From positions 2,656,001-2,720,000 of the forward strand of contig CM000150.2 of NCBI GenBank assembly GCA_000004695.1: a stretch of 64,000 bases of DNA, read 5' to 3'. This DNA comes from Dictyostelium discoideum. Taxonomy: Eukaryota. The notes beneath the pieces were generated by a model that saw nothing but the letters and a program-made list of their open reading frames with translations, was not told the origin of the DNA and ran no database searches. The position numbers were made by a program, and so were the translations under genes. Positions 1 through 64,000 of the stretch are shown here, piece after piece; position 1 is the first letter of the stretch, and each line of letters starts with the position of its first letter.

Positions 1-1301
<1,301 letters not shown>

Positions 1302-1391
1302 AAAAATCAAATAAATAAATAAATAAATAAATAAACAAATAAATAAATAAAATTTTTTTTTTTTTTTTTTTTTAAATTAAATTATTTAAAT

Positions 1392-11176
<9,785 letters not shown>

Positions 11177-11759
11177 TTTTCTATATTTTTTTTTTATTAT
11201 TTTTGTTTTCTTTTGTTGTTTTTTTTTATTTTTTGCTTATTTTTTGATTTTTTTTTTTGTTTAATGTTTTTTTTTTGATTTTTTTTTTTTTTTTTTTTTT
11301 TTGATTTTTTAATAATTATTATTAAAATAAATATATGATTAAAAATATATGATTATATTATTAAATATTTATGTGCTTATAATAATAATAATGTATTATA
11401 AATATTATATATATTTATATATAATAAATATATTTACACGAGTGTATGTGTGTGTTTGGTGTGTGTGTGTGTGTGTTAAATTAATGAGTTTTAACAAAAA
11501 AAAAAAAAAAATAATAAAAAATAAAAAAAAATAAAATAAAAATTTGAAAAAAAAAATAATAAAAAAAAAAAAAATAAAATAAAATAAATTGAAAAAAATG
11601 ATTATTTGATTTTTTTGTAATGTTTTTACTAAACGTATAAATATATAAAATAAAACCTATAAATATATAAAATAAAAAAAAAAAAAAAATAAAAAAATAA
11701 AAAAATAAAAAAATAAAAAAAAATAAAAAATAAAAAAAAAATAAAAAAAAAAAAAAATT

Positions 11760-11797
<38 letters not shown>

Positions 11798-12446
11798 CAA
11801 AATAAAAAATTATTATTATCTTTTTTTTAAAATAAAAAATTATTGTTTTTAGCTTTATAAAAATTTAGGTAGATTTGAGAAACTGTTTTTTGTTTCCTTT
11901 TCAAATGTTTTTTTTTTTTTTTTTTTACTTTGGTCAATATTTAAAAAAAAAAAAAAAAAAAATTATAAAATTTTAATTAATGATATTTTTCAACAAATCA
12001 AAAGGTTAAATTAAACCAAATCAAATTCATCCAAGAATAATGTAATTAAATTTATATTTTTAATATTCATAAATATCATATATAATTATAAAAATTTCGA
12101 AATTGGGTAAAAATGGTTTCCCTCATTACCGACCATCAATTTGCCCAATTCATTTTTTTTTTTTATTTTTTTTTTATTTTCACTTTTTTTTTTTTTTTTT
12201 TTTTTTTTTGTTTTTTTTATTTGAAAAATAATTATTAATAATAAATGAATATATAAATTTCCAAAATTTGATTTTTTTTTTTTGTGGTTCTCAGCAAAAC
12301 TATTAATTTCCATAATCAAAATAAAAAAAATAAAAAAAATAAAAAAATAAATAAAAAAATAAATATTTATTTTTTTTTTTTTATTTTTTTATCCCATCAA
12401 TTTTTTATTTTAATTTATTTATTTAATAAATATAATAATAATTTAA

Positions 12447-14641
12447 TTATTTAGTTTCATTTGATAATGAAGATTCATTTGAATCATCATTTAAACTTTC
12501 AATACCACTTATAGTATTTCCAATTTGAGCAGAAGATTTTGAAAAACCAAAACTATTTGAACTATTGTTACGATTTGCACTTTCAGCACGAGCAGAGGCA
12601 ACAGCTGATTGTTTTCTTTGAGTGAAATGTTCATGTGATCCTTGTTTTTCATTACCAAATATTCTCCAAAACTTTGGTAAGAAAAAGATTAACAAAGCAC
12701 CAGTTGTAATGAAAATACCAGTAACACAAAGTATGATAGTTTCAGATTGTTTATCTTGTGGTGATATCATTAGTGGTACAATAACGAATAAACAAAAACT
12801 AATTGAATATAAAGTTTTGGCAATTGCTGTACATTCACTAAACTCCTCAATATGTACAATACGAATTTTCCATGACACAAATACACCCACCAATAAAAGT
12901 GTACCGAAATAAGCCAATATCGAATACAAAGTAGCCGCACCAGTATAATTCATTTTACAAATTGTCATGTACTCAAATTTACCCAACGAATCAATACCCT
13001 GTGCTTCGATTGCCTTTAAATCACCCACCGTTGTAATAATTGACATCAATACAATATTAATTACTAAACATAATCCAACCCATGGGTATAATTGGTTATT
13101 TGTAATTGTACGTATCTTTAATTCCGGATTATCAAATATTAACCAAATTCTAATATTTTTCACAACCAAACTACCAATCAATGTTGAAAATCCAATTGTA
13201 ACCAACCAAAATCTTGCATTACATTGATGTGTACTAATTGGTGCAACCCAAACAATAATACCAATAAAAATAATTACCCCACCCAATAATGTAAGATTTA
13301 AGAAAGATGGACTTGCTGAACGAATCGATGGTGTATCTTGATATTTAACAATACCAATCATCATTAAAATTACAAACCCAATTAATAATCCCGACACAAT
13401 TGAAAATCCAATTTGTATTGATCTTTGGAATTCAACCTAAATAATAATAAAATAATATTAATATACATTTAAATTAATAAATCGAAAAAAAGGGGAGGGG
13501 GGTTTACAAAACTTACTTTTGAAAATTTAATTGTATAATTTCCTAAATAATTCATATCACCAACTGGAGCATCTATACCAATGAAACCGGTGGTAGTTAT
13601 ACAGTTTGTTGTGTTTGGTTGTCTTGTTAAATTATATTTTTGAGTGTATCCTTCCATATATTCATTACAAAAGTATGGATGAAGAGTTCTGACATAGGAT
13701 GCAAATGATTTAGTTTGATTTATAATTTTAAATTTAGTCTCTGCTGAAACTTGGAAACCAAAACTAAGGTCGTACAAACTTAGGTTATTATCTTTATTAA
13801 AATCAGCATACCATTTGCTTGGTGGAATTTTATTTTTAACAGCAGATGCGATTGGAACGAAATATTTAGTCCAATTGTATGCATATGTATAAACTACATT
13901 CTCGCCATACACATCCCTCTGTGGGAACCCGTTTGTGCCAATGGCGTATCTGCCACGGGAGATCGCCACATTGCTGGCGGTGAAGTCGTCCAATGTATCA
14001 CCAATGACGTCACAGTCGTAGACATCGATGAGATTCTCGGCGGCGCCTTTGGTCTTGTCTTTGTCTAGGTAGCTACCGATGTTGTAGTAGTAGAATTTGA
14101 TATTTGGATTAACACTTTTAGCACCGAGCCAGAAAGCATACACAAAACAATCACTGGCGCCTGCAGTGATGCCAGGTGAGATGAAGCCAATTTTGTTGGT
14201 TTTGGTTTGCAAGCCTGCAAACATGCCGCTGAGGTAATTCACCGATGCGTAGTTGTAAGTGAATTGAATTAAGTTCTTGGTTGTTGCTCCACTACCTCTT
14301 ACTAGAAATTGAGTTTTAATCTCTGTACTATTGACATACATTGCAGCAATTTCTTTACATGCATCGCCATGGTCAAGACTGGAACAAATTACTAAATCAA
14401 TATCATCATTTTGAATGATTGGTAATAATAACTCATAAGTATCATTTCTTCCAGAAACTACAAATAATCTTGAATCTTCAATATCCATTGCTTTAGTTAC
14501 ACCAATTCTACCTAGATTAATCATATTATTCCAACCCAAATCACTTGGTGGTCCAGTTGTTAAAGTTATCATTTTAAAACTTTCAATTGAATTAATAATA
14601 AAACATATTATTAAAATTATTGATAAAATTAATTTTATCAT
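12447..14641 (-). CDS. Family-3 (metabotropic glutamate/GABA-B-like) GPCR with an N-terminal BMP/PnrA-type periplasmic-binding domain. It has 2 exons (14641..13517, 13436..12447) and is about 704 aa.
   Basis: Exon 1 encodes a signal peptide (MIKLILSIILIICFIINSIES) followed by a BMP-family lipoprotein-like fold (GFISPGITAGASDCFVYAFWLGAKSVNPNIKFYYYN). Its AAA|GTAAGT donor at 13517 and the ttatttag|GTT acceptor at 13436 join in phase 0 to the track's 316-aa ORF. That ORF holds 7 hydrophobic TM segments, and its TM3 motif HQCNARFW (TM3-associated Cys) fits the Dictyostelium Grl family. Confidence 0.7.
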
Positions 14642-14768
14642 TTTTTTTTTTTTTTTTTTTATTTTTTAATTTTAAATAATAATAAATTTATTAATTTAAC
14701 TATTTATAAAAATAATATATTATTATTATTTTTATTACTATTATTAAGTATAATTTTATTTGATTAAT

Positions 14769-14804
<36 letters not shown>

Positions 14805-15067
14805 AATATACTATAAATATTAAATTGCCAAAGATTTTTTATAGCGAATTCATTTTAGATTCACTTGTTAAATTCCAAAACATATATTTTTGGGGTCTGT
14901 AATAGAATTGTTTAATATAAAATAAGAAAGCCACCACTTTTTATTTTTTTTTTTTAAAGAATTTTGGTTTTTTTATTTGAACACTAAAAGACAAAAGAAA
15001 TGAATAAACGAAGGACTTTTGGCACATCAATGATTATTGGTAAATGTTTTTTATCAATTGATCCACA

Positions 15068-15109
<42 letters not shown>

Positions 15110-15494
15110 AAATAAAACAATCATAATTTGAAACTTAACCATGAAAAATCCAAAAAAAAAAAATCGGGAAACCACAAAACAAAGATTATTGGAAAAAAAT
15201 CTTTTCAAAAATTAAAGAGTCAGAGCCAATTCGAATATTTCATTTGTTTATTTTTTTTTTTTTTTTTTTAAATAGATCACTCTTTAAAATTCCACAATAC
15301 TTTATTTATTTCTTTTTTTTTTCTTTTTTTTTTTCTTTTTCTTTTATTAATAACAATAAGTTAATTTTTTTTCTTTTTCAATTTAATTCTTTTTTTTTTT
15401 TTTTTCATTTAAATAAATATTTCAAACTCAAACCATGAAAAAAATTAAAAATTTGATTTTTTCACAAATCTATAAACAAATTTATAATATTATT

Positions 15495-15530
<36 letters not shown>

Positions 15531-15655
15531 AAACATTATAATGATTATAACATTGATTTTTTTTTTTTTTTTAATAAAAAAAAATTTTAAATACCATTAC
15601 AACACTAATGTTGAATATAATAATTTCTTTGAATAATGCAAACCATTTTTTCTAG

Positions 15656-15691
<36 letters not shown>

Positions 15692-17128
15692 TGCACCAAT
15701 CAATTAAAAAAACTAAAAAAATTATTGGACAAAACTACTTTTGATCCGCATCTTTATCTTTCCAAAAAATACTTTTAAATTTTTAAATTAAGAATAAATG
15801 ACGCTAAAAAAAAAATTAAAAAAAAAATAAAAGAAGAAAAAGAAAAGTATTTTTAAAAAAAAAATAAAAAAGAAAAAATAAGATAATTGAAAATAAAAAA
15901 AAAAAGAAAAAAAGAAAAATAATAAAAAATATTTTTTATATAAATTTTTTAATTTTGTTTAATAATTAATTTTTAATTTCTTTTTTTTTTTTTTTTTTTT
16001 TTTTTTTTCATTATTGATTATTGATAAGGTTTGAAGAAATGTAATATTTGCAGGGATTGATATTCACTGTCCGGGATTTTATAATTTTTATAAAATTTTA
16101 ATCAAACCTAATAAAAAAATAAAATTTTATATAAAAAAAATTAGCGACAGTGATCTTGTTCATGAGATTCAAAAATTTTTTTTTTTTTATTATTATTTTT
16201 TTTTTTCTTTTCAATTTTTTTTTTTCCAAAATGCTCTTATTTTTTTTTTTTTTTTCTTTTTTTTTTTTATCTAGTTATAATTTCATTATTATTTATTTGT
16301 TTATATATTTTATTTATTATTTTTTTTATTTATTTATTTATTTTTATTATTAAATTTTTTAAATTTGAAAGTATAAAAACAAATCAAAAAAAAAAAAAAG
16401 TAAAAATAAATTATTTTTTTTTTTTTTTCCGCGGTGTAACCCCAAAAAAAAAAAAAAATTAAAAAAAAAAGATATTTTTGAAAAACTTTTTAAAAATATC
16501 TTTTTTTTTTTTAATTTTTTTTTTTTAGTTTTTTTTTTTTTTTTCTTTTTTTTGTGAAAAAAAAAATTGCCCTTAGAAAAAAGAAAAAAAAAAATAATAA
16601 TAGTAATAATAGTAATAATAAAAATATTAATATAAAAAAAAAAAAAAAAAAAAAAAAGAATTCTTTAAACAACTCACACAAACACTAAAAAAAAACAAAT
16701 AAATAAATAAATCTATTTATACATTTTAATAAAAAAAAAAAAAAAAAAAAAAAAAGTTTTTATAGCATCAATCATTTTGGTAAGAATCTACTTTATTTGT
16801 TCGTTTAATATATTTTTATGTGGTGATTGTTGTTTTTAATTTATCATCAATAAAAGTGGTTTGTACCTTTTTGTTTAAATTTATTTTTAATTTCTTATAA
16901 AATTTTAAAATCTCGATCAACTTCAACACACACACACACTTACACAATCAAATGCATTGTAGTCTTTAAGAATTTTTTTTTATTTTTTTGTTAATTTTTT
17001 TTTTGCCTTTTTTCATTTTGTGTGTATTAAATATATATGCACTATTGTTGATCTAGATTTATTGATAATAAAACACACACACACGCTCCCTAAAAACTTG
17101 TTTATTTTTAAAAAAAAAATTTTTCCTG

Positions 17129-17163
<35 letters not shown>

Positions 17164-17436
17164 ACACCAATATTTGTTCTTTTTTTAACCAAATTGGGTT
17201 TTTTAATCATGATAATTATAAAATTTTTTTATTGTTTAATTTTTTTTTTTAAAAAAATAATTTTTTAATGTTTGTTTTTTTTTTTTTTTTTTTTTTATAT
17301 GTCAAACAATTTTTATCTTTTGAAAAAAATAATTATAAAGAAATTTATTTAGTAAAGAGAAAAAAAATAATTCTTAAGTGAGTAAAAATTTTAAAATTAA
17401 ATAGTGTTAAGAAAAAAAAAAAAAATAAAAAAAAAA

Positions 17437-17471
<35 letters not shown>

Positions 17472-18042
17472 GTGTTTTTATACACTTTTTGATGTTCTCA
17501 CATAATTAATGATAACAACATGTGGTATCAAAAAATAAATAAAATTTATTTTATTTATTTTTTTATTATATTCATACCACACACCCAAACCAAATATATC
17601 CAAATTATCTATACAAATATTTATTTGATCACACATAACAAACACTACTGTACGAAAAAGGAGACTTTATTTTATTTTATTTTATTTTATTATTTTTTTT
17701 ATTTGAGAATGGCAATATTCTACAACACACACATAAAAAAAAAATATATATATTTTAAATATATTTGTTTTTTTTTTATTTTTATTTTTTTTTTTTTTAT
17801 TTTTTATCTTATTTTTTCTTTTTTTTTTTTTTTTTAATTTTTTTATTTTCTTACTATTTGTTTTTTTATTTTTTTTATTTTGTTAATATCAATTATTTTG
17901 TATTATCATCAAAAAAAAAAAAAAAAAAAAAAATAAAGTTTCATCATCAATATCATCATCAGAACAATCATAACCACCATCTATAAATTGACAATTAATC
18001 AAATTTTGCGATTTATATAATTTTTATCTGATTAAGAAGAAA

Positions 18043-18137
<95 letters not shown>

Positions 18138-18199
18138 TATAAAAAAAAAAAAAAAAAAAAAAAAACCGAAAAATGGTTGGTATAAACAAAACAATAAAT

Positions 18200-18233
<34 letters not shown>

Positions 18234-18577
18234 TTATTTTATTTTAATAATATTTTTTTTTTTTTTTTTTTTATTTTTTTTTTTTTTTTTTGCACTTAAC
18301 TATATTATTTTATGTGTGTTGTTGTTTTGTTGTCTAAGTGTGGTTTGTGGATTTAAAAAGAAAAACAAAACAAAACAAAACAAAAAAAAAAGAAAAAAAA
18401 AAAAAAATATAATAATAATTTAATACCTATTACACGCATTCATCAAATTTTTTTATCTTTATTTATATATATATATATATTTATATGGTATGATTTTCAA
18501 AATAATATTTGTAATATTTTATTTTAATTTACAAATTATAATTGAATCAGTATCTGTTATTGGTATATTAATATTTT

Positions 18578-18640
18578 TTTTGTGTGTGTGTGTGTGTATA
18601 TGTTGTGTATTTGTGTGTGAAGGGTTGGAGGGGTCAATCT
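18578..18640. repeat. (TG)n / TG-rich microsatellite.
   Basis: tgtgtgtgtgtgtgtatatgttgtgtatttgtgtgtg is seen directly. A similar (TG)n lies at 11443-11480. Confidence 0.85.
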
Positions 18641-19535
18641 CTAATAATATTGACATTAGATAGTATAAAAAAAAAATAAAAAAAAATAAAAAAAAATAAT
18701 AAAAAAAATAAAAATAAAAATATAACACATTTAGCATATTGTTATAAATCAACTTAGAGATTATTTATTATTATTTTTTTTTTTTTTAAAAAAAAAAAAT
18801 AAACAAAGTAAAAAAAAAGTGGATAAATGTTTAAAAAATCTCAATTTTATTTTTATGTGTCTCAGTCTTTCACGACAAATATTTTAAGAACAATAGTAAT
18901 AGAACAATAATAATAATAATAAATGTAATAACAATAATATTTATGATAATAAAAAAAAAAAATAATAATAAAAAAAAATAATAATAAAATAATAGTAATA
19001 ATAATATTCTCTTTTTTTTTGCTACTAAAAAAAAATAAAATTTAAGCACACCCCTTTGTATCATATCCAACCAAATACTGTTCATATGCGATAATAACAA
19101 CAACTCACCATGTTATAAATGAATAAATAATTAAAATAATTAAAATAATTAAAATAAATAATTTAAATAATTTAAATAAATAAATAATAAATAAATAATT
19201 AAAATAAATAAAAAAAAAACACCATCACACACTAAAAAAAAAAAAAAACACTCGCCAAAAACAAACACACTCACACCCACTCACAAATATATTGTGCGTA
19301 ATAAATATAATAGTTCAAAAAAAAAAAACCCGCTTTAGGGTGGTGTGACTAGCTTTCTTTTATTATTATTTTAATTGTTTTGATTTTTATTTTTTATTAT
19401 TATTATTTTTAATTTTTTAATTTTTTTTTTTTTTTAATTTTTTTTTTTTTTTTTTTTTTATTGAGTGTTAGTTTGTCTGTTTGTTATATTATTTTTATCA
19501 TTATTATAACTATCAAAATAATATATAATTATTTA

Positions 19536-19569
<34 letters not shown>

Positions 19570-20040
19570 TTTAAATAGTTTTTTTTTTTTTTTTTTTTTT
19601 TTTTGGTTTAAGTTGGGTTAGTTTTAACTTTTTTTTCGGTGTGTTTTAAAAATAATAATAGTGGATGAAAAATAAATGAATAAATAAAAATAAATAAAAA
19701 AATAAAAAATAATTAAATTAAAAAAAAAAAAAAAACAAATAAAAAAAAAAAATAAACACAGTGTTTAATTATTTTTTTTTTTTTTCTTTTTTTTTTTCAA
19801 AAAAATAAATAAATAAATTAGTAATATACTAACATCCTTTATTATTATTATTTTTTTTTCTAAAAATAGATACTCCACTTTTTCTCCTTTTTCCAAAAAA
19901 TTTTGACAATTATCTTAAAAAAAAAAAAAAAAAAAAAAATTTTTTTTTTAAATAACGATTACCAACCCTGTATATAAAAAAAAAAAAAAAAAAAAAAAAA
20001 CAAACAAAATTAAATAGTAAAAACATATATATAAACAAAG

Positions 20041-20593
20041 ATGACAAAAAAAGATAATAATATTAAATTAAAAACTAGTAATAGTTTACCATCATCACCA
20101 AATGGTGCAACTAAAATTAAGAAATCCAATTCGTCAAATTTAAAGAAATCATCAACTTCTGAAAGATTAAATGGTAAAGTTAGTAATAATAGTAATATAT
20201 ATAATGATGACATTCAAATTGAATTCACTAAAGATGATGTGCCATTCTCAAAACAAACATTAAATAATCTTGGCTTATTATTAAATAATCATACAACTCG
20301 TAGAATCTTTATTCAATTTTCAGAGAAGGAACATTCACATAATCATGTTTTGTTTTGGCAAGAAACTAAAGAATACAAAGAGAAATTCATTGAAATTAAT
20401 CAAGAACAATTATCAACTCAACCAGAACAACAACAAGCAACAACTTCAACATCCTCTTCAACTTCTTCTTTACAACCACAACAATCACAACAACAACAAT
20501 CATCTTCATCTTCTTCCTCATCATCATCACAACAAAACTCAACACAACAATTATCTAATTTAGTTACTGATAATAATAATATAAATAATAATA

Positions 20594-20644
<51 letters not shown>

Positions 20645-21561
20645 TAAATAATATAAATAATAACAATAGTAATAATAATAATATAAATAATAATAATAAT
20701 ATAAATAATAATAATAATAATAATATAAATAATAATATAAATAATAATAATAATAATAATATAAATAATAATAATAATAATAATAATACAACTACTACAA
20801 CTACAACCACAAGTAATAAATCATCACCAGTAATGCCATCTATAACACCAAATACTCTTGCATCTGATCATACAATGGCTGAGGCACCACAACATGGTTC
20901 TTCACCAACTTCAATGACTGTAGAATTAAAAAATCACAAAGGTGATAATTCACCAAGTTCAAGTACTCCACGTATTAAATCAATAAATGGCGCAAATAAT
21001 ATAAATGACGACGCTGCCTCTTCTTCTTCTTCTTCCTCATTATCATCGAAAAAAGAAAATAATAATACAAATAATAATAATAACAATACAAATAATAATT
21101 TAACATCATCACCAATTCAAAATAGAAAAATTACAAATAGACGTAGTCAATTTTTATCAGGTAATCGTGTTTCAAGAGAATCAACACCAGATGATAATAC
21201 AGATGATGAAGAAAATGAAATTGCAATGATGCAAAAATCCAATCTTAAAAACTGTCTTTATATATTTGATAAATACCTAACTCCATCGTCCGAACTTGAG
21301 GTGAATTTAGATTTCAAAACCTTTATTGAAATAAAGAAAAAAATTGATCAAAACCAAATCACTGTAAATATCTTTGAAAAATCCCAAAAAGAAATCCAAG
21401 AAGTTATTGCAAATGACTCTTATTTCCGTTATAAGTCTTCAACAACATTTAAATATCTATTAAATTGTGCTGAACAATTTGAAAAAGATAATAGTTTAAT
21501 ACCTTCATCTGATGATAAACCAAAATTAAAATCTAGAAAATCAAAGTTTTTTTGTATGTAA
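20041..21561 (+). CDS. RGS-domain protein of 506 aa. The RGS domain is split by a long poly-Gln/Ser/Asn/Thr insert.
   Basis: The N-terminal segment (FSKQTLNNLGLLLNNHTTRRIFIQFSEKEHSHNHVLFWQETKEYKEKF) matches the RGS a4-a5 consensus (F..FL.SEF.EENL.FW...E.YK). The C-terminal segment (LYIFDKYLTPSSELEVNLDFKTFIEIKKKIDQNQITVNIFEKSQKEIQEVIANDSYFRYKSS) matches the RGS a6-a9 consensus (IY..Y..S..EVN.D..T...I......F..AQ..I...M..DSY.RF). About 270 residues of low complexity lie between the two segments. Confidence 0.65.
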
Positions 21562-22065
21562 TAATAATAAAAATTTAAAAACTAATAAAAAAAAAAAAAA
21601 AAAAAAAAAATTAAAAAAAAAAAAAAAAAAACTATTTTATTACATATATATAACTTTTTTTTTTTTTTTTTTTTTTTTTTGGGTCTATTTTTGGATTAAA
21701 CTTTTTCAAAGGCATATTCTTTTTTTATTTTTTTATTTTTTTTTTATTTTTTTTTTTTTCCAATAATCAGTTGGGTCGTCCCAATCAGTTTTTGTGATAT
21801 TTTTTTTTTTTTTTTTTTAATTTTTTTTTTTTTTTATACATTTTTTTTTTTTTTTTTTTTTAATCACTTTTTTCATATTCCTTTTTTTTATCATCATTTG
21901 CAGATAATTTTGTACTTTTACCTTTTTTTTTTTTTTTTTTTTTAATAATAACAATAATAATAGTTTTTTAAAAAAAACTTTGTATAATAATTTATAAATA
22001 ATTTTTTTATTTTTGTTTTAGAAAAAAAAAAAGTAAATAATAATAATAATAATAATAAAAAAGAA

Positions 22066-24954
22066 ATGTTTAAAGTATCAAAATATAGACACACAGTTGG
22101 TAAAATTGATAAACGTGAACTTTGGTATCCAGATGTAAATACAACAGGAAATAGTTCAGCATCAACATTTATTAAAGCCAATTCAAAATGGGTAGCATTA
22201 AATTGGCAATCAAATACTGGTACTATTGGTTTAATTCCATTGAAATCATTTGGAAAGAGAAAAGGTGAAACCTTTTTAATTCATGCACATTCATCAGGTG
22301 TTATAGATTTTGAATTCAATCCATTCAATGAACATCAATTGGTGACAGCATCAGATGATTCAACAATTAAAGTTTGGAATATTGATGAAGCAATTAGATC
22401 AGGTGCAACATCATTATCAAGTGCATCAATTGTTTGTAGTGGACATTCGAAATCAGTTGAATGTATAGCATTCAATCCAGTTGCTAATAATATTTTAGCA
22501 TCATGTTCAGCTGATAAAACTTTAAAAATTTGGGATCTTTCAAATGGGGAGGAGAAATACAGTTGGAATTTTGAACAAGGTTCATTGACATCATTATCAT
22601 GGAATTATGATGGTTCATTATTGGTTGCCACTGGTAAAGATTTAAAGAATAGAATTATCGATGCAAGAACTGGTGAATCAATTCAAGTTGGCGATGGTAA
22701 TCAAGGTGTAAAAGCATCACGTGTCGTTTGGTTAGGTAATTTAAATCATTTCTTAACAGCTGGTTTCTCAAAAATGAGAGAGAGACAATTGGTACTTTGG
22801 TCAAGTCAAGATCTATCAAAACCAATTAAATCGATAACTTTGGATAGTTCAACTGGTATTATCTCACCAATCTATGATCAAGATGCTCAATTATTATTCA
22901 TCTCTGGTAGTGGTGATTCTTCAGTTCGTGTTTTCGATATGAATACCCAATTCACAAAGGATCCAGCTTTCACAGAGTTATCACCTGTACCATCTGATAC
23001 TCCTTCAAAAGGTATTTGTGCATTACCAAAGAGAGCTTTAGATGTAATGGAAGTTGAAATTGATCGTATCTTTAAGGCAACTCCAAATAATATCATTCCA
23101 ATCACTTTTAACATGTCTAGAAAATCAAAATCAACCTTTGCTGATGATCTCTTCCCAAATACCGCTTCAACTAAACCATCTTTATCTTCAATTGATTGGT
23201 TATCTGGTGAAAATAAACAACCAATTTTAGTTAGTTTGAATCCTTCTGATAATCAAATTAATAACGATTTAGATGATTTACAATTAAATGATAATGAACC
23301 AGTTAAAAAATCAACATTTTTCATTGATGATAATACAAATGATAATAGTAATGTTGTTGAACAATCAAAATCAGAACCAGAACAACAACAACAAGAAGAA
23401 AAGAAAATTTCATCATCATCATCATCATCATCACCAACTAATTCATCATCAAATGTAATAAATAGTACACCATCATCACCAATAGTTAATGATAATATTC
23501 AACGTACTGGTATTGTACCAAAAGTTGTACGTTCATCAAAATATAGACATATTTCAGGATCTGCTCATCAAAAGAGTCAATTTTATACAAATTTAAAAAT
23601 TAATGGAAGTACTTCAAATACATGTATTGCAGTTAATAGTGAATATGTTGCAGTACCAATGGTTGGTATTGGTGGTCCATTAGCTGTTATTCCATTAGCT
23701 GATAAAGGTCGTCAAATTCAAGTACCATGTATTGAGATTGGTAGTCAATTATGTGATTATGATTTATCACAACATAATACATCGTTGGTTGCAACTGGTT
23801 CAGAGGATTCTCATGTTAAAGTATTCAAAATTCCAACTGGTGGAATTCCAAAAACTACCGCTAATAAATCAAATAATTACACTACAACCGAGGCAGATTT
23901 CGTTGGTCATAATAGAAAAGTGATCTCTGTTAATTTCCATCCAACCGCTGAAAATGTTTTAATTACAAGTGGTGGTGATATGGTTGTAAAACTTTGGGAT
24001 CTCAATGAAGGTGGTGCCGGTGAGAAATTATCATTTGCAAATGTTCACACCGATATGATTACAAGTGTAGATGTAAATTGGACAGGTGATAAGATTTTAA
24101 CATCAAGTAAAGATAAGAAAATGCGTATTTTCGATCCACGTACTAATAAAGGTGGTTTAGCTAGTGAAACAGTCACTCATTCAGGATCAAAAGGTGGTAA
24201 GGCAGTTTGGTTAGGTCAAACTGGAAATATTTTCAGTGTTGGTTTTAATAAATCATCTGAACGTGAATATCAACTTTGGGATAGTAGAAATCTTCAATCA
24301 GGTACACCATTAGCTTCTGATAAACTCGATCATTTATCAGGTGTAATTACACCATTCTATGACGAAGATAGTGGTGTCATTTATTTAGCAGGTAAAGGTG
24401 ATTCAAGTATTCGTATGTTTGAAATCAATGATCAAGAACCATACGTACATTATCTCACACAATTCTCTGCTGGTACTCCACAAGTTGGTGTTGCTAAATT
24501 TGCCAAGAAAACTTCAATGGATGTTAAGAAATGTGAAATCGCTCGTTTCTATCGTTCAACCGATTCAACCATTGAACCACTCTCAATGACTGTACCAAGA
24601 AATCGTCAAGAATTCTTCCAAGATGATATTTATCCTGATACTCGTCAAACTTGTACACCAGTTATGACCTCTGAAGAATGGTTCGATGGTTGTATTCGTG
24701 AACCAGAATTCGTCTCCATGAAACCTTCAGATATGATTAATCTTTCTGATGCTCCACCACCACCAAAGAAAGAAGATAAATTCGTTGTCAGTCAAGAAGT
24801 TGACAATACTCCTTCAAGAGATCAAGTTACTAATTCTCTCTTATCTCGTGTTTCAAATCAAAATGCTTCAAGTAATTGGGAACAAATTGAAAAATTAAAA
24901 CATAATTTCACTGATTATGATAATGGTGATATTTCTGATAGTGAATGGGATTAA
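22066..24954 (+). CDS. corB: Coronin 7-type tandem coronin (POD-1-like), with two WD40 coronin propellers, 962 aa, single exon.
   Basis: The coronin N-terminal signature (SKYRHTVGK..., WD repeats) appears twice. The second copy begins around [25 protein letters not shown]. Size and architecture fit Dictyostelium CRN7 (corB). Confidence 0.85.
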
Positions 24955-25141
24955 ATTAAATTAAATTAATTTCAAAATTAAATAATTACAAAAAAAAAAA
25001 AAAAAAAAAAAATCATTGTCAATATTATACTAAAAATAAAAAAAAATAAAAAAATTATTTATTTTAAATACTAAAATAATTAAATATTATATTTATTTTT
25101 TTATTTTCATAAATATTGTTATTTTATTTTTATTATTATTT

Positions 25142-25466
25142 TTAAAAAATATATAAATAACTATCACGTTTACCACCTTCAAAAAATCCTTGAACACCAC
25201 CATTTAATGCACCAACAACAACTCCATTTGTAAATCCAATTAGAAATCCTAAAACTCCACCAATTGGATTAAATCCTTGTGATTTATTTCTACCAAAATT
25301 ATTATTTGACGAAGTTTCATTAATAATTTTTTGAGTTGAATTTGATTTTAATGATCCAATTTTAGAAATAGATTCTGATTAATATAAAATAAAATAAAAA
25401 ATGTTAATAATTTTTTTTAAAAAAAAAAAAAATTTAAATTTTATAATACTTACCAATGATGGTCAT
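25142..25466 (-). CDS. Hypothetical small (about 81 aa) Gly-rich membrane protein. It has 2 exons (25466..25454, 25374..25142).
   Basis: On the minus strand, ATGACCATCATTG is followed by a canonical GTAAGT donor, and an acceptor ...ttaatcag|AATC joins it to an open frame ...GFNPIGGVLGFLIGFTNGVVVGALNGGVQGFFEGGKRDSYLYIF*. This segment is a glycine-zipper-like hydrophobic stretch. The gene is absent from the ORF track because exon 1 is tiny. I rate it low confidence. Confidence 0.25.
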
Positions 25467-25540
25467 TTTATTTAATATTTATATTGGAAGACTAAATTGT
25501 ACAGATTATAGATATTAAAAAAAAAATTAAGAATTTATAC

Positions 25541-25571
<31 letters not shown>

Positions 25572-26631
25572 AAATATAAGAAAAAAAAAAAAAGTGGGTG
25601 ATTAAATCCGATTTAAGATTATTAAATAGAAATAATTGATTAGTCAGACTTTTAGTTTTTTAAATAATTTTATTTTTTGTATTTTTTTATATTTTTTTTT
25701 ATTTTTTTTTATTTTTTTTTTTTTTTATTTTGTTGAAGGTATATATAGTTGGTTATACCATTTGTTTTTTATTTAAATTTTTTTTTAATTTTTTACCCCA
25801 CTTATATAAATTTGGGAAAAATAAAATCGAGTTAAACTCAAGAAATATTTATATTAATTATAATGGGTTTTTTTTTTATTTATTTTTCATTTAAATAACT
25901 ATAGGATTTTTCTTATGATTAAGAAAAGATTAAAAATATCTGTACTTTAATGAACTAAAATATATTATGAATATTATTCCTTTTCTTATAATTAATGTAA
26001 ATAAATATTAAGAAAAAAACAATTTTATATTAATATATAAAATATTAATAATTTATTTTTAATTTTTTTAATTTTACTTTACTTAACAATGATTTAATTT
26101 TATTTATTTTTAATATGAATTTAGTATAGATAAATTGAGAGCACAAAAATACACAAAATCATATAAAATATTTATAAATTTAATGTTATCATTCTGTTTT
26201 TTTGATTAATATAATTTTTTTTTAATTTAAAAATTTTAATTTTAGAATTTAACTATTTATGATTAGGTACATGTTTAACAGGTTTAACAATTTGTTTAGG
26301 TTTAACAATTTCTTAAGGTTCAACAGGTTCATTTGGTTCATCCAACTCACAATAATATTAATAGCTTAAATCCATAATCTATTCTTAAATCAATATGGCA
26401 CTATCATTTTTATCCATTTTTATTATGTGTTTTTCAAATGATAATATTCAATAAGTTTTACAATATTTAATTTTTAAAAATAATAAAAAATTTCTTATCC
26501 AATAATTTAATTTTTTATTATCACCAATCAATCCTTATTAAGTAAAATGACATAGGTTTTTTAAATTCCAGATAAATGGGTACCAATGAAAATCAAGAGA
26601 AAAATACAATGATATTGATAAATTTGTAATA

Positions 26632-26632
26632 A

Positions 26633-26679
<47 letters not shown>

Positions 26680-26692
26680 AATATTATAATGT
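26632..26692. repeat. (AAAT)n microsatellite with about 14 units.
   Basis: aaataaataaat... is seen directly. Confidence 0.9.
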
Positions 26693-26746
26693 TGTTACTT
26701 GATTATTATTATTTTTTTTTTTTATTTATAAAATATAAAATTTTAT

Positions 26747-27218
26747 TTATTTTGTTGGTAAAACTTTATAAGGATTTAAAATATTATTTGGATCCATTGT
26801 ATTTTTAATTGATTTCATTAAATTAATTGAATTATTTGATTTTGAATAATGAAGGAAATCAGGTTTCATTAAACCAACACCATGTTCAGCACTGATTGAA
26901 CCACGATGTTCACTTGTATATTCATAAACAAATGGTTCAATCATATCGAAAATTTCTTTACTATATGGTTTCTTTGGTGTTGAAATATTTAAATGTAAAT
27001 TTCCATCACCAACATGACCAAATCCAACTACATTTGCTTTATCATCAAATTTAGCTCTCATTAATTCTACAATTGAATAAAATTGTTCAATTGGTAATGA
27101 TAAATCGTATTTATAAACTGCACCTTCTTTACCTAATGATTCTGTAATTGATTCTCTAAATTTCCAAAATGCTGATATCTAATTTTATTAAAATAAAATA
27201 AAAAAATAATATGTTAAT

Positions 27219-27259
<41 letters not shown>

Positions 27260-28442
27260 CTTAAAAAAACATACATTTTTTGAATCAGTCGCTAAAGAAC
27301 CATCAATAATTAAATTTTCAGCCATAATTGATTCTAAGAAATTATTTAATTTCTCAGAATCATGAGTTTCATTGAAACCAGAAGTTTCTAATAAAATATA
27401 GAATGGTGATTTCTCTTGGAAAGGATCTTGAACTTGTTGGTGTTTTAAAACCAAATCTATACAAGGTCTATCCATAAATTCAAAAGCTGATAAAATATCA
27501 CCCAATTGTGATTTTGCACGTGATAAAACAGTTTTAACTTGATTGAAATCTTGACATGCGAAAAGACCAACATTAACACTTGTTGGTTTTGGTGGTGTAA
27601 TCATTGACACCTTTGTGACAATACCCAAAGTACCTTCAGATCCAATGAAAAGTTGTTTTAAATCGTAGCCTGTGTTATCCTTTCTAAGAGTTGAAAGACA
27701 ATCTAAAATGGTACCATCAGCTAAAACTGCCTCTACACCTAAAACATTACCATGTAATGATCCATAACGTAATAAACGAATACCACCTGCATTGGTTGAT
27801 ACATTACCACCTATTTGACAACTACCTTTTGCACCCAAATCCAATGGCACAGTATATCCCATTGGTGTTAAATAATTCTCTATCGTCTCTAATACTGTAC
27901 CTGCTTGACATACAACCACACCCGTAACTGGGTCAAATTTTTCAATCTTATTCATATTACTCAATGATAATATAATTTCATCATGTACTGGTACACTTCC
28001 TCCTACCATACCTGTATTACCACCTTGTGGTACAACTGCAATTCTTTATTATTGTTATTAATTATTATTATTAGATTTATTAATTATTATTAGGTTTATT
28101 AATTTTTTTTTTTTTTTAAATTTTAATTTATAAAAAAAAAAAAGTTTACTTTTTATCATTACAATATTTTAAAATTTTTGAAACTTGATCGGTTGTTTTT
28201 GGTTTTAAAACTAAATTACTGTTACCTTTATATTTTCTCATCCAATCTTGATTGAAACCATCAATATCTGATGGATCGGTTAAAATTGAATGTGTATCTA
28301 AAATGGTTTTAAAATGTTCAATATCATCATTATTAATTATTGCATATGATGAGTCTCTGCTTGGTTTTGCTTGACTACTATAAAATAATTTATTATTAAA
28401 CAATTTATTTTGTAAACATTTATTTAGTCCATTTCTAATCAT
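26747..28442 (-). CDS. d2hgdh: D-2-hydroxyglutarate dehydrogenase-like FAD-linked oxidase, mitochondrial. It has 3 exons (28442..28150, 28043..27275, 27178..26747) and is about 497 aa.
   Basis: The three track ORFs are joined by AA|GTAAAC -> aataaag|A (intron 1) and AAT|GTATGT -> aaattag|ATA (intron 2), with the phases verified against the ORF-track coordinates. The N-terminus has a basic presequence, and the FAD-binding PCMH domain ([16 protein letters not shown]...[18 protein letters not shown]) follows it. The C-terminus carries the HGVG motif ([18 protein letters not shown]). Confidence 0.8.
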
Positions 28443-28475
28443 TTTATTGTTGTGTGGTTTATGTCCGAATGGCTG

Positions 28476-28510
<35 letters not shown>

Positions 28511-28806
28511 AAAAAATGTAAATATAAAAAATGTAAAAATAAAAAATTTTAAAAAATATCTTTTTATAAAACTATGCAACTGGTTTGTTGTTTATTAAGT
28601 GTTAACTTATGTTTTTTATTTTTATTAAAAGACATACATTTATATCATTTTAATTCTTTTTTTTTTAATATTTTTATTTTTTTTTTTTAATCGGGAGCTG
28701 AAACATTTCTTTAAAAAAGTTATCAAAAAAAAAAATAATGTACAAAAAACAATTATACACAAAATTTATATATAAATATTGGAATAAATTAGTATATAAA
28801 AAACTA

Positions 28807-29147
28807 ATTTTTTTTTTTTTTTTTTTTTTTTTTTTGAATTGGATAACGCAATTATTATTTGCTTCTCCTTGAGATGCTAGATCTCATTTTATTTTTTTTT
28901 TTTTTTTACAGGGTCTTTTTGATTAAAACATCTTTTTTGTCCAAACTTTTTTCTAAATCTTTTTTTATTTTATCGTCTGGTTCGTGATTGATGTTTATGA
29001 CGTATTTGAATTGTTTTTTTTTTAATTGAGTTTTATCCACAATTTCGCTTATTTTTTGTAGGCATTTGTGTTGCTTAATATTTGTGGTGTTGTTTGTGAT
29101 TTTCATTTTATTTTCTTTCTATCTTTTTTAATTTTCTGAATAACTTG

Positions 29148-29208
<61 letters not shown>

Positions 29209-30909
29209 TTATAGAAAGTACTGAGTGAATTATTGTATTTTTTGAGATGTTTAGGAAGTTCTATTGCGGGTGTTGATGATGATTTGTGACACCCCTTGTC
29301 CTGTTTTATCAATTGGTGCGTGGTGTGTTATTTTGTTTTTATATTGTTGATTTATTGAGTAAATTTTATTTGTTTTTATATTTGTTTCAGTTAGAAGTGC
29401 TGCGTCCAGCTTGTTGTTGTCTAAAACGGTGTTTATTATGCTGGCAGATTGGATGGTGTTGGATCCTTGGACGTTCCAAACACCTATTCTTATTGTGTTT
29501 TTCTTTATAGTTTTATTTGGGGTAGATTTTTATCTACCTTTTGAAGTTTCTGGTTTATTTTGTCTTCTAACTGATCTTTACTTTGTTCGTTGTGTTGTTG
29601 GTCTTGTGTGTTTGTGGGGTTTTTTGATTTATTGATTTGTTTTAGAATTTCCTTGTTGAAGTTGTCTATATCTTCATCCATTTTTGTTTTTATGCTTTTT
29701 TGTCCATATTCACCCAATTTTGGTTTGACTGGTGTTTTGTTGGTCTTGTTTGTTTTGTCTTGTTGTTTCTTTTTTGGTGTGTTTAACAATTTACTTGGTG
29801 AATCGATAATTTTCGATGGTGTACCATAGGTTGGGCTGAAACTCATGATATGTTTTATTGGAGAGGAGAAGAACCATTGATTTGAAGGGATTGAAAGTGG
29901 GAATTCTATTTTTCTTATTGCATCAGTGTTTGGGCTGGTGAAGTCGAAGATATCATTTGCCTCTCTAAGTTTTTCTTCCGTTGTTAGTCCCTTTGTTTCG
30001 CCGTGTTGTTTTATTGGTGTATTGTATGGAGATGGTGGTTCGATAGGTTTTTCTGATTTTGTTTTAATTTCTTGAATGTTACGATGGTGAAATGATCTCA
30101 TTCTTAATTCTGTTAGTTCATCCACGTTTTTAGTGATGCTTCTATTACCTTTGAGCTGTATCATCTAGGGCCATAAATGTTTTATCATTAGATGAGGATG
30201 TGATTGGTGGAATAATGATTGTTCTTTTTCCTTGTTTTGGTATTTGTTCTGATGTAGATTGTGGTTGTTGTTCATCTGATTGTTTTTTATTTTTGTTTTC
30301 TTCTTGATTTTCTGGTAATGAGGTTTGATCTCTCCATCCTTTGTTGGAGTGTCCAATTAATGTTAGATTGTCTAGTTCAATGATAGTGTCAAATTCTTCT
30401 ACGACTCTTTTCACTGTTTTGATAATTAGAGTTTCGCCTTTAATTTCTGATTTAATTAGTTTACATCCTTCATTTTCTATTACCCATTCTATTTCTGTGA
30501 GTGATTTATACCAATCAAAATCTGTATACATATTTTTTGGTCTTATAGTGGTTATAAATTGTCCTTTTAATTCTGCATCAAACATATTTACAAAATAGAT
30601 TACTGTACTAATACTGTCTGTGAGAATTTTGAATGTATTATTACTTTTGATTAAAACATCTTTTTTGTCCAAACTTTTTTCTAAATCTTTTTTTATTTTA
30701 TCGTCTGGTTCGTGATTGATGTTTATGACGTATTTGAATTGTTTTTTTTTTAATTGAGTTTTATCCACAATTTCGCTTATTTTTTGTAGGCATTTGTGTT
30801 GCTTAATATTTGTGGTGTTGTTTGTGATTTTCATTTTATTTTCTTTCTATCTTTTTTATTTTTCTTTAAAAAGTTAAAAATCTGGAAATTTTCTAATTAA
30901 CTTGGTTCC

Positions 30910-30960
<51 letters not shown>

Positions 30961-31228
30961 GTCTTTTTTATATGAAAAATGAAATAATCAAAAAAAGAGA
31001 TTGTTGTTGTTGTTTGTTTTTTTCGATCTGATTATTTTTTGCTTTTTTTTTGAAAATTTTGCTACGCAAAATTCTCAAAACGAAACAAATAATAAATTAC
31101 AATAAAGTAAAAAGATGGCTTTTTAAAATAGTTTATTTATTTATTTATTTGTTTTTTAAGTCTTTTTTATATGAAAAATGAAATAATCAAAAAAAGAGAT
31201 TGTTGTTGTTGTTTGTTTTTTTCGATCT
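28807..31228 (-). mobile_element. TRE5-A non-LTR retrotransposon copy with nearly all of ORF2 deleted (TRE5-A.2-like, about 2.4 kb).
   Basis: It is collinear with the full-length copy, comprising the C-module end, a B-module with the ORF1 start (MKITNNTTNIKQHKC...), a poly(A) run, the last 60 bp of ORF2 fused directly to the first bases of ORF2, the ORF1 region and tandem A-modules. Its 5' (A-module) end at 31228 lies about 50 bp upstream of tRNA-Glu. Confidence 0.75.
29505..30834 (-). pseudogene. TRE5-A ORF1, frameshifted into 229-aa and 219-aa pieces.
   Basis: Track ORFs 30145..30834 and 29505..30164 are each near-identical to parts of the 444-aa ORF1 of the full-length copy (39319..40653). 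A frame break lies between them. Confidence 0.6.
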
Positions 31229-31278
31229 CTATAAAAAACTAATTTATTCCAGTATTGAAATTAGAATTTTCAACTAAA

Positions 31279-31350
31279 TCCTCATTGGTGTAGTCGGTAA
31301 CACTCTAGTCTTTCACACTGGTACCTCGGGTTCGATTCCCGAATGGGGAG
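31279..31350 (+). tRNA. tRNA-Glu (anticodon UUC).
   Basis: It forms a cloverleaf, with a 7-bp acceptor stem (TCCTCAT/ATGGGGA), the T-arm CGGGTTCGATTCCCG and the anticodon loop CTTTCAC. A T8 run follows immediately. A reverse-complement copy lies at 42672..42743. Confidence 0.9.
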
Positions 31351-31352
31351 CG

Positions 31353-31360
31353 TTTTTTTT
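31353..31360 (+). terminator. Pol III oligo(T) terminator for tRNA-Glu.
   Basis: A T8 run sits 2 nt after the tRNA 3' end. Confidence 0.6.
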
Positions 31361-31380
31361 ACCCAAAATATTGGATCGCG

Positions 31381-31389
31381 GGTTCGATG
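31381..31389 (+). promoter_or_regulatory. External B box (ex-B) downstream of tRNA-Glu.
   Basis: GGTTCGATG lies about 30 bp past the tRNA end. Dictyostelium tRNA genes characteristically carry a second, B-box-like element (GGTTCGAATCC) at this spacing. Analogous copies follow tRNA-Lys (ggttcaattct, about 41200) and the minus-strand tRNA-Glu (gcatgttcgactcc, about 42625-42640). Confidence 0.45.
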
Positions 31390-31580
31390 TTTGGATAAAA
31401 AATGTAAAGAATTTCGTAAATTTGAAAATAAAAAATAATAAAAATAAAATAAAAACAATTTTTCGTTTGATGAAAAGTTCAGTTTTCAGAATATTTTCAC
31501 ATAATAAACATTCGCAAAATTTTACTTAATTATTTGATTATTTATTATTTTACTAAACTTAATTTAATTTATATATATTT

Positions 31581-31777
31581 ATCTTTAACAAAAATAGAAA
31601 AGAGTGGTCTAAAAAAAAAAAAAAATGAAACTCCTTTTTTATAAAATCAAAATTTTGTATCTGAAAACTAAAATAATATCTTTAACAAAAATAGAAAAGA
31701 GTGGTCAAAAAAAAAAAAAAAAAATGAAACTCCTTTTTTATAAAATCAAAATTTTGTATTTGAAAACTAAAATAATA
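31581..31777 (+). repeat. Tandem direct repeat of 2 x about 98 bp.
   Basis: The unit atctttaacaaaaatagaaaagagtggtc-A(n)-tgaaactccttttttataaaatcaaaattttgtatYtgaaaactaaaataat occurs twice in tandem, with only about 3 differences. It lies about 230 bp downstream of tRNA-Glu. Confidence 0.8.
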
Positions 31778-31897
31778 TCTGTATTTAAATCTCTTTCTCA
31801 GACCAATTAATAGGCTTATTTATCAATATTAAAAAAAAAAATCATGTGTTATGGATCACATTTTAAAAAATGAACTTTAATTTTAAAACAATTATTT

Positions 31898-32388
31898 TTA
31901 TTCAAAAGTTATTACAGGGTATATTTTCCAAATCCTTAAGGGGAAAATCATTTTAAATTTATAACTTTGGTGGTAAATCGCTTGTATCTCTCTTGAAAAA
32001 ATAACATTACTCTGAAATATTACTTCAATGGGACTAATTGTATTACCAATATACACTTTTGAAAGATGATTATACTTTGAAATTGGTACCTTGGTTTCGT
32101 GTCTAAAGCCGTTTAAAAAGTATAAAGTATGTATACCATGTCCTATTGCTTGTTGGGGAAGAGGTTGAATAATATCTCCAATGTAGACATTTTTAACAGA
32201 AAGTGGAATGGTTCCCATCGTTATATTTAAATTTAGACCATCTAAAAGGAAAAAAGTATGAACAGATCCAGGAATTAGTTCTTTATCAAAAAATTTAATA
32301 ATTCCACCAAGTGCAACACAACTTATTCCATATGGAACTGGGCATCCTTCTTGAAAATAAAAGAATTCTACACCATCGATTTTAATTG

Positions 32389-32419
<31 letters not shown>

Positions 32420-32690
32420 AAAAAATAAATACAAAAGTTAATATTAATAATTATTTTCTATTTTTATAATTATTTAAATTTTTTTTAAATTACCAGAGAT
32501 ATTTGGATGGTATATAGAACCCTTTTCAACAACAACAGTTTTATTAATATTTTCTTGAATAGATTTAATCTCATCTCCAAAGGTAACATTAGTTTTATGA
32601 TACCCACATAATAAATTCTTTTTTTGTTCTTTCTCTTTTACAATTAATATAGATTGATATGAATGTTTTAATATTTCTAAATGTTTTAAT

Positions 32691-32739
<49 letters not shown>

Positions 32740-33235
32740 ATAGTTGTATAATATCAATAGTATTAAGAGAGTTTTTATATTTTTCAGTTATTAAATCAAT
32801 AGTTTTTAATTCATTTTCTAATAAATTTTTAATGGTTGAGTTATTTTCTTCATTCTGTTCTAAACATGTAATTAATTGTCTAATTTTATCTTTTTCTTGA
32901 GTTTCTAATATGTTACGTAATTGTTTGAATGTATATTCTATCTTTTCTAAATATTCAGTATGATTGGCTTCAATCTCTTTATAAATTTTATTTGATTTAG
33001 TTTCTAATTTTTCATTTTCTTTTTTACATTCTAATAGTTGATTGTAATTTTCATCTTTGAAAATATTGAAAATCATTAATGTATTCTCTGAATTAATCTT
33101 TTCAACTTTATGTCCCCTGTGATGCTCGTCGCTATATATACATTCCATACATATTCCAACCTTACATTCTGAACAAATTGAACATATTATTGATTCATTA
33201 TGAAATACACATGTATTATCAAAATTAATATCCAT
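31898..33235 (-). CDS. B-box zinc-finger / coiled-coil (TRIM-like) protein. It has 2 exons (33235..32494, 32394..31898) and is about 412 aa.
   Basis: The N-terminal Cys/His cluster CSICSECKVGICMECIYSDEHHRGHKV is a B-box-type zinc finger, and a long coiled-coil region follows it. The donor TCTG|GTAATT and the acceptor aaaaag|AG (phase 1) link it to the 178-aa downstream ORF, whose frame I verified against the track coordinates. The second exon is Gly/Ile-rich and I could not assign it a domain. Confidence 0.55.
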
Positions 33236-33529
33236 TTTATAACTCTATGCTTTGTAGAGACACAAAGAAAAAAAATAAACTATGAAAATTCTATTAACCA
33301 AAACTTAAAAACATCAAAACAACCCACCAAAAAAAAAAATTTTTAAATTTTTAATTTTTTCAACCGTCTAAAAATTTTTAGATTTTTCACTTAATGGTCA
33401 TACAACAATAAAAATTAATTTATGATCGGATTAAAATAATGGTAAAGATTATTTTTTTTTTATTTTTTATTTTTATTTTTATTTTTTTTTATGAGATTTA
33501 GATTTGTAATTTTAATTTTTCAATTATTT

Positions 33530-34085
33530 TTAAAGATTCATCGACATGAGAAGTTGAACTGAGTAAACCATCATGAATACTGCCATAAATCCATGTTTAT
33601 CAATAATAAATGTTTTTCTACCTGGTAATAATATACCATTAACACCATATAATTTAGCTAATTTACTATGTTTATCTGTTAATAATGTGAATGGTAATGA
33701 ATATTTTGAAACGAATGATTTATGACTATCTTCACCATCACTACTGACTCCAATTACTTCTGCACCTGCTTCTATAGATTTTTGATATTTATCTCTAAAT
33801 TCGCAACTCTCTATATATGGTGATATTATTATAATATTAAAAGATATTATGTTAAATTATTAGTATCATTTTTATAAAAAAAAAATATATTTATATTTAT
33901 ATATATATATATTACAATAATATTAATTAACTTACCTTTTGACATTCTGGACTATTATCTTTTGGATAAAAGTATAAAACAATTGGTTGACTCTTTTCTT
34001 TAAATTCTTTTAATGTGACTATTTGACCTAAATAATTTTTAGCTTCAAAATCTGGTGCAATATTTCCAACTTTTAATTTTGTCAT
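33530..34085 (-). CDS. Peroxiredoxin of the BCP/PrxQ type. It has 2 exons (34085..33936, 33808..33530). The 3' end carries an apparent frameshift, and the conserved C-terminus would be reached in the -1 frame, ending at 33498.
   Basis: Exon 1 (MTKLKVGNIAPDFEAKNYLGQIVTLKEFKEKSQPIVLYFYPKDNSPECQK) has an AAG|GTAAGT donor. Exon 2 (SCEFRDKYQKSIEAGAEVIGVSSDGEDSHKSFVSKYSLPFTLLTDKHSKLAKLYGVNGILLPGRKTFIIDKHG...) carries the Prx motif with the peroxidatic Cys in PEC and the resolving Cys 5 residues later. After IIDKHGF the annotated frame reads hydrophobic nonsense, whereas the other frame reads IYGSIHDGLLSSTSHVDESLKIIEKLKLQI*, which is a conserved-looking tail. Confidence 0.6.
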
Positions 34086-34487
34086 TTTTTTATTTATAAT
34101 TTTTTTTTTTTTTTAAATAAATGATTTTTTAATTTATGATTATTAATTTATGATTATTAATTTATAATTTTAAAAAAGTGATTGATAGTATCAATTATAT
34201 TTAGTCAATCAAATATAAATTTAAATATATAATTAGAATTAAAATTATTTAAGTTTGAATATTAAAAAATAAATTCTAAAAATTTAAATAAACATTCATT
34301 TAAAGAATCTAAATAATTCGATATCATTTTAGAATGTTTTATTAATAGTTGGGAGTGTGGATAGAACATCAACAGAGATGATTGTGACATTGATTCACTG
34401 AAAAAAAAAAAAAAAAAATATTGAGAATGTTAATTTAAATAAAATCGATACTTTTAATAATAATAAACAAAATTATAACTAAAAAAC

Positions 34488-35078
34488 CCACTTTTTTTTT
34501 TTTTGATTTGTAAAAAATCCCACTTTTTTTTTTTTTTTTTGAATTGGATAATGCAATTATCAGTTTTTTCTCCTTGAGATGCTAGATCTCATTTTATTTG
34601 TAGTATTTTTTACAGGGTCTCTAAAAGAGGGGTTAGTTTACCTTTTTTTTTTTTTTTTTTTGGAATTTTGAATTGTATTATTACTTTTGATTAAAACATC
34701 TTTTTTGTCCAAACTTTCTAAATCTTATTTTATTTTATCGTCGGCTTCGTGATTGATGTTGACGACATATTTGAATTGTTTTTTTTTTAATTTGAATTTT
34801 GTCTACAATTTCGCTTATTTTTTGTAGGCATTTGTATTGCTTAATATTTGTGGTGATGTTTGTAATTTTCATCTTATTTTCTTTCTATTTTTTTATTTTA
34901 CTTTAAAAAGTTAAAAATTTGGAAATTTTCTGATTAACTTGGGTTCCCAGGTTATTTTTTTATTTTTTTTTTTTTTATTTTTTTATTTTTTTATTTTTTA
35001 TTTTTATTTATAGAGAGTACTGAGTGAATAATTGTATTTTTTGAGATGTTTTGGGGTTCTATTGCGTGAAGAGGTGAG
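34488..35078 (-). mobile_element. 5'-truncated TRE5-A fragment comprising the ORF2 3' end, a B-module with the ORF1 start, and the C-module.
   Basis: Positions 34990..35078 repeat the last 90 bp of ORF2 (compare 35883..35990). Positions 34664..34990 repeat the B-module and the MKITNN... start with a few substitutions. Positions 34488..34660 repeat the C-module end (gaattggataaYgcaattat...ctccttgagatgctagatctcatttta) with oligo(A) and a gtggg terminus. Confidence 0.6.
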
Positions 35079-35271
35079 TTCCATTGTCTGCTAAATTGTA
35101 ACCAACGGCTTCGCTTGTGCCGTACTGGGGTGTCCTGTCGGCCGTTTGTGCCGTGGGATGGTATTGAAAACTACCTCCCCAGATTCGGTGTATTGTAATC
35201 CTCATTTCGGAGTTTTTTAGTTACGATACTTATTGGTCTGGTTATACATGTCTGAGGAAATTTTTACTTTA

Positions 35272-35460
35272 ACCCACTTTTTTTTTTTTTTAATTGGATA
35301 ACGCAATTATTATTTGCTTCTCCTTGAGATGCTGGATATTTATTTTATTTTTGCTTTAACCCACTTTTTTTTTTTTTTTTTTTTTTTTTTTTGAATTGGA
35401 TAACGCAATTATTATTTGCTTCTCCTTGAGATGCTAGATCTCATTTTATTTTATTTTTTT
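35272..35460 (-). repeat. Tandem duplication of the terminal 90 bp of the TRE5-A C-module (2 copies), in addition to the regular C-module.
   Basis: The sequence cccac-T(n)-(g)aattggataacgcaattattatttgcttctccttgagatgctRgatMt...attttatttt appears at 35274-35345, at 35349-35455 and again in the C-module proper, for three in total. The fragment at 34488-34600 also carries two cccac-T(n) starts. Confidence 0.55.
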
Positions 35461-35816
35461 TTTTTTTTTTACAGGGTCTCTAAAAGAGGGGTTAGTTTAC
35501 TTTTTTTTTTTTTTTTTTTTTTTTGTTTCGAATTTTGAATTGTATTATTACTTTTGATTAAAACATCTTTTTTGTCCAAACTTTTTTCTAAATCTTTTTT
35601 TATTTTATCGTCTGGTTCGTGATTGATGTTTATGACGTATTTGAATTGTTTTTTTTTTAATTGAGTTTTATCCACAATTTCGCTTATTTTTTGTAGGCAT
35701 TTGTGTTGCTTAATATTTGTGGTGTTGTTTGTGATTTTCATTTTATTTTCTTTCTATTTTTTATATTTTTCTTTAAAAAGTTAAAAATCTGGAAATTTTC
35801 TGATTAACTTGGTTCC

Positions 35817-35884
<68 letters not shown>

Positions 35885-38800
35885 TTATTTATAGAAAGTA
35901 CTGAGTGAATTATTGTATTTTTTGAGATGTTTAGGAAGTTCTATTGCGTGAAGAGGTGAGTTCCATTGTCTGCTAAATTGTAATAGCTTTAGCGAGATTA
36001 GTGAGTCTAATTTATTTTGTTCTTCTGGCCGTTGTTTTGATTTGATTCTTAATGTTTTGTTTATAACCGCTTGTGTCCTGTCCCATGCAGCTCTTTGTGT
36101 TTTAATTAGTTCACGTATGACTTGTTGTCTGTGAATTATTATTTCTTTTTCATCGTGAATGAGTTTATTTCTTTTGTGCCAGATTTTATCGAATATAATA
36201 GCTATTAAATTGGCTACTAGTGCAATTTGTAGATGGTTTAAAATCTTCACATTCCAGGTGTGAGTGGTGTGTCCAGACTTAGTTAGGGTGTAGTTGAAGA
36301 TTTCTTGTGTGTTTTTGATGTGGGCTTTGCAGTTGAAGAATATATGTTCTGAGGTCTCATCTTCCCCACACTGTTGGCATGGCATGTTGTATATTTTTGG
36401 TAGTGCTTTCAGTGTGTATCTCCATAATAGATCTCTACCTTTCATGTTTATTATTTTTTTGATTTCTTTAAATGGAAGGTGTTTGCTATTAATTTTGGTC
36501 ATTATTTCTTTTTGGCCAGGAGTTGGTATGAATTTGTTGTGTTCAGGAGATTGAGTTGTCATCATATCCTCGTATATTTTTTTTAATTTTGGGAGGTGTT
36601 CGTAGTGTGTTTGTTTATTTTGTGGAGTTTTTAATTGGGTCCATGCTTGCTTGCATTGCCAGTGTAGTTGTAGTTGATTTTGTTTTGTTGTTGTTTTGTT
36701 GTTGTTGTTGTTTTTGAGTTCCTCTTCCCACAGTTTTATATATGAACTAGGAGTGTTACTTACTCTTTGGTGGAGGTATCTTTCGAATAACCATGCTTTC
36801 TGTGCTAGTTCTCTTGTCTTCAGGTTCCATAAGTTTAGGCCACCATTGATATAGTTGTTTTGTCTTCTTTGTAGTGAAAGAGAGTTTTTAGATTTTGTGT
36901 TGAAAACGAATTTTACGATGTTATTTTCAATACTATTGTGTTGTGGTGTGGTGTTGATGTAAGTGTGGAACGTTAACTGAGATAGTGCATATGTTTTTGC
37001 CATTATGAGTCTGCCCATATAGGTTGATGAAGTTGAGTTCCATGTTACTAGTTTAGCTCTGATGTTGTCTGAGATTGTATTGATTTTGGATTTGATACCC
37101 TTATTGTTGAAGTCAAAGCCGAGGTACCTTTCGTTTGATTTTATGACGGTGTATAGCGTTCTGGTGTTCCATTTGAAAGTGATACACGAGCATTTGGTTT
37201 GGTTTATTTTTGCGCTGGTTGCTTGGCAAAACTTCTTGATCCATTCATTCATGAGGAAATGGTCCATAAAGTTGTATGCTATTGTTGCTGTATCATCGGC
37301 GAACTGTAGTATTTTAATGGTTTCTTTGGTTACACCATTGATGCAGCGGTCATTTATTATAGTAGTTGCCATGCATTCAACCACTAATGCGAAGATAGTG
37401 GGAGAGATAGGATCACCTTGTTTGGTTCCTCTTTTTGATGTAAAGCTTTTAGATAATGAGTTATTGATGTACACTGATGTTTCTGATTCATTGAGTAAGT
37501 TCATTATTGTGAGGACCATTTTGAGTGGTAGTTTTAGATGTGCAAGAGTACGTAGAATGGCGTTATGTGAGATTGAATCGAATGCTTTTTCAAAATCATA
37601 AAATGTTATGATTGGTTCCATATCCTCTTTTGTGTTAATCTCTCGTTTTATTATTTCTATTGTTGAGTTTAAGGTGATGATGTTATCGTGCAGTAGTCTT
37701 CTTGGTACGAATCCAGTTTGGAATGGTGAGATTATTTTGTTTAAGAACTTCAGGATCCTATTGTTGATTATTTTCGAATAGATTTTGTAATCGACATTTA
37801 GAAGTGTTATTGGTCTATAATTATCCAGGTTGTTTGGGTCTCCTTTGTTTTTATATATAGTAATCAATATCCCTTGTTTGAAGTCCTTTGGGATTGTTGT
37901 GTTCCAGAAGTGATTGTATAGTTTTGATATTATTGGTAGAATTTCATTAATGTGGTTTTTGTAAAATGTTGGAAGGAGTCCATCTTTACCAGGTGCTTTT
38001 CCTTCTTGTATTTTTTCAATGCCTAGTCTGATTTCGTATTCTTCTATTGGTTGATTAATTTCGTCCAATATCTTTTGATCAATCCTTTTATTGAATGTTT
38101 TTAGGAGTTCGTGGTGAGTGTCTTCGTTGCATTCTCTCTTCTGGTACAGGTTCTCGTAATATCTTCTTGCTACTTCGAGGATATCCTCGTTTTTTGTTAC
38201 CAAACAATTGTTGCTTGGATCTAGAATTTGAGGGATTTCATTTGTCTTTCTTTGGACTTTTAACCTTCTGGTTAAGTATTTTGATGGTGTTTCTTTGTTG
38301 TTGATGTGGGTGTTGGTTTGGTTTGCTTGTTTTATTCTTACTTGTTCCTTTAGAATATTGTTGATCTCTTCTTTAAGGAAGATTGCTCTTGAATCTTTGG
38401 CTGTTTCGAGTTTTTCTGCGAGTTCTTTTAGTTTGTTTTTGGTTTTATTGCTTTCTCTAATTTCTATATTAATTGACAGTTTCTTTATTTCATCTTTTAG
38501 TTTCAACCATTGTTCGCAAATGTTTAATTTGTACCATTTGCTGGTGTTCTCTTCGAATTTTTTATTGTAGTATTTAATTGTTTTATTAATTTTGAGGCTG
38601 GTTGAATTCATTTTGAGAGTTTCTAGGTTTTGTCTCCATAGTCTTTCTCCTTTCTTTTGTTGCTCGTATTCTGGTATTTTTAATTCAATGATTACCATGT
38701 TGTGATCAGATTTTAATTTGATTTCCTTAGTAGTAACTATTGGGTTTAGATGGAGTATCTTCTTTGAGACAAAGACCCTATCGATGGTTGATTTGTTTCT

Positions 38801-39106
38801 TGGAAATGTGATTCCATTCTTAATTTCTGTAAATTCGAATTCGTCGAAGATTGTTTTAATATATTTGTTAAGGTTATTATCCACTGAACAGTCTACATTG
38901 AAGTCTCCGGTTATAATATCGCTGTGTAGTATTTCTTCTGTGAGATTTTCCTTATACCATTCATGTCTTTCGTTTGACTTTGCTGGGGCATAAATGGTTG
39001 TGCATTTGATCTGTGTTTTTGCAATCATCCATTCGGAAGATATAATTCTTTCGTTTATTGTTTTTGTTGTTGTTTTTATTTGGGTGTTGATGATGATTTG
39101 TGACAC
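35885..39106 (-). CDS. TRE5-A ORF2, encoding an endonuclease/reverse-transcriptase polyprotein of 1073 aa.
   Basis: The N-terminus carries exo/endonuclease/phosphatase-family motifs (TIYAPAKSNERHEWYKENL..., DFNVD), and the central region carries RT motifs (FYDFEKAFDSISHNAI, LQFADDTATIAY). It is intact over 1073 codons. Confidence 0.85.
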   Translation of the reverse strand: MSQIIINTQIKTTTKTINERIISSEWMIAKTQIKCTTIYAPAKSNERHEWYKENLTEEILHSDIITGDFNVDCSVDNNLNKYIKTIFDEFEFTEIKNGITFPRNKSTIDRVFVSKKILHLNPIVTTKEIKLKSDHNMVIIELKIPEYEQQKKGERLWRQNLETLKMNSTSLKINKTIKYYNKKFEENTSKWYKLNICEQWLKLKDEIKKLSINIEIRESNKTKNKLKELAEKLETAKDSRAIFLKEEINNILKEQVRIKQANQTNTHINNKETPSKYLTRRLKVQRKTNEIPQILDPSNNCLVTKNEDILEVARRYYENLYQKRECNEDTHHELLKTFNKRIDQKILDEINQPIEEYEIRLGIEKIQEGKAPGKDGLLPTFYKNHINEILPIISKLYNHFWNTTIPKDFKQGILITIYKNKGDPNNLDNYRPITLLNVDYKIYSKIINNRILKFLNKIISPFQTGFVPRRLLHDNIITLNSTIEIIKREINTKEDMEPIITFYDFEKAFDSISHNAILRTLAHLKLPLKMVLTIMNLLNESETSVYINNSLSKSFTSKRGTKQGDPISPTIFALVVECMATTIINDRCINGVTKETIKILQFADDTATIAYNFMDHFLMNEWIKKFCQATSAKINQTKCSCITFKWNTRTLYTVIKSNERYLGFDFNNKGIKSKINTISDNIRAKLVTWNSTSSTYMGRLIMAKTYALSQLTFHTYINTTPQHNSIENNIVKFVFNTKSKNSLSLQRRQNNYINGGLNLWNLKTRELAQKAWLFERYLHQRVSNTPSSYIKLWEEELKNNNNNKTTTKQNQLQLHWQCKQAWTQLKTPQNKQTHYEHLPKLKKIYEDMMTTQSPEHNKFIPTPGQKEIMTKINSKHLPFKEIKKIINMKGRDLLWRYTLKALPKIYNMPCQQCGEDETSEHIFFNCKAHIKNTQEIFNYTLTKSGHTTHTWNVKILNHLQIALVANLIAIIFDKIWHKRNKLIHDEKEIIIHRQQVIRELIKTQRAAWDRTQAVINKTLRIKSKQRPEEQNKLDSLISLKLLQFSRQWNSPLHAIELPKHLKKYNNSLSTFYK

Positions 39107-39318
39107 CCCTTGTCCTGTTTTATCAATTGGTGCGTGGTGTGTTATTTTGTTTTTATATTGTTGATTTATTGAGTAAATTTTATTTGTTTTTATATTTGTT
39201 TCAGTTAGAAGTGCTGCGTCCAGCTTGTTGTTGTCTAATACGGTGTTTATTATGCTGGCAGATTGGATGGTGTTGGATCCTTGGACGTTCCAAACACCTA
39301 TTCTTATTGTGTTTTTCT

Positions 39319-40653
39319 TTATAGTTTTATTTGGGGTAGATTTTTATCTACCTTTTGAAGTTTCTGGTTTATTTTGTCTTCTAACTGATCTTTACTTTGT
39401 TCGTTGTGTTGTTGGTCTTGTGTGTTTGTGGGGTTTTTTGATTTACTGATTTGTTTTAGAATTTCCTTGTTGAAGTTGTCTATATCTTCATCCATTTTTG
39501 TTTTTATGCTTTTTTGTCCATATTCACCCAATTTTGGTTTGACTGGTGTTTTGTTGGTCCTGTTTGTTTTGTCTTGTTGTTTGTTTTTTGGTGTGTTTAA
39601 CAATTTACTTGGTGAATCGATAATTTTCGATGGTGTACCATAGGTTGGGCTGAAACTCATGATATGTTTTATTGGAGAGGAGAAGAACCATTGATTTGAA
39701 GGGATTGAAAGTGGGAATTCTATTTTTCTTATTGCATCAGTGTTTGGGCTGGTGAAGTCGAAGATATCATTTACCTCTCTAAGTTTTTCTTCCGTTGTTA
39801 GTCTCTTTGTTTCGCCGTGTTGTTTTATTGGTGTATTGTATGGAGATGGTGGTTCAATAGGTTTTTCTGATTTTGTTTTAATTTCTTGATTGTTTATCGA
39901 TTGGGTATTGATCTCATTCTCTATTCTTGTTAGTTCATCTACGTTTTCTAGTGATGCATCTATTACCTTTTGAGCTGTATCATCTAGGGCCATAAATGTT
40001 TTATCATTAGATGAGGAGGTGATTGGTGGGATAATGATTGTTCTTTTTCCTTGTTTTGGTATTTGTTCTGATGTAGATTGTGGTTGTTGTTCATCTGATT
40101 GTTTTTTATTTTTGTTTTCTTCTTGATTTTCTGGTAATGAGGTTTGATCTCTCCATCCTTTGTTGGAGTGACCAATTAATGTTAGATTGTCTAGTTCAAT
40201 GATAGTGTCATATTCTTCTACGACTCTTTTCACTGTTTTGATAATTAGAGTTTCGCCTTTAATTTCAGATTTAATTAGTTTACATCCTTCATTTTCTATT
40301 ACCCATTCTATTTCTGTGAGTGATTTATACCAATCGAAATCCGTATACATATTTTTTGGTCTTAGAGTGGTTATAAATTGTCCTTTTAATTCTGCATCAA
40401 ACATATTTACAAAATAGATTACTGTACTAATACTGTCTGTGAGAATTTTGAATGTATTATTACTTTTGATTAAAACATCTTTTTTGTCCAAACTTTTTTC
40501 TAAATCTTTTTTTATTTTATCGTCTGGTTCGTGATTGATGTTTATGACGTATTTGAATTGTTTTTTTTTTAATTGAGTTTTATCCACAATTTCGCTTATT
40601 TTTTGTAGGCATTTGTGTTGCTTAATATTTGTGGTGTTGTTTGTGATTTTCAT
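39319..40653 (-). CDS. TRE5-A ORF1 (444 aa).
   Basis: The ORF is intact, and its start MKITNNTTNIKQHKCLQKISE lies in the B-module. It is repeated in three further places in the cluster. Confidence 0.8.
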   Translation of the reverse strand: MKITNNTTNIKQHKCLQKISEIVDKTQLKKKQFKYVININHEPDDKIKKDLEKSLDKKDVLIKSNNTFKILTDSISTVIYFVNMFDAELKGQFITTLRPKNMYTDFDWYKSLTEIEWVIENEGCKLIKSEIKGETLIIKTVKRVVEEYDTIIELDNLTLIGHSNKGWRDQTSLPENQEENKNKKQSDEQQPQSTSEQIPKQGKRTIIIPPITSSSNDKTFMALDDTAQKVIDASLENVDELTRIENEINTQSINNQEIKTKSEKPIEPPSPYNTPIKQHGETKRLTTEEKLREVNDIFDFTSPNTDAIRKIEFPLSIPSNQWFFSSPIKHIMSFSPTYGTPSKIIDSPSKLLNTPKNKQQDKTNRTNKTPVKPKLGEYGQKSIKTKMDEDIDNFNKEILKQISKSKNPTNTQDQQHNEQSKDQLEDKINQKLQKVDKNLPQIKL

Positions 40654-40728
40654 TTTATTTTCTTTCTATTTTTTATATTTTTCTTTAAAAAGTTAAAAAT
40701 CTGGAAATTTTCTGATTAACTTGGTTCC

Positions 40729-40744
<16 letters not shown>

Positions 40745-40777
<33 letters not shown>

Positions 40778-41040
40778 TCTTTTTTATATGAAAAATGAAA
40801 TAATCAAAAAAAGAGATTGTTGTTGTTGTTTGTTTTTTTTCGATCTGATTATTTTTTGCTTTTTTTTGAAAATTTTGCTACGCAAAATTCTCAAAACGAA
40901 ACAAATAATAAATTACAATAAAGTAAAAAGATGGCTTTTTAAGATAGTTTATTTATTTATTTATTTGTTTTTTAAGTCTTTTTTATATGAAAAATGAAAT
41001 AATCAAAAAAAGAGATTGTTGTTGTTGTTTGTTTTTTTTC
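40745..41040 (-). repeat. Tandemly duplicated A-module of TRE5-A (one full copy and one 5'-partial copy), which is the promoter-bearing 5' end of the element.
   Basis: The block ...agatcgaaaaaaacaaacaacaacaacaatctctttttttgattatttcatttttcatataaaaaagactt occurs at 40776-40850 and 40972-41040, and likewise twice at 30959-31030 and 31157-31228 in the deleted copy. Confidence 0.6.
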
Positions 41041-41089
41041 CAAAAAATAAAAACCCATCTAAGTAAAAAAATTTTAATTTCACAACAAT

Positions 41090-41162
41090 GCCCGGCTAGC
41101 TCAGTCGGTAGAGCGCCAGACTCTTAATCTGGTGGTCGGGGGTTCGAGCCCCCCGTTGGGCG
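41090..41162 (+). tRNA. tRNA-Lys (anticodon CUU).
   Basis: Sequence GCCCGGCTAGCTCAGTCGGTAGAGCGCCAGACTCTTAATCTGGTGGTCGGGGGTTCGAGCCCCCCGTTGGGCG. Its features are a canonical D-arm (TAGCTCAGTCGGTAGAGC), the anticodon loop CTCTTAA, the T-arm GGTTCGAGCC and a 7-bp acceptor stem with two G-U pairs. A T5 run follows. Confidence 0.9.
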
Positions 41163-42671
41163 AATTTTTCTAAAATAAAACATAAGTACAATGGTTCAAT
41201 TCTCGATTGGTTTTTATTTATAAATTAACCAAATTTTTTAATATAAAAATTATATTAATATAAAAAATTTTTTCAATTAATCAGTGAGGACCGGTCAAAT
41301 TTTTTTTTTTAATTATTAATAATGTATTATTAATTATGGACACCAATTTCAATTTATTTATTATTCATTAATTTTTTATTTTTTTTTTTTTTTTTTTTTT
41401 ATTTATATGAAAAAAAAAATAAACCCAAAAAAACACACTAAGTTTTAATATTAAAGTTTCATATAATTTAATAATTTATTATTTTTTTATTTTTTATTTA
41501 TTATTTTTTAATTTTATTTTTAATTTTATTTTTTTTTTCCCCAAAAAAATTCCCTTTATTTACTCAAGGATGCACCAATAAGTGTAAAGAAAATTCGATA
41601 AAAATAACCCAATATGTGTTAAAATACCAATCCAATGCTTCCATTTTCCATTTCCCCCATAATTTGAATTTTTTTTTCCGGAAATTGGAGAACACTATTT
41701 TAATCTTAAAAAATAATAATTACCAACTTAATTTTATTTTGAAAAAGATAACGAACCATTTAAATAATTTGAATTTTTATAAATAATAGAATTAAAAATC
41801 AATAGTTTTTTATTTTTTTTATTTTTATTTTTTGTATTAATTTAAATTGATTTTTTAAACAATAATGAAAAAAAAAATATTTAAATTATATTTTATTAAA
41901 ATTTATTTTATTTTATATTATTTTAAGTTTTTTTGGTATTTCTAATTTTTTATTTATTAATGATATCAATTTCATTTCAACATGTGAAAGTGCATAGATT
42001 AATCTTTCCTTTCTCTGGCATTTGATTAGTATTGATTCATTTATTACTTTAGAAATTATATTTAAATAAAGGTCACCTTTCTTTATGATATAGTTTGTTG
42101 CAGGGAAATTCCAGGAAAATTTAAAGTTAGATTTAAGTTGTTATTTTTTTTAATTTTTTTTTTATTATTTTACCTTTTTTTTTTTTTTTTAAATCTAAAC
42201 AATAAACTTTATGTAAACCTTTTAATTGTTAGTTGGATTTACTTTTTTTTTACATTTTTTTAATGATTATTTTTTTTTTTTTTTTCAAAAAATTTATTCT
42301 ATTTATACTAAATCATTTTTCAATTTTAAAAATTATTTGAAAGTAAAAAATGGAATTTTTCCTATTTTTGAGTAATATCTAATAGCAAAAAAGAAAATTA
42401 CCAAATCTGAAAATATTAAAAATTTAAAAAATGGGTTATTATTTAAATTGTTTTAAAGTGATTAAAATGAACTATAATCAAATTTACTAGACCTTTTGAT
42501 AATCTATTTTTTAAAAAGATAATTATGAACATCTATATAAAAATCTCGTAGTCAGTCTATCTCCCTACCTATTGTTTCAAGAATTTTTGAATTTATGAAA
42601 TTTTTCGAGGGGTTTCACCAGTTAGTTTTAAGGAGTCGAACATGCGACGTATTATATCATTTATAAAAAAG

Positions 42672-42743
42672 CTCCCCATTCGGGAATCGAACCCGAGGTA
42701 CCAGTGTGAAAGACTAGAGTGTTACCGACTACACCAATGAGGA
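42672..42743 (-). tRNA. tRNA-Glu (anticodon UUC), second copy.
   Basis: It is the exact reverse complement of the 31279..31350 gene. The downstream T6 run and the ex-B-like gcatgttcgactcc are read on the minus strand. Confidence 0.9.
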
Positions 42744-43016
42744 TTTGGTTGAAATTTCGATTTTTATATTTTAAAAATTATAAAAAAATATAATTTATTG
42801 AAAAAATTGTTATTTTTCTAAATTAATTGAAAATAAAAACAATTTAGTTTTTTTAAAAAATAGAAAAAATAATTATGAAATCGATTTTAGAAAAAAATGG
42901 GATCGATTTCTCGTTTTTAAAAAATTTTGTCGTTTTTTTTTATTTTTTAATTTTTTTTTTATTTCATATTTTAAATTAATAACACCAACCAAAATATAAT
43001 TTAAAAAAGAAGCAAA

Positions 43017-43981
43017 ATGGAAAATAAAAAAGAATCTTCATTGTTATATATTTTAACAGGTGCAACAAGTGGACTTTTAGCAGATTCAATTATGCATCCA
43101 GTTGACACAGTTAGAGCAAGAGTTCAAATAGAAGTAAAATTATAATAACAATAATAATTTATAATAATAATATTTTTCAAAATATTTATAAATATTAATT
43201 CTATTTATAGAAAGTTGGAAAATCACAATATAAAGGTACATTTAATGCATTAAATCAAATTATAAAGAATGAAGGAGTTAGTTATCTTTATAAAGGATTT
43301 CCAATTGTAGCAACAGCAACAGTACCAGCACATGCATTATATTTTTTAGGATATGAATATAGTAAACAATGGGTAACCGATCGATATGGTAAGAAATGGG
43401 GTGAGAGTACTATTACACATTTTTCAGCAGGATTTGTAGCGGATGCATTAGGATCATTAATTTGGGTACCAATGGATATCATTAAACAGAGATTACAAGT
43501 TCAAACCAATACACAAAAATTAAATCCGAATCAAACCTATTATAAAGGTAGTTTTCATGCAGGTAAAATAATATTACAAGAAGAGGGTATCAGAGGATTA
43601 TATCGTGGATTTATGCCAGCATTAGCAACGTATGGACCATTTGTTGGAATTTATTTCTCAGTTTATGAAAAATGTAAATCAACCATCTCTTCATTACTAT
43701 CAAAAGAAAAAGACCAATACCTACCAATACCATATCAATTAGGTTCTGGTTTCTTTGCTGGTGCATTTGCTGCCGCTGTCACTTGTCCTTTAGATGTCAT
43801 TAAAACTAGAATTCAAGTACAACGTTCAACTGAAAAACAAATTTATAAAGGTATGTGGGATTCATTTAAAACAATCTTAAAAGAAGAAGGTCCAAAAGCA
43901 TTTGTAAAAGGTATGGGCGCTAGAATTTGGTGGATTGCTCCTGGTAACGCTTTAACAATTGCATCTTGTAAGTTTTTATAA
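43017..43981 (+). CDS. Mitochondrial substrate carrier family protein. It has 2 exons (43017..43133, 43211..43981) and is about 295 aa.
   Basis: Exon 1 (MENKKESSLLYILTGATSGLLADSIMHPVDTVRARVQIE) carries the Mito_carr signature PxDxxRxRxQ. The GAA|GTAAAAT donor and ctatttatag| acceptor (77-nt intron) place exon 2 in phase 0. Exon 2 carries two more carrier repeats (PMDIIKQRLQVQ, PLDVIKTRIQVQ). Confidence 0.8.
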
Positions 43982-44288
43982 TTATAAATTATTACTATTA
44001 TTATTATTATTAAACATAAATAAAATAATAATTTAATTAAATAATATTAATTTTAAAACTATTTTTTAAATAATAAATCAATAGATGAACAATTAAAATA
44101 TTTATTTAAAGATTTAATTTAATAAAATTATAAGGAAAAAAAAGTTATTATTTTTGGTCTATTAATACATATTTTATTATTTTTTTTTTTATTATTATTT
44201 TATTATTATTATACATTTTATTTTTCTTTTTTTTTTTTTTTCTTTTTTTTTTTTTTATTTATACATATATATAAAAGATTATTAAAAA

Positions 44289-49516
<5,228 letters not shown>

Positions 49517-49594
49517 ATTAATTCTATTTTTTTAAATTTATAGGTTATTTTATAAATTTACTTTCTCTTTAAATAATAAATAGAAAAAAAAATG

Positions 49595-49625
<31 letters not shown>

Positions 49626-49892
49626 CAACCATCAAAAGAAAGTGATTGTTATTTTTTTTATTTTTTTTTCTTCAAATATTATTTAATTTCCCTTTTTTTT
49701 TTTTTTAATTGAAAAATATTTATCATAAATAATTTAAAATAAAACCAAATCAGATCAAATCAAAAAAAAAAAAAAAATAAAATTGTGTATGCCAAATATT
49801 TTTAGAAAATTGTTATTTTTACTTTCACTAATGTATTAATGTTTATTATTATTATAATTATTATTTTTATTATTATTTTTATTATTTATTTA

Positions 49893-49969
<77 letters not shown>

Positions 49970-50304
49970 TTTATTATTTTTATTATTATTTTTATTATTA
50001 TTATTCTAAAATAATACTATTATATAAATATATATATATATATTTTATATTTTTTTTTATTTATCAAATTTGGAAATCTAGTGTAATGAAATAAAAGATT
50101 GATTTAGTTGATTGTGTTTATAATTGTAGTTTATATTAAAAATGAAAAAAAATAAATAAAATAAAATATAATGAAAAAAAAAAATAATAATAATATTAAA
50201 TAAAAACAAATAAATTCGTTTTTTTTCTTTTTATTTTTATTTTTTTTTATTATTTTTTTTTTATGTTATTATTCTATTCTAAAACTTTTTTGTTATTCTT
50301 TTGT

Positions 50305-50350
<46 letters not shown>

Positions 50351-51010
50351 TGGTAGATCGGGGGAGAGTGAGTGTATGTGTTTTGTGTTTAATTATTATT
50401 TTTATTTTATTTTATTTTTATTTTTTATTTTTTTTTTTGTGGTGTGTTTTTTAACCTACTCTATGGTAAAGCTTGGTTGAAAAAAGTTATTTTGATGAGG
50501 ATAAAGATGAATGTGTAATGTGTGAGTGTTTTTATGTGTTATTTTTATCGCCTCAATATTATTTATTATTATTATTTTTTTTTTTTTTTTTTTTTGTTTT
50601 TCAATTAATATTAAAAAAAATAAATTAAAAAAAAATTTATTTTTTATTTATTAATTTTTTTATTTTTATTTTTTTTATTTTTTATTTTCTAAATTTATTT
50701 ATTAATTTAAAGGAAACAATGAATATGATAACGTGATATTTATCTATCTAAAAAAAAAAAAAAAATTATAAAAAAAAAAAATAAAAATAAAAAAAAAAAG
50801 TTTTTTTATCAAAAAAAAAAAAAAAATGCGTTTTTTTCTTTGGTGAAGCAACTCTATCATAAATAGAAAAACCCAAAATGGAAAAAAACTTTAAAAAAAA
50901 AAAAATCAAAAAAAAAAAATCAAAAAAAAAAAAAAAAATTAAATAAAAATTATTTTTTAAAAAAAAAAAAAATCATGGTGATTGGATTTCGCCAATAACC
51001 ATTCATTTTT

Positions 51011-51042
<32 letters not shown>

Positions 51043-51334
51043 CGAAATTATAAATGTTGGTAGTACTTTTCTAAAATATAATATAATCACCTCCAAAGGT
51101 AACTGTCCCCGACTAAATGGGTTTGAGATTTATTTTTTATAACAATTGTTTTAAAAATTTTTTTTTAAAATAATTTTTAAAAAAAAAAAAACAAAAAAAT
51201 ATATATATCAAAAATAATACATGATATTTTACTATTTATCATACTACTATTAAATTTTAATAATAAAAATAATAATAATAATAAAAATAATAAAAATAAT
51301 AATAATAAAAAAAATAATAAAAAAATAATAAAAA

Positions 51335-51372
<38 letters not shown>

Positions 51373-51419
51373 CCATCTACTCTTTTTTTTTTTTTTTTTT
51401 TTTTTTTAATATTAATCTT

Positions 51420-51565
51420 GATTATCGTCGTCATTATTATCGTAGCCATTATTTTTTGGTTGGTATGATGGATTAAACTACATTTACATTTTATACGGGG
51501 GTTGGAATTATTTTCAAAATAAATTTCATAACCATCAGGTTCCCATTTACAAAATTAAAATAATA
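51420..51565 (-). pseudogene. Decayed paralogous fragment of the C-terminal Cys-rich module of the gene at 52681..53448.
   Basis: On the minus strand it reads CKWEPDGYEIYFENNSNPRIKCKCSLIHHTNQK, then shifts frame to NNGYDNNDDDNQD*. This compares with CKWCDGYEIDSKSKEQLCINCKCSLIHHITTNFNGYDDDEDDD... in the intact gene. It has no start codon, and it sits in AT-rich spacer. Confidence 0.4.
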
Positions 51566-52364
51566 ATAAAAAAAAAAAAAAATTAAATTCATAATAATTA
51601 TTATTTGTTTTTTCAATGTCTTCATTTAATTTTATTTAAAAAAAAATTAATTAATTTTTATTTTTTTATTATTATTATTTTTATTATTATTATTATTATT
51701 ATTAATATTATTTTTTTTTGTAGAATTGATTTATTTATTAATTTATCTTGAAAAAAAAAAAAACCTATAAAATTTTGGATTAATCTAAAAATTTTTATAT
51801 TATTTTCTTTTGGGTTTTAATAATTTTTTTACCATGATTTTAATTCAAAAAAAAAAAAAATTTGAAAAGATTTTAATTTTTTTTAAAGGGCGAAAAAAAA
51901 AAAAAAAAAAATACCAATCTATTCAAAGAATGATCTTGATTTTTTCTATTCATAAATCCCCAAATAAAATTATTATTATTAATATTAAATTCCATTTTTT
52001 CTAATATTTTATTGTTTTCACTTAAAATATTAAATAATTTAAAAGGAGTTTTAAGAAAAAAAAAAAAAAAAAAACTGAAGATAATAATATTACTATCAAT
52101 CTAATCAATATCATGATTAAAAACAATTATTTTTCATTTTTTCAAAAAAAATTCAAAAAAAAAAAAAATTTTAAAATTTATTAATCCCAACCAGACAACA
52201 ATAAATATTTTAATTTAAATTTTAACTAAAAAAAATAAAAAAAAAAAAAAAAATTATAAAATAAAATAAAATAAAATTTTGAGCCAAACTTTTAATTTGT
52301 AATATTTTATTATTTTATTTTTTTATTTTTGTATTATTTTTTAATAGTTAAGATAAATAAAATC

Positions 52365-52399
<35 letters not shown>

Positions 52400-52680
52400 G
52401 GTCAATTATTTGAATGGAGTTTAAAAATAACTTTTTTTTTCTTGCTCTCCTGAGATTTTTTTTTTTATTTTTTTTTTTTTTATTTTTTTTTTTTATCTTA
52501 ATTTTTATTTTTTTTTGAAAAATGCACTTTGAATAAATTTAATAAAACAACAAAATTTTGACCTTTTAGGTTTTTTTTTACATGATAACCATTCTACCAC
52601 ATTTTTTTTTTTTTTTTTTTTTTATTTTTTTTTTTTTTTCTTTTAACAATTTATTATTATTTTATTATTTTAACATATTT

Positions 52681-53448
52681 TTAATGATGATCTCCATAGT
52701 AATCAGCTTCATCACTACTATTATCGAAATAATCTTCTTCATCGTTATCATCATCTTCGTCATCATCGTAACCATTAAAATTAGTTGTTATGTGATGGAT
52801 TAAACTACATTTACAATTTATACAAAGTTGTTCTTTACTTTTGCTATCAATTTCATAACCATCGCACCATTTACAATTTTCACAAACATAATCATGTTTA
52901 TTATTATTATTATTATTAGTGATTGAGTTTTCAATAAAATCATCACCATCATCATTGTTATCATTATCATTATTAATATTATTATTATTATTAATTTTTG
53001 ATAATTCTTGAAAATCTTGATTAATTTTTTGTAGAATTGATTTATCAGATTGAGCATCTTCATCAATTTCTCTATATTGATACTTTTTTAAATTTTCACT
53101 TTTAATTTCATTTCCAATATTTTCATTTTCATTATCAGAATCATTATCAGAATCATTTTCACTACCATTGGTTTTAATCTCTAATTTTGAAAATGAATTC
53201 AATGTGTTTCCGTTTAAAATTTCATGAGATTGTGTTTGTGATGATGGTTGACTTGTTCTAAAAAGTGAGAGATCATTTATCTTGAATTTAAACATTAATT
53301 CCTCTCTTTCTCTATTTGTAATTTGAACACCATTCTTTAAAAGGCCTAATAGATATTCTTTCCTTTCATTCTCCTTATTATCTTCTACTTTTATTGTTGT
53401 TGATGTTATTGTTGGTGTTGTTGTTGACATAGGATTAATATCAACCAT
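52681..53448 (-). CDS. Hypothetical acidic protein (255 aa) with a C-terminal Cys-rich module (CENCKWCDGYEIDSKSKEQLCINCKCSLIHH) and an Asp/Glu tail.
   Basis: It is a single uninterrupted ORF starting at an ATG. The product is Thr-rich at the N-terminus and poly-acidic at the C-terminus. I recognise no family for it. Confidence 0.5.
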   Translation of the reverse strand: MVDINPMSTTTPTITSTTIKVEDNKENERKEYLLGLLKNGVQITNREREELMFKFKINDLSLFRTSQPSSQTQSHEILNGNTLNSFSKLEIKTNGSENDSDNDSDNENENIGNEIKSENLKKYQYREIDEDAQSDKSILQKINQDFQELSKINNNNNINNDNDNNDDGDDFIENSITNNNNNNKHDYVCENCKWCDGYEIDSKSKEQLCINCKCSLIHHITTNFNGYDDDEDDDNDEEDYFDNSSDEADYYGDHH

Positions 53449-53752
53449 ATGGAAAAAATGTGATATTTAAAAAGGTAAGAAAAAAAAAAAAAATTTAATT
53501 TTTATGAAAAAAAAAAAAAAAATAAAAAAAATTAAGAAAAAAAAAGATATTTGTGATTTTTATGAGAAATAAATGAATGTTGATTTTGGAAAATTTTTAA
53601 TAATAAAGAGAATATAGTTTTTTTTTTTTTAAAAAAAAAAAAACTAAATAATTGATTAAATTGTTATTATCATTATTTTTTTTTTTTTTTTTTTTTTTTT
53701 TTATATTTAGGTTTATTAATTTTTAAAGTTCTATTATTAGATTTTTATTGCA

Positions 53753-53785
<33 letters not shown>

Positions 53786-54209
53786 ATATTCTTTATTATT
53801 AAAATTTTTCAATAAAATTTAATTTTCTCCTAAAAAAATGAAAAAAAAAAAAAAAAAAATCTAAATAAAATTTATGTAGGTATGTAACGTTATATATATG
53901 TGGTAAACTTTTGATTTTATCATCGTTGCGACATAAATATTTTCACCTTTTTGAATAAATTTTTATTTATTTTAATTTTTTTTTTTATTTTTAAAAAATT
54001 TTTATTTATTTTAATTTTTTTTTATTTTTTTTTTTATTTTTTATTTTTTTTTTTTTTTAAAAATTAAATTAAATTTTTCAACACTGTTGTATATATATTT
54101 AATACAAAAAAAAAAAAAAAAAAAAAAAGAAAACAAAACAAAAAAAAAAACAAAACAAAACAAATAAAAAAAAAAAAGTACCTTATACAGAAAAAAAAAA
54201 AAAAAAAAA

Positions 54210-55100
54210 ATGTCAGAAGAATTAATTATTCCAATTTCGGAAATGGAGGGCATTACACCAGAATATCAAAGATTAATGGATAAATCAAACAATGTTGATT
54301 ATAAATGGATTGCAGACAATAATATTTTTGTTCAAGTTGGTTGTGATATGGAGGGTGTACCAGTTTTCTTATTAAATGCTTCAAATTTACCTCCAACCTC
54401 GCAAATTGAACCTGTATTAATCGGTATTTTGTAAGTTATTTATTTTTCAAATAAAAACAAAATTAAAATAAAATAAAAAAAATAAAAATAAATAAAAATG
54501 TTAATTATTAATAATAATAATAATATTTTATTAGAAAAACATTAGAACAAATTGTTAAAGGTAATAGATATACATTATTATATTCACATGCATTACTAAA
54601 ACAAGAAAGTACACCAGACAAATCATGGTTAAATTCATTTTATCAAATGTTACCAAGAAAGTAAATATTTATTAAATTTTATTAAATTATTTTATAAAAT
54701 AAATCATAAATTAATTTTTATTTTTTTATTTTTATTTTTATTTTTTTTTTTAATTAGTTATAAAAAGAATTTAAAAAATTTGTATATTTTACATCCAAGT
54801 GGTTGGTTAAAGATTTTATTATTAGCAATGTCACCATTTTTAAGTGAAAAGTTTTGGAGTAAAGTTGAATATTTAGATTACATTCAAGAGATACCAGGTG
54901 TTTTAGATAGATCAAATATTATATCAAAATTACCACAATCAATTAAAGATTATGATAAAGGTTTATTAGAAACACCAGAAGTTACTGAACAAGTTGTTTC
55001 TGGTATGGATACTTTAGGAAAAGAATATTTATCAAGTTTTGCTTCATCTTTTAATTTCTTTTCTTCAACCAATCCATCATCTTGGACAAGTCCAAAATAA
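54210..55100 (+). CDS. Divergent CRAL-TRIO / BCH (Sec14-like, CRAL_TRIO_2-type) domain protein. It has 3 exons (54210..54430, 54535..54660, 54758..55100) and is about 230 aa.
   Basis: The gttaagt-type donors (ATTTT|GTAAGT and AGAAA|GTAAAT) and the ttag| acceptors give phases 2/2 that stay consistent with the track ORF 54780..55100. The spliced product ...NRYTLLYSHALLKQESTPDKSWLNSFYQMLPRNYKKNLKNLYILHPSGWLKILLLAMSPFLSEKFWSKVEYLDYIQEIPGVLD resembles the BNIP2/GDAP2-type CRAL-TRIO_2 core (LY.HP.W.K......F.S.KF..K..Y...L..L). Confidence 0.6.
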
Positions 55101-55221
55101 TTTTAAAATAATGTTTTAAAAATTTTAAAATAATCATTTTCTTTTTTTTTTTTCCCCCATCTTTTTTCTCTCCAGTTTTCTATGTTTTTTTTTTTGTTTT
55201 TTCTGTTTTTATAAATATAAA

Positions 55222-55307
<86 letters not shown>

Positions 55308-55494
55308 TGTAATAATAAATAATAATAATAATTGTTATAATAAAATAAATAAAAAATACCATTGTTTTTAAAAATATATATATATTAAAAATTTTGTGTA
55401 TACATATTTTTGAAAGTTAAAATTTTAAATAAAGTTTTTTATTTTTTATATATATTTATTTGAAGTTATTAATCTAGATTTGTAATTTAAAAAA

Positions 55495-57021
<1,527 letters not shown>

Positions 57022-57344
57022 TTTATTAATTGTATATATTAATAAAAAAAAAAAAATAAAAAAAATAAAAAAAAGAAAAAAGGAATTAAAAAATTATAAT
57101 TAATTTATATAGCAAAAAATAAAATAAAATAAAAAAAAATAAAAAAAAATAAAATAAAATAAAATAATAAAAAAATAAATTAAAATTTATTTAGTTTATT
57201 CTTTTATTTTTTTTTTTTTTTTTTAATAAAATACAAAGGGTTTTCCAAATTAGTTCAAATTTTGGAATTTTTTTTTTTATTTTATTTTTTTTTTTTAATT
57301 TTTGGACCAGACTCGAAAGGGTAACTGAAAAATGATCGCAAAAA

Positions 57345-57376
<32 letters not shown>

Positions 57377-57557
57377 ATAAAAAAAAAACTTAAATTGGTA
57401 AACTTGAAATGGAATTGTTTTTCTTGAGTGGGTATGAATATGAATAAATAGATTACTCGGATTTGAAATATTCTATTAATATGGAACAATTGTACTGGAT
57501 TTTAATTTTTTTTTTTTTTTTTTTTCCCAAAAGAATTCTGTTTAATAATAATCATAT

Positions 57558-58296
57558 TTATGATTCCATACCACCACCACTGCCACCACTACTATTATCA
57601 TCATTATTACAATCATTGGATATTAATTTTTTTTTTGTAATTGTTGTGGTAGTTGTGGTAGTTGTTGTTGTTGAAATTACATTTTGATTTTTTAAAATTG
57701 TAGCTTCATAATTAATTAATTGATTGATGAAACCAGTATTTGGTTGAATACAAGGTCTAATATTACGAAGATATTGCATACAATACCAAAATGGTTTAAA
57801 GAATACACTCATTAAATAACTGATTACAACAGATGCACTTCTACTAACACCTGCACTACAATGTACTAATATCCCACCTAATTTCCTACCATTTTCAATG
57901 AAACCATGACATTGTTGGAAGTAACTAGAAATATCTTTTTGACTTTCATCTTCAATATTAATACAAAGTGTTGTAAATTCCTATAAAAAATAAAAAAAAA
58001 ATAAAAAAAAAAAATAATAATAATAATTAACATATTTGTATTAAAAAATAATAAAAAAAAAAAAAAATAGTAATAATTACTTTAATTTTTGGAGGATTAG
58101 TTGAAATTGATAAAATATGAGTAATTTTATGTTCTTTTAAGCTAGTTGTGCAAGTTGCAGCACTAATTGACCCGATGTATAGATTTGGTATGACTTCCTG
58201 GGCATCGAAACATATTTCTTCCTCGAGGTCTTCTACCATATCCCAGTAGCCACCTCCACCACAATAACTTTCTTCATCATCTTTGTTTTTTGCCAT
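57558..58296 (-). CDS. Dual-specificity protein phosphatase. It has 2 exons (58296..58081, 57980..57558) and is about 212 aa.
   Basis: Exon 1 (...VIPNLYIGSISAATCTTSLKEHKITHILSISTNPPKIK) has an AAA|GTAATT donor. The tttatag| acceptor (100-nt intron) leads into exon 2, which carries the catalytic signature VHCSAGVSRSASVVISYLM (CX5R) and the general-acid region. The phases were verified against the track ORF coordinates. Confidence 0.75.
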
Positions 58297-59189
58297 TTTT
58301 GTACAATTTTATTTAAATTTTTATTTTTTTTATTTTTAATAATTAATAATTATTTATTTATTTATTTTATCTTTTTTTTATTTTCTTTGCTGAATGTTAC
58401 TTATAAACACCACTTTTCATTCAACACTTTATTTTATTTTTTTTATTATTGTTATTGTTTTATTTAATTTTTTTTATTTTAAATTTTTATTTTTATTTTT
58501 ATTATTTTTATTATTATTTATTTTTTATTTTAATTTTTTATTTTTATTATTATTATTAATTTCTTATTTTCTAAATATTATTAATAGATTAATAATAATT
58601 TTATTTGAAAATGGGTTTTTTTTTTTTTAATTGGTTAAAAATGGGTGGAAGATAAAGAAAAAAAAAACACAGTGTGGTATTTTTGTTATTTTCTTTTTTT
58701 TTTTTTTTATTATTGTCAATAAATGAAAAAAAACACCCCAAATAATGGTTTTTTATATGATCAATATGTTTTGGAAAAATAAAAAAAAATAAAAAATATG
58801 CAAAAAATAGTGGTGATTAGTTTTAGTAGTTTAGTGAACAAAAAAAAAAAAAAAAATAAAAAATAAAAAAAATAAAAAAAAACAAAAAATAAAAAAAAAA
58901 AATTAAAAAAAAAAAAAAAAAAATGTTTGACTTTGTGATGAAGATTTTTTAAGCCCATCAATTTTATTATTTACAATAAAAAAAAAAAAAGTTTTGTTTG
59001 ACTTTTCTCGGCAGACAATTGAAACTAAAAAGATATTTATAAAAAAAAAAAAAAAAGAAGATATTTATAAAAAAAAAAATAAAAGATATTTATAATAAAA
59101 GAAAAAATAGAAAAAAAAAAAAAAAGCGCCAAAGATATTTTATTATTGTCATTATTTTTCTATTATTATTATTTTATAAATTAAAAAGA

Positions 59190-59232
59190 TTAAGGGAAAT
59201 CACCAAAATCTGGTTCGTCGTCAATTTGTTGC

Positions 59233-59263
<31 letters not shown>

Positions 59264-60197
59264 GAGGCTGTTGTTGTTGTTGTTGTTGTTGGAATTGAGG
59301 GATGGCAGGGTTTTTCATTGGAAAACTTGGAGCAGTTTTTGGTGGTGAAGAGGTTGGTTTTGGTGGCACAGTGCCTAGTGATGGACTTGGTTTATTTTGT
59401 TGAAATTGAGGTTGTGGTGGAGGTTGTTGTTGTTGTTGTTGTTGTTGTTGCTGTTGTTGTTGAACCATTGGCTTTGCTGGTGCCTTTTGTTGTGGTTGTT
59501 GTGGTGGTGGTTGCTGTGGTTGTTGAGCTTGTTGTTGTGGTGCATTTTTAGCAGCAGCAGCAGCTTGAATCATAGCTTGTTTTTGCTTTTTCTTTTCATT
59601 TGTAACTAATACACCCATATTTTTATTGACATCTTTGTCATATAATGAATTACCAATACGATCACCAAACAATCTCAATGTTCTCTTTCTTGCATCTGAT
59701 ACTGCTTCCTGTAAAAATAATAATTAATAACAATAGTAATAATAAATTAGGGGGGTGTGTTAGATAAATGAATAATAGGATTGATTAATTGAATGAATTT
59801 ATTTATTTACCTTTTTAGCATTTTCAATAGCACTACCTTTACTGGGATGTTCAGTTGAACCATAACCAACATCCTCTTGAAAAGTACCATCTTTTAAAGT
59901 GACTCTAACGATTGCAGTTACACCAACTCTATAACGTACAATACCATTTACATTAACCTCTTCAATGAAATCTGGTGATAACTCTTTAATTGATGAACTC
60001 CAACCATTGAATTGAAATATTTTATTTGCTAAATTAATTGCTTTCCATGATTCTAAATATGATAATGTTGTACCACCAGGTCCTTGTCTAGTAGATACAT
60101 CTTCCAATGGTATATTTTCACTTAATATTTGTGAAATCGATGATATCTCTTCCTCTGTGAATGCTACTTGACCAAAAACTGTATTCATTTGTTCCAT
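59190..60197 (-). CDS. rad52: Rad52 homologue. It has 2 exons (60197..59811, 59708..59190) and is about 301 aa.
   Basis: The N-terminal domain ...LSYLESWKAINLANKIFQFNGWSSSIKEL...TAIVRVTLKDGTFQEDVGYGSTE...SAIENAKK|EAVSDARKRTLRLFGDRIGNSLYDKD matches the conserved Rad52 core (EGW..INLAN.IFG.NGWS; CTAIVRVTL.DGT..EDIGYG; KEAVTDALKRALR.FGN.LGNCLYDK). The AAG|GTAAAT donor and tttttacag| acceptor (102-nt intron) are in phase. The C-terminus is Gln/Pro-rich. Confidence 0.8.
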
Positions 60198-60336
60198 ATC
60201 TTTATATTATTTATTTATTTATTTATTATTTACAATTACTATTTACAATTTATTTATTTATTTATTATTTGTTTATTTATATATTTGTTTTTCTTTTTTT
60301 TTTTAAAATTATGTTTTTGTGGCGCCATTAAATTTT

Positions 60337-60376
<40 letters not shown>

Positions 60377-60651
60377 CACTTTTTATTTTTTTAATAATTC
60401 TCATTTTTCTGTGAATTATTGAAATTCTATTTGTTATTTTTTTTTAATTATTTTTTTTTTTATATCATTTCGTAAAATTACAATAAATTTATATTTGAAT
60501 ATAATCCAAAATACAAACTAAAAACAAAAAAAAAAATTATTATATAATTCCAATTTAATTGGGATTAAATAATCACCAATAAAAACTGACAAATTTTGAT
60601 TATTATCAAAATATAAAATAAAATCAAAAGATAATTTATTTTTATAATTTA

Positions 60652-60685
<34 letters not shown>

Positions 60686-62038
60686 ATACCAAAATAAAAT
60701 AAAATAAAATAAAATAATTAGAAAACTATTTACATTTGTTAATTTAAAATTTATTTACACTTGTTTTTTTTTTCACAAACAATTTTGTATTTTTTTTTTT
60801 TATTTTTTTTTTTTCCTATGGAACATTATCTTTGTTTAATTCACCTAATAATTTAATTCTTTTCTGATTGAGTAAATGCACAATGTATTCTAATGAATCT
60901 GGGTATGTTACTAACAAATCCTTCTGCAGATGTTTTTTTTTTTTTTTGCTTGTTGTGAGCGTTCAGTCACCGAATCTAAATATTCGTTGTCTTGTGGATT
61001 GATATTTGGTTTTTGAGCACCTTGGATTAAATTTGTAGGGCCAGTATGGCAAACACAATTCAGCTCAATGGCAGCACTAGATGACATAACCTTCTTTTTT
61101 AAATTGTGATCGCTAGATATCACTTTGGAAAGTACGTTATTTTCGAAGGTAGTATCTAGTGGTCACAATTTAAAAAAGAAGGGTATGTCATCTAGTGCTT
61201 ATTTTTTACATGAATTTTTAATTCTGGTGACTCAGCTGCTTGGTATTTAACTACTGCATATTTTAAACAATCTATTATTTTAAATAAAGAGTTGGTTTTT
61301 TTTTTTTTATTTTAAAAAATAAAAACTTACTGATTTTGTGATTATAGGCGTTTAAACGATTTTCAGCTTCAATTCTCTTTTCATTTTCTTCTTTTTTTTT
61401 ATTGATTTCTAATTCTTTTCTTCTACCTCCAACTTTTTTTTCCAACTCTTTTTGTTTTTGTATTTCTTTATTCATTTTATTGAGCTTACCTAGACGTTTG
61501 ATTATTTCATACGCTTAGTCTTCATGTAATAATTTTTTTTTGCATAAATTGAATGAATTACACTTTCTTTCCAATTGTCAATCGATTTTGAGAAAATCTC
61601 TTTCCTCTACCGGTTTTCTTAGAATTTAGTTTTTGAAGGTCTTTTTCAATATTCTCTTTACATGTTTTAGTTTCAAAATGACAATTTTCACAATAATCTT
61701 CACTTTCCGAAAATGATTCAGCTTCAAATCAATTTCTAAATTATCTTTTTCCTTTTTTTTAATTAAATGAATTTGATTATAAAAAATAACTAATTTTTTT
61801 TTTTAAAAAAATTTTTTTTTTTCATATCTGAACACTCATGCTGCATCATCATCTTATGAACTGATTCAATTAACTATTTTTTTTATAAAAAAAAAAAAAA
61901 AAAAATTGAAAATAAAAAAAAAAATGAATTTTTTTTTTATTTTAATTTTTAATTTTTAATTTTTTTTTTTTTTATATTATCTGTAATCAAATTAACAGTA
62001 AAAAAAAAAAATAATAATAATAATAATAATAATATAAT

Positions 62039-62873
62039 ATGAGCACTACAACTACAACAACTACAACCGAGAAACCAATTCAAGTTACTTTATATGATAG
62101 TAACACAATAAAACAAACTTTAGATGATTCAATAGTAAAAGTAAGACACACACAATTAATAATTAAACTTTAATAATAATCACATCACTCTTTTTTTTAA
62201 CCAAAATAAAAAAAATAAAAAATAAAAAAAAGACATAAATTTTTACTAACTTTTTTTAATTTTTCTATATTATATATAGTATGTAACATCAGCATTATCA
62301 TATACACAAAATCAAAAATTAAACTATACCAAAGTTTTATTTGGTTTAATTGGGTGTACTTTAGCAGCAATAGCACAATTTTATCCAATACCTTTCCCAA
62401 AGAATAAACCAGTTTTAATTTTATGTGTAGCATTGTATGTATAATATTATTTAATTTTAGCCAAACAACCAAATATATAAAAAAAAAATGAAAAAAAAAA
62501 AAAAAAAATCCTTATATATTTATTTATTTAAGATTATTAACAATATATTAAAATATAAATATAAATAAAAACACACAGATATGTAGTTATTAGTTTAATT
62601 TTATATTATATCAATATTTTCATTCAAAAGGATTATATATTACAAGCAAGTAAAAGTAATGATGAAATTAAAGTTGCAACTGTCTTACAAAAGTACGATC
62701 CAAACTATCAAGTAAAGATTGAAAATGCAAAAAATTCATCAATTAATGTACCATTCAGCAAATCAATTGACCTTTATTTCGATACTAAAGGTACATTTTT
62801 AGAATCAAATTTTCATAATGATTTATCTGTTCAATTTAAAAAATTTGCAAAGTTAAATGTAAAGGATAAATAA
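62039..62873 (+). CDS. spcs2: Signal peptidase complex subunit 2 (SPC25)-like protein. It has 3 exons (62039..62140, 62280..62434, 62594..62873) and is about 178 aa.
   Basis: Exon 2 encodes TM1 followed by the invariant YPIPFPKNKPVLILCVA. The GCATT|GTATGT donor and tttaattttag... acceptor at 62593 restore TM2 (FLILYYINIFIQK) and the C-terminal domain (DYILQASKSNDEIKVATVLQKYDPNYQVKIENAKNSS...FSKSIDLYFDTKGTFLE), which is collinear with metazoan SPCS2. I selected the splice sites by phase and homology, so they are less certain than for the other genes. Confidence 0.6.
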
Positions 62874-63927
62874 ATTTGATAAAAAAATAATAATAATAAT
62901 AATAAAATAACAAATAATAAATGATAAAATAAATAAAAAAAAAAAATAGGTTTTTTTTTTAAAAAATTTATTAATTTTTTATTTTATTTTTTATTTTATT
63001 TTATTTGGGGATAATGATGATTTCATTTACAAGTATAAATTTTTTATTTTAATAATAATAATTATAATAATATTTGAAAAAATAATATCCAAAATAAACA
63101 ATTAAAATAATAAAAAAAAGTAAATGAAAATTGGATAGGACACACAAAAAATTATTATTATTTTTATTTATTATTCTTTTATTACTATAAAATTAAGTTA
63201 TAAGAATGAAAGTGGGGTTATTTGTTTTTATTTTTTTAAAAAATAAAATATTATTTTAAATCAAAGTGAATAAAAAAAATGAAAACATAATAATTATAAT
63301 AATAATAATAAATACTTAAAAAAATAAACTAAATAATAAAAAAAAAAAATATCTTTTAATGAACGCAAGGGGTATAGGGTTGTGCTATAAAAAAACTAAA
63401 AATAAATTAAAATTTTAGTAAAAAAAAAAATTAAATAAAAATAAAAATAAAATAATTTTTAAAATAAAAAAAAAAAAAAAATGAAAAAAAATGAAAAAGA
63501 AAAGGAAAAAACAGGAATCTGTAGATTCAGTTAACGAGATATTTGCATAATTTAGGGTATTTTCTCACCTTATCTTAAAAAATGCAAAAATAACAAAAAA
63601 AAAAAAAACAAAAAAACAAAAAAAACAAAAAAAAAACTATTATAATAATAATTTTTTTTTATTATAATTACGGAAAAAAATATTTTAATTTAATTTAAAT
63701 TTATTTATTTAAAATTTTATTTTATTTTAATTTTATTTTATTTTTTTTTTTTTAATCATTAAAAAAAAAAACGAATAAAATAAGAAAAAAAAAATGAATA
63801 TTTTATTTCATTTTAAAATTAAAAATAACCCATTAAAGTATCACTACATGTAAATAACAAATTTTATTTGTATTTCAAAAAAATAATAATTAAAAAAAAA
63901 AAAAAATAAAAAAAAAAAAACTAAAAA

Positions 63928-64000
63928 ATGGTTGCCACAGATTTAAAAAATAATAAAAACATTGCAATTTTAGGCAGTGGAAATTTAGGAGTTTCAATTG
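63928..64000 (+). CDS. 5' end of a gene encoding an NAD(P)-binding Rossmann-fold protein (MVATDLKNNKNIAILGSGNLGVSI...), truncated by the window edge.
   Basis: An ATG is followed by a GxGxxG-type dinucleotide-binding loop (IAILGSGNLG). It may be a pyrroline-5-carboxylate reductase or another oxidoreductase, but only 24 codons are visible. Confidence 0.35.
   Translation, partial: MVATDLKNNKNIAILGSGNLGVSI

Follow-up and report, generated by a model that had tools for sequence, protein, structure and literature searches.

In plants, miRNA genes are reported to arise by inverted duplication of protein-coding sequence, as in Arabidopsis MIR161 and MIR163 (the model of Allen et al. 2004, Nat Genet), and the resulting miRNAs are said to target their founder gene family at first. 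Dictyostelium reportedly harbors foldback/MITE DNA transposons, the thug, DDT and Tdd families among them (Glockner et al. 2001). Amoebozoan miRNAs are nearly all species-specific and their origin has been left open; a rapid gain and loss of miRNA "modules," with the mechanism unexplained, was inferred by Edelbroek et al. (2024). In the 64,000-nt stretch of Dictyostelium discoideum DNA analyzed here (the window; chromosome 1, 2656001-2720000), a scan of the sequence had singled out a compositionally atypical block between rad52 and spcs2, for which the earlier note offered three candidates: a decayed gene, a foldback/DNA-transposon relic or a structured ncRNA locus. The best overall explanation, and in our judgment a very likely one, identifies the block as the unit from which the known miRNA ddi-mir-1181 is transcribed (Liao, Kjellin, Hoeppner, Grabherr and Soderbom 2018, RNA Biol 15:937; PMC6161686), with a hairpin that arose by inverted duplication in a decaying gene copy. 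Both the ncRNA and the decayed-gene candidates were right and are compatible with each other, the hairpin being the ddi-mir-1181 precursor and the block its primary transcript. Hairpin and transcript were published as ddi-mir-1181 in 2018, so the scan finding is a rediscovery; what is new here is the collinearity with a gene family, the lesions, the ancestral loop and 3' arm, and the duplicated 5' arm. The earlier note had neither recognized the known miRNA nor stated which strand is in use.

As in plant miRNAs said to stem from inverted duplication, both arms of mir-1181 share homology with protein-family coding sequence and the locus is lineage-specific, and as in evolutionarily young miRNAs the stem is long and near-perfect. 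It differs from the plant model in that its duplication is tiny (50 nt), intragenic and 27 nt from its source instead of a whole segment at a new locus, in that the host itself appears to have turned into the primary transcript and then decayed, and in that no founder-family complementarity is seen in paralogues from other strains. With the thug, DDT and Tdd elements it has a long inverted repeat in common; unlike them, it appears single-copy (in the 64-kb window and the fetched loci), one of its arms is ancestral coding sequence, and it has neither a target-site duplication nor terminal repeats around a mobile unit. Within D. discoideum, mir-1180, mir-7102 and mir-1185 are likewise DrnB dependent with hairpins longer than 100 nt, and mir-1184 is also annotated within a pseudogene (PMC6161686).

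The published hairpin (chr1 DDB0232428:2717082-2717187, minus strand; PMC6161686 Table S1) corresponds to window positions 61082-61187. A single offset of 2,656,000, fixed by the position of the T-rich motif (its reverse complement, CAAATTAACAGTAAAAAAAAAAAATAA, begins at window 61988), maps the published hairpin, primary transcript and motif onto the window, and coordinates, strand, precursor, 5p, 3p, primary transcript and motif all agree with it (Table 1). The precursor text in Suppl. Fig. S2 of that paper matches the window hairpin apart from a few machine-reading errors, and the extent of pri-mir-1181 coincides with the entire atypical block. The T-rich motif precedes the first poly(A) read by 120 nt and falls in a divergent promoter region common with spcs2 (ATG at 62040, plus strand). 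The CCCAYAA element of DUSE-type ncRNA promoters was absent upstream of the hairpin on both strands. In the accessible portion of Table S1, the 3p string has a shifted A relative to the paper's own Fig. S2 and to the genome, a discrepancy that is a typographical or machine-reading slip. The accessible portion of the supplementary material of PMC11014262 contained neither the arm sequences (both strands) nor the name mir-1181. PMC6161686 calls mir-1181 "intergenic" and is silent on the decayed host gene, on the overlap with DDB_G0269408 and on the origin of the hairpin; the label misses the overlap of the hairpin with the start of that gene.

Table 1. Features of the mir-1181 locus in window coordinates
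Feature	Position	Strand	Evidence
pri-mir-1181 primary transcript	60790..61868	-	PMC6161686 Suppl. Table S3, DDB0232428:2716790-2717868, poly(A) RNA-seq coverage
T-rich putative pri-miRNA promoter/TSS motif, ends in G	61988..62014	-	PMC6161686 Table S3, 2717988-2718014
pre-mir-1181 hairpin, 127 nt	61073..61199	-	folding, repeat detection; sequence printed in Suppl. Fig. S2 of PMC6161686
mature miR-1181-5p, TTTTTTAAATTGTGACCACT, dominant product	61158..61177	-	exact window match
miR-1181-3p (star strand), GCGATCACAATTTAAAAAAGA	61093..61113	-	exact window match
50-nt insertion forming the 5' arm, inverted duplicate of coding 61073-61122	61150..61199	-	alignments A1, A2
3' arm (61073-61122) and loop region (61123-61149), ancestral coding, encodes FENNVLSKVISSDHNLKKKVMSSSA	61073..61149	-	paralogue alignment
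decayed copy of 291-325-aa orphan gene family	60816..61751	-	tblastn of P0003, P0004, P0006, P0007; DNA alignments A1, A2
putative ancestral spliceosomal intron of host gene, GTAAGT...AATAG	61272..61330	-	sequence; paralogue alignments
annotated AX4 gene DDB_G0269408, 58-aa hypothetical protein	60911..61087	-	ORF list and sequence

The GC-rich character claimed for the block is borne out, at 22 to 37% against 9 to 16% in the flanking spacer; in detail, there is 22 to 36.5% GC in 200-nt segments across 60800-61700 versus 9 to 16.5% in the spacers at 60200-60800 and 61800-62000. Pfam confirmed the flanking genes as rad52 and spcs2 (PF04098, E = 1e-52, and PF06703, E = 5e-33). The inverted repeat with 45-nt arms is real, with arms at 61076-61120 and 61153-61197, but they are 32 nt apart and not 35 as first described. 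The 3 to 4 arm mismatches come to 3 non-Watson-Crick positions, and the span, given as about 61063-61200, to 61073-61199. When weaker apical pairs are included, the repeat has 62-nt arms (61073-61134 and 61138-61199) that are 87% complementary around a 3-nt loop. Folding checks favored a genuine structure on either strand, with -67.4 kcal/mol on the minus strand (156 nt, z = -12.3) and -84.9 kcal/mol on the plus strand (z = -15.7), values that 0 of 200 shuffles equalled in each case. Per nucleotide, the minus-strand energy is -0.43 (-67.4 over 156 nt) or -0.51 (-65.1 over 127 nt), close to the -0.52 given in PMC6161686 and below the -0.2 kcal/mol/nt limit of the high-confidence miRNA criteria (Kozomara and Griffiths-Jones 2014, as used in PMC6161686). 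At a permissive E-value no Rfam family reached its gathering threshold; the best was MIR861, at 34.3 bits versus 70, with mir-274 and MIR4378 below it. These sub-threshold matches are to generic miRNA hairpins and are uninformative on family, and no Rfam model captures the mir-1181 hairpin.

Expression, strand and DrnB dependence of mir-1181 all come from a single paper (PMC6161686). In that study miR-1181-5p had 842 wild-type reads (733 as a 20-mer and 96 as a 21-mer) versus 115 in drnB- cells, and miR-1181 rose from 7.65 rpm at 0 h to 11.29 rpm at 16 h of development. The 3p strand was represented by 2 Illumina reads, or 17 once SOLiD data were included, and passed the criterion of 10 reads per arm only after these older data were added. 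Homogeneity of the 5' end was 98% for 5p reads and 95% for 3p reads, where the criterion is at least 50%. When we placed the published reads on the stem, the duplex had overhangs of 2 nt at the 3' end of 3p and of 1 nt (20-mer) or 2 nt (21-mer) at the 3' end of 5p, with 18 of 20 positions of 5p paired, within the limits of 0 to 4 nt of overhang (2 nt being ideal) and at least 60% pairing.

The broken minus-strand frames, including the 70-aa ORF at 60911..61123, were found as the earlier note described them. They are collinear, in shifting frames, with an orphan family of 291- to 325-aa proteins, and the decayed copy follows the family order from near the N-terminus through the stop codon in pieces at 61751-61518, 61725-61597, 61568-61331, 61266-61198, 61147-60935, 60957-60856 and 60944-60816. 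The tblastn matches run collinearly over frames -2, -3, -2, -1, -2 and -3, so that three frames alternate. At least six lesions separate the window copy from a functional gene: the ATG start reads AAG, a 1-nt frameshift follows GRGKRF, an in-frame TAA interrupts the sequence (LLHED*AYE), and there are the 50-nt insertion, an additional nucleotide in an A15 run and an 11-nt deletion. No uninterrupted ORF collinear with the family (P0003, P0017) is present in the window copy. What appears to be an ancestral intron at 61272-61330 has its position and both ends conserved in paralogues L003, L005 and L007. An independent assembly (L001, GCA_054883475.1) is identical at every base over window 60377-61972, which means that neither the A15 run nor the frame breaks are errors confined to the assembly analyzed here. 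Sequencing error in the A15 run was ruled out as the cause of the frame break by this identity and by the paralogue alignment, which shows the extra 11-nt deletion.

The family members P0003, P0004 and P0005 were found by an exhaustive HMMER search with the local gene model, where a word-indexed search gave only the model itself; P0006, P0007 and P0017 enlarge the family, P0017 as a full-length member. The assemblies that supplied the paralogues carry automatic annotation and the label D. discoideum or "cf. discoideum"; none of them is AX4. The family is restricted to the D. discoideum species complex. Pfam gave nothing above threshold for the concatenated ORF pieces, P0001, P0003 or P0017, and a 66-aa unspliced ORF had no recorded match in a look-up. 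DDB_G0269408 (P0002; XP_645944.1/Q55E37) represents part of the decayed ORF and begins with five codons inside the 3' arm of the hairpin.

The 50-nt 5' arm is missing in all four paralogous loci that cover the segment (L003, L004, L005 and L007). These run ..GTAAAAAAAGAA directly into TTTGAAAACAAT.., so that the alignment has a gap of 50 columns precisely where the 5' arm stands. The boundaries of the insertion are ambiguous by about 2 nt. Its removal in silico leaves a single continuous ORF (..KIHVKN followed by TFENNVLSKVISS..). The coding sequence of the 3' arm and loop aligns with FENNPLSKVFSGEQSLAKKAVSSSAP in paralogue P0003 and FETYPISKVVSSEQSLVKNVVLSSAP in P0007, and the mirrored plus-strand peptide, ESTLFSKVVSSGHNLKKKGMSSSA, also matches residues 169-192 of P0003 (tblastn). 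One arm is thus sense and the other antisense to a coding family, as expected of a miRNA born by inverted duplication; the complementarity to a founder family that also goes with such an origin was not found in five paralogous genes from other strains. We conclude that an inverted copy of a 50-nt coding stretch was placed 27 nt upstream of its source, in the manner of a template-switch or fold-back replication error, and that this copy made the stem and broke the reading frame. Afterwards the host gene copy gained further frameshifts and a stop codon and lost its start codon. Paralogue P0003 has a second inverted duplication, perfect and 29 nt long, at its own start codon (L003 5946-6017), which hints that the orphan family is prone to such events.

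On this evidence mir-1181 is probably the first case in which the birth of an amoebozoan miRNA can be traced base by base: a 50-nt intragenic fold-back duplication made a pseudogene transcript a substrate of DrnB, and the result is still polymorphic among isolates of the D. discoideum complex. If so, mir-1181 is a snapshot of the rapid module turnover inferred by Edelbroek et al. (2024). The locus illustrates one concrete route to the species-specific miRNAs of this group, by a short inverted duplication within an expressed, dying gene copy.

Where the rad52-spcs2 spacer here spans 1842 nt, D. firmibasis has 558 nt and D. dimigraforme 551 nt, and neither of these two spacers contains a mir-1181 homologue. 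Synteny was anchored through Spcs2 cluster members, and syntenic spacers were compared by pairwise blastn; a four-way MAFFT alignment was unreliable in AT-rich stretches. Closer to home, L009 (GCA_054859385.1) lacks window 61314-61722 and keeps the hairpin (-62.5 kcal/mol) with an altered 5p region, TTTTTTAAATTGTCTTCGCT, and L010 (GCA_054859355.1) lacks window 60858-61625, hairpin included. All differences between the AX4 and L009 stems weaken pairing, and 0 are compensatory. In this spacer the L-labelled D. discoideum and "cf. discoideum" assemblies show about 10% divergence from AX4, and what looks like within-species polymorphism may therefore be variation between cryptic species.

The ORF pieces could be true exons of a functional protein-coding gene (DDB_G0269408 or ACTFIT_007879), with the hairpin in or overlapping an intron in the manner of an intronic or mirtron-like miRNA. 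The earlier note had held that a clean multi-exon model would explain the pieces, and one does exist (ACTFIT_007879, 145 aa), but it is a gene-predictor workaround in which one intron removes most of the hairpin. That NCBI model has three introns and begins with an ATG, the canonical GTAAGT...AG first intron (61272-61330) is conserved in paralogues, and Liao et al. described other intronic D. discoideum miRNAs, mir-1180 and mir-7102 (PMC6161686). However, the two public models conflict (58 aa in the AX4 reference versus 145 aa), and the longer one needs two introns that are absent in the paralogues, where the sequence is coding: one opens 9 nt before the stem and closes within the 3' arm, and the other jumps over the A15 frameshift. 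The hairpin ends do not coincide with splice sites, since the only intron predicted over it (model P0001) starts with GTAAAA 9 nt upstream of the stem and ends inside the 3' arm. Set against the 325-aa member of the family, the window copy has no start codon, a stop in frame and at least four indels that break the frame; L009 and L010 carry large, differing deletions, and there is no Pfam domain. We therefore regard a functional protein as very unlikely, and DDB_G0269408 and ACTFIT_007879 are probably pseudogene fragments whose 58-aa and 145-aa models should not be propagated as proteins. Even less credible, at close to negligible probability, is a transposon origin, in which a foldback element or MITE-type DNA transposon went in between rad52 and spcs2 and left the hairpin as its relic. 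The length and near perfection of the inverted repeat, within a lineage-specific block, would suit such an element, as would the DDE_3 transposase gene adjoining paralogous copy L005 and the occurrence of family member P0017 as an identical protein on five contigs. Yet the 5' arm is the one part of the hairpin that the paralogues lack, their coding sequence being collinear with the 3' arm and loop, and removal of exactly 50 nt restores the frame. The arms have no copies elsewhere in the 64-kb window (up to 3 mismatches) or in about 110 kb of other Dictyostelium sequence (12 fetched loci), no terminal inverted repeats bound a mobile unit, and no target-site duplication flanks the stem (..GGC/AGCAC...GTGCT/TAT..).

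For the preferred reading, a mir-1181 precursor born within a decaying gene, processing can be sketched from the published data. The minus strand yields a polyadenylated primary transcript, about 1.08 kb long (61868 to 60790), that starts downstream of the T-rich motif, as the RNA-seq of PMC6161686 shows; we infer that it is of RNA polymerase II type, since a cap has been demonstrated just for mir-1176 and mir-1177. This transcript folds into the 127-nt hairpin (61199-61073), from which DrnB, a Dicer-like enzyme that forms a nuclear microprocessor with the double-stranded RNA-binding RbdB, excises the miR-1181-5p/3p duplex (61177-61158 with 61113-61093). DrnB dependence and the read ends were demonstrated by Liao et al. 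(PMC6161686). The 5p strand would then be retained, most likely in the Argonaute AgnB (judging from PMC11014262). Immediately next to 5p, on the side of the stem base, a minor 22-nt product was reported (PMC6161686) that resembles the offset pairs of mir-1180 and mir-7102. With 4 reads, this phased product does no more than suggest sequential base-to-loop dicing, and unlike the adjacent-duplex miRNAs, mir-1181 has one abundant duplex reported. A functional RNA transcribed antisense to the ORF pieces, on the plus strand, seems almost out of the question. The hairpin is indeed more stable there, since of the six transition mismatches five form G.U pairs on the plus strand and one does on the minus strand, and CTTATTTTTT, a T-run, follows the stem on the plus strand. 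The 5-to-1 split is not significant, however (one-sided binomial, about 0.11), and when polarized against L009 it reduces to three AX4-private substitutions in one arm. The abundant reads fit the minus strand exactly and differ at 2 positions from the plus-strand arm, TTTTTTAAATTGTGATCGCT, and the poly(A)+ transcript was placed on the minus strand (PMC6161686). The plus strand was rejected as the functional strand on the read sequences.

We consider mir-1181, the minus-strand product, to be a very young miRNA, probably weakly selected or neutral, because sister species lack the locus, one D. discoideum assembly has lost it and another carries a change in its mature sequence. That it is instead a selected regulator with a specific trans target, either a member of the parental family in AX4 or an unrelated mRNA, strikes us as unlikely, if clearly less so than the alternatives above. 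Plant miRNAs from inverted duplications are said to aim at their founder family initially, which would favor such a role. So would its precise processing, with one 5' end in 98% of 5p reads, its DrnB dependence and its developmental regulation (PMC6161686). Against it stand the absence of the locus in D. firmibasis and D. dimigraforme and its deletion in L010, the changed 3' half of the mature sequence in L009 and the lack of compensatory changes in the stem. Complementarity to the five paralogous genes from other strains reached at most 14 of 20 positions for 5p and 13 of 21 for 3p, mostly in AT-rich introns, and drnB- cells develop normally (PMC11014262). The natural variants, one with an altered 5p and one with a deletion, could test whether so young a miRNA has any effect.

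The long hairpin between rad52 and spcs2 is ddi-mir-1181 and was therefore already known. Liao et al. 2018 (PMC6161686) place mir-1181 on the minus strand of DDB0232428, at 2717082-2717187, and give its 5p sequence as TTTTTTAAATTGTGACCACT, which we found exactly on the minus strand of the window at 61177-61158; the 3p sequence GCGATCACAATTTAAAAAAGA is found exactly at 61113-61093. In Table S3 of that paper, a poly(A)+ primary transcript occupies 2716790-2717868 on the minus strand, and a T-rich TSS motif is listed for 2717988-2718014. The reverse complement of this motif starts at window position 61988, which equates the window with chr1 2656001-2720000 and puts the published hairpin at 61082-61187 and the primary transcript at 60790-61868. 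What the earlier note called a compositionally atypical block is thus the primary transcript, end to end, and its suggestion of a structured ncRNA locus proved right, the mature sequences being exact and the coordinates mapping. An Rfam search gave only sub-threshold generic hairpin matches. We worked out here the identity with mir-1181, the duplex geometry, the host pseudogene, the 50-nt inverted duplication and the distribution among lineages; this is a rediscovery of a known miRNA, and modest, testable novelty lies in the reconstruction of its birth and in the present/altered/absent series from isolate to isolate.

All expression evidence for mir-1181 is second-hand and comes from a single source (PMC6161686), which demonstrated a minus-strand poly(A)+ transcript and a DrnB-dependent 5p of 20 to 21 nt with a uniform 5' end. 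Fig. S2 of that paper (precursor and reads) shows 733 reads of the 5p 20-mer and 96 of the 21-mer; 5p totals were 842 in wild type versus 115 in drnB-, 3p had 2 Illumina reads (17 once SOLiD data were included), and mir-1181 rises modestly in development (7.65 to 11.29 rpm). On the stem, the 5p/3p duplex has a 3' overhang of 2 nt at one end and 1 to 2 nt at the other, with 18 of 20 5p positions paired. A minor 22-nt species (4 reads) directly adjoins 5p at the stem base, similar to the adjacent duplexes of other long D. discoideum hairpins (PMC6161686), and mir-1181 functions as do the other long-hairpin miRNAs of D. discoideum that depend on DrnB. The precursor line of Fig. S2 has small machine-reading errors. 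Suppl. Table S1 gives 3p as GCGATCACAAATTTAAAAAGA; the discrepancy with Fig. S2 and the genome probably stems from a typing or PDF-extraction error and not from a paralogue.

The transcript may carry a Pol II cap, as demonstrated only for mir-1176 and mir-1177, and RbdB may take part in its processing. Dicing would proceed sequentially from the stem base towards the loop, the product would be loaded into AgnB, and its regulatory role may be weak or absent. A short-read contig (Logan SRR28564541_1536, 1038 nt) corresponds to window 60783-61821. It follows the unspliced locus collinearly, and its ends almost coincide with those of the published primary transcript; it is either unspliced pri-miRNA, if the run is RNA-seq, or genomic DNA bounded by homopolymers.

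The 45-nt arms described earlier lie at 61076-61120 and 61153-61197 and depart from Watson-Crick pairing at three positions, and the repeat extends to 62-nt arms (61073-61134 and 61138-61199, 87% complementarity). This inverted repeat is genuine and greatly exceeds what chance would produce. RNA folding of the hairpin gave -67.4 kcal/mol (z = -12.3) for the minus strand and -84.9 kcal/mol (z = -15.7) for the plus strand, which folds ~17 kcal/mol better (61073-61199) because five of six transition mismatches become G.U pairs there. This advantage is probably chance. The plus-strand counterpart arm differs from the 5p reads at two positions; since the published reads tell the strands apart, the greater stability of the plus-strand fold is incidental. 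Three of the transition mismatches that form G.U pairs on the plus strand come from substitutions private to AX4 within the 5' arm; two of these three sit within mature 5p and are the source of the duplex mismatches.

The block is indeed GC rich (22-36.5%, against 9-16.5% in the surrounding spacer), and the minus-strand ORF fragments, including a 70-aa ORF at 60911..61123, are present as reported. A second independent assembly (GCA_054883475.1) is identical to the window across 60377-61972, so the homopolymer run and frame breaks are not local sequencing errors. Over 8 kb, this AX4-type assembly departs from the window only in the lengths of long homopolymer A/T runs (57523-57525, 58855-58856, 60371-60376 and 61973; for example, six extra T in the ~40-nt poly-T run at 60340-60377), reflecting either true polymorphism or assembly uncertainty.

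Features of the locus, lesions of the window copy read from DNA alignments with paralogue loci, and rad52-spcs2 spacers
Feature	Window position or length	Strand	Remarks
rad52	start codon 60197	minus	Pfam PF04098, E = 1e-52
spcs2	start 62040	plus	PF06703, E = 5e-33
DDB_G0269408	60911-61087	minus	58 aa, AX4 reference
ACTFIT_007879	60816-61475	minus	145 aa, three introns; disagrees with DDB_G0269408
Lesion			start ATG to AAG, beside 19-nt gap vs L006 (P0004 locus)
Lesion			1-nt frameshift after GRGKRF
Lesion			in-frame TAA (LLHED*AYE)
Lesion			50-nt insertion
Lesion			+1 A in A15 run
Lesion			11-nt deletion
Spacer, this window (AX4)	1842 nt		full locus
Spacer, D. firmibasis (L008)	558 nt		homologue absent
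Spacer, D. dimigraforme (L012)	551 nt		homologue absent
Spacer, 'cf. discoideum' (L011)	1542 nt		homology near spcs2 only
Spacer, D. discoideum GCA_054859385.1 (L009)	1432 nt		hairpin kept, without window 61314-61722
Spacer, D. discoideum GCA_054859355.1 (L010)	1510 nt		without window 60858-61625, including hairpin

A word-indexed protein search matched only the locus's own automated model (P0001, ACTFIT_007879). The AX4 reference model, DDB_G0269408, is another fragment, with its first five codons inside the 3' arm; both models appear to be artefacts of annotating a pseudogene. Calling mir-1181 'intergenic', as published, misses this overlap of the hairpin with the start of DDB_G0269408. With P0001 as query, an exhaustive HMMER search recovered P0003 (291 aa), P0004 and P0005, and later look-ups extended this orphan family to P0006, P0007 and full-length P0017 (325 aa); the source assemblies all bear the label D. 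discoideum or 'cf. discoideum'. The family proteins contain no Pfam domain, and the paralogues occupy non-syntenic loci. In tblastn, the family proteins matched the window collinearly from N-terminal EDYCENCH..EKDLQKLNSKKTGRGKR through C-terminal PDSLEYIVHLLNQKRIK, with the frame changing along the way (-2, -3, -2, -1, -2, -3). Together with the lesions and an intron (61272-61330) common to the window copy and its paralogues, these collinear pieces identify the block as a transcribed, decayed family member, as the decayed-gene candidate had proposed; the locus was rejected as an intact protein gene.

The closest relative of the window copy is P0004 (6001-6631 of its locus, GCA_054859235.1; ~70% amino-acid identity over NCVCHTG..QQAKKK), which lies non-syntenically between C2-domain and SBDS genes. 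Missing from P0004 is the segment that spans the end of the intron, the KYAVVKYQAAE exon, the 5' arm, the loop and half of the 3' arm; P0004 too is a decayed copy, and its deletion arose independently. P0017 ('Dictyostelium cf. discoideum') is an identical protein in four accessions and five contigs, and paralogue L005 (3984-5669) directly adjoins a DDE_3 transposase gene; in some genomes, the family may exist in multiple copies or be linked to mobile DNA.

The hairpin arose within this gene copy. In DNA alignments, paralogue loci L003, L004, L005 and L007 have ..GAAGTAAAAAAAGAA joined straight to TTTGAAAACAATCCACTTTCTAAAG.., and at exactly this junction the window carries an additional 50 bases, which make up the 5' arm. 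The paralogues' coding sequence covers both the loop and the 3' arm in these alignments (window FENNVLSKVISSDHNLKKKVMSSSA, P0003 FENNPLSKVFSGEQSLAKKAVSSSAP), in-silico removal of the 50 nt yields a single ORF (MNKEIQ..ELKIHVKN joined to TFENNVLSKVISS..NCVCHTG..QQAKKKK), and the mirrored plus-strand peptide matches the same P0003 residues as the 3' arm/loop peptide. The 5' arm is therefore the coding stretch 61073-61122 duplicated in inverted orientation, 27 nt upstream of the original; template switching or a fold-back error during replication would yield such a duplicate. A foldback-transposon origin, also raised earlier, is not supported: searches of the 64-kb window and of 12 fetched loci turned up no further arm copies, and the hairpin lacks a target-site duplication. 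The locus was likewise rejected as a MITE/foldback element and as a mirtron. The origin of mir-1181 resembles the plant inverted-duplication model, although here the duplication is intragenic and spans 50 nt, and the host gene copy became the primary transcript.

The L009 hairpin folds at -62.5 kcal/mol (z = -12.3), with TTTTTTAAATTGTCTTCGCT as its 5p region. The AX4 and L009 hairpins share mismatches at positions 17 and 48 of the duplicated segment; every other stem difference is private to one lineage and weakens pairing, and no compensatory changes were found in this comparison. By sequence, the stem resembles a perfect repeat decaying, not a conserved structure. The comparison genomes, which are automatically annotated, are ~10% divergent from AX4 in the spacer and may therefore be cryptic species, not conspecific strains. 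Complementarity of 5p to surviving paralogues reaches 14/20 at best, and founder-family targeting is thus not demonstrated. The P0003 locus (GCA_054859385.1) contains a second inverted duplication in the family, at L003 5946-5974 and 5989-6017; its 29-nt arms are perfect and enclose a 14-nt loop, and one of them is coding sequence at the P0003 start codon (TGTGAGGTCAACATGGAAAAAGACCTCAA). This could point to a family in which fold-back duplications occur readily, or to a further young hairpin.
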